Below are positions 1 to 64,000 of a stretch of 64,000 nucleotides of DNA, one piece after another. The position numbers were made by a program, and so were the translations under genes. The notes beneath the pieces are model-generated. The model worked only from the letters and a program-made list of their open reading frames with translations. It searched no databases and was not told the origin of the DNA. The stretch's first letter is position 1. Each line of letters begins with the position of its first letter. The stretch lies in contig JBNRSN020000002.1 of NCBI GenBank assembly GCA_051313645.2, positions 342,984,001 to 343,048,000 on the forward strand. The letters run 5' to 3'. The stretch comes from Centroscyllium fabricii (lineage: Eukaryota).

Positions 1-2581
1 GTATAGGGATAAACATGGACAGGCTTGAATGGTATAGGGATAAACATGGACAGGATTGAATGGTATAGGGATAAACATGGATAGGATTGAATGGTATAGG
101 GATAAGCATGGACAGGATTGAATGTTATAGGGATAAACATGGACAGGATTGAATGGTATAGGGATAAACATGGACAGGATTGAATGGTATAGGGATACGC
201 ATGGACAGGATTGAATGTTATAGGGATAAACATGGACAGGATTGAATGGTATAGGGATAAACATGGACAGGATTGAATGGTATAGGGATAAACATGGACA
301 GGGTTGAATGGTATAGGGATAAACATGGATAGGATTGAATGGTATAGGGATAAACATGGACAGGACTGAATGGTATAGGGATAAACATGGTCAGGATTGA
401 ATGTTATAGGGATAAACATGGACAGGATTGAATGTTATAGGGATAAACATGGCCAGGATGGAATAGTATAGGGGTACACATGGACAGGATTGAATGGTAT
501 AGGGATAAACATGAACAGGATTGAATGTTATAGGGATAAACATGGACAGGATTGAATGGTATAGGGATAAACATGGACAGGATTGAATGGTATAGGGATA
601 AACATGGACAGGATTGAATGTTATAGGGATAAACATGGACAGGATTGAATGGTATAGGGATAAACATGGACAGGATTGAATGGTATAGGGATAAACATGG
701 ATAGGATTGAATGGTATAGGGATAAACATGGTCACGATTGAATGGTATAGGGATAAACATGATCAGGATTGAATAGTATAGGGATAAACACGGGTAGGAT
801 TGAATAGTATAGGGATAAACATGGTCAGGATTGAATGGTATAGGGATAAACAGGGCCAGGATTGAATGGTATAGGGATAAACATGGACAGGATTGAATGT
901 TATAGAGATAAACATGGACAGGATTGAATGTTATAGGGATAAACATTGACAGGATTGAATGGCATAGGGATAAACATGGACAGCATTGAATGGTATAGGG
1001 ATAAACATGGACAGGATTGAATAGTATAGGGATAAACATGGACAGGAATGAATGGTATAGGGATAGACATGGACAGGATTGAATAGTATAGGGATAGACA
1101 TGGACAGGATTGAATGGTATTGGGATAAACATGGACAGGATTGAATGGTATTGGGATAAACATGGACAGGATTGAATGTTATAGGGATAAACATTGACAG
1201 GATTGAATGGCATAGGGATAAACATGGACAGCATTGAATGGTATAGCGATAAACATGGACAGGATTGAATAGTATAGGGATAAACATGGACAGGAATGAA
1301 TGGTATAGGGATAAACAGGGCCAGGATTGAATGGTATAGGGATAAGCATAGTCAGGATTGAATAGTATAGGGATAAACAGGGCCAGGATTGAATGGTATA
1401 GGGATAAACATAGTCAGGATTGAATAGTATAGAGATAAACATGGACAGGGTTGAATGGTATAGGGATAAACATAGTCAGAATTGAATAGTATAGGGATAA
1501 ACATGGACAGGAATGAATGGTATAGGGATAAACACAGGTAGGATTGAATACTATAGGGATAAACATGATCAGGATTGAATAGCATAGGGATAAACATGGA
1601 CAGGATTGAATGGTATAGGGATAAACACAGGTAGGATTGAATACTATAGGGATAAACATGGGCAGGATTGAATAGTATAGGGATAAACATGGACAGTATT
1701 GAATTGTATAGGGATAAACATGGACAGGATTGAATGGTATTGGGATAAACATGGACAGGATTGAATGGTATCGGGATAAACACGGGTAGGATTCAGTGGC
1801 GTAGGGATAAACATGGTCAGGTTTGAATGGTATGGGGATAAACATGGACACGATTGAATAGTATAGGGATAAACATGGACAGGATTGAATGGTATAGGGA
1901 TAAACATGGACAGGATTGAATGGTATAGGGATAAACATGGACAGGATTGAATGGTATAGGGATAAACATGGACAGGATTGAATGGTTTCGGGATAAACAT
2001 TTACAGGATTGAATGGTATAGGGATAAACACGGGTACGATTCAGTGGCGTAGGGATAAACATGGTCAGGTTTGAATGGTATGGGGATAAACATGGACACG
2101 ATTGAATAGTATAGGGATAAACATGGACAGGATTGAATGGTATAGGGATAAACATGGACAGGATTGAATGGTATAGGGATAAACATGGACAGGATTGAAT
2201 GGTATAGGGATAAACATGGACAGGATTGAATGGTATCGGGATAAACATGGACAGGATTGAATGGTATAGGGATAAACATGGACAGGATTGAATGGTATAG
2301 GGATAAACATGGACAGGATTGAATGGTATAGGGATAAACATGGACAGGATTGAATGGTATAGGGATAAACATGGACAGGATTGAATGGTATAGGGATAAA
2401 CATGGACAGGATTGAATGGTATAGGGATAAACATGGACAGGTTTGAATGGTATAGGGATAAACGGACAGGATTGAATGGTATAGAGATAAACACGGGTAG
2501 GATTCAGTGGCGTAGCGATAAACATGGTCAGGATTGAATGTTATTGGGATAAACACGGGTAGGGTTCAGTGGTGTAGGGAT
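1..2581. repeat. 31-bp tandem satellite/minisatellite, about 83 units, continuing off the left edge
   Basis: Consensus unit GTATAGGGATAAACATGGACAGGATTGAATG repeated head-to-tail with point variants; it degenerates near 2550-2581. Confidence 0.97.
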
Positions 2582-3160
2582 GGGCAAAGACTGAGATAAA
2601 TAAGTATTTCATGGGACACAATGGTTTCTATGGTACTTTTCTTGGGAATAGATGATTTGTGGATGGCAGCGCATTTATGGATTAGATGGATATATTATGG
2701 AGTTTCACTTAATTATCTTTGATGATCAGAGGGTATTTGTGGAGAAATTTCACTCGGGATTAAATAGATTGGGTGGATTTACATGGTTTGTGGGAGGAAC
2801 AAGCTTGATGAACCAACTGCGCATTTCTCTTTCATGTTTAAGTACATTTCTTGTACTCTTGCATCTGCTAAATATTTTAAACCAGTTTCCAGGGTCTGAT
2901 TAATTTTACTGTTTTATCAAATGATCCTTTTTTTAAATTGCCTGTGATATTATTTTGAGACTACTATGCTCCTAAATATGGCCATAAAACGTGATGAGGA
3001 ATTGCAGATAGATTTTGGTGAAATCATTACTTAAATATTACTATGTTTGAAATCTTCCTGGACCAAATGTTTTCCTACATGTGCAATAAAAAATGGATTC
3101 CTCCAGTTTACTCTTGCCACATACTCCAAGACAGTAGTGCAAAGAAGTTATCCATTAGGG

Positions 3161-3730
3161 CAGTGGTCCCCAACCTTTTTGCGTTCGCGGCCCGTTTTGG
3201 GGTTGTCAATTTCTTCGCGGACCGGTGGGGGGGTTCTGACGGGGGGGGAGGGTGCTGAAGGAGCATTTTAGCCTCAGCGGGGGGGGATGACGGAGATTTT
3301 CTAGGCTGGCGGGGTAATTAGACTGACCTGCTGGGCTGCTGCCTTGCGTTTGTGAAACGTCTAGCGTCGAAGGTAGGTTCCTAGACACTGCCGCTGCAAT
3401 TCCTTCAGTTGCCAGCGGGCAGCGGCTGGGTCTGTGAGGCGGCGCATGCGTACATTCACAGACCCTGCCGCTGCAATTCCTTCAGTTGCCAGTGGACAGC
3501 GGCTGGGTCTGTGAGGCGGCGCATGCGTAGATTCACAGACCCTGCCGCTGCAATTCCTTCACTTGCCAGCGGGCGGCTCTGTGAGGCGGCGTATGCGCCA
3601 ATCATTAGCCGACGGTCCCAGGCAAGGTCGTTGATTCGGCGCATGCGCGGATTCTCAGAACCGTCCGCAGACCGGTAAAACTGTCCCGCGGCCCAGAGCC
3701 GGTCCGCGGACCGGCGGTTGGAGACCGCTG
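3161..3730. mobile_element. Non-autonomous hAT (Charlie-like) DNA transposon/MITE
   Basis: TIRs CAGTGGTCCCCAACC...GGTTGGAGACCGCTG; perfect 8-bp TSD CATTAGGG at 3153-3160 and 3731-3738; internal 77-bp tandem repeat starting at 3388, 3465 and 3542. Confidence 0.92.
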
Positions 3731-4864
3731 CATTAGGGTGCCGCAGATGCAAGGAATATACTCTTCCAATTGACCAGCCACCTGCTGCACACTCAGACAC
3801 TGTCCCCAGTGCCTGCCCATATGTTTGATGTTCTGAAAGTGTCCTTTTATAAGGAGGAACCGTGAGATAGGCTGTAGCTCCGAAGGGCATCATGTCCTGG
3901 CACTACATTCTTCCTCCCTCTCATTTTTACCGCAAACAACTTCTCGCTTGTGCTCGTATTTCTACCAGTGCATTCCCATCTCTTTTTAATTCCACCAAGG
4001 TGGATTTCTCTGGCCGGATACTTGAGAGGGAATGAGTGAGTGATGGCAACATGCTCTGAAGTGCTAGCAAGGCTAGGTGCAGAGGAGCTTGCTTCTTCTT
4101 CCTCTATTTTTTGTTGGTCCCCTGAGAGTTTAAAATGGATGTGTCATTTTAAGGGTTTCATGATCGAGTTTGCTGGCTGGTAACACATGGTACAAAAGGG
4201 TGAGATGGAAGAGATGCACAATGTCATGCAAAACCTGCAGCTGCCCATCTGTTCTCCTACTTCCACATCGCTGCCTCTCTCGATTGCCTCTCTCTCAAAG
4301 TGCTCTGATGTTTCCTCCACATAGGGAGTGTGAGGGTGGAGGCTGGTTGAGGGATTGATCCTCCACCATGTTGTGCTGGTGGGGGGGTGGGAGTCAGGGG
4401 CGATCAGGATGCTGTGGCGATGGGGAGTGCCCCAGCTCCTCCTGGATCCACAGGAATTTTAAAAAAAAGAAAATCTTCAAAACTAACCTTTTGGTGGCAG
4501 CCAGGAGGTCCCTTCGGGCCACTGCCAACTAGACAAGCTGCGCAATATTCAACTATTTAGAGTGAGTGAGCTGCCTGTGGAAGTATGGAAGGCAGCTCTC
4601 CCAGCTAATGTTAACGAGGCCCAAGGCCAGCCTGAAATTGGGCCTCGGGCCTCCCAGTTAGGGCACAGCTCTGTGTGCAGTGCCCATTTCAGGCCCCAAA
4701 ACAGGTCAAGAGCAATTTCCACACCAATACTTCCCTCCTCTGCTTAATTTCATTGAGAAGCACTTTCAGCATTGAACCTGGGGCCTTGTGTGCTTCCTGC
4801 AGAAATAACATTTTTTTCTGTGTGAAAGCTTTCAGAGCTGTTGCAATTGTGTCTTTTTGGTGTG

Positions 4865-7800
4865 TGTGGTGAACCATTTAGTGTAGTTCACACTGTTATT
4901 ATTGTATATAGTTTGTGTTAATAAAGTTGTTCCTTTCTGTAAGCACCTGGACCAGCTGACCCCACCTCCGGGTATGAGTATAAAGGAGGATGCTCCGCCC
5001 ACCTGACTCTCATTCCGGGCAGGACTCATCGCGGACCAGGTCTTGTTCTTAGCGAATAAAAGCCTTTGATTACGATCCACGAAAGACTGGCGTGATTGAT
5101 TAGCACATCAATTTTATTCGCTAAGATTTACAATGGGTGATGAGCCAGGACAGAGCCAACAGCCAGCTGCACCAGACACCTGGAGATCGATCCTCAAGCC
5201 GAAGACTCTCGACCTCAATCCCCAGGCACCGAACGCTTCGAACGATTTCAAACACTGGCTGAGCTGCTTCGAGTCATTTCTGGTGGTGGCCGGAGTCAGC
5301 GTTACGCACAGAAGACGGGTCCTAGTCTCCTGCGTCAGTGGCAGGCTCTTTGCAATCATCAAGAACGCCACTGACTATGATGCAGCGTTGGAGCTGCTGA
5401 GGGCTCGGTACCTCCAGCCTGTCAACGCCGTCTACGCTCGCCATCTACTCGCCACGCGGAGGCAACAGCCTGGTGAGTCGAACGAGGAGTACCTGGAGGC
5501 TCTACAGGCTCTCGCTCCACGCTGCGAATGTGCACCCGTTAACGCCCAGGAGCACATGGACCTCCTCGTCCGCGATGCCTACGTGGCAGGAATCCGATCG
5601 GCCCCAGCGCGCACCCGCCTGCTCGAGCAGGATGATTTGTCCCTGAACCAGGCGGTGAAGCTTTCCAATGCGGTGGATGGGGCCCTCCGCAGCCTGGGTT
5701 CGTACACGGGGCACGGCTCCCACACGGTTTCCCCAGGGCCTTGTGACTCACGTTTAACGCCCTCGACGGCAACCGTGGCGGCCACGGCGCCATCCGGACA
5801 GCCAGCACCCCTGAAATGCCATTTTTGTGGCCAAAAACGCCACCCACGAAGCTCCTGCCCAGCGAAGTCGGCATCCTGCTCCAGGTGTGGCAAGAAGGGC
5901 CACTTTGCGAAGGTCTGCCGATCGGCCCCGGAATCTACAAATAAAACAGCAGCAGCCTGCCATCTCTACGCCACAGAGTGGCCTCAGGTACCTGGCGCCC
6001 CCCAACAGTTTTTTTCTAAACAACTTTTACCTACCTTGCCTCGGGTGCGGCCTGCCAGCGCCATTTCCAGCGTTCTGCCGTCTTCCTCCATCGCTGAAAC
6101 GTGGTCGCCGTCGCCATCTTTGGGGGGCGTGGCCTTCTTCATGCCTGGAACTCGAACGGGTGGCAGAGGCCCCGCCCCATCACGTGACGCCGCCGTCTCC
6201 CCGCGTCACGTCAGCAGCGGTCCCCCCCATCACGTGCCGAGGACCGAACGGGCGGCAGAGGCCCCGCCCCATCACGGGACGCCACCATCGAAACGCGTCA
6301 CAGCATCAGCGGTCCCGCCCCATCCCGTGACGACGCCATCTTGGTGCAGGACGGCCTGCATACCTACAGCGGAGGGCCCGACGCCATCTTTGTACAGGAA
6401 GATTTTTAAAGCACCGGCTGCTGCAGCAACTAGTAACTTTAAATCTACCTCAGTGGTTCCTGCAGCTGCAACAGACTACTCCAGACCACTTCAGCATTCG
6501 GGTGCTGCTGCTGCGCCACGAGCCCTTCGGTCTTCCCGACGGCATTCTGGGAGACTCACCCACCGGTCCGAAACAACACCGCGGCCCGCCGCGTGCGAAT
6601 CACGGACGCCGCCACCAGCCGCGGACCCTGCATCGCACAAGGGCCCCAGCGCGCACACCACACTTGCCTCTACGGCCCTGAACCCGGCTCTTGCTTTAGC
6701 TACGATGACCACCCGGGTGGAGGGGCACCTCACCTGCTGTCTGTTCGACACTGGGAGTACAGAGAGCTTTATACACCCTGATACAGTGCGCCGTTATTCC
6801 CTCAGGGTTAGGCCCACGCATCGTAAAATCTCCCTCGCCTCCGAGTCCCAGACTGTGGACGTCATCGGCTGCTGTTCAGTCACCATTACCGTGAAGGGGA
6901 CGACATACCGCAATTTTCCACTGTACGTCCTCCCACAGCTCTGTGCCCCTGTGTTGCTTGGCCTGGATTTCCAGTGCCATCTGCAGAGCTTAACGATGGC
7001 GTACGGTGGTCCCCTGCCTCCTCTCATGGTCAGCAGCCATGACTGCCCTGCCTCACAACCACACTCCTCTTGCGGTCTGTCTACCTTGAAGATAGACCCC
7101 CCCTCGCTGTTCGCCAACCTTGACCCTGACTGCAAGCCCATTGCAACCAAGAGTCGGCGATACAGCGCGGGGGACCGCAACTTTATTAAGGCAGAGGTTG
7201 CCCGGTTGTTGCGGGAGGGCATCATCGAGACCAGTAACAGCCCGTGGCGGGCCCAGGTGGTAGGGGTTAAGTCGGGCAACAAGCAGCGCATGGTCATTGA
7301 CTATAGTCAGACCATTAACCGCTACACTGGGCTCGACGCTTATCCGCTTCCTAGGATAAATGATATGGTCAACCAGATTGCCCAGTATAAGGTCTTCTCC
7401 ACCATCGACCTTAAGTCGGCCTATCACCAGCTCCCCATCAGAGCTGAGGACCGTAAATACACTGCCTTTGAGGCAAATGGGCGCCTTTTTCACTTCCTCC
7501 GGGTCCCCTTTGGGGTTACCAATGGAGTTTCGGTCTTCCAACGGGAGATGGACCGAATGGTTGACCAGTACCATTTGCAAGCCACATTCCCGTATTTGGA
7601 CAATGTCACGATCTGCGGCCATGATCAGCAAGATCACAATGCCAATTTGGACAGGTTTCTCCGTACGGCCCAGCGTCTGAACCTCACTTACAATGAGGAT
7701 AAGTGTGTTTTCAACACTAACCGGTTGGCTATCCTCGGCTACGTAATTGAGAACGGGGTCCTCGGTCCTGATCCCGAACGTATGCGCCCCCTTCAGGAGC

Positions 7801-9878
7801 TGCCTCTGCCGCACTCCCCCAAATCTTTGAGGAGATGCCTGGGGTTTTTCTCGTATTATGCACAATGGGTTCCCCATTATGCTGATAAGGCCCGGCCTCT
7901 CCTAGGAGCTACCTCCTTCCTGCTCCCATTAGAGGCCCAAACTGCTTTTTCACATATTAAGCAGGACATCATCAAGGCAACCATGCACGCTATTGATGAG
8001 TCTCTCCCCTTCCAGGTCGAAAGCGACGCCTCAGACTTCGCCCTGGCCGCCACCCTCAACCAGGCAGGCAGGCCCGTTGCTTTCTTCTCCCGTACCCTAC
8101 AGGGCCCTGAAGTCCGCCACTCTTCAGTGGAAAAGGAGGCCCAAGCAATTGTGGAGGCAGTGCGCCACTGGCGCCACTATTTGGCCGGTAAGCGTTTTAC
8201 CCTTCTTACTGACCAGCGGTCAGTAGCGTTTATCTTCCACCATAAACAGAAGGGTAAGATCAAGAATGACAAGATCCTCAGATGGCGGATCGAACTCTCC
8301 GCCTTTGAGTACGATATTCTGTACCGGCCAGGGAAGCTTAACGATCCCCCGGATGCCCTGTCCCGAGGATCGTGTGCCAGCACCCAGTCGGGTAGTCTGA
8401 ACACCCTCCACGCTAATCTCTGCCACCCGGGGGTCACCAGGCTCGCTCACTTCGTCAAATCACGCAATCTCCCTTATTCCATTGCGGAGATCAAGGCGAT
8501 GACGCAGGAGTGCCCTGTCAGTGCTGAGTGCAAGCCCCAGTTTTACAGGCCTGACAGGGCGCACCTCATCAAGGCCACCCGCCCATTCGAGCGCCTGAGT
8601 GTGGACTTCAAAGGTCCCCTCCCCTCTACCAATCGTAACTCGTACATCCTCACTGTGGTCGACGAGTTCTCCCGTTTCCCTTTTGCATTCCCATGCACAG
8701 ATATGACGAGTGCAACAGTGATCACGCTATTCGCCATTTTCGGCCTCCCCGGCTTCGTACACAGCGACCAAGGGTCCTCTTTTATGAGCGACGAACTGCG
8801 TCACTTTCTGCTCGCGAGGGGGGTTGCCTCGAACAGAACGACCAGTTACAACCCCCGGGGGAATGGCCAGGTAGAGCAGTTTAATGGGACCATCTGGAAG
8901 GCCATTTCTCTGGCCCTTCGTTCCAAAGGCCTTCCAACCTCCCACTGGCAGGAGGTCCTCCAGGATGCGCTCCACGCTACTCGTTCCCTTTTGTGTACAG
9001 CTACCGGTTGCACTCCTCACGAGAGACTCTTCTCCTTCCCCAGGAAATCGACTTCGGGGACGTCGCTGCCGACGTGGCTTACCAACCCGGGGCCGGTCCT
9101 GCTTCGTAGACATGTCCGGGGGCACAAGACAGACCCTCTTGTGGAACGTGTGCGCCTGCTGCATGCCAACCCTCAGTACGCTTACGTGGAGTACCCAGAC
9201 GGGCGTGAGGATACCGTCTCGATTAGAGACCTCGCGCCCGCTGGAGACGTTCACGGGGAGTTGTTGCCGGAGCCCTTGCCCTCCTAGGTCGCACTTCCAC
9301 AACAGGGGCCTACTGTTCATTCACCGGCGCACATTACATCGGGGCCCTTGCCACCTACAATGCACGACGGAGTTCATCACGTTGCTCAACCTCCGGCGGC
9401 TGCTACACCTCCACCAGATCTTCCTGCGTATGAACCTACTCTTCCACCGGTGGAGTCCCTGGTCACTTCGGGAGCTCCGTCAGCATCTTTTCCGATTGTG
9501 AGTACTCCCGCTTTTTCTTGTGAATCGCCATTGCTTCGCAGGTCTTCTCGGACTGTTTGACCTCCTCACAGACTGATAACGCAGTGCTGATGTTCGCCCC
9601 GCGGGACTTGTTTTTTAAGGAAGGGGTGAATGTGGTGAACCATTTAGTGTAGTTCACACTGTGTTATTATTGTATATAGTTTGTGTTAATAAAGTTGTTC
9701 CTTTCTGTAAGCACCTGGACCAGCTGACCCCGCCTCCGGGTATGAGTATAAAGGAGGATGCTCTGCCCACCTTACTCTCATTCCGGGCAGGACTCATCGC
9801 GGACCAGGTCTTGTTCTTAGCGAATAAAAGCCTTTGATTACGATCCACGAAAGACTGGCGTGATTGATTAGCGCATCA
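4865..9878 (+). mobile_element. Full-length Ty3/Gypsy LTR retrotransposon (element A, Mag-like gag)
   Basis: LTRs 4865-5110 and 9631-9878 (TG...CA; I count 4 substitutions and one 2-bp indel); 5-bp TSD GTGTG; PPT AAGGAAGGGGTGAA at 9617-9630; single gag-pol ORF. Confidence 0.97.
5133..9287 (+). CDS. Gag-Pol polyprotein of Gypsy element A, 1384 aa
   Basis: Two CCHC knuckles (CHFCGQKRHPRSSC, CSRCGKKGHFAKVC); protease LFDTGS; RT PFGVTNG and YLDN; RNase H ESDAS; integrase SVD/HSD/QVE. The same frame continues past TAG 9285-9287 to an LRRSSR tail near 9560, so this stop is probably premature. Confidence 0.93.
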   Translation: MGDEPGQSQQPAAPDTWRSILKPKTLDLNPQAPNASNDFKHWLSCFESFLVVAGVSVTHRRRVLVSCVSGRLFAIIKNATDYDAALELLRARYLQPVNAVYARHLLATRRQQPGESNEEYLEALQALAPRCECAPVNAQEHMDLLVRDAYVAGIRSAPARTRLLEQDDLSLNQAVKLSNAVDGALRSLGSYTGHGSHTVSPGPCDSRLTPSTATVAATAPSGQPAPLKCHFCGQKRHPRSSCPAKSASCSRCGKKGHFAKVCRSAPESTNKTAAACHLYATEWPQVPGAPQQFFSKQLLPTLPRVRPASAISSVLPSSSIAETWSPSPSLGGVAFFMPGTRTGGRGPAPSRDAAVSPRHVSSGPPHHVPRTERAAEAPPHHGTPPSKRVTASAVPPHPVTTPSWCRTACIPTAEGPTPSLYRKIFKAPAAAATSNFKSTSVVPAAATDYSRPLQHSGAAAAPRALRSSRRHSGRLTHRSETTPRPAACESRTPPPAADPASHKGPSAHTTLASTALNPALALATMTTRVEGHLTCCLFDTGSTESFIHPDTVRRYSLRVRPTHRKISLASESQTVDVIGCCSVTITVKGTTYRNFPLYVLPQLCAPVLLGLDFQCHLQSLTMAYGGPLPPLMVSSHDCPASQPHSSCGLSTLKIDPPSLFANLDPDCKPIATKSRRYSAGDRNFIKAEVARLLREGIIETSNSPWRAQVVGVKSGNKQRMVIDYSQTINRYTGLDAYPLPRINDMVNQIAQYKVFSTIDLKSAYHQLPIRAEDRKYTAFEANGRLFHFLRVPFGVTNGVSVFQREMDRMVDQYHLQATFPYLDNVTICGHDQQDHNANLDRFLRTAQRLNLTYNEDKCVFNTNRLAILGYVIENGVLGPDPERMRPLQELPLPHSPKSLRRCLGFFSYYAQWVPHYADKARPLLGATSFLLPLEAQTAFSHIKQDIIKATMHAIDESLPFQVESDASDFALAATLNQAGRPVAFFSRTLQGPEVRHSSVEKEAQAIVEAVRHWRHYLAGKRFTLLTDQRSVAFIFHHKQKGKIKNDKILRWRIELSAFEYDILYRPGKLNDPPDALSRGSCASTQSGSLNTLHANLCHPGVTRLAHFVKSRNLPYSIAEIKAMTQECPVSAECKPQFYRPDRAHLIKATRPFERLSVDFKGPLPSTNRNSYILTVVDEFSRFPFAFPCTDMTSATVITLFAIFGLPGFVHSDQGSSFMSDELRHFLLARGVASNRTTSYNPRGNGQVEQFNGTIWKAISLALRSKGLPTSHWQEVLQDALHATRSLLCTATGCTPHERLFSFPRKSTSGTSLPTWLTNPGPVLLRRHVRGHKTDPLVERVRLLHANPQYAYVEYPDGREDTVSIRDLAPAGDVHGELLPEPLPS

Positions 9879-9975
9879 GTGTGCTGCCTTTAAATCCTGC
9901 AGCACCACGCAAGGTTGAGCTAACGAATGGCGAGCTCCCAGTGATTGGCCTTCCTGATGCAGGAGGTTGTCATAC

Positions 9976-12900
9976 TGTGGGGAACGGTAGTTTCCCACTC
10001 TGTAAATACTAAGAAACGGAGGAAAACAACGGAGCAAATTCAAACAAGTCTTTATTCAACTCTATCCACGCAGAACTAACTAGAAAACGGCGCGAAAACG
10101 CAAAGCATCGTGGGGCTCTTGAGTGACAGCCCTCCGGACCATTCAGGGACTGTAACCATTGATCTAACTTATCCAATGGGGAAACGGGGGCGGGACCACT
10201 CGGGAAATGTGGATTCTGTGTCCTAGAGAGACCGGATTGTCTCTCTTAAGTGACTACGCTACACACGGCCCCCCTGAATCCTCATACACATGGTACGTCA
10301 ACCTCCGAGGAGACATGATAAGGCGGCCGTAATGAGTGCGATAGGCCACCAGTGCAGGAGGGGACACTGGGGAGCCGTGGACAGGACTGGGAGATAGCGG
10401 CGCTGCAGGAGCAGGAGGAGGCGAGGCTGGAGGCGAAACAAGAACCGGAGCTGTACCTGGGGCATAAAGACTGTGGGACCCGCCGGGGGTACGCTCGGGA
10501 AAAGGAAGCTCTCCTGGCGCGGGGCCAGGGAAAGCTGTTCCTGTGAGGTGGGGTCCAAGTGGGCCAGTTTAAGACGGTCGATAGACACGCGGTCCTGTCG
10601 GCCTCCAACCTCAAGGAGAAAAGACTTGTCGCCAGCCTCCAGCACCCTGAAAGGGCCAATGTATGGCACCTGCAAGGGGGTTTTATGGGCGTCACGACAC
10701 ACAAAGACAAATTGAGCCCGACGGAGCTCAGTAGGTATGTGGGACGACCGGGCACCATGCCGAGAGGTGGGCACAGGGAGGAAACGATGCGCAGCGTCGT
10801 TGTGCCGGGCGAGTTGCTTGCCGGCCGACCAAGGGTCGGTGGTGGAGGGAAGGAACTCTCCTGGAACACGCAAAGGCTGTCCAAAAACGAGTTCAGCGGA
10901 CGAAACGCCGAGGTCGTCCTTGGGCGCAGATTGCAATCTCAGCAAGACCCAAGGGAGCCTGTCTAACCAATTGGCGTCAACCAGGCTAGCTCGGAGTGAA
11001 GCCTTAAGGGCGCAGTGGAAGCGTTCGCAAATGCCTTTCGCCTGCGGATGGTACACAGTTGTGCGGTGCACTTGCATACCCAGGCCAGTGGCAACTGCAC
11101 TCCAGAGCTGAGAGGTAAACTGCGGGCCTCTGTTGGAAGTGATGTCCGACGGTACCCCAAACCGGATCACCCAAGAAAAAATGAAGGCACGTGCTACGTC
11201 GGCTGCAGTGGTGGAAGAAAGAGGTACGACCTCTGGCCACCTAGTGGTGCGGTCCACGACGTTAAGGAGATGGGTGAAACCCTGCGATGGGGCAATGGGC
11301 CCACCAGGTCAACATGGACATGATCAAAGCGCGCTCGGGCACCGGAAAATTTTGCAAGGGAGCTTTGGTATGCTGATGGACCTTGGTGCATTGACAGTCC
11401 TGGCAGGTGTTGGTCCTGTTCCGCACATCCTTATGCAGACCCGGCCTAACAAATTTGGCAGACATGAGCTTCTGAGAAGCCTGCATTCCCGGGTGTGAGA
11501 GTCCATGGACCAACTCGAAAATGCGCCTGCGCCAGGAGGTAGGCACCAAGGACCTAGGGGTGGAGACGGACACGTCACACAAAAGGGTCGTGCCGGCGGC
11601 GTGAAAATGGACGTCCGCTAGAGTCAGGCTGGTGGACGCAGCACGAAGAGCCTGTAGCTCAGTGTCCGCTCACTGGGCGCGTGCCATTTCAGCGTAATCA
11701 ACACCAAAGTGGACTGCATTGAGGGAAGGACGGGAGAGACAGTCCGCAACGACGTTATCTTTACCGGACACGTGGCGAATATCCATCGTAAATTCTGAAA
11801 TAAAATTCAGGTGGCGCTGTTGGCGACCTGACCAAGGCTCTGTGACTTTGGACATAGCAAAAATGAGGGGCTTATGGTCCACGTAGGCCGTAAAAGGATG
11901 GCCCTCTAAAAGAAAACGAAAATGCCGCACTGCAAGGAAAAGAGCTAGCAGTTTTCGATCGAACGTGCTATACGAGAGCTCATTTTTCCGCAGTGGGCGG
12001 CTAAAAAAGCGAGGGGCTGCCAGGCACTGTCAACCCACTGCTGCTGAACGGCGCCAATGGCATGATCCGAGGGATCCGTCATGAGCGGCAGTGGAGCATC
12101 CGGAATGGGGTGGGTCAAAAAGGTGGCTTCAGCCAAGGCCGACTTAGCAAGACGAAAAGCCTCAACCATATCGGCCGACCACTGAAGACTATCCTTGCCG
12201 GTCTTGCCCCTGGTAGCTTCGTACAGGGGGCACATGATGGAGGCCGCCTTGGGAATAAATCGGTGATAAAAATTAACCATTCCCAGGAATTCCTGGAGTG
12301 ACTTAACCGAGTTAGGCTGGGGAAAGTCCACGACCGCCTGCACCTTAGAGCGCAAAGGGATAGCTCCCGCCGGGGAGATGTGATGCCCTAGAAAATCAAT
12401 TTCAGGGTGGCCGAATTGGCATTTACTTGGGTTAACAATTAGGCCGTGATGGGCCAATCTCTGAAAGAGAGAGCGCAGGTGCACTAAATGTTGAGATTCA
12501 TCAGCGCTAGCAACCAAAATATCATCAAGATATACAAACAAAAAGTCCAACTCCCGAAGGACAGAGTCCATCAACCGTTGGAAAACCTGTGCCACATTCT
12601 TTAACCCGAAGGGCATGTGTAGGAATTCGAAAAGTCCAAATGGTGGAACAACGGCTGTCTTTTGGACCAGGACCTGGTGATTCCCTCGGACGAGGTCGAC
12701 TTTCGAAAAAATGGTAGTGCCCACCAAATGGGCTGGAAAGTCTTGAATATGTGGCACCGGGTATCTGTCCGGCGTGATGGTGTCGTTGAGGCGCCGGTAG
12801 TCACCACACGGTCGCCAGCTGCCTCCGGGCTTGGTGATGGTGTGGAGTGGGGATGACCACGGGCTGTTGGAAGGTCGAATGATCCCCAACTTCTCCATGG

Positions 12901-14485
12901 CCGAGAATTCCTGTTTGGCCACTGCCATCTTTGTAGGGTCGAGGCGTCTGGCTCGAGCGAAGACCAGTAGTGGCGATGTGATGTTGAACGCCGTGTTTGG
13001 CCGTCCCATCGGAAAAGGTCGGTTGCATGATGGTCGGGAATTCGGCCAGCAGGCACGCGTACTTGTCGCCCGAAGGAGGAGAGCAGGGGCTTACGAGGGG
13101 TTGGCCATCACTTCACTGGCAGGGAAATGAGGCGAAGGTAGATGCATCCATCAGGCGTCTGCCCTGGACGCCCACGAGCAGCCCATGGGCACACAGGAAA
13201 TCTGTGCCCAGCAATGGATGTGCTATATTGGCCGTGACAAAATCGCAGGTAAACCGTTGGTCACCCAGTCGAATTTCCACCCGCCTCTTATCGAACGTGG
13301 CTATTGCTGCGCCATTCACTGCCATGAGGGGTGGGCCACTGTGGCCTGACTGTCGATCGGAGCGCATGGCCGGTAAGATGCTGAGCTGGGCCCCTGTGTC
13401 GCAGAGGAATTGTTGCCCAGACAGAGAGCCTGTAACATACAGCAACTGACCTGCTGTGCCCATGGCGTTAGCGGCGGCTGGTCCTTGGCGGTGATGCTGG
13501 CTCGGAGCATTGGGTTTGGGTTGGGCCGCCTTGCTGTCGAATGAACAAGGTGGTCGGCAGCGGTGGGCCTTCGGGCCGAAACGTGCATGGTAATACCAAA
13601 GCTCCGGCTGTGGTCGAGGCGTTGGTTGCTGCGTACGAGCTGGGGGCCTCGTGGTTGCGCACTTGAAGGGTGTACACAGGCAGACACGGTCCGCGGCATA
13701 GTCCCCGCCTTTAATGTTCGCTAACGTAGATTGCACCGGCTGCGGGAGCAGGTAGATGAAAAGTGCCCGGAACAAAGGGCAGTCCTTGTGGTCGCCAAGC
13801 AGGGTGAGCATGCGGTTCATCAAGCGTGTGGGCGTGGAATCACTTAAAACCGGGAGTTCAAGAAGTTGCTGGGCCCGCACGGTCTCCGGTAGGTCGTGGG
13901 CCTGAAGCAGTCGCTTCTTGATGGCAGCGTACCGGTCAGCTGGCGGCGGGTCCTGAAGCAGGTCGACGATGTCAGCGCCAATGTGGCTTGGCTGGGCCGC
14001 AACGACGAGGAGATAGCGGTCCTCATCGTGAGTGATGCATTTTAATCAAAACTGTTCCTCCATTTGAATGAACCAAGCGGCTGCTTGGTGCTCCTAAAAG
14101 GCAGGGAGACTAGTAGTCGATGGCCGTTCGCATTGCCCGGCCTCGGGGTGCGCGTTCCGGTCAGCGTTTTCTTCGTCTGACATTCGGGGTCACCAATTGT
14201 GGGGAACGGTAGTTTCCCACTCTTTAAATACTAAGAAATGGAGGAAAACAGCGGAGCAAATTCAAACAAGTCTTTATTCAACTCTATCCACGCAGAACTA
14301 ACTAGAAAACGGCGTGAAAACGCAAAGCATCGTGGGGCTCTTGAGTGACAGCCGTCCGGTCCAGTCAGGGACCGTAACCGTTGATCTAACTTATCCAATG
14401 GGGAAACAGGGGCGGGACCACTCGGGAAATGTGGATTCTGTGTCCTAGAGAGACCGGATTGTCTCTCTTAAGTGGCTACGCTTCA
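9976..14485 (-). mobile_element. Degenerate full-length Ty3/Gypsy LTR retrotransposon of the CsRn1 clade
   Basis: 288-bp LTRs at 9976-10263 and 14198-14485 (about 12 differences); TSD ATAC/ATAT; tRNA-Trp-type PBS TGGTGACCCCGA (plus 14184-14195); gag CHCC-type motif YYHARFGPKAHRCRPPC; protease LCDTGA; RT YLDD; integrase with GPF motif; several frameshifts. Confidence 0.93.
10298..14150 (-). pseudogene. Frameshifted gag-pol of the CsRn1-like element
   Basis: Fragments in different frames: gag/protease 13113-13880, RT 11945-13009, RNase H 11670-11930, integrase 10298-11582. Confidence 0.88.
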
Positions 14486-14832
14486 ATATTATGTAAATTT
14501 GCCTAAGCCTTGAAACTTTAGTGGGGTTAGGCTGTTTCTTGGTCAGCAGAAGCAAATCACACTCTACCATTTTTCTACACAGGTTTTTTCCTATGCAGCA
14601 ATTTTAGGATAAAGTGCTCAACTAACGGTAGATTTAATATCTGTTATGTTTTGAGTGGTTTTCTTGGCTTCAGTAGATGTTCCATAGCACTATTCACAAG
14701 ATGACATTGAAAATATTTGTAACCATACATGTATAAAAGTTTAGAGGATAAGTACAGAGTCTGGTATTAAAGCTGAATTAAAACTCAAAAATTCCTTAAA
14801 AAAAAGTCATTTTTATTTTCTTTCTCCCTTAG

Positions 14833-15153
14833 CACGGAAGTCTAAGAAACTGGGAAAGGTGAAAGGGCTGCATGAAGAGCAGCAACCACCTCACAGCCCA
14901 AAGGAAGGGATCACGTTCACTGCTCCTTTACCGGAACCCACAGCAAGCACCGCCCTTGTTCCTCATTTCTCACTTATGCCACAACGCATTAACCCATCCC
15001 TGATCACTATTCTCGAAGCCATTGAACCTGAAGTCGTTTATGCAGCTTATGACATCAGTCAGGCAGACACAACTAATCACTTGCTGTCCAGTTTGAACAG
15101 GCTGGCAGAGAAACAGATGATTCGAATAGTGAAGTGGGCCAAAGGTCTTCCAG
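14833..15153 (+). CDS. nr3c2: Mineralocorticoid receptor coding exon (hinge plus LBD helices 1-3; corresponds to human exon 5)
   Basis: Pyrimidine tract and AG at 14831-14832; GT donor at 15154. Translates [26 protein letters not shown]...[15 protein letters not shown]...[25 protein letters not shown]. The ARKSKKLGK...HEEQ hinge matches MR rather than GR, PR or AR. 321 nt. Confidence 0.93.
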
Positions 15154-15329
15154 GTAGGATGACATGGAAACATTTATCTTTCACTTCTGTAGCACGTCCG
15201 TGCATTTTCTTATCTTCTGCATGTGTGCTAGTGCTTATGTTTTTAATGATAGGGTTGCAATTTCTCCCCTATACCGTGTTACCTTTCCAAAACAAAAGAC
15301 TCTGACTAATAGCTGCTACATATGTTTAG

Positions 15330-15475
15330 CCATAATGTGGAGGTGCCGGTGTTGGACTGGGGTGGACAAATGCAAGAAGTCACACAACACCAGATTATAG
15401 TCCAACGGTTTTATTTAAAATTTTTATATTAAAAAATAAAACCGTTGGACTATAATCTGGTGTTGTGTGACTTCT
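15330..15475. mobile_element. Penelope-like fold-back remnant
   Basis: 43-bp perfect inverted repeat (15374-15416 and 15434-15476) with a 17-nt loop; flanking 13-bp direct repeat TACATATGTTTAG (15317-15329 and 15476-15488). The sequence resembles the shark Penelope-type pseudo-LTR tail (recognised from memory). Confidence 0.7.
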
Positions 15476-15562
15476 TACATATGTTTAGGGCATTTTTTAT
15501 TTTAGGCATTTACATAGCCATTTATCTATTTATGTATATATTTTACATATATATTTTTTAAA

Positions 15563-18500
15563 CTGCCCAAGAAAACGGCCGTGACGTGCCTGAACGACTA
15601 CCGCCCTGTTGCACTTACACCCATTATCATGAAGTGTTTCGAGTGGCTGGTCCTGGCCCACATCAAAGCCAGCATCCCCGCCGCCCTGGACCAATACCAG
15701 TTCGCCTACCGTGGGAACAGATCTACAGAGGATGCTATCACTACGGCTCTTCACTCTGCACTAAACCACCTGGATAGCAAAGATACATATATCAGAATGC
15801 TGTTTATTGACTACAGCTCAGCATTCAACACCATCGTCCCCAGCAAATTGTCTACCAAACTCCTCACCCTCGGCCTGAACACCTCCCTCTGCAACTGGAC
15901 CCTGGACTTCCTAACCAACAGACCACAGTCTGTGAAGTTAGGCAACCTCACCTCCCCCCCCCTTACCCTGAACACGGGGGCCCCACAAGGTTGTGTGCTG
16001 AGCCCCCTCCTCTACTCCCTCTTCACTCACGACTGTGCGGCTGTCCATGGCTCCAACACGATCATCAAGTTTGCGGATGACACCACGGTGGTTGGCCAGA
16101 TCACCAACAACGACGAGTCAGCCTACAGGGATGAGATCCAGCGCCTTGTGGGTTGGTGTGCCGACAACAACCTGGCACTGAACACCAAGAAAACCAAGGA
16201 GATCATAGTGGACTTCCGGAGGACTGGAAACAGAAGACACACCCCCATCTTCATCCAAGGGGCTGAGGTGGAAAGGGTGTCCAGCTTCAAGTTCCTCGGG
16301 GTCCACATCTCGGAAGATCTCTCCTGGTCACTAAACACCTCCTCTCTGGGTAAGAAGGCCCAACAGCGCCTGTACTTCCTAAGGAAGCTGAAGAAAGCCA
16401 GGCTGTCATCCGGCATCCTCTCCAACTTCTACCGCTGCACAATAGAAAGCATACTGACAAGCTGCATCACTGTCTGGTATGGTAATTGCACTATAGAACA
16501 TAGAACATACAGCACTGTACAGGCCCTTGGGCCCTCAATGTAGTGCCGCGCTTAGTCCGTCTCTGATTTTTTTCTGTCCCCCCTACTCTTCCTTCCCCTC
16601 CATGTACCTATCTATCATCCTTTTAAAAGCACCCAGACTGTCCACATCCACTATTTCAGATGGTAGCCTATTCCATTCCCCGACCACTCTCTGCATAAAG
16701 AACTTGCCCCTGCCATCCCTTCTGAATCTTCCTCCTTGAATCTTGTGCTCGTGCCCTCTTGTTGTCGTTCTTCCCACCCGGGGAAACAGTCTCTGCACGT
16801 TTACTCTATCGATCCCCTTCATCATTTTAAACATCTCTATTAAGTCCCCCCTCTTCCTTCTCCATTCCAGGGAGAAGAGTCCCAGCTTCCTCAACCTCTC
16901 CTCGTACGACTTTCCCCCCATTCCCGGCAGCATCCTGGTGAATCTCCTCTGCACCCTCTCCAGCGCATCCACATCCCTCCTGTAGTACGGTGCCCAGAAC
17001 TGCACACAGTACTCCAAGTGTGGTCTCACCAGTGACCTGTACAGCTGTAGCATGACCTCCCGGTTCTTAAACTCTATTCCCCTGTTGATGAAGGCCAATA
17101 TACCATAGGCCTTTTTTACTGCCTTGTCCACCTGGGTGGCAGCCTTCAATGATCTGTGTACATATACTCCCAGATCCCTTTGCTCCTCTGCTTCACTCAG
17201 GACCCTGCCATTGACCCTATATTCCCTCTTCCTATTTGCCCTACCGAAGTGCATCACCTCGCATTTCCCCGTGTTGAACTCCATTTGCCATTCTTCAGCC
17301 CAGCTCTGCATCCTATCTATATCCCTCTGAATCTTTCTACTTCCTTCCTCCTCATCCACTACTCCCCCAATCTTTGTGTCATCCGCAAATTTGCTGACCC
17401 ACCCCTCAGTCCCCTCCTCCAAGTCATTGAAAAAGATTACAAATAGTAGTGGCCCCAACACCGACCCCTGTGGTACCCCACTGGTGACCGGTCTCCAACC
17501 CGAGTATTGGCCCTCTACCACTACCCTCTGCTTCCTCTGAGCCAGCCAGTTCTCAATCCATCCCACCACTTCGTTGTTTACCCCGCAACTCCTTACTTTC
17601 TTCATGAGTCGACCGTGCGGGACCTTGTCGAACGCCTTGCTAAAGTCCATATATATGACATCAACCGCCTTTCCCTCGTCCACACACTTGGTCACCTCTT
17701 CAAAGAATTCTATCAGGTTGGTCAGGCATGATTTGCCCTTAACGAATCCGTGCTGACTGCTCCTGATTAATTTGCCCCTTTCTAGATGGTCGTAGATCCT
17801 GTCCCTCAGGACCCTTTCCATCACCTTTCCGACCACCGAGGTAAGGCTGACTGGTCTGTAGTTCCCTGGCACGTCCCTGCTCCCCTTTTTAAATATGGGA
17901 ACCACATTCGCCTCTCTCCAGTCCTCAGGGACTATCCCCGAGGATAGCGAGGAACTAAAGATAGAGGTCAGTGGCTCTGCGATTTCATTCCTCGCTTCCC
18001 AGAGAATCATTGGATATATCCCGTCCGGCCCAGGAGATTTGTCTACCTTCAGTTTCTCCAAAATATCTAATACCTCCCCCCTCTGAATATTTACTTCCCC
18101 CATCCTTTCCCCTTGTATCTTGAACTCCTCCTCTACTTTTAGTTCCCTCTCCCTTGTGAACACGGACGCAAAATATTCATTTAGTGCTTCCCCAATTTCC
18201 TCTGACTCCGTGCACATTTCTCCCTTTCTGTCTTTGATCGGCCCTACTCTTATCCTAGTCATCCTTTTATTTCTTACGTAAGCATAGAAAGCCTTAGGGT
18301 TCTCCTTTATCCTTCCCGCTAATGCCTTCTCATGCCCTCCCTTTGCCTTCCTTAGCCCATTCTTCAGTTTTTTCCTTGCTTCTTTGTACTCCTTTCCCGG
18401 ACCGGAAAACCCTGCAGCGGGTAGTCAAAACTGCCCAACGAATTACCGGTACACAGCTACCGTCAATGGAAAGCATCTACCTCAAACGCTGCTTACGGAG

Positions 18501-18798
18501 GTCTATGAACATTATTAAAGACCCCACACACCCCCTGCCCTCCAGGAGACGCTACAGAGCAATTTGCACCCGCACGACTAGATTTCAGAACAGCTTCTTC
18601 CCCAGGGCTGTCAGCCTCCTGAACTCTAAAAAGAAACTCCGGTACCTGCACGCCTGATAATGTACTCTACTGTATGCATTTTGCATGTAATTTATTTATT
18701 TTATTTGCACTACTCTCGGGAGAGTCGAGTCTTCGTCTCGTTGTATTGTACTAGTACTCTGCAATGACAATAAAACTTGAATTGAATTGAATTGAATT
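15563..18798 (+). mobile_element. 5'-truncated Rex1/Babar LINE interrupted by a CR1
   Basis: [28 protein letters not shown] and FADD in ORF 15581-16492; resumes at about 18394 (PDRKTLQRVVKTAQRITG); ends with AATAAA and a (TTGAA)n tail at about 18769-18798. Confidence 0.9.
16493..18393 (-). mobile_element. 5'-truncated CR1 LINE with intact RT ORF (16583-18262, open to about 18390), nested in Rex1
   Basis: KSPGPDG, NYRPVSLTS, GVPQGSVLGP, FADD and RPHLEYCVQFW motifs; 3' tail (ATGTTCT)n at 16493-16507. Confidence 0.93.
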
Positions 18799-18892
18799 AA
18801 GGCAAATATGTCAAAATAGCTTTTGAAATAATGATTGCCTAAAGTAGTAATTTGAAACACTGAGTAAATCGCAGAAAGAACATGAAGTTTTT

Positions 18893-21800
18893 GGCCCAGA
18901 AATTCGGGTCGGAGGCTTCCCGTGGGTGCAAGCCTCCAACCTGCACTTTCCTAGCGCGCGGCCGTTGAGCTATGGGACCACGTGGAATTGCGATCCTGGC
19001 CCTCCTTCAACTGCTGGCGCGCAGTGCTTGTGTATCGCAGGGGCGCAGTTAGTTCGAAGCATCCCCTGGGACCACGTGGGCCATGGAGAGCCAATGGTAG
19101 CAGAGAATTGCCCATTCTCTGTAGAAATAGAGGCAAACAAATATGATTTGGTTGCGATTACAGAAACATGGCTGCAGGGTGGACAAGGCTGGGAACTTAA
19201 CATACCAGGGTATACAATATTTAGGAAGGATAGGCAAAAAAGAAAGGGAGGTGGGGTGGCATTACTGGTGAGGGAGGGGATTAACTCAATTGAAAGGACT
19301 GATATTAACTCAGATGATGCGGAATCTGTATGGGTAGAACTGAGGAATAGCAAGGGGCGAAAAATGTTGCTGGGAGTGGTATATAGACCGCCTAATAGTA
19401 ATATGGAGGTTGGGGAAGGCATAAAAAGGGAAATTAAAGAAGCGTGCAATAAGGGCACAGCTGTCATCATGGGTGACTTTAATTTACATATAGATTGGAC
19501 TAGCCAGATTAGTAACAACACGATGGAGGAGGAATTTCTGGAGTGTATACGAGATGGTTTCCTGGACCAATATGTCGAGGAACCAACTCGGGATCAGGCC
19601 ATCTTAGACTGGGTACTGTGCAATGAGAAGGGATTCATTGGCAATCTTGTTGTACGAGGCCCATTGGGGCGGAGCGATCATAATATGATCGAATTCTCAC
19701 TCAGAATGGAGAGGGAAGAAATTGACTCGGAGACTAAGGTCCTAAATTTAAGAAAAAGGAACTATGATGGTATGAGACGAGAGTTGGGTACAATTGATTG
19801 GGGGGTGTCGCTCAGGGGGCTGACGGTGGATCAACAATGGCAGGCATTCAAAGATCGAATGGAAGAAGCGCAGAGCTTGTTTATACCAGTTTGGAATAAA
19901 AATAAACCAAAAAAGGTGACTCAACCGTGGATAACAAGGGAAATTAGGGATAACATAAAAACCAAAGAAAGGGCATATCAACTGGCCAAAAAAAGCAGCA
20001 AACCTGAAGATTGGGAACAATTCAGGATACAGCAAAGGAGGACAAAGGGATTAATTAAGAAGGGGAAAATAGATTACGAAAGAAGGCTTGCGGCAAACAT
20101 AAAAACTGACTGCAAAACCTTTTACAGATACATTAAAAGGAAGAGACTGGTGAAATCCAGAGTCGGGCCCCTGCAGTCCGAATCAGGAGATTATATAATG
20201 GGGAACAAGGAAATGGCGGACCAATTAAATTCATATTTTGGTTCTATCTTCACGGAGGAGGACACAAATAGCCTCCCGGAGATGTCGGGAAACATAGGGA
20301 CTAATGAGGGGGAGGAACTGAAAGAAATCAATATTTCTAAGGATATGGTGTCCGGGAAATTGAAAGGATTAAAGGCCGACAAATCCCCAGGGCCTGATAA
20401 TCTGCATCCTAGGGTGCTTAAGGAAGTGGCCCTGGAGATATCAGATGCTTTGAGGATCATTTTCCAGAACTCAATAGACTCTGGAATGGTGCCCAGGGAT
20501 TGGAGGGTAGCTAATGTTACCCCACTATTCAAAAAGGGGGGTAGAGAGAAGGCGGGGAATTATAGACCGGTAAGCCTTACATCGGTTGTGGGCAAAATGC
20601 TAGAGTCCATTATTAAGGACGTAATAGCAGATCACTTGACTAAGAGTGATGGGATCGGACACAGTCAACATGGATTTACAAAAGGTAAATCATGCTTGAC
20701 TAATCTATTGGAATTCTTCGAGGATGTAACCGATAAAATAGATAGGAGAGAGCCAGTAGATGTGGTTTATCTGGACTTCCAGAAAGCCTTTGACAAGGTC
20801 CCTCATAGGAAATTGGCAGGCAAAATTAAGGCTCATGGGATTGGGGGCAAGGTATTGGCGTGGATAGAGAACTGGTTGGCAGATAGAAAACAGAGAGTTG
20901 GGATAAACGGGTCGTTTTCTGATTGGCGGGCAGTGACTAGTGGGGTACCACAGGGGTCGGTACTGGGACCCCAGCTGTTCACAATATATATTAATGACCT
21001 GGATGAGGAAATTGGATGTAACATCTCCAAATTCGCAGATGACACTAAGCTTGGAGGGGAAGTATGCTCTGAGGAGGATGTCGGGAAGCTCCAGAGCGAC
21101 CTGGACAGATTGGGGGATTGGGCGAACACATGGCAAATGCACTATAATGTGGATAAATCTGAGGTTATCCACTTTGGTAGCAAAAACAGAAAGGCAGATT
21201 ATTATTTGAATGGCAATAGATTGGGAGATGGGGAAGTGCAAAGAGATCTGGGTGTTCTTGTGCACCAGTCACTGAAGGTGAGCATGCAGGTGCAGCAGGC
21301 GGTTAAAAAGGCAAATGGTATGTTGGCCTTTATATCAAGAGGGTTTGAGTATAGGAATAGGGATGTCTTGCTGCAGCTGTACAGGGTCTTGGTGAGGCCA
21401 CACCTTGAGTATTGTGTGCAGTTTTGGTCGCCGCATCTGAGGAAGGATGTTCTTGCCATGGAGGGAGTACAGCGACGATTCACCAGGCTGATACCTGGGA
21501 TGGCAGGAATGACTTATGAGGAGAGATTGTGTAGTCTGGGCTTATACTCGCTGGAGTTTAGAAGATTAAGAGGGGATCTCATCGAGACTTATAAAATTCT
21601 GTCAGGCTTGGACAGGTTAGATGCAGAAAGGATGTTTCCGATGGCCGGGGAGTCGAGAACCAGGGGGCATAGCCTAAGGATAAGGGGTAAGCCTTTTAGG
21701 ACTGAGATGAGGAGGAAATTCTTCACACAGAGAGTGGTGAACCTGTGGAATTCCTTGCCACAGAGGGCGGTGGAGGCTGGTTCATTGAATATATTCAAGA

Positions 21801-22176
21801 GGGAACTGGATATATTTCTTCAGGCTAAAGGGATTAAGGGATATGGGGAGAAGGCAGGGACTGGGTACTGAACGTGTAAGATCAGCCATGATCTCATTGA
21901 ATGGCGGAGCAGGCTCTAAGGGCCGAATGGCCTACTCCTGCTCCTATCTTCTATGATTCTGTGATTCATAAAATTGACAGGAAGAGCTGTCAAAACTCTG
22001 AATACTATAAGCCCGAAAACATCACTAAAACTTCAAATAATTTTTTTTTAAAGTCACATTTTTAAAATAACTGTAAATTACATGAAATAACTATTTTAAA
22101 CAATAATTCGAATTTTTGAAAAAATTAATTACATTTTCTAAAGGGGCTAAAAATAAACTTACTTTTCTTTCAAGTA
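18893..22176. mobile_element. Harbinger-type non-autonomous element (GGCCCAGAAATT end), split by a CR1 and truncated
   Basis: 18893-19117 and 21968-22176 are collinear with the copy at 28640-29090; same terminal motif as the complete copy at 52750-53511. Confidence 0.7.
19118..21967 (+). mobile_element. CR1 LINE with near-complete, uninterrupted ORF2 (endonuclease plus RT)
   Basis: APE motifs YDLVAITETW, YRPP, MGDFN and SDH; RT FADD; stop at 21869-21871; typical 3' UTR and ATTCTATG-type tail. No stops or frameshifts over about 917 codons. Confidence 0.95.
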
Positions 22177-22665
22177 CAGGTTGAGCACCGGTAATCCATT
22201 ACCCGAAATGCCGGCAACTTCAGTGGTCCGGTATAAATCGCCCCGACTGCCCTGCGCATGCGCAAAATGGCAGCCGCGATCGAGGCTTCGGCGAATGATC
22301 TGAGCATGCGCCACCGAACGGCGAGCGCATGCGCAGATCATTCAAAACGGCTGCCGGATGAGCCGTGCCTTCCGTGGCGTCAGGGCGCGGCGGCTTGCGC
22401 CGCGTTTTGAATGTGCGACTCCCGAGCGCCCGCCATGATGAAGCGCGCGGTTCCCCGGAGCAGCCTGCAGGCTGTCATCAGGAGGCACAAACCGCAGCTG
22501 AGACTCAGCAAGGACGTTCAGCAGCCATTTCCAATGTTGTGCGCATGCGCGCGGCCATTTTGAATGGTGCGCGCATGCGCACTGACCGACTTCATTCTAC
22601 CGGTTTTTTCACTTTCCCGGCACGGGCCTGATCCCGCCCGTGCCGGATTACCGGTGCTCAACCTG
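22177..22665. mobile_element. Tigger/pogo-type (Tc1-mariner) MITE
   Basis: 21-bp perfect TIR CAGGTTGAGCACCGGTAATCC with TA on both sides (22175-22176 and 22666-22667); CpG-rich interior. Confidence 0.9.
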
Positions 22666-23475
22666 TATTACATCTAGTTCCCTCGTCCAGATCATTAATA
22701 TATATTGTGAATAGCTGGGGTCCTAGCACCGATCCCTGCAGTACCCCACTAGTCACTGCCTGCCACTCGGAATAAGACCCGTTTATTCCAACTCTTTGCT
22801 TTCTGTCTGCCAACCAGTTCACTATCCAAGTCAGTACCTTACCCTCAATCCCATGTACCTTAACTTTACACGCTAATCTCTTATGCGGGACCTTATTGAA
22901 CGCCTTTTGAAAGTCCAAGTACACCACATCCACTGGTTCTCCCTTATCTATTTTACCAGTTACACCCTCAAAAAATTCCAGTAGATTAGTTAAGTCCGAT
23001 TTACCTTTTGTAAATCCATGTTGACTTTGTCCGATCCGGTCACTGCTTTCCAAGCATTTTGCCCACTACCGATGTCAGGCTTACTGGTCTGTAATTCCCC
23101 ATTTTCTCTCTAACACCTTTTTTGAATAGTGGGGTAACATTAGCTACCCTCCAATCCATGGGTACAGTTCCAGAGTCTATCGAGTTCTGGAAGATGACCA
23201 GCATTGCATCTACTATTTCTAGGGCCACTTCCTTAAGCACCCTAGGATGTAGATTATCAGGCCCTGGGGATTTATCGGCCTTCAATCCCGTCAATTTCCC
23301 TAACTCCATTTCCCTACAAATACTGATTTATTTCAATTCCTCCCCCTCATTAGACCCTATGTTCTTCGACATCTCTGGGAGGTTATGTGTGTCCTCCTTT
23401 GTGAAGACAGAACCAAAGTATGTATTTAATTGGTCTGCCATTTCTTTGTTCCCCATTATAAATTGCCCTGCTTTC
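22666..23475 (-). mobile_element. CR1 RT fragment, frameshifted
   Basis: ORFs 22658-23053 and 23040-23309 carry CR1 RT motifs closely similar to the 19118-21967 copy. Confidence 0.88.
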
Positions 23476-25231
23476 CTGTGACGTCACACCTTGTTTTTTG
23501 GGCTCCTGGATTTTTTCCTCTCTGCACCAGTTCCCGGCTCGGTCCGCTCCTCCTTGGCTGCTCACAGTGAGTTCAGGCAGAGTGTGAGGCAGAAGGCAGC
23601 CCTTCGAGTGATGAGGACATGGGAGAAGGAGCAGGAAGTGTGAGTGGAGCAGCCGGAGGAGCGGAGTTGGCGGAGGACACAGCTAACAAATGGAAGGCGA
23701 AAAGAGTGCAGGAAGAGACAGAACATTGCAGAGCAGATAACAGGATGGAGATGGTGATAAACACACCGAGCACAGTGGAAATGGATAAAGACATCGGAGC
23801 GCAGCACGGTTTGAGAGCAAAGTTGAGCCACAATACGGCTCGGCTCTCCCTAAAGAATCTGGTATCTGAGGGGGGAGAGGAGGCGGGAGCGGGGTGCGGG
23901 GTAAGTGTAAGTACTTCAAAGAAAGACAGGGAGTCAAACATCTCGGGGAGCAGGAAGGGGCAAGACAAGCAGAGAGGGCAAGAGGCAGGAGCCTTAAAGG
24001 GGCAGCAGGACGGGAGCCAGGAGACAAAGATGCCAGAAGGGAACAAGATAGGTGAAGACATGCCATTGTCCCAGAGAGAGAGAAGAAATGGAGAGCAAGG
24101 GTCAGCAGTGGAGATGAAGCATTAGGGAGCAACACTATTGGAGAAACCATGATAGAAGGAAGACTCTCGAAGGGAGATGTATCTGACGGGGAGCAGGGAC
24201 GGGTAGTTACAAAATAGCTCGAGAGTTGGGAGTCAGAGGGGGACAGAGACATGGAAGTGGGGGGGTGAGGTGGCATCATGTGGAAAGGGAGAGGATAGTG
24301 AGGGGCAGAGGAAGGAGACGGGGCAGCTCCTCAACCCAAACCTAATGTAAGGAAGAGGCTGAAACTGCAGGCAAGGTACAAACAGGAGGTGAAAAAGAGC
24401 CGGATGGTGCAGGAGAAAGCAACAGCTCCCGAAAAGTTGGGAAGGAGCATGAGAGGAGGGAAAGGCTGGAGATTAAATGATGGGGGGAGTTATCAGGCAT
24501 ACTTCCTTTATTAGGAACCATGATTACATTGGTCTCGATTAATGTGAACGGACTGAGGGGTGAGAAGAAATTGCAGCAGTTAAATATAATAAAGAATGCT
24601 CGGAGGGAACCTTTATTCTTGAAAGAAAGAAGAGTTTGATGGGACAATTTCAAATATGAGGTAAAAGTTTTTTTAGTACATTATAGGAAAGAGAGCAGCA
24701 GCAGCTAACCAACATGGAGAAGAGAATATAAACAGAAGGTTTATGGATAACTGTAAAGCAGTTGATGGAAGGGATAGGGAGCAGAGACTAAGTGGATGGT
24801 TTTAAAGGAAGAGTGGGAATTATTGCAAGCTGGAAAATGCAAGGGGGCCATTCTCCAGGCAAAGGTGAAAGATGCATTGGAGAGTGAATGATGCACTAGA
24901 TATTTTCTAGAGCAAGAGAAGCTGCAACAGAGATTATCATAATTGGAAAGTTGAAGGTTGGAGAGAAGATCGTTAATGAAAGGGGGGAGATTTTGGTGGC
25001 GGCTAGTAGCTTTTATCAAGAATTATATACAAAAGAAAACATTTCCAAATTGGCAATGGAGAAGGTTAGTGCTTTCATTGAAGAAGGTTTAAAGGAGAAA
25101 GAGAGAAACGTGTGACAAAGAAGTAGGATTAGCAGAAATAGAAGTAGCAATAAGTGGAATGAAGGTTGGGGGGGAGAGACCAGGTCCGATGGACTAAGGG
25201 CAGAATTTTATAAAGATGTTTTAGAGATTTT

Positions 25232-26010
25232 GGGGGGGATTTCGCCAGAAGGGCGGGAACCTGGCGGGGATTGGTCTGGGCCGCCTCCGCCCGCCCAAAC
25301 AGCTGGGAAGGCCGTGCAATTTTAGTTTAATGAGGTTGTTAAATCCCCGGCGGCGGCAGCGGGAGGTAATTACATCAATCGAGTCGGGCTGCATCGGGGC
25401 TGCGAGCAGCTTGATTGACAGTTCCAGCACTGGTTGTTGACAGTTCCCATGGAAACACTCCACTGTGACATCACAGTGGAGTGGAACCAATGGGAACGGT
25501 CAAGTGCTGGTGACTGACAACTGGGTGGGCGGGCTCAGAATTCTTGACAGCTCGGCACCGGCTGTGAGCAAATGTTCAGACCTGAGATTTCTCAGTTTCT
25601 GCTCACAGCTGCTGCAGCCACAGCAGAGTTACTTACTCCTCTAAGGTGATGGAGCATGCCAAGCATTTGGCAGCATGTCCTTCACACCTCGAAGGAGAAA
25701 GTAATAAGCAGCGCTGTGCTCCTGCTGGGTTTCACCCAGCGGGGTTTAAGGTGACGGGGTTAGGGCGGGAAACAGGGCAAAATGGCCGAGGGCCCTTAAA
25801 ATAGCATTAAGATGCCAATTAAGGTCCCTTAACGAGGTGACAACCCATCCCCGCTGGCCGGTGGCAGGAAGGTTTCAGGGCGGGGAATCTGGGCGGGGGA
25901 AAATGAGAAAGCGGCGGGGATACGGCGGGGGTGCAGGACCTGCCGGTTGCGCTATTTTGCCGGCCGGGCCGCCGAAAACCCCGCCTCACGGGGACATGAA
26001 AATCGCCCCC
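25232..26010. mobile_element. Harbinger-type MITE nested in the Tx1 element
   Basis: Ends GGGGGGGATTTC and GAAAATCGCCCCC; 3-bp TSD TTT; Tx1 coding sequence rejoins across it; homologous to 54085-54880. Confidence 0.82.
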
Positions 26011-26983
26011 TTTAAGTCCATTGCTCTTAGAGGTTTTTAAGGAGATTAAAATTGAGGGAAGCCTGGCCCCATCTTTGAAGAGAGGTATCATAAGCTTAGC
26101 TTATAAAAATAAAGGGGATAGAAGGGATCTGAAGAATTGGGAGGTCCATCACATTATTAAATGTGGATTATAAGATCTTGGCGAGAGTTATGGCAAATCG
26201 TATGAAGGTGGTGATACTGCAGATAGTTTTGCCCTCTCAGTCCTATGGAGTCATAGGCCGAGACTTCACAGACTCGGTGGTCTCAATCCGAGATGCGATA
26301 GAGCTCATGGAAGAGAGTGGGAAGAAGGCGTATGTGTTAAAGACAGAAGAAGAGAAAGCTTTTGATAGGGTCTCTCATGAGTTTTTATTCATGGTTTTGG
26401 AAGCATTTGGTTTTAGGAAAAATTTCATTGAATGGATAAGGATTTTTTATTCAAACATATTAAGCTGTGTCAAATGTAATAGTTTGTTATTCAAGTATTT
26501 TCCAATACAGAGGTCAGTGAGACAGGGTTGTGCCCTGTCCCCATTGTTGTACAGATTGGTAGCAGAACAAGGCGTAGTCGGGATTGCAGTTCCCAGTTCC
26601 GGGCAGGTGTTGGTGATACACCAATATGCAGATGACACAACCTTAATGTTGAAAGATGGGGAGTCAGTGAGGAAAGCTTGGGGAAGATTATTGTAGAGCT
26701 TCAGGAGCCAGAGTAAATTATAGTAAGTCCTAATGCCTGGTTGTGGGAAGGGGTAGTGGGGACTGGTTGGAGGAAAGCCCCTTTAAGGTGGTGGAGGTTT
26801 TGGAAGTTCTGGGGGTACATATAGGTGTAAGAAGGACAGGGATGAAGTGGATCAATTAAATTAGGAACCAAAGGTTATGAAAATTAAAAAGATTTTGGAA
26901 AGATGGGAAAGAAGTTGGTTGAAAGTGAAAGGAAGAGCGACAGTGGTGTCCGCTCTCCTGCTATCTAAGCTGTGGTGTATTGA

Positions 26984-27260
26984 CATAAGAACATAAGAAA
27001 TCAGAGCAGGAGTAGGCCAATCGGCCCCTCGAGCCTGCTCTGCCATTCAACAAGATCATGGCTGATCTGATCTTAACCTCAAATCTACTTTCACTCTCCA
27101 TCCCGCCCCAACCCATGCGATCTCCCGGGAGAGGCGAAAAACCAGACAAAAACCCAGTGGCCAATTTGGGAGACAAAATCTGGGAAATTCCTCTCCGACC
27201 CATCCAAGCGATCAAAACTTGTCCAGGAGATCAAATGGTCGATCTGAACCAAGCCTCACG
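26984..27260 (-). mobile_element. CR1-type 3' UTR or SINE tail fragment inserted in Tx1
   Basis: CATAAGAACATAAG tail, GGCCAATCGGCCCCTCGAGCCTGCT stem, and the GGTCGGAGAGGAATTTCCC...TTTTTCGCCTCTCC block typical of CR1 3' UTRs. Confidence 0.7.
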
Positions 27261-28639
27261 TCCACTTGATGGTGGAGGATATTCCCGAGTGGGCGGAAAA
27301 GTCTTTCTGAGAGGCTTATGTGAGGTTTTTATGGGAAGGGAAACCAGCCTTGGTTGCTTACAATACCATCATTGGACAAAGAAATCAGAGAGGACTCAAT
27401 TTCCCAGATATTGATTTGAAGAAAAAATCCCTTAGAATCAAATGGGTGAAGAGATTTCCTCAGAAGTCAAATACAAGTTTTTGGTGAGTTGTTTTGAGTA
27501 TTTTTTTAAACGAAGTGGGATAGGAGGGCAGGGGATATTCTATTTGGAATACAATAATATGTTTTTGAAATCAATTAAACTTCTCCCTAGGTTTTATAAG
27601 GGTGGTTGTAGAGACCTGGGCCCAATTTTTTAAAAGTGGGCAGTTTATGCCCAAGGGTGCGGAGGAATATTTAGAATAGCCCTTATTTTTGAACAGGTGG
27701 GTCAACATTGAAGAAAAGCTGGTATATATGAAAAAAGATGTATTACATGAGGTAATTCCAGGTTGGTTACTGGAAGTGAAAGTGGGAGGAGGATCAGCAG
27801 GTCGAGGAAAAAGCAATTATGATCATGTATGAGAAGATTGTGAGGTCAATGCAACAGGATTGGATGGAAGAAATAAATGCCCAAATCTCCAAAGGAAGTA
27901 AAATGCATCCCGCTTTTCCAAACTTTCTGGTAGAGAACGGGGAGGAGTTGGTCCAATTTGACAGCTGTAATACTTGAAAGTTTTATGGGGTATTTAGAGA
28001 ATGGAGATTCAAGACATCTGCTGCTCAGGAGTTTGGGCAGAGTATCTACCCACAGCTGGACTTCAACAGAATTTGGAAGGGAGTGTGGGCGAATTTTAAA
28101 TATCCAGAGTGGATTGAAATGGATTTCAAATTGGCTCATAACCGGATTTTTACCATGACGGTAAGATTGGGCAAGTGGAGGTGGCAATTTGCCCAGTGTG
28201 TGGGACACGAGATGTTATGTACGCAGTTAAATGATTTTAAGTACTATGTTCGACAGTTGTGTGAGTTTTTTTTACTGGGTGGGGACCGAAGAGTGAGAAT
28301 GGGAATCCCGTGGGACTCAATTTTGAGATGGGGATTGCAGGAGAGTCTGGCCAAGTCCAGCGGAGAGGCAATTAATTTAATGTTCAGTTTGGCTAGATTC
28401 GTGAAAGAAGGAATGCTGTTTTTTAAAGGGAGGAGAATAAACCTAAAAGAGTATTTTAAAGGGGAGGAGAATAAACCTAAAAGATTATTTTAAATATAAG
28501 CTAAAAGATCATTATAAGGCTCTGTGGATGTTTTATTCAGAAAGAAATTTAAAGATAGTATTTTATGATCAACTTCTAAAGTATAGTAGATTAATATTTG
28601 TTGCGGGAGATAAATTAAACTTCAGGTTTTGATGTTAAT

Positions 28640-29333
28640 GACCCAGAAATTCGGGTTGGAGGCTTCCCGCGTGTGCAAGCCTCCAACCTGCACTGACCTA
28701 GCGCGCCGGCCGTTGAGCTGTGGGCCCGCATGAAATTCCGATGCGGGGCCTTCCTCAACTGCCGGCGCGCTGTGCTCACGTATCTGAGTGGCGCAGATAG
28801 TGCGAGGGATCGCGCGGGATCACGTGGGCCACGGAGAGCCAATCGGAGCACAGAATGCTCCATTCATAAGTTTGACATGTCAAAAGTATGAAAACTACAA
28901 GAGTATCTACCCACAGCTGGGTACCCACAGCATCACTAAATCTTCACATAATTTGTTTTTATCACATTTTTTAAAATAACTATCAATTACATTAAATAAC
29001 TATTTTAAACAATAATTTAAATTTTTGAAAAAATTAATTACAGTTTTGAACGGGGCTAAAAATAAACTTACCTTTCTTTAAAGTATTTAAAAATAATAAA
29101 CCTGTGGAAAAAAAATGTTTTAATTTGAATTAACTCACCACCTTTTTAAAACCAGTCTTTGCACATTAAAAAAGCAGCCGTAACTTTTTCATACTTACCC
29201 GGACACAGAACCTGTAAAAAAAAATCGGAAGTGAATTGGGCACGCGCTGCCGCTCCCGTGCACGCATTCCGACCCCTGACCCCTTCTGTCAGGGGATGGG
29301 AAGGGCCGGTTTCGCACTCATGCGCTGTGCATG
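28640..29333. mobile_element. Truncated Harbinger-type non-autonomous element
   Basis: Starts GACCCAGAAATTCGGG and is collinear with the split copy at 18893-22176. Confidence 0.65.
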
Positions 29334-30090
29334 ATAACTGGGATAGATTAGTGTAAAAGGTATAGAGTGCACAGAATTCTTAAAATGCATTCAGGAGAAC
29401 CTTTTTTAGTTAGTATGTAGCACGCCCAACAAGAGGGGGTAGTTCTGGACTTAGTTTTAGGGAATGAATCTGAGCAGGTGGAAGGGGTATCAGTGGGAGA
29501 GCATACTTCAGTTAGATTTAGCGTAGTTCTAGAAAAGGACAAGGATTGACCAGGTGTAAAAATTCTCAATTCAGGAAAGGTTAATTTTACTGAGCTGAGA
29601 TGTTATTTAGCAAAAGTGGACTGGAAACAGCTACTTGAAGGTAAATTAGTGTCAGAGCAGTGGGAGGCTTTCAAGGAGGAGATAGTGAAAGTCCAGACCA
29701 AATATGTAAGAAAAAGGGTGGGACTCCCAATTCTAAAGCCCCCTGGATGTCAAGGAGCATACAGGTAGGATAGGGAAAAAAGGGAAGCTTTTGTCAGATA
29801 CCAAGAGCTCAATACTGCAGAAAGCCTAGAAGAGTATAGAAAGTGTAGGGGTGAAATTAAAAATGAAATTAGGAAAGCAAAGAGAAGGCATGAAAAATAT
29901 TAGCAAGTAAAATCAAGGAAAACCTACACATGTTTTATAAGTACTTAAAGAGCAAGAGGATAACTAAGGAAAGAGTAGGACCTATTAGAGACCAGAAAGG
30001 TACCCTGTGTGTGGAGGTGAAAGACGTGGGTATGGTTCATAATGAGTACTTTGCATCTGTCTTCACACAAGAGAGGGACGATGCAGACAT
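29334..30090 (+). mobile_element. Degenerate CR1 ORF2 fragment
   Basis: LDLVLGNE...; FYKYLKSKRITKERVGPIRD...NEYFASVFT; stops and frameshifts. Confidence 0.8.
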
Positions 30091-30324
30091 TTTGTTGAGG
30101 AAAGCACTAACTGTTAGCACGCGCTACTTGGCGCGTCTGAATCCTTGCTTATATCCTGGTGCAACGCCCGCCCCCCAGGGCTGCACCCAAAATTGACGAG
30201 CGGTCGCCTAACTAACGTGCAGCGCTGCCAACGCCAGCTTTCACAAACACAGCTGAGGTGATGTGGGGCTGCTGGGGCGTTCTTTAAAGGGACACACTTC
30301 CTCCCTTTCGTGCGGTGGCCATTT

Positions 30325-30590
30325 TGTGGGAGATCGGAGACAGACAGAGGGATGTTAGGAGAGATACAAAGAGAGGCAGAGGGAGGTAAGGGGAGATCGG
30401 AGACAGACACGGAGGTTAGGAGAGTTACAGAGAGAGACAGAGGGAGGTGAGGGGAGATCAGAGACAGACAGGGAGGTGAGGAGAGATACAGAGAGAGAGA
30501 GAGGCAGGTGAGGAGAAATACAGAGAGAGAGAGAGAGGAAGGTGAGGAGAGATACAGAGAGAGGCAGAGGGAGGTGAGGAGACATCATAT
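30325..30590. repeat. GA-rich minisatellite inside a MITE-like element (about 30095-30859)
   Basis: Imperfect units like GAGACAGACAGGGAGGTGAGGAGAGATACA; the host ends in a CCAACTTTTCGGCC TIR-like motif. Confidence 0.7.
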
Positions 30591-30857
30591 ACTGTTTCCC
30601 CTACCCCTTTAAGAGCTGAGCAGCACCAGTATTGCTGGGAAGGCCAGGAGTGGCAGATGGAGCGCTGCGCCCACGCTCGCCACTTAGCGCCTGAATATTG
30701 GCCGATTGCACCCGTGCAACGCTTGATTTAGCGCTGCAATCTGCAAGGCCGGCGCTAAAGCGAACATCGGGGGCTCAGGCGCTAATTTGTGCCCGGCGCT
30801 AATTTTAGCGCGGTGCCGAGGTTAGCGCCCCAAAACGTGCACTGACCAACTTTTCGG

Positions 30858-31857
30858 CCTATGTTCCCCGACATCTCTGGGAAGTTATTTGTGTCCTCCT
30901 TTGTGAAGACAGAACCAAAGTATGTATTTAATTGGTCTGCCATTTCTTTGTTCCCCATTATAAATTCCCCTGATTCTGACTGCAAGGGACCCACTTTTGA
31001 CTTCACCAATCTTTTTCTTTTCACATATCTATAGAAGCTTTTACAGTCAGTTTGTATGTTCCCTGCAAGCTTACTCGCATACTCAATTTCACCCCTCTTA
31101 ATTAATCCCTTTGTCCGCCTTTGCTGAATCCTAAACTGCTCCCAATCCTCAGGTTTGCTGCTTTTTCTGGCCAATTTATATGCTCTCTCCTTGGATCTTA
31201 TGCTATCCCTAATTTCCCTTGTTAGCCACGGTTGAGTCACCTTTTTTGTTTTATTTTTATGTCAAACAGGGATGAACAAATTCTGTAGTTCATCGATGCG
31301 ATGTTTAATTGTTTGCCATTGCGTATCCACCATCAACCATTTAAGTAACGTTCCCCAATCCATCTTAGCCAACTCACGCCTCATACCATCGTAGTTTCCT
31401 TTATTTAAATTCAGGACCCTGGTCTCTGAGTCAACTACTTCACTCCATCTTAATGAAGAATTCTATCATATTATGATCACTCTGCCCCAAGGGGCCTCGC
31501 ACAACAAGATTGCTAATTAATCCTTTCTCATTACATAATACCCAGCCTAAGATGGCCTGATCTCTAGTTGGTTCCTCGACATATTGGTCCAGGAAACCAT
31601 CTCAAATACACTCCAGGAATTCCTCCTCCACAGTATTGTTACTAATTTGGTTAGCCCAATCTATATGTAGATTTAAGTCACCCATGATAACTGCTGTGCC
31701 CTTATTGCACGCATCTCTAATTTCCCGTTTAATGCCATCTCCGACCTCAGCATTACTGTTTGGGTGTCTGTATACAACATCCACTAACATTTTCTGCCCC
31801 TTGGTATGTCTCAGCTCTACCCATACAGATTCCACATCATCAGAGCTAATATTCTCC
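30858..31857 (-). mobile_element. CR1 ORF2 fragment (endonuclease and tether)
   Basis: ESVWVELR...YRHPNS...MGDLN and PWLTREIRDSI...FYRYVKRKR, closely similar to the 19118-21967 CR1. Confidence 0.88.
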
Positions 31858-32021
31858 AATCCCTTATCCGCAACTGCAAAAACCGAAAAGCTCCAAAAAA
31901 TGAAGTTTTTCTTCAATTTATTTAAGAAAAAGATGATTTAAGCTGTAGCAGAAAAAACACATTCCTACCTCGATCTCGTGCTGTTGATGCCATGCTGAGG
32001 AAAAAAACGGCCGATTTCCTC

Positions 32022-32330
32022 CTCCAAACGGTCGGTCTCCCTCCTCCAAACGGCCGGTCTCCCCCTGCAAATGGCAGGTCTCCCCTGCAAACGGCCGGTC
32101 TCCCCTGCAAACGGCCGGTCTCCCCTGCAAACGGCCGGTCTCCCCTGCAAACGGCCGGTCTCCCCTGCAAACGGCCGGTCTCTCCTGCAAACGGCCGGTC
32201 TCTCCTGCAAACGGCCGGTCTCTCCTGCAAACGGCCGGTCTCCCCTGCAAACGGCCGGTCTCCCCTGCAAACGGCCGGTCTCCCCTGCAAACGGCCGGTC
32301 TCTCCTGCAAACGGCTGGTCTCCCCTGCAG
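32022..32330. repeat. 20-bp minisatellite, about 13-15 units
   Basis: Unit CTGCAAACGGCCGGTCTCCC with a CTCTC variant. Confidence 0.95.
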
Positions 32331-32571
32331 GGTCTCCAAAATGGTCGTGGTTTGCTGTGCACTTCACAACATGGTACAGCGTCGTGGCTTGCAGATTCCT
32401 AAGGACCAAGTGCCTGCTCGCATACCCTCCTCAGATGATGATGATGCGGAGGAGGATGAAGACGAGGAGGAAAACGAGCCTGCAGAACACCATCAACCAG
32501 CGCCAGCATTACACGGGAACATTGCTGCTCGGGATGCAAGGAACGCAATCATCCTGGCCAGATTTACTTAG
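32328..32571 (+). pseudogene. C-terminal fragment of a Harbinger (HARBI1-like) transposase
   Basis: RVSKMVVVCCALHNMVQRRG, an acidic tract, then ARDARNAIILARF, matching the PIF/Harbinger transposase C-terminus (CCxLHN motif). Confidence 0.8.
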
Positions 32572-33480
32572 CCTACTCAATCGAAGACTTTGGACTCATA
32601 GCTTCTTAAATGAGCATCGGCAATGGCCAGGAGTATGCGGATTCTTAGCTATTTCTGCAGCATCCTGACAATTGCAAGTACTCATTAGTGTAGGGGGTTG
32701 TCTTGTGGGGGTCAGATTTACCTCTGACTTCCTTGAGCGGATTGAAACGCTCTGATGCCCCTGAGGCTGGGGACACTGCACTTAGGTGCAGCTTTGCGAT
32801 ACACAAAATGCAATGGCCAACAGGTTGACTGCTAGAAAACTGGTTTTAGCACAAAAACCACCACCAAACTTTATGACAGAGAGAAATTCATGAGACGTTA
32901 TCATTTAGCAATAAACTTTATATAACAAAATACAATAACTGGGAATGGGGAAATAAATAGTACATCGAGGGAAAAAACACAATTAAACATGGCTCCCCTT
33001 ACTTGGGCCCACCCCTACTACCGAGCTACATTTGACTATGAGAGCTCAGGGATTCATGCTGGACAGGCCAAAAGTTCTGTCATTGCAGTTTTCACTTTGC
33101 AGATTCTTATCCCTAAGGGTCTCCCACTGTCACGTGGTCGCTCTCCCTCAACAACTGTGCGATACCTGTGACTGACCCAGCTCTGTGTTGTGCTGCTCTC
33201 ACAGAGTTCTGTCTTGCACCCCGCCCTTTCAAACTTTTCCCAGGGACTTCGGCTCATTTTCAGGTCCTCCTAGTAGCTGGTACTGCTTGTCCTGCTGCCC
33301 AGATGCTTCGCAAAGTTTTACTTACGCTCTGCCATCTTGTGTTCAGAATCTCCTGTCTCTGCCTCACTTTGTCATGGAGAATTCTAAAGGCTGCATACCC
33401 CTTACCTTACCACCAAATCCATCAGAAAGTTGTGGCCGAATTTTGGCGGGCTTGCAGAGCTGGTTAGGGCCATTCATTTC

Positions 33481-35481
33481 TGTTAGGTTTTTGGTTACCG
33501 TTCCTTCGAGGTGTGTGTGCGTGAGGCTATAAGACACAGGCACAGAGAGCTTTATAACACAGGTCTTTTAATGATCGATCTCAGGTGGAAGCCCATCGAT
33601 ACATTCGGTACAGCGCCTTTTATACTCAGTGGTCCAAAGCTGCACTACAGTATCCTTCCACTATACAATAATTCCCAGTACAGCTGCTATGCCATTGGCT
33701 CACAGGCTGATACAGCGGCATTGCCATTGGCTCACAGACTGTCCATCATAGCCTACTCACATACACCACACTCCTCCCCCCTTACATGAGCACATCACCC
33801 CTCTTTGTTTTCATTAACCATCTTAACAACAGTACAATGTTATTATCATAACTAGGCAATTCTACTGTGCTCATGTACTAAAATGAACATACTACAATTT
33901 TACTTGTTACAACATGGTTGTCTAGTGACTCCTTACTTTAACATTTAACACACATTAATAAGAGTCAATGAAATTACTTTAACATTCATCCCAAGCCCTG
34001 ATATTCGGCATAAGGATCTTCCTCCGTCGTTGGAAACGTGTCCATGTATAGTCCTTGAACGGGTTTGCCCGTTACTGGGTTAATCTTGGTGTTCTTGCAG
34101 GCTTTCTGTTTAATTTCTGCAGCACTTCTTACTGCTGACTCATGCGACACCGTTATGTTAAAAGCTGTCCCCAAGGTTAAGTCTTTCTTTGTTAAGAGAA
34201 GTTTCTGTGTGCTTTCACTCAGCAATCCACAAACAAATCTGTCTCTTATTAGTTCTGTTCGCATCAAATTTAAAAGAGTAATCGCTTTCCGGTCTTCCGC
34301 TATATTATTAGCTGCACAATAAATTTCAACCCTTTTTATATAAGTGTCCCAGTTCTCGATATCATTATCGAACGCTGTTACTGTAGGGACCTTTGCCATC
34401 TTCAGGTATCATTTCTTTCCGTTTTCAAAACTTTAAAAAAAAATTCTCTTAAAATGGCTTCTGCCTCGTTTTGCTTCACAAAATGGCTGCTGCCTCGTTT
34501 TGATTCGCAAAATGGCGTTCGCCTCTTTCTCCTTTCCTAAGATGGCGCTCGCCTTCCACGATGCTTGCCGCGCCCTTTACAACGCTACTGCAGGGTAAGA
34601 AAAAAAAAAAAAGACTTCCTCAGCCCCTTTTTCCCTTCCTCCCCGTTCTTTCAGGTTCCTACTGCAGGGAAAGAAAAAAAAACGACTTCCTCAGCCCCTC
34701 TTTCTCTTCCTCCCCGTTCTTGCAGGTTCCTGCCGCGATCCCCGCGGTCTCCTCGGTGGCATGGCGTCCTGATGTCCCCAGCAGTGGCCTTCCCCACCCC
34801 CAGACACAGCGTTCCCCCTAGTAAACCACCGGGGGCTTCCCGACTCACCCCGTGTCAATTACAGCGGCGTCGGTCTCTGCAACGCCTGGCCGTCGATCTC
34901 CTCTGCCGTTTGCTGGAGAGTCAACACTGACCCTCTACAGCTGTTCTGCTCGACGTTCCTGCTTAAGGCTGCCTCTTTTTGCTGGCCAGCCCGTTTTTAG
35001 GCTAGGCTGTGCACTGTGTTTGGAGCTGCTGCTTGCCCCAGCCTCTGGTTCTGCCTCCAGGCCGTTTTTAAACAGTGATTTTCTGGCTGCTCCTCCTGAT
35101 TTTCTGGGTGCTTCTTCTTTGAATGCCCCAGTCTTCAGACTTTTTCTGAGAGTCACTGCAGGTCCAGCGTTACCCTCTATCTCGTCGCCACTGTTAGGTT
35201 TTTGGTTACCGTTCCTTCAAGGTGTGTGTGCGTGAGGCTATAAGACACAGGCACAGAGAGCTTTATAACACAGGTCTTTTAATGATCGATCTCAGGTGGA
35301 AGCCCATCGATACATTCGGTACAGCGCCTTTTATACTCAGTGGTCCAAAGCTGCACTACAGTATCCTTCCACTATACAATAGTTCCCAGTACAGCTGCTA
35401 TGCCATTGGCTCACAGGCTGATACAGCGGCATTGCCATTGGCTCACAGACTGTCCATCATAGCCTACTCACATACACCACA
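33481..35481 (-). mobile_element. 2.0-kb non-autonomous LTR retrotransposon (Gypsy/Mag-derived)
   Basis: 290-bp LTRs at 33481-33770 and 35192-35481 (I count 2 differences); TSD ATTTC; PBS TGGCGACGAG (tRNA-Ser-GCT type; plus 35181-35190); PPT GGGGGGAGGAG; no pol. Confidence 0.95.
33986..34399 (-). CDS. Internally deleted Mag-type Gag (mini-Gag), 137 aa
   Basis: F...ENWDTYIKRVEIYCAANNI..K...LL joined directly to IRDRFVCGL..E.TQKLLL.KDLTL..A; ATG in GAAGATGG context; no zinc knuckle. Confidence 0.65.
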   Translation of the reverse strand: MAKVPTVTAFDNDIENWDTYIKRVEIYCAANNIAEDRKAITLLNLMRTELIRDRFVCGLLSESTQKLLLTKKDLTLGTAFNITVSHESAVRSAAEIKQKACKNTKINPVTGKPVQGLYMDTFPTTEEDPYAEYQGLG

Positions 35482-35899
35482 ATTTCAACTAGTTAACGCA
35501 TGCTGTTCCCCTCCCTTAATGGCCCTGTTGTTTAGGGTGCTTTGTTCTTGGGGGACAGCTGTCCAGTGCAGATATTTGGTTGTTGTGAAGTTTTGAAGTT
35601 TCAGTGATGGGAAAAGTTCGAGTTAATGGTTTCTGCCTTCATGGCCGAGTTAAAGAGGGGTGTTTAGTTATGCATCAGCTTCAAGTGTTAAGATGTTACC
35701 AAGAACGATTCATCTCCGGATCCTGTCTGGTTGCAAGTGGATTGTACTCCTTGGTGTGTGTCTGCTTTCAGTTAAGTGACATTGCATGCCCTTTGACCTT
35801 GGCCATGGGCCTCTTGTCTGTTTTCAAGCCTGCAGTGTTTTGCTGGAAGTCCTTCTCTTTACGCACAGCTCCATCATTTCATAACTGTGAGGGGTGAGG

Positions 35900-38165
35900 G
35901 AATTTTGAGCATCCTACATAAGCCCTCAATGTGAAAGGCCAATTCACAAAATGACACACGCCACAACTGGAACAGGTGCCATCATTATTCTTATGCGCAG
36001 CTAACAACTGACGGCTTCCTTAAAAGAGACAGAACATTTCACCCAAGTGACTACCCTTGTGATTAATAGTGCTTTAGTTTCCTCTTACACGTGCTCCTAC
36101 GTAGTGGTGCCCCTGTGGCTTCAGCAGATGTGGAGGCCCCTTGCTCACTTTCCTGCTGCTCCTGTCTCGACCCCTTTGGCGGGCGTCCTCTGGGTTAGCC
36201 AGCAGTCTGCTGCTCCTGCGGCTGTGCAGGGGGTGAAACGCCTATCTCAGTTGGATGTGGACTCTGGCGGGGCTCTAACCGAGGGCTCTGCAGTGGCATG
36301 GAAGTGTGAGCGCTTGGAGAGGAGCCCCCACTGCCTTGAGGTCTGCCACCAACCTCCCTCTCATGGGTCAGGTCCCCCGCAGTGCCTGCAAGTAGCTGGA
36401 AATAACCTTGCTGCACATCAGGGGGGCCATGGGGACCCGTATATGCAATGGCAGTCCTACTCAGACGGACTTCTATGAAGGGCTGGTTTCTGTGTTCAAT
36501 AGATGCCCATCGCTCCTCAAGAGATGTCATTCTATTCTGAACACTCACCATGTTTTCCAGTTCCTGGCAACTTAGCTCCTGCTTGGCCGTAGCCATCCTC
36601 TCATCTACCATAACCATCCTTTCCATGGAGGTTGCCATCCTTTCCATGGTGATGCGTTGTTCTAGGGACTGTGTGTTGTTAGTTTCTATGGAAACAGTCC
36701 ATTGTGACATCACAATGGAGTGCAACCAACCTCAAAGCCCAAGTGGGTTGAGTGACAGGTCTAAGGACACGCTGCAAAGCTTTCACAGTAAGGGGCCGTC
36801 TCTCTATGAAGTATTGCAGCATCTGTCAAGGTAAGTCTTTTCAGTGTTTTCTCCACAGCTGGTCTTCAGACAAGGGGTCCCAGGGATCGGTCCTGGGACC
36901 CCAGCTATTCACAATATACATTAATGATTTAGAAAAGGGAACTAAATGTAATGTCTCCAAGTTTGCAGATGACACAAAGCTGGGAGGGCGTGTGTGCTGC
37001 GAGAAGGATACCAGGAAGCTCCAGGATGATTTGGACAGGTTGGGCGAGTGGGCTGAGACATGGCAGATGCAGTATAATGTGGATAAATGCGAGGTTATCC
37101 ACTTTGGGGGAAAAAACAGAAATGCCGACTATTATTTGAATGGCAATAGATTGGGAGAAGGGGAAGTACAATGAGAGCTGGGTGTCCTTGTGCACCAGTC
37201 ACTGAAGGTGAGCATGCAGGTGCAGCAGGCGGTTAAGAAGGCAAATGGTATGTTGGCCTTCATAGTGAAAGGGTTCGAGTACAGGAACAGGGAGGTCTTG
37301 CTGCAGTTGTACAGGGCCTTGGTGAGACCACACCTTGAGTACTGTGTGCAGTTTTGGTCTCCTTATCTAAGGAAGGGCGTACTTGCCATGGAGGGAGTGC
37401 AGAGGAGATTCACCAGGCTGATACCTGGGATGGCAGGATTGACATATGAGGAGAGACTGGGTGGACTAGGTTTGTACTCGCTGGAGTTTAGAAGATTGAG
37501 AGGGGATCTCATCGAAACGTATAAAATTCTAACTTGTTTGGACAAACTTGATGCAGGAAGAATGTTCCCGATGGTCGGAGAGTCCAGAACCAGGGGTCAT
37601 AGTCTAAGGATAAGGGGTAACTCATTTAGGACAGAGATGAGGAGGAATGTCTTCACCCAGAGAGTGGTGAACCTGTGGAATTCTCTACCACAGAGGGCGG
37701 TGGAAGCCAGTTCATTGAATATATTCAAGAAGGAGCTGGATGTTTTTCTTAAGGCTAGAGGGATCAAGGGATACGGGGAGAAGGCAGGGACAGGGTACTG
37801 AGTTTGGATGATCAGCCATGATCTTACTGAATGGCGGAGCAGGATCGAGGGGCCGAATGGCCTACTCCTGCTCCTATCTTCTATGTTTTTCTATGGGAGT
37901 CACTTACACCTCCAGGGTGTTGAAGGCTGGAAGGCATTCTGCTGTTGGTCCTTCAATGCTTTGAAGGTGAAAGTGACCAAGCCGACTGAGATCCCGCTAG
38001 CTTTCACTGGCGGGGTTTCAGGATGGCAGGGAATGGGTGGGAAGGGCTTAAAAATCGCAAGGGGCTCTTAAAATGGGATAACTCATGTCAATTACGGGCC
38101 CCTAATTACCTCAACGATCAACTCTGCCGGTGGCAGGCAGGAAAGTTTCGGGTCGGCTGGACATT
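35900..38165 (-). mobile_element. Harbinger element remnant (Myb/SANT-gene 3' part plus hairpin MITE core), split by a CR1
   Basis: ORF 36195-36725 shares RITMERMATSME and ENMxSVQNRMTSLEERW with 62743-63321; 36680-36873 plus 37896-38160 are collinear with 54310-54770. Confidence 0.65.
36874..37895 (+). mobile_element. 5'-truncated CR1
   Basis: QGSVLGP...FADD through GYGEKAGTGY, with one internal stop near 37172; 3' UTR and tail present. Confidence 0.92.
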
Positions 38166-38467
38166 TATATGATTCTATAAATAGTGCACGGTAAGGTGTT
38201 GGCAAAACACCTTTTTCACATTGAGGAGTACTTTGATTGTAGGGGAGTCACTTTTAATGATGTGCAGCCTCTTGTGGTTCAGTCTGACTAGCTTTGCGGT
38301 CCACAAAATCACCTGTTAAAATATAATACTTTACGAAACTTGCCTACTAGTTACCAAAAAGTTAGGAATAAAAGATAACTCATTGACATCTATGACATAA
38401 AGGTGTTCGTAGTGTGGTTTTACTTGCAGGAGCCCTGTATTATCAGGCGTAGAAACTTCAAAATAGT

Positions 38468-38655
38468 GCCATGGGATCTTTTATGTCCACCTGAGCCTCA
38501 GTTTAACGTCTCATTTGAAAGATGGCATCTCCAACAGTGCAGCACTCCCTCAGTACTACATTGGCATGTCACTATGGATTATGTATTCAAATGTCTGGAG
38601 TGGAACTTGAAGCCACAACCTTCTGACTCAGAGAAGAGTGCTACTACTAAGCCAT
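38468..38655 (-). mobile_element. tRNA-derived Deu-domain SINE (SacSINE1-like) fragment
   Basis: Minus strand reads TGGCTTAGTAGTAGCACTC...CTGAGTCAGAAGGTTGTGG and AGTACTGAGGGAGTGCTGCACTGTTGGAG...GAGACGTTAAAC. Confidence 0.7.
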
Positions 38656-40261
38656 GGCTGCCACCTAATGTAATAATGTTATTAAAATGTAATAATTTCT
38701 TCCAGACTGAATTTTCTACTCTGATAACCTCACCAAATTTCAGGTTAAAATGACATTGACAGATAATTAGACTTTTCCTAAATACTGTACTCCAATTTTT
38801 TCCCTAGATTGTTTACTTTATTTGTTTTGTGGTTTCCCTGTATAATATCCTATTTCCTGTATATTTTACCTATATGTAAACACTAGTAAGAACATGCCAA
38901 GATAAGAATAGTAACATTTAAACAGTTCAGATATTTTGATTCAAAGAGATACAGGAAAGCCACAAAGGAAATAGAGGAAAATGGTTAGTATATAGGAAAT
39001 AGTTTTTACATAGACAATCCATCTATCGGTCTCTGTCTATCGATTCATATGCCCATTTATCTATATATTGATCTATCTAATTAGTAATCTTATATGTAGC
39101 AAAAGTCACACCTTAAATCTGAATCTCAGACTTTAAATGTGAATGTTAATCTTTGTATTACACTTTAATAACTCCCTCAAATAACCGGGATCTGTTCTAA
39201 TTAATCATTGTGATGTGCGCAAATATCTGCTGGCATTACTTGTCAGGAATGAGGATCCAACTACCATGAAACCAATCAACCAAACTACTCAAATAATTTT
39301 TACAAAGTGGTTTCAGTGGTCCTGTTGCTTTCCAACTCACCACACCATATAACACTAATAATTAAAATTACAACATAAGAAATACATCAAATATATTGGC
39401 CCTGATCACGGTCTCTGTGACAGATTGTCCGTCTACGACCCAAAAACACTCTCTCTGGTGCAGAGTTGGGCTATATAAATGCAAGTCTTTCTTTCTTTAT
39501 TAGAGCTCCCTGCACCACCATTCTCCTGCACAGACCTACCTCTGCCTTGGGACTCAGACTTCAGAATTTGTTTCATTCGCAGCGATAGCAGTTTCAAGAA
39601 CATATGAATTAGGAGCAGGAGTAGGCCATACGGCCCCTCGAGCCTGCTCCGCCATTCAGTAAGATCCTGGCTGATCATCGACCTCAACTCCACTTTCCTG
39701 CCCGATCTCCATATCCCTTGATCTCTCTAGATTCCAAAAATCTATCTTACTCAGCCTTGAACATATTAAACGATTCAGCATCCACAGTCCTTTGGGGGAG
39801 AGAATTTCAAAGATTTACAACCCCCTGAGTGAAGAAATTCCTCCTCATCTCAGTGTTAAATGTCGACCCCTTATCCTGAGACTATGCCCCCTAGTTCTAG
39901 ACTCTCCAGCCAGGGGAAACAACCTCTCAACATCTACCCTGTCAATCCCCCTCAGAATCTTAGATGTTTCAATAAGATCACCTCTCATTCTTCTAAACTC
40001 CAGAGAGTAGAGGCCCAATCTACTCAATCTCTCCTCATAGGACAACCCTCTCATCCCAGGAATCAATCTAGTGAACCTTTGTTGCACCTTCCTCAGATAA
40101 GGAGACCAAAACTGTGCACAGTACTCCAGGCGTGGTCTCACTAAAGCCCTGTATAATTGTAGCAAGACGTCTTTACTCTTGTACTCCAACCCCCTTATAA
40201 TAAATGCCAATATGCCATTTGCCTTCCAAATTGCTTGATGTACCTGCATGCTAACTCTCTG

Positions 40262-41126
40262 GCTGGGATCTTACCTGAAGAGGCGCGTTGAGGGCGGAAC
40301 TGCTGCCTTTCGGGTTCTAGTCCTGTCCCCAGCGACATCCACTGCACAGATGCTATTTTTCGTCAATTGGCCTTGTTAAGCCCGGCCTGTGGACTTGCTG
40401 GCCAATTAAGAGAAAGCCGGTGTCAGATGATGCCAGTTGATGATGCGTCATCTGCCAGTTTTCTTAAAGGGCCCACAACCATTTTTTTTTGACAGATGAT
40501 CTGTCAGTGTTTGACAGCATTGAGATGCTGAAAACACTGACAATCACTGTACAAAGGTGAGGCCTTTCTCCCAGACTCTCCCTTGACTCTCTCCTTAGGC
40601 TAAAACAGATGGCAGTTGCAGATGAGGTAACAGAAGCAATCTGTCACAGGTGAGAGAGGTTCTCCCAATGAGGTGGGATTATATAAACACTTCAAAGCTT
40701 GCCACATACAGAAAATTCTAAACACATTAAAAATGACTTTCCCAACATTTTCTTAACTCTGCAACTCACCAGTGTCCCATTGGATCCTTCACACCACTTC
40801 TGCAGCTGTCATCTATACACAATCATTACAGTAGACCCACGGCACGCCACATTTACCCTGACGGGGTTTCCCAACGTCGGGAAGCCTACAGTAGAAGTGT
40901 CAAAATCGGAAAAAGCCTCTTATCTGCCCGTTAACTACCTGTTAATAAGCAGTTAAGTGGCTATAATCCTCTTCCCACGGCTAGGAGTCGGGTCCCTGTG
41001 CAAATAGGGGACCCGACTCCCGAGAAGATTGATTGGAGGCGGGTTTGGAAGCTGTTGCCAATCTTTTTGATTTTGCCAGCAGTCCCACCTCCAAACCCAA
41101 CCCCTGAGCACCGGCAAAATATCCCC
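40262..41126. mobile_element. Harbinger-type MITE
   Basis: 3-bp TSD CTG; CR1 sequence CTAACTCTCTGTGTTTCC rejoins across it; degenerate TIRs. Confidence 0.72.
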
Positions 41127-41286
41127 CTGTGTTTCCTGTACAAGAATAGCTAAATTTCTCTGAACACCAACATTTAATAGTTTCTCACCCTTCAAAAAAT
41201 ATTCTGTTTTCCTATTCTTCCTACCAAAGTGAATAACCTCACATTTCCCCACATTATGCTCCATGTGCCACCTTATTGCCCACTCA

Positions 41287-41849
41287 ATTCAATTCAATTC
41301 AAATTGCTTTATTGGTATGACAAGATACATCTTATGTTGCCAAAGCACAGAAAAAGGACATATACAATTGGACATACAAATGCATAACTAGACATATTGA
41401 ATGGATAACTATGCAGACACATACATATATACCCTCATATAGATCTCGTATGCTCTTCCTAGCTTCAGTGGTCACTGGTTGTCCCTCTGCTTATGGCAAG
41501 CTGTGACGTACTTTGCCGCTAGATAGATATGGGAGTTTTTGGTGGTCGTTCAAATTTTTGAATTCAGGGCATGTTGTTACAAATTTTGGGTAGAAATTCC
41601 CCCTTATGCCCTGATAGTTTTCGCAAGTTGTGAGGAAATGCAGCTCTGTCTTCACCACTCCCTGACTCAGTGGGAGCACAGCCTTTCCTCTCTGGGCAGC
41701 CAAATCTTTCTGTGTCTGTCTTTTTCGATGGCTAGGCTGTGCTCGCTAAGTCTGTACATTGTCAGGGTTTTTCTCAGTTTGCTATCTTTCACCATGGTCA
41801 GGTAATCAGCCATGGTGTACTGTCTGTTTAGGGCCAAATAACAATCTAA
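41287..41849 (-). mobile_element. 3' fragment of an RTEX-like LINE
   Basis: CYLALNRQYTMADYL...LTMYRLSEHSLAIEKDRHRKIWLPREERLCSH; AATAAA and a (TTGAA)n tail; flanked by CACTCA repeats. Clade assignment is tentative. Confidence 0.68.
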
Positions 41850-42727
41850 CACTCACTTAACCTGTCTAAATCTCTTTGCAGGCTCTTTGTGTCCTCCTCA
41901 CAGCTTACATTCCCACCTAGCTTTGTATCGTCAGCAAACCTGAAGACATTGCACACGATCCCTTCATCTAAGTCATTAATATAGATTGTAAATAGCTGAG
42001 GCCCCAACACTGATCTTTGTGGCATCCCACTAGTTACAGCTTGCCAACCTGAAAATGACCCATTTATCCCTACTCTCTGTTTTCTGTCCGTTAATCAATC
42101 CTCTATCCATGCTAATATATTACCCAAACCCCACGAGCCCCAATCTTGTATAATAAACTTTTATGTGGCACCTTATCGAATGCCTTTTGGAAATCCAAAT
42201 ATACTACATCCACTGGTTCCCTTTATCTATCCTGCTAGTTACATCCTCAAAAAAGTGTAATAAATTTATTAAACATGATTTCCCTTTCATAAAACCGTGT
42301 TGACTCTGCCTAACCATATTATGATTTTCTAAGTGCCCTGTTACCACTTCCTTAATAATGGATTCCAGTATTTTCCCGACAACTGATGTCAGGCTAACTG
42401 GCATGTAATTTCCTGTTTTCTCTCTCCCTCCTTTCTTGAATAACGGGGTTACATTTGCTACCTTCCAATCCACTGGGACCATTCTAGAATCTCGGAATTT
42501 TGGAAGATCATAACCAATGCATCCACTATCTCTGCAGCCACCTCTTTTAGCACCGTAGGGAATAGGCTGTCAGGTCCAGGGGATTAGTCAGCCTTTAGTC
42601 CCATTCGTTTCTCAAGTACTTTTTCTCTACTGATCTTAACTTTACATTCCTGACTCTCATTAGCCTCTTGGTTCCCCACTATTTTTGGTATGCTTTTTGT
42701 GTCTTCTACTGTGAAGGTAGATACAAA

Positions 42728-42992
42728 GTCATGTAATAAAGACTTACCAAGCTTTTAATGAACTAAAGCAAGGCTTTATTCAACTTATAATACAACATAA
42801 AGACAGTGAGCTAGTCCAGTCACTAGCCTCCAAGTTCCAGAGTGTCTCTGTTCGAACTGGTGCTTAAGTCCCAGTATTTATACTTCCTGGTCAGGTGCCC
42901 TCAGCTGGCCGACCAGTAACTGTTGCTAGGTTGTTTGGAAGTCCAAACAATAACTCTTCCTAGATTTATTTAGGAAGCCGTGTTTTACGACA
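42728..42992 (-). mobile_element. Solo LTR
   Basis: Ends ...ACGACA, with TATAAATA and AATAAA on the minus strand; interrupts the CR1 between CAAAG and GAAAG. Confidence 0.65.
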
Positions 42993-43036
42993 GAAAGTAT
43001 TAAAGTCTCTGCCATTTCCTTATTCCCCATTATAAG

Positions 43037-46000
43037 TGTGACCGAAATAACGACCTCGTGGATGAGTAGTTATAAGGGTGAAACAATACGGCTTTTATTC
43101 ACTAAATGGTGGACATGCACCAGGTAGTCGACCGTCCCCAGGAATGGCCGGGGGATGGGAGACGGCCGCTTATATACCTCCTCCTGGGGGGGGAGGAGTC
43201 GCGGGCGGAGCCAGCCTGGGCATGTCCAGGTAATCTTACAACAGGTTATATATAAAAATGGATATAAGCATGATTACAGAGATACATCATAGGGTGGGTA
43301 TATACAATGGAAACAGTGGTTTACCACATTCACCCCTTCTTTAAAACAAAAGTCCGGCGGGGTGAACGCGACAGTTCTTTTAAATTTACAAATTAAGTCG
43401 CTCCGGCGGCCTGGTGATCCTGGTTGAGCGTCGCACCGCTGGTGGTGTCCGCGGTCGTGGAGTGGCCGGCCGAGTTGGTTGCATTGATGGTGCTGATGCT
43501 GGTTGGCGAGCGGTGATTGACAGCGTCGATTGGTTTCTGGGTGGTGGTGCCCTTGTAGTGACAGTAGGAGGCGCGCTCTCTCCCTCGTCATCTGACTCTA
43601 GGGGGCGTGCACTGTGGAGCCATGCTGGAGGCCATGCCATGCTGCTCGCAGGTGCCGGGTAGACGTACTGCGGTGCCGGGTCCTCGTGTCGGGGAGCGTA
43701 CCTTGGCGCCGGTGGCTGGGGTGGCGTGGCTGGCCGCGGTGGCCCGGGCGGAGTGGCTGGCCGTCTTGGGTGCGCGGGCTGCTGGGCGGGGCGTCTTGGG
43801 TGCGCAGGCTGCTGGGCGGGGCTGGGTTTGGGGACTCCCGCTGGTGCCAGGTCCTTGATTGACACGGTGTCCTCCCTCCCGTCGGGGTACGCCACGTAGG
43901 TGTACTGGGGATTGGCGTGCAGGAGGTGGACCCGTTCGACCAGGGGATCTGCCTTGTGGCCCCTCATGTGCTTCCGTAGTAGGACTGGTCCCGGGGATAG
44001 CAGCCACGATGGTAGCGAGGTCCCGGAAGCTGACTTCCTGGGGAAGGCAAAAAGTCGTTCGTGAGGGGTGGCATTAGTGGCCGTACACAGGAGCGCTTCA
44101 GGGAGGACGTCCTGCCAGCGGGTGACTGGGAGGCCCTTAGACCTTAGGGCTAACAGGATGGCCTTCCAGACAGTGGCGTTCTCCCTCTCTACCTGTCCAT
44201 TCCCCCGGGGGTTGTAGCTGGTAGTCCTGCTAGTCGCGATGCCTTTGGCTAGCAGAAACTGACGCAGCTCGTCACTCATAAAGGACGCCCCCCGGTCACT
44301 ATGGATATAGCTGGGATAGCCGAACAGAGAGAAGATGCTGTGGAGGGCTTTGATGACCGTGGCGGAGGTCATGTCCGGGCAGGGGATGGCAAAGGGGAAG
44401 CGGGAGTACTCGTCTATTACGTTGAGGAAGTACACATTCCTGTTGGAGGAGGGAAGGGGTCCTTTGAAATCGACGCTGAGTCGTTCAAAGGGGCGAGTGG
44501 CCTTAATCAAATGCGCCCGGTCTGGCCGATAGAAGTGCGGCTTGCACTCCGCACAGACCTGGCAATTGCTGGTCAGGGTCTTGACCTCTTCGATGGAGTA
44601 GGGGAGGTTGCGGGACTTCACAAAGTGAACCAACCTGGTGACCCCCGGGTGGCAGAGGTCATTGTGTAAGGTTTGGAGGCGGTCTGTCTGTGCGCTGGCA
44701 CAGGTACCGCGGGATAGGGCGTCTGGGGGTTCGTTAAATTTCCCGGGCCGGTACAAGATATCGTAGTTGAACGCGGAGAGTTCAATTTTCCACCTTAATA
44801 TCTTGTCGTTCTTTATTTTACCCCGCTCTTTGTTGTTGAACATAAAAGCGACTGATCGTTGGTCAGTCAGCAGGGTAAAACGCTTGCCGGCCAGGTAGTG
44901 CTTCCAGTGACGCACTGCTTCAACGATGGCTTGGGCCTCCTTCTCGACTGAGGAGTGACGGGTCTCGAGGCCCTGGAGGGTACGCGAGAAGAAGGCCACG
45001 GGTCTGCCCGCCTGGTTAAGCGTGGCGGCCAGGGCAAAGTCCGATGCATCGCTCTCTACTTGGAATGGGACAGATTCGTCCACAGCGTGCATCGTAGCCT
45101 TCGCGATGTCGTCTTTAATGCTGCAGAACGCCGTGCGGGTATCTGCTGACAGGGGGAATGAGGTGGATTTAAGCAGTGGGCGAGCTTTGTCCGCGTAATT
45201 GGGGGTCCACTGGGCATAATAGGCAAAGAACCCCAAGCACCGTTTAAGGGCCTTGGGGGAGTGGGGGAGGGGGAGCTCCAGGAGGGGACGCATGCGGTCC
45301 GGGTCGGGACCGATGACCCCATTCTCCACAACACTGCCGAGGATGGCAAGGCGGGTGGTACTGAACACACATTTTTCGGTGTTGTACGTCAGATTGAGTG
45401 TTTTGGCGGTGTGGAGAAATTTCTGGAGGTTGGCGTAATGGTCCTGCTGATCATGGCCGCAGATGGTTACATTATCGAGGTACGGGAAAGTGGCTCGCAG
45501 CCCGTACTGATCGACTATTCGGTCCATCTCCCTTTGGAAGACCGAGACCCCATTCGTGACGCCAAACGGGACCCTGAGGAAGTGGTAGAGGTGGCCGTCA
45601 GCCTCAAAGGCAGTATAGAGACGGTCCTCTGGGCGAATGGGAAGCTGGTGATATGCGGACTTCAGATCTATGGTGGAGAATACCCTGAACTGCGCGATCT
45701 GATTCACCATGTCCGCTATCCGGGGGAGGGGGTATGCGTCTAGCTGGGTGAACCGATTGATGGTCTGACTGTAGTCTACTACCATCCGGTTCTTCGCTCC
45801 GGTTTTTACTACCACTACCTGCGCCCTCCAGGGGCTATTACTGGCCTCGATAACCCCCTCCTTCAGGAGGCGCTGCACCTCGGACTTGATAAAGTCCATG
45901 TCCCCAGCACTGTAGCGCCTACTCTTGGTGGCGACGGGCTTGCAGTCTGGGGTGAGGTTGGCAAAGAGCGAGGGAGGGGCGACCTTAAGGGTCGAGAGGC

Positions 46001-47697
46001 CACAGGTAGCGCGCCGGGGGTGCTGCGCTGAGCACCGGTTGCTGCCCCTGAGCGAGGGAAGGGGCCCACCGTACGCCATGGTAACGCTTTGGAGATGGCA
46101 CTGGAAGTCCAGACCCAATAGTAATGGAGCGCAGAGCTGCGGCAGCACGAAAAAGCTAAAATTATTAAAGTGCACGCCCTGCACCGTTAGAGCCACTGCG
46201 CAACGCCCAGAGACGTCCGCAGATTCAGATTTAGAAGCCATTGAAATTCTTTGGCTCGCTGGCATAACCTTAAGGGAGAGGCGCTTTACTGTCTCAGGAT
46301 GAACAAAACTCACCGTGCTCCCACTGTCGAAAAGGCACACCACGTCCTGTCCGTTCACTCCCACCGGCATCATCGATTTCCCGAGCGATTGGGCCTTGTT
46401 CTGGTCCAGAGTCACCGATGCCAGTATTGGGTCAGGGGATTCCTCTTGATCCGAAGAGTAGTCCTCCGGGGCCGGTTCCCAAGATGGCTGCCGCCATGCG
46501 GTGTACTGCGGAGGGGGTGGCTGGGTCCAATATGGCGACTGCTGCCACGAGGGGTACCGAGTGGGGGATGGTTGAGTCCAATATGGCTGCTCCCATGTTC
46601 CACACGCGGCGCTGCCCGGTTTCGGTTTAGGGGCTGATGTGGTCGCCTTACAGACTTTGGCATAATGTCCCTTTTTCCCACATTTTGAGCAGGCCGCTTC
46701 TCTTGCCGGGCAGCTACGTCTCGGATGCTGAGACTGCCCGCAGAAGTAACATTTTGCCGTCTTCGCGTGAGCGGCTGCGATCATTTCTTCCGCCGGCCGT
46801 TGCGCCGGCGCTGTCCAAGATGGCGGGGCTGGGCCCGTATAATTGCCGGAATATGACGAAAGATTTATTGAGGCCACGTCCAGCACATTGCCCAGATCCG
46901 TTGTTGCCTGCAGGTCAAGGCCGTTCTGCTCTAACAGCCTCTGTCTGATATAGTCCGACCTGAGGCCTGTAACGTATGCATCTCTAATGGGACTGTCCAC
47001 ATGGAGCTGGGCCGATAGCGCTCTGCATTCGCAGGCCCGTGAGAGCACTCGCAGCGCTCTTAAAAGTTCCACGCTGGACTCACCGGGTTGCTGCTTCCTG
47101 GTGGCTAGGATGTGTCTGGCATGGACGATATTGGGTGCCCGGTTGTACTCTGCCTTGAGGATCCTGATAGCATCCAAAAATGATGATGCGTCCACGATCA
47201 TGGAGTACACCTGAGGGCCCACCCGGGCGTTGAGGAGCCACCGTTTGTCCTCTTCGGTCCTGACGACCGCTGCGTTCGCTCTCAGGTACGCATCGAAAAC
47301 ATCATACCAGTGCGAGAATGTGTTTGATGCGCCTGGTGTCCGGGGATCCAGTTCAAACGTTGCTGGCTTAGCATCGCTTCCATCTTCAAAATTTAGTGAA
47401 TAAAATTGTGACCGAAATAACGACCTCGTGGACGAGTAGTTATAAGGGTGAAACAATACGGTTTTTATTCACTAAATGGTGGACATGCACCAGGTAGTCG
47501 ACCGTCCCCAGGAATGGCCGGGGGATGGGAGACGGCCGCTTATATACCTCCTCCTGGGAGGGAGGAGTCGCGGGCGGAGCCAGCCTGGGCATGTCCAGGT
47601 AATCTTACAACAGGTTATATACAAACATGGATATAAGCATGATTACAGAGATACATCATAGGGTGGGTATATAGAATGGAAACAGTGGTTTACCACA
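43037..47697 (-). mobile_element. Full-length Ty3/Gypsy LTR retrotransposon (element B, same lineage as element A)
   Basis: LTRs 43037-43328 and 47407-47697 (about 6 substitutions and 1 indel); TSD ATAAG; PPT AAGAAGGGGTGAA. Confidence 0.97.
43386..47383 (-). CDS. Gag-Pol polyprotein of Gypsy element B (1-nt deletion just after the probable ATG)
   Basis: Two CCHC knuckles, LFDSGS, YLDN, ESDAS, HHCC and DDE integrase, RRSTR tail. The likely start ATG at 47383 (MEAML) is out of frame with KPATFELDP by one base. Confidence 0.88.
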
Positions 47698-47935
47698 ATA
47701 AGTTCGCCTGTCTCAGCCTCTAATGGATCGATGCTTACTTTTGCTACTCTTTTTACATACTTGTAGAAGCTTTTACAATCTGTTTTTAAATTTCTCGCTA
47801 GTTTACTCTCATTTTATTTTCTCCCTTTTTATCAATTTTTTGGTTATCCTTTGCTGGTTTCTAAAGCTCTCCCAATCCTCAGGCTTACTACGATTCTTTG
47901 CAACATTACAAGCCTCTTCTTATCATCTAATACTA

Positions 47936-49985
47936 CAAAGATGACAGATCATCCAACTCATGGATAAATACAGTTTACATCCGCAAACAATCGCAATATA
48001 TAATGGGACTACTGTTGAGGTGCAACCTATATCCCACAAGGTACACCCTCTCTTCAGCCGCAACAATGCGGTGAAAACTTGCAGATTCCACCCACTGAGG
48101 GGCACAATGAACACGATCTTCACCGCACGCCAATTACAAGAGAAATGCAGGGAACAGCACCAACCGCTGTACATGGCCTTCTTTGATCTCACAAAGGCCT
48201 TTGATACTGTCAGCTGTGAGGGATTATGGAGTGTCCTCCTCAAATCCGGCTGCCCTCAAAAGTTTGTCACCATCCTCCGCCTGCTTCACGACGACATGCA
48301 AGCCGTGATCCTGACCAACAGTTCCACCACCACAGACCCAGTTCATGTACAAACTGGGGTCAAGCAAGGCTGTGTCATTGCACCAACGCTCTTCTCGATC
48401 TTCCTGGCTGCAATGCTCCATCTCACCCTCAGTAAGCTCCCCGCTGGAGTGGAGCTAATTTACAGAACAAACGGGAAACTGTTCAACCTCCGTCACCTCC
48501 AGTCCAGATCCAAGGTCGTCCCATCCTCTGTCATCGAATTACAGTATGCAGACGATGCTTACGTCTGCGCTCACTCGGAGGTCGAACTCCAAACCATCTT
48601 CAACACCTTCACCGAAGCGTACGAGAGCATGGGCCTTACACTAAACATCGGTAAGGCAAAGGTCCTCTACCAACCTGCCCTCACCACACAGTACTGCCCC
48701 CCGATTATCAAAATCCACGACAAGGCCTTGGACAACGTGGACTACTTTCCATACCTTGGGAGCCTACTGTCAACAAGGGCAGACGTCAACGACGAGTCCA
48801 ACACCGCCTTCAGTGTGCCAGTGCAGCCTTCGGTCGCCTGAGGAAGAGAGTGTTTGAAGACCAGAACCTCAAACCCAGCACCAAGCTCATGGTCTACAGA
48901 GCAGCAGTGATACCCGCCCTGCTGTATGCCTCAGAGACATGGACCATGTACAGCAGGCACCTCAAAGCACTGGAGAGGTACCACCAATGCTGCCTCCGCA
49001 AGATCCTGCAAATCCATTGGCAGGATAGGCGCACCAACGTCAGTATTCTTGCTCAGGCCAACATCCCCAGCATCAAAGCTTTGACCACGCTCGATCAGCT
49101 CTGATGGACAGGTCACATTGTCCGCATGCCCGATACAAGACTCCCAAAACAAGCGTACTGCTCGGAGCTCCGGCACGGCAAGAGAGCCCCAGGTGGGCAG
49201 AGGAAATGCTTCAAGGACACCCTCAAAGCCTCCTTGAAAAAGTGTAACATCCACACCGATACCTGGGAATCCCTGGCCCAAGACCGCACAAAGTGGAGGA
49301 GAAGCATCCGGAAAGGCACCGAACACCTCAAGTCTCTTTGCCAGGAGCAAGCAGAAGCCAAGTGCAGGCAGCGCAAGGAGCGCACATCAACCCAAGCACC
49401 CCACCCACCCACCCCTTAAACTACCGTCTGCCCCACCTGTGAGAGACTGTAGGTCCTGCATTGGACTCATCAGTCACCTGCGAACTCATAAGAACATAAG
49501 AAGTAGGAGCAGGAGTAGGCCATACAGCCCTTCATGCCTGCTCCGCCATTTAATAGGATCATGGCTGATCCGAACTTAGATTCTCGTCCGCTTCCCTGCC
49601 CGTTCCCCGTAACCCCTTATTCCCTTATCAGCTGTTTATTTCCGATTTAAATTTATTTAATGTCCCAGCTTCCACAGCTCGCTGAGGCAGTAAATTCCAC
49701 GGACTCACCACCCTGAGTGAAGAAATTCCTCCTCATCTCAGTTTTGAAAGGGCAGCCCCTTATTCTCAGATTATGCCCCCTAGTTCTAGTCTCACCCACC
49801 ATTGGGAACATCCTCACCGCATCTACCCGATCAAGCCCCTTCACAATCTTATATGTTTCGATAAGATCGCCTCTCACTTTTCTGAACTCCAATGAGTAGA
49901 GGCCCAACCTACTCAACCTTTCCTCATTTTTAATGTGGAAGCAAGTCATCCTCGATTCTGAGGGACTGCCTAAGAAGAAGAAGAA
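47936..49985 (+). mobile_element. 5'-truncated RTE-clade LINE (BovB/Expander-like)
   Basis: ARQLQEKCREQ...DLTKAFD, GVKQGCVIAP, YADD, LLYASETW; (AAG)n tail at about 49972-49985; 77-bp flanking duplication. Confidence 0.92.
49487..49927 (-). mobile_element. CR1 3' fragment nested in the RTE 3' UTR
   Basis: EERLSRLGLYSLEF...NFFTQ; CATAAGAACATAAG tail; CTCAT at both junctions. Confidence 0.85.
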
Positions 49986-50654
49986 TTCTAAAGCTCTCCC
50001 AATCCTCAGGCTTACTACTATTCTTTGCAACATTATAAGCCTCTTCTTTTAATCTAATACTAACTTTAACTTCTTAATTAGCCACGGATGGATTACTTTT
50101 CCAGTGGAGTTTTTATTTCTCAATGGAATGTATATTTGTTGAGAATTTTGAAATATTTCTTTAAATGTTTGCCACTGCTTATCTACTGTCATAATTTTTA
50201 ATCTAATTTCCCAATCTACTTTAGCCAACTCCCAATCTCCCTTAGCCTGTCCATGTTCCTTGTTAGTATTTCCACAGGCCCACATACATGTGAGCTCAGT
50301 CCTCTTTTGGGGGTACGATCTGATGTTGGAGGCACCACCCTTCCCTCTTTCTAATACACAGTTATTTTCACTCACTGCATGCTGCATGGGTACTCTGCTG
50401 CCCTTACTGCAAAGCCTGGATCTCCAAGTTCTGAGGGCGATACCCACTTTAATGTAAGGATGTCACTGCCCGAGGGTGGCAGTAGGCCAGCAGGAGTTGG
50501 TACTGTGTTGGGAAGGCCAGCAGGGATGTGGTTTGTCTTAGGGGTGCTGGTAGGGGTTGGAGCCAAACTGAGAGTAAAGCTGGAATTGGGACCTTTGGGG
50601 AGACCGGTGGGAGTCAGACAACAATGAAAAGTCAGCCAATGGCTGTTAGGACTT

Positions 50655-51740
50655 AGAAATATTCAAAACAAGATTAAGCTATTCAGCCCTTCGATCCCGC
50701 TCCGCCATTCAATTGGACCATGGCTAATCTGCACCTTAACTCCATTTACCCACCGTTGCTCAATATCCCTTGATGCCCTGACCAAAAATGATCTAATTGA
50801 TCTCAGTCTTGAAAGCTCCAATTGTCCCAACATCCTCAGCTTTTTGGGGGAGAGAGTTCCATATTTCAGCTCGTCTTTGTGTGAAAAAATGTTTCCTGAT
50901 TTTATTCCTGAATGGCCTAGCTCTAATTTTAAGTTTAGGTCCCCTTGTTCTTGATTCCCCCACCAGAGGAGATAATTTAGCTGTATTCACCCTATCAAAT
51001 TATTTTGACATTTTAAACCATTCAATCCACCACCCAATCTTCTGTACTCAAAGGAATACAAGCCAGGTTCAAGCAATAATTTAACCCTCGGTGGCACAGT
51101 GGTTAGCACTGCTGTCTCACAGCACTGGAGACCCGGGTTCAAATCCAGCCTCGGGTACTATCTGTGTGGAGTTTGCACATTCTCCCCGTGTCTGCGTGGG
51201 TTTCCTCCGGGTGCTCCGGTTTCCTCCCACAGTCCAAAGATGTGCGGGTTAGGTTGATTGGCCAGGATAAATTGACCCTTAGTGTTAGGGGGATTGAATA
51301 TGTGGGGATGGTGGGATATGTGTCGGTGCAGGCTCGATAAGGATATGGGGAGAGGGCAGGGGCGGGGTACTGGGTTTGGATGATCAGCCATGATCTCATT
51401 GAATGGCGGAGCAGGCTCGAAGGGCCGAATGGCCTACTCCTGCTCCTAGTTTCTATGTTTCTATGTTTCTAAGGCCCAGTATTATTCTGGTGAATCTGCG
51501 CTGCTCCATCTCCAAAGGCCAATATATCCTTCCTGAGGTGCGGTGCCCAAAACTGAGCACAGTGCTCCAGCGGGGGTCCAACTGAAGCATAACTTCCTCC
51601 GCTTTGTATTCCAGTCACCTTGAGATAAAGACCAACATTCCATTAGCTGTTTTGATCACTTTATGTACCTAGCCATCAAGCTTTTAATAATTTGTATACT
51701 TGCACTCTCAAATCTCTTTGCTCCTCTACAATTCCTAGTT
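50655..51740 (-). mobile_element. Old CR1 3' fragment interrupted by a SINE
   Basis: Degenerate ESRTRG...HFFTQR motifs and 3' UTR. Confidence 0.7.
51089..51470 (+). mobile_element. HE1/V-SINE-type tRNA-derived SINE with a CR1-derived tail
   Basis: A box TGGCACAGTGG; B box GGTTCAAATCC; V-domain TGTGGAGTTTGCACATTCTCCCCGTG...GGGTGCTCCGGTTTCCTCCCAC; 3' end shared with local CR1s; (TTTCTATG)n tail. Confidence 0.92.
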
Positions 51741-52749
51741 CCTTGAGTTCAGTTCTTTTTGCTATCTTTAAAAAAAAATTACTTTCTGTTTATTAGCTCT
51801 ATCCCATTTATTTATTGTGTTAGTTTGGGTTATTCTTTTTGCCAGTGTGTGCTTTTTTGCTTTTTCTCATTCCCGTCTCATTTAAATGCTGAAGCTGCCA
51901 GGAACAGATGGCTCTATCTGTAGGCAGAGGCAATGGGAGCATTGTTGCGATCCTGGCAGAAGCAATTATGGCTGGCGAAAGTCTCAATGGCTATTTTAAA
52001 CCACAAATGCGGAAACAGCAATGTAAAACCATTTATACTAGAGGAGTTTTTAGGTGGGAATCCTTGTAGATGTGGAAGCACAGGAATTTTACTGGATTGA
52101 ACAGTCCCATAGGCGTCATGGCTTTGCCATTAGCTGCTTATAATTGCGTGCTTACACACAGATAGAAGGACAGCCACATGGACCAAGCGTCCCATCACCT
52201 GTTGTAACTTCATCTCCCATCTGCTTTATCTTCTGGGTTTCATAACAACCCTGGTAAAAGTAGCAGCTGTTGACTCACATCTTGTGTAACTGCGAAACTA
52301 TAAAAATGTTTGTTATCTACTGCCTTTTAGTTGAACTTGTAACATGTAATGAAATGCAGAAAGAGAAGCTGGGGACATCAGTGAGAACCTTGGCTGTTTT
52401 ACTTCTTACTTAGAAAGAACGTGCATGACTTGTATTTTTATGTATTGTTCTGCCTTTAGTCTTTGGTTTACATTGCTTTCACTGACATTTCTTACAAATA
52501 ATATATTTCCTTCACTGGGAGATTTGTTTTAAATTTTCCGCCTGATTAATGCAGACTGAAGTTTGCTAAACAATGGGTAGGGCATAACTGCTGGGTTATG
52601 CCTGCTGGGAACCCATGCCACTGACCCCAATGGATTTTCCACAGTCAGTGGGGAAGGTTTTCTAGTTTTCATTTCAGTGCCAGGTGCCCACGCATCTAGA
52701 GGTGCATCTCAGGTGCCTACCTGCTCCTGAAGGGAAACTCAGACATATT

Positions 52750-53511
52750 GGCCCAGAAATTGCAGTGGCGCCTTCGTGCGGGTGCAGTACCTGCTAGTTG
52801 CACTTACACTGCCCATAATCCGGTTTGCTTTTTTGCACTCAGAAATTGCAGTTAGCCCAGCCTGTCAGAGCTCTGTGCGAGCTTCATGGGCATCTTAAGG
52901 GTGTAATTAGTGCGAGGTGGCTTTTGAGACCACCTGATTGGCAGGGAGCCAATCAGTGGAACCAATTCTCCGTTCAAAACTTCCACTGAGAAATCTGTGC
53001 AAGTTCTGAAAGGAGAGATTGCCCAAAAGACATCTAAACACAAAAATAAAATTTTACAAACACCACATTTTTTTAACATTACCCCAACTAACACAAATAA
53101 CCTATTTTAAAGAAAAAATAAAAATTTACAGAAAAGTTTTTCAACTTCCAACAGGTCTAAAAAAATACTTACCTGCCTTTAAAGTTATCAACAATTAAAA
53201 ACCTGAAAAAACAATTAAAATCAATAAAATACACACTTATCAGATAAAAACGGATACTTACGACTGCTTTTTCCCAGCGTAGAATATCCTGGTCTTGGTC
53301 TGTAGAAAAAGTTTTTTAAAAACCCCGAATTACTGGACGCAACCCCTAGTTCACTGCTTCCTGCGCTGGCCCTCGCAGGAACTCCAACCCCCCCGCTGGC
53401 CGGCATAGGAAAACCCAAAGCAGTGCAAACGGCTGCTTCCTGCGGGTTTAAGCTCTGGTGCACTCGCACCAGAGCTTAAACCCGATATGGGCAGACTGCA
53501 ATTTCTGGCCC
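52750..53511. mobile_element. Complete Harbinger-type MITE
   Basis: TIRs GGCCCAGAAATTGCAGT and ACTGCAATTTCTGGCCC; 3-bp TSD ATT. Confidence 0.88.
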
Positions 53512-53956
53512 ATTGATGTGGGTCTGGAGGATTGTCTGGATCCCGCCCACAACCCCCACCACCCCCCCAGTAAACATAAAGTAGTGTTCCCTGAGGGCCA
53601 CTTTAAAAAAAATGTTTTTAATGATTTGCCTTAAACCTCTGGAGACCAAGCAACAATCGCAGCCTAGTCTCCTGGATGGGACCCACAAATCCATACAGTG
53701 GCTTGGTATGCTTGAAACCAGGCATACCACTGCCGATTGTCCACTAGTCCTCTTGAGACACTGGGGACACGAGAACTCTGGGCTAGGCTGCTAGCCTTGT
53801 TTGAGGTGAGTTAAAACTGTGTCCCTTACAAGGTCCCACAAAACCCCCAGCATGAGGCTGGGACCCAGATACGCCTGGGCCCAGCTATATGACCCTTCCA
53901 GTGCACTCCCACCCAAGTTACGGCATGTTTTAATGGTTGGGCTTCCTTTAAGTGTA

Positions 53957-54942
53957 CAATAGCAAAATACTGCGGATGCTGGAAATCCAAAATAACAATA
54001 GAAAATACTGGAAAAACTCAGCAAGCCAGGCAACATCCGTGGAGAGAGAAACAGAGTTAACATTTCAGGTCTTCGTTAACTCTGGGGGGGATTTTACTGG
54101 AGGTGCGGGAACCTGGCGGGGATTGGTCGGGGCGGGTTCCTGTCCCACCCACCCAAGGGCCTGGAAAGCCGACGCTATTTTCCTTTAATTGCTCAATGAA
54201 ATCCCCACGTGCGGGGAGCCCCTGGTAATTGCCTCAGTCGAGTCGGCAATTACGGAGCTCCAGCGGGATTCTAGGAGGTTGACAGACAGCTGCGGGTCTG
54301 TGTGTTTACAGTTCCCATGGAAACACTCCACTGTGACATCACAGTAGAGTGCAACCAATGGGAAAGGCCAAGTGCTCTGAGTGACAGGTGAGCAGGTGGG
54401 CTGCAAATCTTTGACAGCTAGGGACCGGCTGTCAATGGAGCTGTCAGGTAAGATTTTAAAGTTTTTTTCCCACAGCTGGTCTTCACCCAAGGGAGTCATT
54501 TACACTTCCAGGGTGTTGAAGGCCTGGAAAGCATTCTGCTGTAGGTCCTTCAACACCTTGAAGGTGAAAGTTACCAAGACCATTGTGCTCCCGCTGGGTT
54601 TTCAGCAGCGGGGTTTTAGGATGGCGGGGTTTGGGTGGGAAGGGGTGGAAAATAGGTGAGGGCCCTTAAAATGGCATTATCCAGGCCAATTAAGGGCTCT
54701 AAACTACTTTAACTAGCATCCCCGCCGGCGGTGGGCAGGAAAGTTTCAGGATGGCGGGACACGCCGCCCGAAACTTAAAAGCCGGCAACGATCCAGTAGG
54801 GGGAGCGGGACCCCCCCAGTTCCGCGATTTTAGGCCCTGCCCCGCCGGATCGCCTCCCTCATGGACCGAGGAAAATCCCCCTGTTTCTCTCTCCACGGAT
54901 ATTGCCTGGCCTGCTGAGTTTTTCCAGCGTTCTCTGTTGTTA
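53957..54942. mobile_element. Penelope-like fold-back remnant with a nested MITE
   Basis: About 70-bp inverted arms (53991-54061 versus 54075-54084 plus 54884-54944); 14-bp flanking direct repeat TTCCTTTAAGTGTA (53943-53956 and 54943-54956). Confidence 0.72.
54085..54880. mobile_element. Harbinger-type MITE (same family as 25232-26010)
   Basis: Ends GGGGGGATTTT and GGAAAATCCCC; 3-bp TSD CTG; host sequence GTTAACTCTGTTTCTC rejoins across it. Confidence 0.85.
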
Positions 54943-55594
54943 TTCCTTTAAGTGTAGTTGGCAAGCTGCTCACACAAATCCAACATGAATGCTACTGAGC
55001 ATGGCCCTTTGGCAGTACCTTAAAGGGGAGGACTGGCCAGATCGGGTGGAGGAGCGACCGAAGGCATAATTTAAAGAGTTGAAGACTATGCAGAAGGAGC
55101 ATAGAAAACAAATTAGGTAATTATGAAATTTGCAAACTGTCAAATCAATAAATAATATTCTCAGAATTGCTTCCAGCGATCTCTATAACGTACGCTGGAC
55201 CTGCCCATTTCTGGTCCTGTAACATCCCTGAGAGAATGCCTTGCTGGTGATGATGAAAATGGTATTGGGGTCCTAAAGACGTCATAGGAATAACAAGGCT
55301 TCTACTTGCTTCCATCAGGAGCACTGGCTGCCTAAATCAAGGGGGCATAGGGAGATGGAAATCTGTCTGAGCTAGTTTCTTTTTTTGTTCTATAACAAAA
55401 ATAAAGATTCCAAGGTAGACATTGCTTTGATAGCTTTATTGATCCACTGCCAGAACCAGGCATTGTAGTGGGAGTGGAGCTAAATTATGACACTAAGTGG
55501 AAAATAAAATAGTCAATCTAATTTTTTTTTTTAAATTGCAGCTGGGAAATTTGTTTGAAGAAATCTTTTATGGCTATTATATTCTGTTTTGCAG

Positions 55595-55739
55595 GTTTCC
55601 GAACTATGGCACTTGATGACCAAATGACTCTACTCCGGTACTCTTGGATGTGCTTAATGACGTTTGGCCTTAGCTGGAGATCATACAAACACACCAGTGG
55701 CACAATGCTTTACTTTGCACCAGACTTGGTGTTCAATGA
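55595..55739 (+). CDS. nr3c2: Mineralocorticoid receptor coding exon (LBD helices 4-5; corresponds to human exon 6)
   Basis: AG at 55593-55594; donor GA|gtaagt at 55740; 145 nt. Translates [48 protein letters not shown]; [13 protein letters not shown] and FAPDLVFNE are MR-type. Confidence 0.94.
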
Positions 55740-57323
55740 GTAAGTGTTTTTTATATTAATTTTTTGTTTGCATATTTTCTCCCCATACCATGAATGTTGT
55801 TAATGTTGTTCATCAGGCAACAAACAAAGCACTCAATATCAGATTGCTTTGTCTTGATCCACAACACAAAAACTGCCCATAATTCTGTTTCTTGCACTGT
55901 ACCTTTCAGTCTAGTTTTCTGCTCTGTGGTTGCAATGGAAGCATATTTTGTGAAATCCCAGTTATCTGATGTGTTGGTGTATATTTGTGATTTGCTACAA
56001 CAGATTTTTAGTATATTAAATCCTGGCATTATACCAGTATGCATCAGTCAATTGCAGTCGAGTAAATTCAACTTATAGTGATGTTTGCAAAGTGATACTT
56101 CGGTGGAAACAGCTATTATCCCTCAAATGTCGTATTTCAGCTGCAATAAATTTGGGATATCTAGTTGTGGCTATAAACATCTTAATATGGAGACTTCTAA
56201 GAGGGAGTAAGTTGACATGACATGAAAAAAGTAATAGGGTTAGATAAATCATTGAGTGAGGCATTTATGCTAGGGTCATAAGAAAATAATTATTAAATGA
56301 AAGCAGACAGATCATGCAAAAAGATAGTCATAGTTATCATAAAGATTGTGAAGAATATGAAGAAGGTTTGAGAGCAATCAGAGGACGTTTCAAGTCAGAC
56401 ATGTGAGAGTAACAGACAGCATAGGAGAAGTTAAGAAAGGGTTTATAGAAATAATCATTATGTAATGTCATTAAGCACCAGCCAGAATGCCTGGCATCCT
56501 CCAGCCCTCCACCGACACCTACCTGTGTGCTCCCAGGGCAAAGTTATTGTTGTAAAAGTGCATTTGGAGCCACAGGCAGCCTTTTAACATATTAGATCCT
56601 GGCATAGAACCAATGTACTGTTATTGTGGTATGCCCTGTAAAATCTAGTGATCTCCGCTATCTCTTTGTGTATACTGTAATAGGTTGATATAGAGCAAGA
56701 CCTGAGTCATAAATGGAGGCAAATATTCAGGCACAAACATGCAGTGAAACAATTCTCCTTCTGAATATACTTTGACTTCATCAGAGTGATTGTTAAGAAT
56801 GTTGACTCGCACAACGGGACTCACCAGACCCGCCCCTGCTTTCTATCCAGAACACGGTTCGATGCTGCTTCCCCTTTGACATGACGTGCTCTGTTGGAGC
56901 TGCTCTCCATGGCAGGACACTCGGACGCCACAATATCCGTCGCCAAAAAAATGGTAGCATGTGCAGCGTGTTGGGGTTGGGTTATGCAACTTTCACTTCT
57001 TAATTTCACCCTGCCCCTGACCCTCTCCTGCCTGTCGTAGGGGGTTTTAATATTGAGGTGTCAATTTTTTTTGTCTTATAATACTCCTGTGCAGCACCTT
57101 GGGACGTTTTACTACATTAAAGGCATTATATAAATACAAGTTGTTGTTGTTGAGGCACAAAAAAGAGATAGAAAGCATCGGGATAAAGTTTATATCTGTA
57201 TTTATATCTCAGGCTGTGCTGTAGACTGTGAATTGAAATCTACCAGCGTAGCGCACATAATGGCCTCTTTCACATCCTCTTTTCCCCAGTGTGGCTCTAT
57301 AATGGTTTTATGAACTTAACTGT

Positions 57324-57633
57324 TGTGGAAAAGCTTTAACAATATTTGCTTCCTGCCACTCCTAGCTCCGTGACAACTGTGACAAAATATATATATGTTC
57401 ATCAGCCTGTGTTTTCACCTGGACTTACCTGTAATGTGAGTGCATCTACCGCCCACCTTTCTATTGTATATATTGGGCTCCGCCCCTGTCTTTTGCCTTA
57501 TAAAGGACTCCAGAACTGTATGAGTCATTAGACCTGGAGAACTCAGTGTGGGATCATGTACCACAGTTCTTAGCTATTAAAAGCCTACCTTTTAGTTCTT
57601 AAACCTCTCGTTTGTGTTATTGATGGCCCATCA
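57324..57633 (+). mobile_element. Solo LTR related to Gypsy element A
   Basis: TGTGG...CATCA ends; TATAAAGG at 57499; GTTCTTAGCTATTAAAAGCCT at 57566-57586 versus GTTCTTAGCGAATAAAAGCCT in element A; TSD degenerate. Confidence 0.7.
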
Positions 57634-58204
57634 ACTACGTTAGTGAAAGCCTATTTCCAAAGATTATGGGCAAAAAATTGAGTTGCACCCCCTTCACCAG
57701 GGCGTTACTTTTAGCGCCCTGGAAAAATGAACACCCCTACAACCAAAATTGAGTGGTAACGCTCCAAGAGGGAAGCGGGGCGCTGCTGGAAGCCCCGCCT
57801 CCCTCTCGGGGCGGTGCGAGGGAATATCGCGGTGCTATGTGCCGCAGTATTGCAGGCCTTCCTCCCCTTCTTAAAGGGGAGAGGCCTTGCGTAGTGCAAC
57901 CCGGGGCCCAGCTGGGCCCCCGGGGATCGGGAATGCCAGCTAAAGAACCCAGCACTCAGGAGAAGTGCCAGGATTTTGGAGCACAGAGGGAACTCCGCGG
58001 TGGAGGCGGGTCAGGAGGCCGGGGATGGGAGCGGAGGCAGGTGCTGGCAGGCGGCCAGCAACAAAAATGGCTGCTCGGCACCTCGCCTTTAAATCACACC
58101 ACCCCAGCTGCAGGTAGGCCCCCCTGACCCCATCGGACACAGCGTCCGGCGGTAAGTCGGGGGGCGCTACCGAATATCGCAGCCGGGGCGCTGCACACGG
58201 TTTG

Positions 58205-61200
58205 GCTCTAATTTTTGGACTATGCCCTTTAGTCCTAGAATCTCCAACCAGCGGAAATAGATTCTCCCTTTCTGCCCTATCTCTTCCCTTAATACCTTGA
58301 AAACTTAGATCAAAACACCCCATAATCTTCTAAATTCTAGGGAATACAACCCTAATTTGTGTAATCTCTCCTTGTAACTTAACCCTTGGTAAACCTACAC
58401 TGCACTCTCCCTCCAGGGCCAATATATCCTTCCTGAGGTGTGGTGCCCAGAACTGCTCTCAGTACTCCAGGTGTGGTCTAACCAGAATTTTGTATAACTG
58501 CAGCATAACTTTTACCCCCTTGCATTCTAGTCCTCTAGATTTAAAGGCCAGCATTGCATTAACCTTTTTGATTATTTTCTGTACCTGTTCATGACATTTT
58601 AATGATCTATTTGGATGAGCACTTGAAATGCCACAGCATACAAGGCTACGAACCAAATGCGGGAAAATGGGAGTAGTATAGACTGGGATTGATGGGCGGC
58701 ACGGACGCGATAGGCCGAAGGGCCTCTTTCTGTGCTGTATTACTCTATGACTCTATGTACCTGGACCCTGAAGTCTCTTTGGACCCCCACTGTTTTTAGC
58801 CTTTCACCATTTAGAAAGTACCCTGTTTTATCTTTTTTACGTCCAAAGTGGATGACCTCACATTTGCCTACATTGAAATCCATTTGTCACAGTTTTGCCC
58901 ATTCACTTAGTCTGTCGATATCCCTTTGTAATTTTGTGCTTCCATTTGCGCTGCCTACAATTCCATCTATCTTTGTGTCATTGGCAAATTTGGATATATG
59001 ACTTTCTATGCCGTCATCTAAATCGTTAATAAATATTGTGAATAGTTGCGGCCCCAACACAGATCCCTGCAGGATACCACTAGTCACCTCCTGCCAATTT
59101 GAGTACTTGCCCATTATCCCTACTGCCTGTCTCCTGCCGCTCAGCCAATTTCCTAATCAGGTCAATAATTTGCCCTCAATTCTGTGGGCTTCTACCTTAG
59201 TTAACAGTCTATTATGTGGGGCTTTATCAAATACCTTCTGGAAGTCCATATAAATAACATCCATAGACATTCCCCTGTCCACTACTTTCGTCACCACTTC
59301 ACAAATTCAATCAGGTTTGTCAGGCATGGCCTACCTTTCACAAATCCATGCTGGCTCCCTTTGATCAACTGAAAAATTTTGAGGTGCTCAGTCACCCTAT
59401 CCTTAATTATAGACTCTAGCAATTTCCCAACAACAGATGTTAAGCTAACTGGTCTATAATTCCCTGGTTTCCCTCTCTCGCCATTTTTAAATAGCGAAGC
59501 GACATGCGCAATTTTCCAACCTAAAGGAACGGTTCCTGAATCGAGAGAACTTTGGAAGATTATAGTTAGGGTGTCTGCAATGTACTCACCTACTTCCTTT
59601 AACACTCTGGGATGGGAACCAGCTGCTCCTGGGGATTTGCCACTCTTTAGTGCCATCATTTTCTTCATTACTGTTGTTTTACTTACATTAATTTTGTTGA
59701 GTCCTTGTCCCTGATTGTCCGGCATGCCATCCTCTTCCTTTACTGTAAATACTGACGCAAAGTAATTATTCAACAAGTCCGCCATTTCCTTATTATCATT
59801 GATAATATCACCGCTTTCAGTTTTTAAGGGGTCAACATTGCTCCTGACTACCCTCTTTTTCCTAATATAATTGTAAAAAAAAATTGATTTTGATATCCCT
59901 TGCAAGTTTCCTTTCATATTCCCTTGTTGTTGTTCTTACAATCTGTTTTGTGACCCTTTACTTTTCTTTGTACCTACCCCATTTGCCAGGATCTGCACCA
60001 TTTTTTGCATTTTTGTATGCTTTTCTTTAATTTTATGCTGTCCCTTACCTCTTTAGTTGTCCATGGCTTTTTTTTAAGCAAATATAATTCTTGCCCCTCA
60101 GGGGTATAAACTAGTTCTGTATCACCTTAAATTATTTTTTGAACATCTCTCACTGATCTTCTGTCCAGGGAATAGGCTATTCTGGATCTGGTACTGTGTA
60201 ATGAGAAAGGGCTAATCAATAATCTTGTGGCAAAGGGGCCCTTTAGGGACAAGTGACCATAATATGATTGAATTTTACATTAAGTTTGAGAGTGATGTAG
60301 TCCAATCTGAAACTAAGGTCATCAGTCTAAAGAGAGGAAACTACAAGGGTATGAGGGACAAGTTGGCCATGGTAGATTGGGAGACTACACTAAAAGGTAT
60401 GAAGGTGGACATATAATGGCTAATATTCAAGGGAATAATGCATAATTTGCAACAAACATATATTCCTCTAGGGCATAAAAACCCAAAAGGAAAAATGATC
60501 CAACCATGGCTAACAAAATAATTTAAAGCTAGTATTAAGTCAAAGGAGGAAGCTTATAAAGTTGCCGGAAAAAGCGGTCAGCCTGAGGATTGGGATCTTT
60601 TTAGAAATCAGCAAAGGGCGACTAAGAAATTGATAAAGAAAGGGAAAATGGAATATGAGCACAAACTAGCAAAAAATATTAAAACGGATTGTAAATGCTT
60701 CTAAAGGTTTGTGAAAAGGAAAAGACTGGCAAAGGTAAATATAGGTCCTTTACAGTCAGAGATGGGAGAATTTATAATAGGGAATGATGATACAAAGCTA
60801 GGTGGCAGTGTCAGCTGTGAAGAGGATATGAAGAGGCTTCAAGGGGATCGCGACAGGCTCAGTGAGTGGGCAAGAACATGGCAGATGGAATATAATGTGG
60901 ATAAATGTGAAGTTATCCACTTTGGTAGAAAAAACAGAAAGGCAGAGTATTTCCTAAATGGTGAAAGATTGGGGAATGCAGATGCTCAAAGGGACCTGGG
61001 TGTCCTTGTATATGAGTCACTGAAAGTGAATGTGCAGGTGCAGCAAGCCATTAGGAAGGCAAATGGTCTGCTGGCCTTCATTACAAGAGGATTTTAGTAC
61101 AGGAGTGAAGAAATCTTATTCCAATTATATAGGGCCTTGGTGAGACCACACCTGGAGTACTGTGTACAATTTTGGTCTCCTTACCTAAGGAAGGGTATAC

Positions 61201-62203
61201 TTTCCTTCGATGGAGTGCAACGAAGGTTCACGAGATTGATTCCTGGGATGGTGGGACTGTCGTACAAGAAGCGATTGAGTAAATTAGGACCGTATTCTCT
61301 TGAATTCAGAAGAATGAGAGGGGATCTCATTGAAGCATACAAAATTATTACAGGGCTTGATAGGATGGATGCTGGGAGAATGTTTCCCTTGGCTGGGGAG
61401 TCTAGAACCAGGGGCCACAGCCTCAAGATAAAGGGTAGGCCATTCAGGACTGAGATGAGAAGAAATTTCTTCACGCAGAGGGTGGTGAATTTTTGGAATT
61501 CTCTACCCCAGATGGCTGTGGAGGCTCAGTCATTGGGTATATTCAAAGCAGAAGTCGATAGATTTCTGACTAGTAAGAGCATCAAGGAATATGGCGATAG
61601 GGCCGGTGAATGGAGTTGAGCCAGAAGATCAGCCATGATCTCATTGAATGGCAGAGCAGGCTCTAAGGGCCGAATAGCCTACTCCTGCTCCTATTTCTTA
61701 TGTCCTTATGTTTTACTCATTGGCAGATTTGCCTAGTTTACTGTGGACAGTCTCTGCCTCATCCCTTTGAAGTTGGCCTTACCCAAATCTAGAATCTTAG
61801 TAGCTGTTTCACGTTTCTCCCTTTCAAATGCTACGTTGAACTCGATCATGTTATGATCGCTATTGGATAAATGTTCGCACACTGTTAGGCTGTTAACTAA
61901 ATCTGGCTCATTACTCATTACTAAATCTAATATGGCATGCCCCCTTGTTGCCTCTAGGACATATTATAGAAAACTATCCCGGGCACACTCATGAAATTCA
62001 CTACCTTTCTGACAGGTGCTAGTCTGCATATCCCAATCTATATGAAAGTTAAAATTTCCCATTAAAACCACTCTGCCTTTACTACACACTTGTCTAATCT
62101 CTGCATTTATACAATCTAGCACTTCACAGCTGCTACCAGGGGCCTATACACAGTTCCCAATATAGATTTAAATTCTTTCCTATTTCTTAATTCTACATAT
62201 AAA
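58205..62203 (-). mobile_element. Degenerate CR1 (58205-60164 plus 61710-62203) with nested insertions
   Basis: RT and endonuclease fragments at 58459-58656, 58887-59114, 59291-59917 and 61733-61918; a short + strand CR1/SINE tail inserted at about 58620-58755. Confidence 0.82.
60165..61709 (+). mobile_element. CR1 with an internal deletion of the RT core
   Basis: Translation jumps from EFIIGN to DDTKLGG at about 60785; 3' UTR and tail intact. Confidence 0.88.
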
Positions 62204-64000
62204 GGGCTGGATTTTCATTGGGCCATGGAGGCGGGGTTGGAGGTATGTGGGGTGTTAAAATTACATAAACTGATGGGCGGGCCCAACCTCGCCTCCATCT
62301 TGCCTCCAAGCAATTTAAAATAATTTGTGCCTAGTGGCCCCGTCTCTGTCACGCCTCGAAGAGGCGGGATAGACCGTTAAGGACCTTAACAAGCACTAAA
62401 TTGCCTCTATAATGCCATTTTGAAAGGCCTTTGCGATTTTAACCCTTTTCCCACATGAAACACACCTGTTCTGAAACATGACAGTAAAACGACGGAAGCA
62501 CAATTGGATTGCTGACTATCAGCTGCAGGTCAACCATTAAAGAGGAGCTTTGATCAGTCATCATTTGCAGGTGGCAGGACTTTGTTGTCTCAGGTCTGGG
62601 GGAACTTTTAGAAGGCATAACCACAGCTGTAAAAGTTTGGATCCTGACACCCATCTCCAGTGTGACCTCCTGGGAAACCCCTCTCGTCACCTTCACTCAG
62701 CGCTTCCTCAACGGAGGCATATACCAGAAGCATGGGAGCCATTTATTTACTTTCCTCCTGGACATCAGATTCGGACGAAAGGCCATGGGGATCCATATCT
62801 GCACTGGCAGTCCTACTCAGCAGGACTTCCATGAAGGTCTGATTTCTCTGTTCAATAGATGACCATCGCTCCTCCAGAGATGTCATTCTATTCTGAACAC
62901 TCGCCATGTTTTCTGCACTCTGCCAACTTATCACCTCCATGGAGGTTGCCATTCTTTCCATGGTGATGCGTTCATGCGCCAATGACTCCACAAAGGCTCT
63001 GCTCATGTTTGCTATGGACTCCTCCATTCGATCCACAGTCGCAGTGACCCTGGAGACAAAACCTGCCAGAGACTCCTGCATCTGTTCCTGGAGTTCCAGC
63101 ACCACTGATCTTGTGGATGGACCCAGAGGTAGAGGTTCGACATGCAGCTGAGCCAAGCTGGCAGAGTCCTGCGCCCTCCGACTAGGACTCTCCACTGCTG
63201 TCCCTGTCTCCATAATCTGCTGATGTTCACTTGTGAGCTGTGATACACCAGGTGACAACACTACTCTATGTCCCGAAGGTCCCACCGAGGTGTGAGTGCG
63301 CTGGTGCTGGGTGCGCTTCATTTTGCTGATGCTGTGCCCTCAGAGGTTGCAGCTTCCTCTGAGGAGTCTTGATGTTCAGGCTCTTCCTCCTGGCTAGTGG
63401 GGATGGGTGCTTGCGATGGTCCTGTGGGGGAGTAAAGAAAAGAGTCAGAGATGTGATGCCAAGGTTACATGCACATTGCATATTGCAGATGATCAGAAGT
63501 CCATCTATTAGAGCTTCAGCATCATTATCAGTGACTCATGCAATGTCAATGAGAGAGATGGAAAACTATTCTGTCACTAGCTTGCTGTGATGCACCCGTC
63601 TGTCAGTCCCCCACTTGCACATCTTCCTCCACTCCTATGATCTCCAGGATCGCTTCCTCCCAGGGGGTGAGGTGGGCTACTGAGGGTGGCCCTCCTCCTG
63701 TCCTCGCTCTTTCTCTCTTATTGTGAACTCTGTTTTCCTGCAATGAGGGAGACAAGTGGAGGCTGAGTGTGAATAAAGGAGTGAATGTAGAGATTCCATA
63801 GCATAGATACTTATAAGGAGACAAAGATGGAGTGAGGTGGCAAGACCAGGGGCCCTCCCTGTGTGTTGCCAGTTGTTTTCATAGCATCACAGTGATAGGG
63901 AGTGTGAGGGCTGCATAGTTGAATAGTTAGGTGAATGTGACCATAGAGAGAGGGAATGGGTAAGCGTGCATAGATGTCAGTGTCAAGTGGGATGTGGAGG
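62204..64000 (-). mobile_element. Harbinger transposon remnant with a spliced Myb/SANT-like gene, running off the window
   Basis: Terminal GGGCTGGATTTT at 62204. A minus-strand exon from 63737 (cattgcag|) encodes ENRVHNKRERARTGGGPP...LTPWEEAILEIIG, typical of Harbinger Myb/SANT (NAIF1-like) proteins. The next acceptor is at 63421. Confidence 0.75.

What the first reader, a model, noticed from the sequence alone, without database searches (positions are those of the whole stretch)
47391..47477. The same hairpin in Gypsy element B carries three compensatory substitutions
Seen on the minus strand: LTR arm ATTTAGTGAATAAAA (47477-47463) and, one nucleotide after the LTR end, TTTTATTCACTAAAT (47405-47391). 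Relative to element A the arm differs at positions 1, 2 and 7, and all three changes are mirrored in the partner arm, so the 15-bp stem stays perfect. The rest of the two LTRs shares little similarity. TATA-to-arm spacing is 69 nt (68 in element A). Inference: the pairing is either under selection or is regenerated at each replication round, as expected if the LTR arm is the primer that templates the PBS.
Basis: seen in the sequence. Interest (0 to 1): 0.8.

Follow-up and report, generated by a model that had tools for sequence, protein, structure and literature searches.

The report
Self-priming hairpin in shark jumping genes
A very abundant animal jumping-gene lineage appears to start copying itself from its own RNA instead of a host tRNA, but unlike the known yeast and fish cases its primer sits about 40 bases inside the transcript, on top of the poly(A) signal, and hundreds of botched copies in the genome record the process.

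Summary
The stem is real (15/15 pairs; chance maximum 12 in 5000 shuffles). It marks a whole Gypsy clade. In 38 LTR clusters from this genome and from unnamed metagenome/MAG contigs, positions 1-13 hold 481 Watson-Crick pairs, 2 G-U and 11 mismatches, with 33 different arms; no tRNA site. New evidence: 454 genomic copies run on past the primer site into an inverted copy of the LTR. In B-like families 20 of 49 distinct run-ons end within 2 nt of the TATA+31 initiator; weaker in a second group. The transcript therefore starts about 40 nt before the arm, whereas sushi-type elements of the same genome put an 11-nt arm at the predicted start. Best reading: self-priming by a capped ~53-nt 5' fragment. 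The clade lacks a chromodomain and is not nested with vertebrate sushi (p-AU 0.002), but a sister position is not excluded. Cleavage is inferred; no RNA data. The scan noted a similar animal Gypsy hairpin elsewhere (e1-7805419).

The parts
47407..47697 (-). Element B 5' LTR (291 nt, TG...CA)
   Evidence: 97% identical to the 3' LTR; 5-bp target duplication at 47698-47702 and 43032-43036
47539..47546 (-). TATA box
   Evidence: TATA-to-CATTC spacing is 30 nt in most families of this genome where both were called
47510..47516 (-). Initiator-like CATTCC; inferred transcript start at A 47515 (or C 47516)
   Evidence: run-on copies end here: 20 of 49 distinct junctions within 2 nt
47476..47515 (-). 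About 40-nt leader between the inferred cap and the arm core
   Evidence: copied in run-on elements; no folding above chance
47463..47477 (-). LTR arm (self-primer candidate); conserved core 47475-47463; contains AATAAA; inferred cut after 47463
47406..47462 (-). Loop: rest of R and U5, LTR end, one spacer A; template of minus strong-stop DNA under the model
   Evidence: inference
47391..47405 (-). Partner at the PBS position (core 47405-47393)
43386..47383 (-). Single gag-pol region (PR-RT-RNase H-IN, no chromodomain); the ATG at 47383 is not in frame with the long open frame in this copy
43329..43342 (-). Polypurine tract
   Evidence: shared with element A; the tract-plus-LTR-start pattern has 108,467 matches in G000
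43037..43328 (-). Element B 3' LTR (carries the arm but no partner)
4865..5126 (+). Element A 5' LTR (4865-5110), TATA 4979, initiator 5011-5016, arm 5047-5061, partner 5112-5126

Best explanation
[quoted passage not shown] RNA starts at a TATA/initiator promoter about 40 nt upstream of the arm (supported by genomic fossils, not by RNA). The 13-nt arm core pairs with the site one base past the LTR end (shown as covarying complementarity). The RNA is cut after the arm's terminal A run, probably by the element's RT/RNase H as in Tf1 (inferred), so the primer is the capped ~53-nt 5' fragment, paired only by its last 13 nt. RT copies U5 and the rest of R and transfers to the 3' R. Plus-strand synthesis later copies the primer and normally gives a ~13-nt overhang for the second transfer. 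How it is limited to 13 nt is unknown; my guess is RNase H removal or trimming, since Ty3 RT has a ~13-bp polymerase-to-RNase H distance. When the limit fails, RT runs to the cap and jumps into gag-pol, or the plus strong-stop DNA folds back on its own arm; both products are found integrated. Because the arm usually holds the poly(A) hexamer and the partner exists only at the 5' end, the same stem probably also masks premature 5' polyadenylation (untested second role, about even odds). Odds: self-priming by the arm sequence in any form about 0.9; this specific version about 0.68.
For: 28 of 31 fetched elements with a perfect target duplication have a perfect LTR complement of 10-15 nt within 5 nt of the LTR end; 3'-flank controls give 4-8 (sample picked by the polypurine pattern, blind to the stem). 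38 clusters: 481 WC, 2 G-U, 11 mismatches at positions 1-13; 330/342 pairs at positions 5-13 against mean 201, maximum 233 when partners are swapped. 10 of 10 family-B copies changed at arm position 8 or 9 carry the mirrored base (at least two events). L063 shows a mirrored change among near-identical copies. Run-on patterns: 81, 272, 101 matches, reversed controls 0. B-like ends: 20 of 49 within 2 nt of the initiator A, conservative p 6e-10; 17 of 24 such copies resume in the element's own sense gag-pol; 6 of 6 distinct +1 ends are followed by a C, as from copying a cap (L008 is an exception; suggestive only). Palindromic LTR-PBS-inverted-U3 mini-elements have 5-bp target duplications, 4 perfect and 2 at 4/5 of 6 checkable. 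Controls in the same genome: chromodomain elements have an 11-bp stem ending 40 nt after TATA (5 of 7 with TATA called); the window's third Gypsy element has a TGG tRNA-type site.
Against: No RNA evidence and no cleavage data. Initiator-ended run-ons map a capped 5' end but could also arise if plus strong-stop DNA annealed to the arm of an uncut RNA. 3 run-on loci (L224, L260, L295) continue past the LTR start into the polypurine tract or beyond, so other templates were used. In the second family group only 3 of 32 automated ends fell in the window (p 0.31); re-read by eye, 5 of 15 distinct partial ends did (p 0.064) and 24 of 40 ran through U3. The start site is unmapped for the metagenome members. 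No stable leader hairpin (median z 0.1) and no Tf1-like flanking duplexes were found, so the 13-nt limit is unexplained. The register was chosen on positions 1-10 and the permutation ignores relatedness. The G-U comparison (54 of 438 in loops) uses predicted folds. 11 of 42 metagenome/MAG loci were dropped for lacking the junction motif, three with no stem found.
Confidence: 0.68

Rival explanations
1. Self-priming by the 3' copy of the arm (RNA ends brought together, or in trans). The 3' R is trimmed or cut back to the duplex and primes at the PBS; strong-stop DNA then runs to the cap and uses the 40-nt leader as transfer homology.
For: The arm lies in R at both RNA ends. It gives the long leader a purpose. 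L224, L260 and L295 carry inverted copies that continue into the polypurine tract or 3' internal region. Run-through-U3 copies are common.
Against: The commonest partial end in B-like families is the initiator (20 of 49), which a 3' primer does not predict without a second annealing step. Copies ending exactly at the LTR start with target duplications are simply explained by fold-back of plus strong-stop DNA.
Confidence: 0.13
2. Tf1 geometry after all: a second start site at the arm makes the replicating RNA, with a 13-nt 5' primer; the upstream TATA transcript is only co-packaged.
For: Explains the sharp 13-14 nt edge directly. Positions 13-9 resemble an initiator (A at position 11 in 29/38; motif recalled). 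Tf2 is reported to switch start sites (PMC5341516, search listing only). No TATA was mapped for metagenome members, where this may be the true geometry.
Against: Positions 12 and 13 lie upstream of that A yet pair in 37/38 and 33/38 clusters with three or four pair types. No TATA was called about 30 nt before the arm in this genome's families. My run-on patterns cannot see ends shorter than about 23 nt, so this rival was not tested directly.
Confidence: 0.12
3. The stem only masks the 5' poly(A) signal; priming uses something else.
For: AATAAA or ATTAAA lies in the arm in 17/17 clusters of this genome and 13/21 others. Retroviruses must suppress the 5' site (PMC3694450, passages). The partner exists only at the 5' end.
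Against: 8 of 21 metagenome clusters keep the stem without either hexamer, three with a hexamer in the loop. The partner occupies the whole PBS position with a fixed 1-nt offset. G-U is nearly absent. Run-on copies join the LTR end to a copy of the arm and leader.
Confidence: 0.05
4. Chance or shared ancestry of an A/T-rich inverted repeat.
For: The stem is A/T-rich and folding z-scores are modest.
Against:: fixed position, 33 different arms, mirrored changes, shuffles never reach 15.
Confidence: 0.01

Closest known systems
Tf1/Tf2 of Schizosaccharomyces pombe and the Tf1/sushi chromovirus group
   Same: No tRNA; PBS just past the 5' LTR is complementary to the element's own LTR RNA; the primer must be made by a cut (PMC7175516, PMC4600332, bioRxiv 2022.12.06.519325; passages). 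Same 1-nt offset as the sushi-type elements of this genome. Tf1 cDNA keeps a copied PBS overhang that seeds odd insertions (PMC11042837, passages).
   Different: Tf1's primer is the first 11 nt of the RNA; here a 13-nt core lies about 40 nt inside and overlaps the poly(A) hexamer (in sushi-type elements that hexamer is ~340 nt downstream). No chromodomain or Tf2-type SH3 domain. About 30% RT-RNase H identity, long separate branch. No pretzel duplexes detected.
Predicted self-priming plant lineages Tcn1 (gypsy) and TAR/Houba (copia)
   Same: Predicted by the same criterion, at least 10 nt just past the LTR complementary to the LTR (PMC6317226, passages).
   Different: Plant elements; Tcn1 is a chromovirus, TAR a copia. 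The passages I read give no start-site or run-on evidence.
5' LTR poly(A) suppression in HIV-1, MoMLV and foamy viruses
   Same: Same problem: identical signals in both LTRs (PMC3694450, passages).
   Different: Those use U1/splice donors, weak sites or hairpins inside R; here the hexamer would be masked by the primer site itself.
Named metazoan Gypsy clades Cigr-1, Tor2, MolGy1-16
   Same: Non-chromovirus animal clades listed in PMC6238403 (passages); this clade may well be one of them.
   Different: Could not be matched: no reference sequences were readable. That paper's main text has no occurrence of 'PBS' or 'primer'.

Membership tests
Ty3/Gypsy LTR retrotransposon | PR-RT-RNase H-IN order | tested here: met
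   Pfam
Ty3/Gypsy LTR retrotransposon | TG...CA LTRs, polypurine tract, short target duplication | tested here: met
Tf1/sushi group | PBS complementary to own LTR, no tRNA site | tested here: met
Tf1/sushi group | Self-primer at the very 5' end of the RNA | tested here: not met
   for B-like families of this genome, by run-on ends and TATA/initiator spacing; indirect, no RNA; unknown for metagenome members
Tf1/sushi group | Chromodomain on integrase | tested here: not met
   absent in 5 of 5 clade proteins scanned, present in control L208
Tf1/sushi group | RT-RNase H falls inside chromoviruses | tested here: not met
   both groups 100% supported apart; grouping with vertebrate chromoviruses rejected, p-AU 0.0017; proxies were chromodomain-type proteins of fish, frogs, this genome and fungi, not Tf1 or sushi themselves
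Tf1/sushi group | Origin of self-priming separate from chromoviruses | tested here: inconclusive
   sister position neither shown nor rejected (35/4); unrooted, 5-6 other Gypsy rows only
Tf1/sushi group | Three-duplex pretzel | tested here: not met
   flanking helices no longer than shuffles; crude test
Tf1/sushi group | RNase H-dependent cleavage makes the primer | not testable with these tools
   needs biochemistry
tRNA-primed Gypsy lineages | TGG-initiated site matching a tRNA 3' end next to the LTR | tested here: not met
   partner starts A-TTT in all 71 scored elements (selection criterion for 31 of them); window control has TGG; no tRNA library was scanned
Cigr-1 / Tor2 / MolGy clades; Repbase groups | RT similarity to the named reference elements | not testable with these tools

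The most novel reading that the evidence does not exclude
A second, independently evolved self-priming system in Ty3/Gypsy, spread from cnidarians and nematodes to sharks. An internal 13-nt arm overlapping the poly(A) signal serves as primer after a cut that leaves a capped ~53-nt fragment, and the same stem silences the 5' poly(A) site. Its failed products map cap site and cut site directly from genomic DNA.
Probability: 0.3. Interest if true: 0.8.

Novelty: new variant of a known kind. Interest (0 to 1): 0.64.

Why it matters
In the papers I read, self-priming is experimentally shown only for Tf1 and is treated as the mark of the Tf1/sushi chromoviruses, plus predicted plant copia cases. A non-chromodomain clade with over 100,000 pattern matches in one 7.2-Gb genome, and relatives named from sharks, rays, a sea anemone and nematodes, appears to do it with a different geometry. 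That raises a concrete question: how is copying of a long primer limited without a modified tRNA base? The run-on copies also offer a general method: integrated mistakes reveal transcript start and primer boundaries without RNA data, and could be sought in any LTR family lacking a tRNA site.

Tried and rejected
RNA evidence: no RNA holder listed; contigs laid on the LTR gave no starts or ends. Poly(A)-tailed retrocopies to map the R/U5 border: 0 matches. Leader hairpin as the stop for plus-strand copying: median z 0.12 in 15 leaders, rejected. Pretzel-type flanking duplexes: no excess over shuffles. A small hairpin right after the cut site: 14 of 21 metagenome clusters against 6.7 expected, only 5 of 17 here against 3.0, so not claimed as general. 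Rfam: 0 matches. Viral contigs: no relatives. Clade name: motif searches in supplements of two papers found nothing; FASTA supplements and some PDFs were unreadable. ESM Atlas gave only generic Gypsy pol clusters. Literature: 10 full-text searches listed no paper on self-priming in a non-chromodomain animal Gypsy clade; the library lacks most subscription journals and Repbase Reports. I recall, unverified, a Repbase label for self-primed Gypsy groups ('Self'/'Selfy'); one search found 0 papers and one search did not show it. A planned recombination-linkage test between 5'-arm and 3'-arm models was not run. The slight excess of partner-only mismatches (10 against 2 and 3) is partly indel artefact and was not used.

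Full report
OBSERVATION. On the minus strand the arm (47477-47463) and partner (47405-47391) form 15 perfect pairs, the partner starting one A after the LTR's terminal CA. Shuffled LTRs reach at most 12 pairs and random window sequence 11, in 5000 trials each. Folding z-scores are modest, -1.7 and -2.6. The polyprotein has the Gypsy order PR-RT-RNase H-IN and no chromodomain. Its best database relatives named by their sources are from sharks and rays (76-82% over the pol region), then a sea anemone and Trichuris/Trichinella nematodes (about 60%). I infer a cartilaginous-fish host; the assembly is 7.2 Gb.

THE STEM MARKS A CLADE. A pattern for the polypurine tract and LTR start, blind to the stem, has 108,467 matches in the genome. 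I fetched 60 of the 100 listed places. 18 had no 5' LTR in range. Of the 31 with a perfect target duplication, 28 carry a perfect 10-15-nt LTR complement within 5 nt of the LTR end, against 4-8 nt for the 3' flank control. I dropped 4 false or rearranged pairs and kept 38 plus A and B. From metagenome and MAG contigs (87 loci), 42 reached the gag start; 31 had the CA-A-TTT junction and were scored, and 11 were dropped. Of those 11, three show 11-13-bp stems, three 8-10 bp, two look degenerate by eye, and three show none. The 71 elements fall into 38 clusters on arm-free flanks. Positions 1-13 from the cut end hold 481 Watson-Crick pairs, 2 G-U and 11 mismatches, with 33 different arms; position 14 pairs in 25/38 and position 15 in 14/38. 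Swapping partners among clusters gives mean 201, maximum 233 pairs at positions 5-13 against 330 of 342 observed; this test ignores relatedness, and the register was fitted on positions 1-10. Among near-identical copies the changes are mirrored too: 10 of 10 family-B copies altered at position 8 or 9 (22 of 30 loci scorable; at least two events), and L063 against four sisters. G-U pairs make up 54 of 438 predicted pairs in the loops but 2 of 483 in the stem; loop folds are predictions, so this is supporting, not decisive. A host RNA cannot track 33 arms, and no TGG site exists; the window's third Gypsy element has one.

WHERE THE RNA STARTS. In this genome's families a CATTC-type initiator lies 30 nt after TATA in most cases where both were called, and 50-61 nt before the arm end. 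[quoted passage not shown] The same rule puts this clade's arm about 40 nt inside the RNA.

MOLECULAR FOSSILS. L008 has a whole 5' LTR, the partner, then an inverted copy of the LTR from the arm end back to the initiator (54 nt), a jump by 5-nt microhomology into integrase, a whole 3' LTR and a target duplication. Patterns for such run-ons gave 81, 272 and 101 matches, reversed controls 0. I examined the first 30, 30 and 40. In B-like families, after removing 9 loci with no initiator called and 2 duplicates, 20 of 49 junctions end within 2 nt of the initiator A (17 at 0 or +1), 11 end earlier, 6 inside U3 and 12 run to about the LTR start (p 6e-10 counting only ends up to the initiator). 17 of 24 initiator-length copies resume in the element's own sense gag-pol (one of the 24 is misclassed by length). 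All 6 distinct +1 ends are followed by C where the DNA has G, as expected if RT copies a cap (cap-directed C addition is recalled knowledge; L008 differs; 4 of 11 at position 0). The second group is weaker: 3 of 32 by the automated call (p 0.31). Re-read by eye against reference LTRs, 24 of 40 run through U3, and 5 of 15 distinct partial ends lie at 0 to +2 (p 0.064), with none deeper in U3. Full run-throughs form palindromic mini-elements with target duplications (4 perfect, 2 at 4/5, of 6 checkable), as expected if plus strong-stop DNA ends in the arm's complement and folds back. Three loci continue beyond the LTR start into the polypurine tract or 3' internal sequence.

MECHANISM. Shown: complementarity, covariation, fixed offset, absence of a tRNA site, and DNA junctions in which the LTR end continues into a copy of arm and leader, often ending at the initiator. 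Inferred: the arm's 3' end primes minus-strand synthesis after a cut; the primer is the capped ~53-nt fragment; normal copying stops or is trimmed near 13 nt. Ty3 RT's polymerase and RNase H sites are about 13 bp apart (PMC5371799, passages), which suggests that the primer is released once 13 nt are copied; this is my speculation. A leader hairpin as the stop is not supported, nor are pretzel duplexes. The fossils fix the start site better than the primer's identity, because plus strong-stop DNA could anneal to an uncut RNA. So priming from the 3' arm (0.13) and a second start at the arm (0.12) stay open. Whether the PBS is rewritten every round is also open: in Ty1/Ty3 it is not (PMC5371799, passages), while Tf1 cDNA does carry a copied PBS (PMC11042837, passages). 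The arm holds AATAAA or ATTAAA in 17/17 clusters here and 13/21 elsewhere; 8 clusters keep the stem without it. Masking of the 5' poly(A) signal is thus a plausible second role, not the primary one.

RELATION TO KNOWN SYSTEMS. It works like Tf1/sushi self-priming (PMC7175516, PMC4600332, bioRxiv 2022.12.06.519325, PMC6317226; passages) but fails membership. There is no chromodomain in 5 of 5 proteins, RT-RNase H identity to chromoviruses is about 30%, and Ty3 RT scores 173 bits against 298 for the sushi-type control. The clade forms its own long branch (100/100), and grouping with vertebrate chromoviruses is rejected (p-AU 0.0017). A sister position to all chromoviruses is neither shown nor rejected (35/4). 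The trees are unrooted, use proxies instead of Tf1 and sushi, and hold only 5-6 other Gypsy rows, so an independent origin is unproven. The clade may be one of the named groups in PMC6238403 (passages); unreadable FASTA and image supplements may bear on this. Ten searches listed no description of this system, but Repbase and most subscription journals were not searchable, and I have an unverified memory of a Repbase label for self-primed Gypsy groups. Other papers seen: PMC3601003, PMC6934838, PMC3694450, PMC13524379, PMC2836005 (passages); PMC8556966 (supplement list and supplement search); PMC5341516 (listing only). The scan has a similar note on another animal genome (e1-7805419), which I could not check and which may be the same clade.

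VERDICT. A real, clade-wide feature; a new variant of a known kind. Self-priming is very likely. The internal, poly(A)-overlapping primer and the run-on record are the new parts. Interest 0.64.

Noticed in passing
L226, L227, L231, L241, L249, L265 (G000): About 540-bp palindromic mini-elements (LTR, primer site, inverted R-U3) with 5-bp target duplications; probably integrated fold-back products of plus strong-stop DNA.
   Followed up: partly
G000: The polypurine-tract/LTR-start pattern of this clade has 108,467 matches (reversed control 0). At about 5 kb per full copy this could be several percent of the genome; 18 of 60 fetched had no 5' LTR in range.
   Followed up: partly
L208-L214 (G000): Young chromodomain (sushi-type) families with 11-bp self-primer stems that covary between families, arm starting 29-30 nt after TATA.
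   Followed up: partly
window 9976-14485 (-): Third, decayed Gypsy element with 288-nt LTRs and a TGG-type primer site; RT motif and site resemble the CsRN1 clade with tRNA-Trp (labels recalled, not tested).
   Followed up: partly
window 14745-15305 (+): Open frame containing what looks like an exon of a steroid-receptor ligand-binding domain (recalled resemblance, not searched); the elements probably lie in its introns.
   Followed up: no
window 1-2600: 31-bp tandem satellite, about 75 or more copies at 92-96% identity.
   Followed up: no
L286, L291 (G000): Two run-on copies stop inside the leader and resume in the sense LTR at the initiator motif; microhomology, or a minus DNA ending at the cap, could explain it.
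   Followed up: no
G000:C335:139983543-139984706: Four run-on junctions spaced 378 bp apart: a tandem array built from an aberrant product.
   Followed up: no
L110-L117: Bacterial MAG contigs in the GTDB set carry elements of this animal-type clade, most likely host contamination.
   Followed up: no
L074:138-246: A second copy of the partner sequence lies inside the U5 loop, and this stem is only 11 bp.
   Followed up: no
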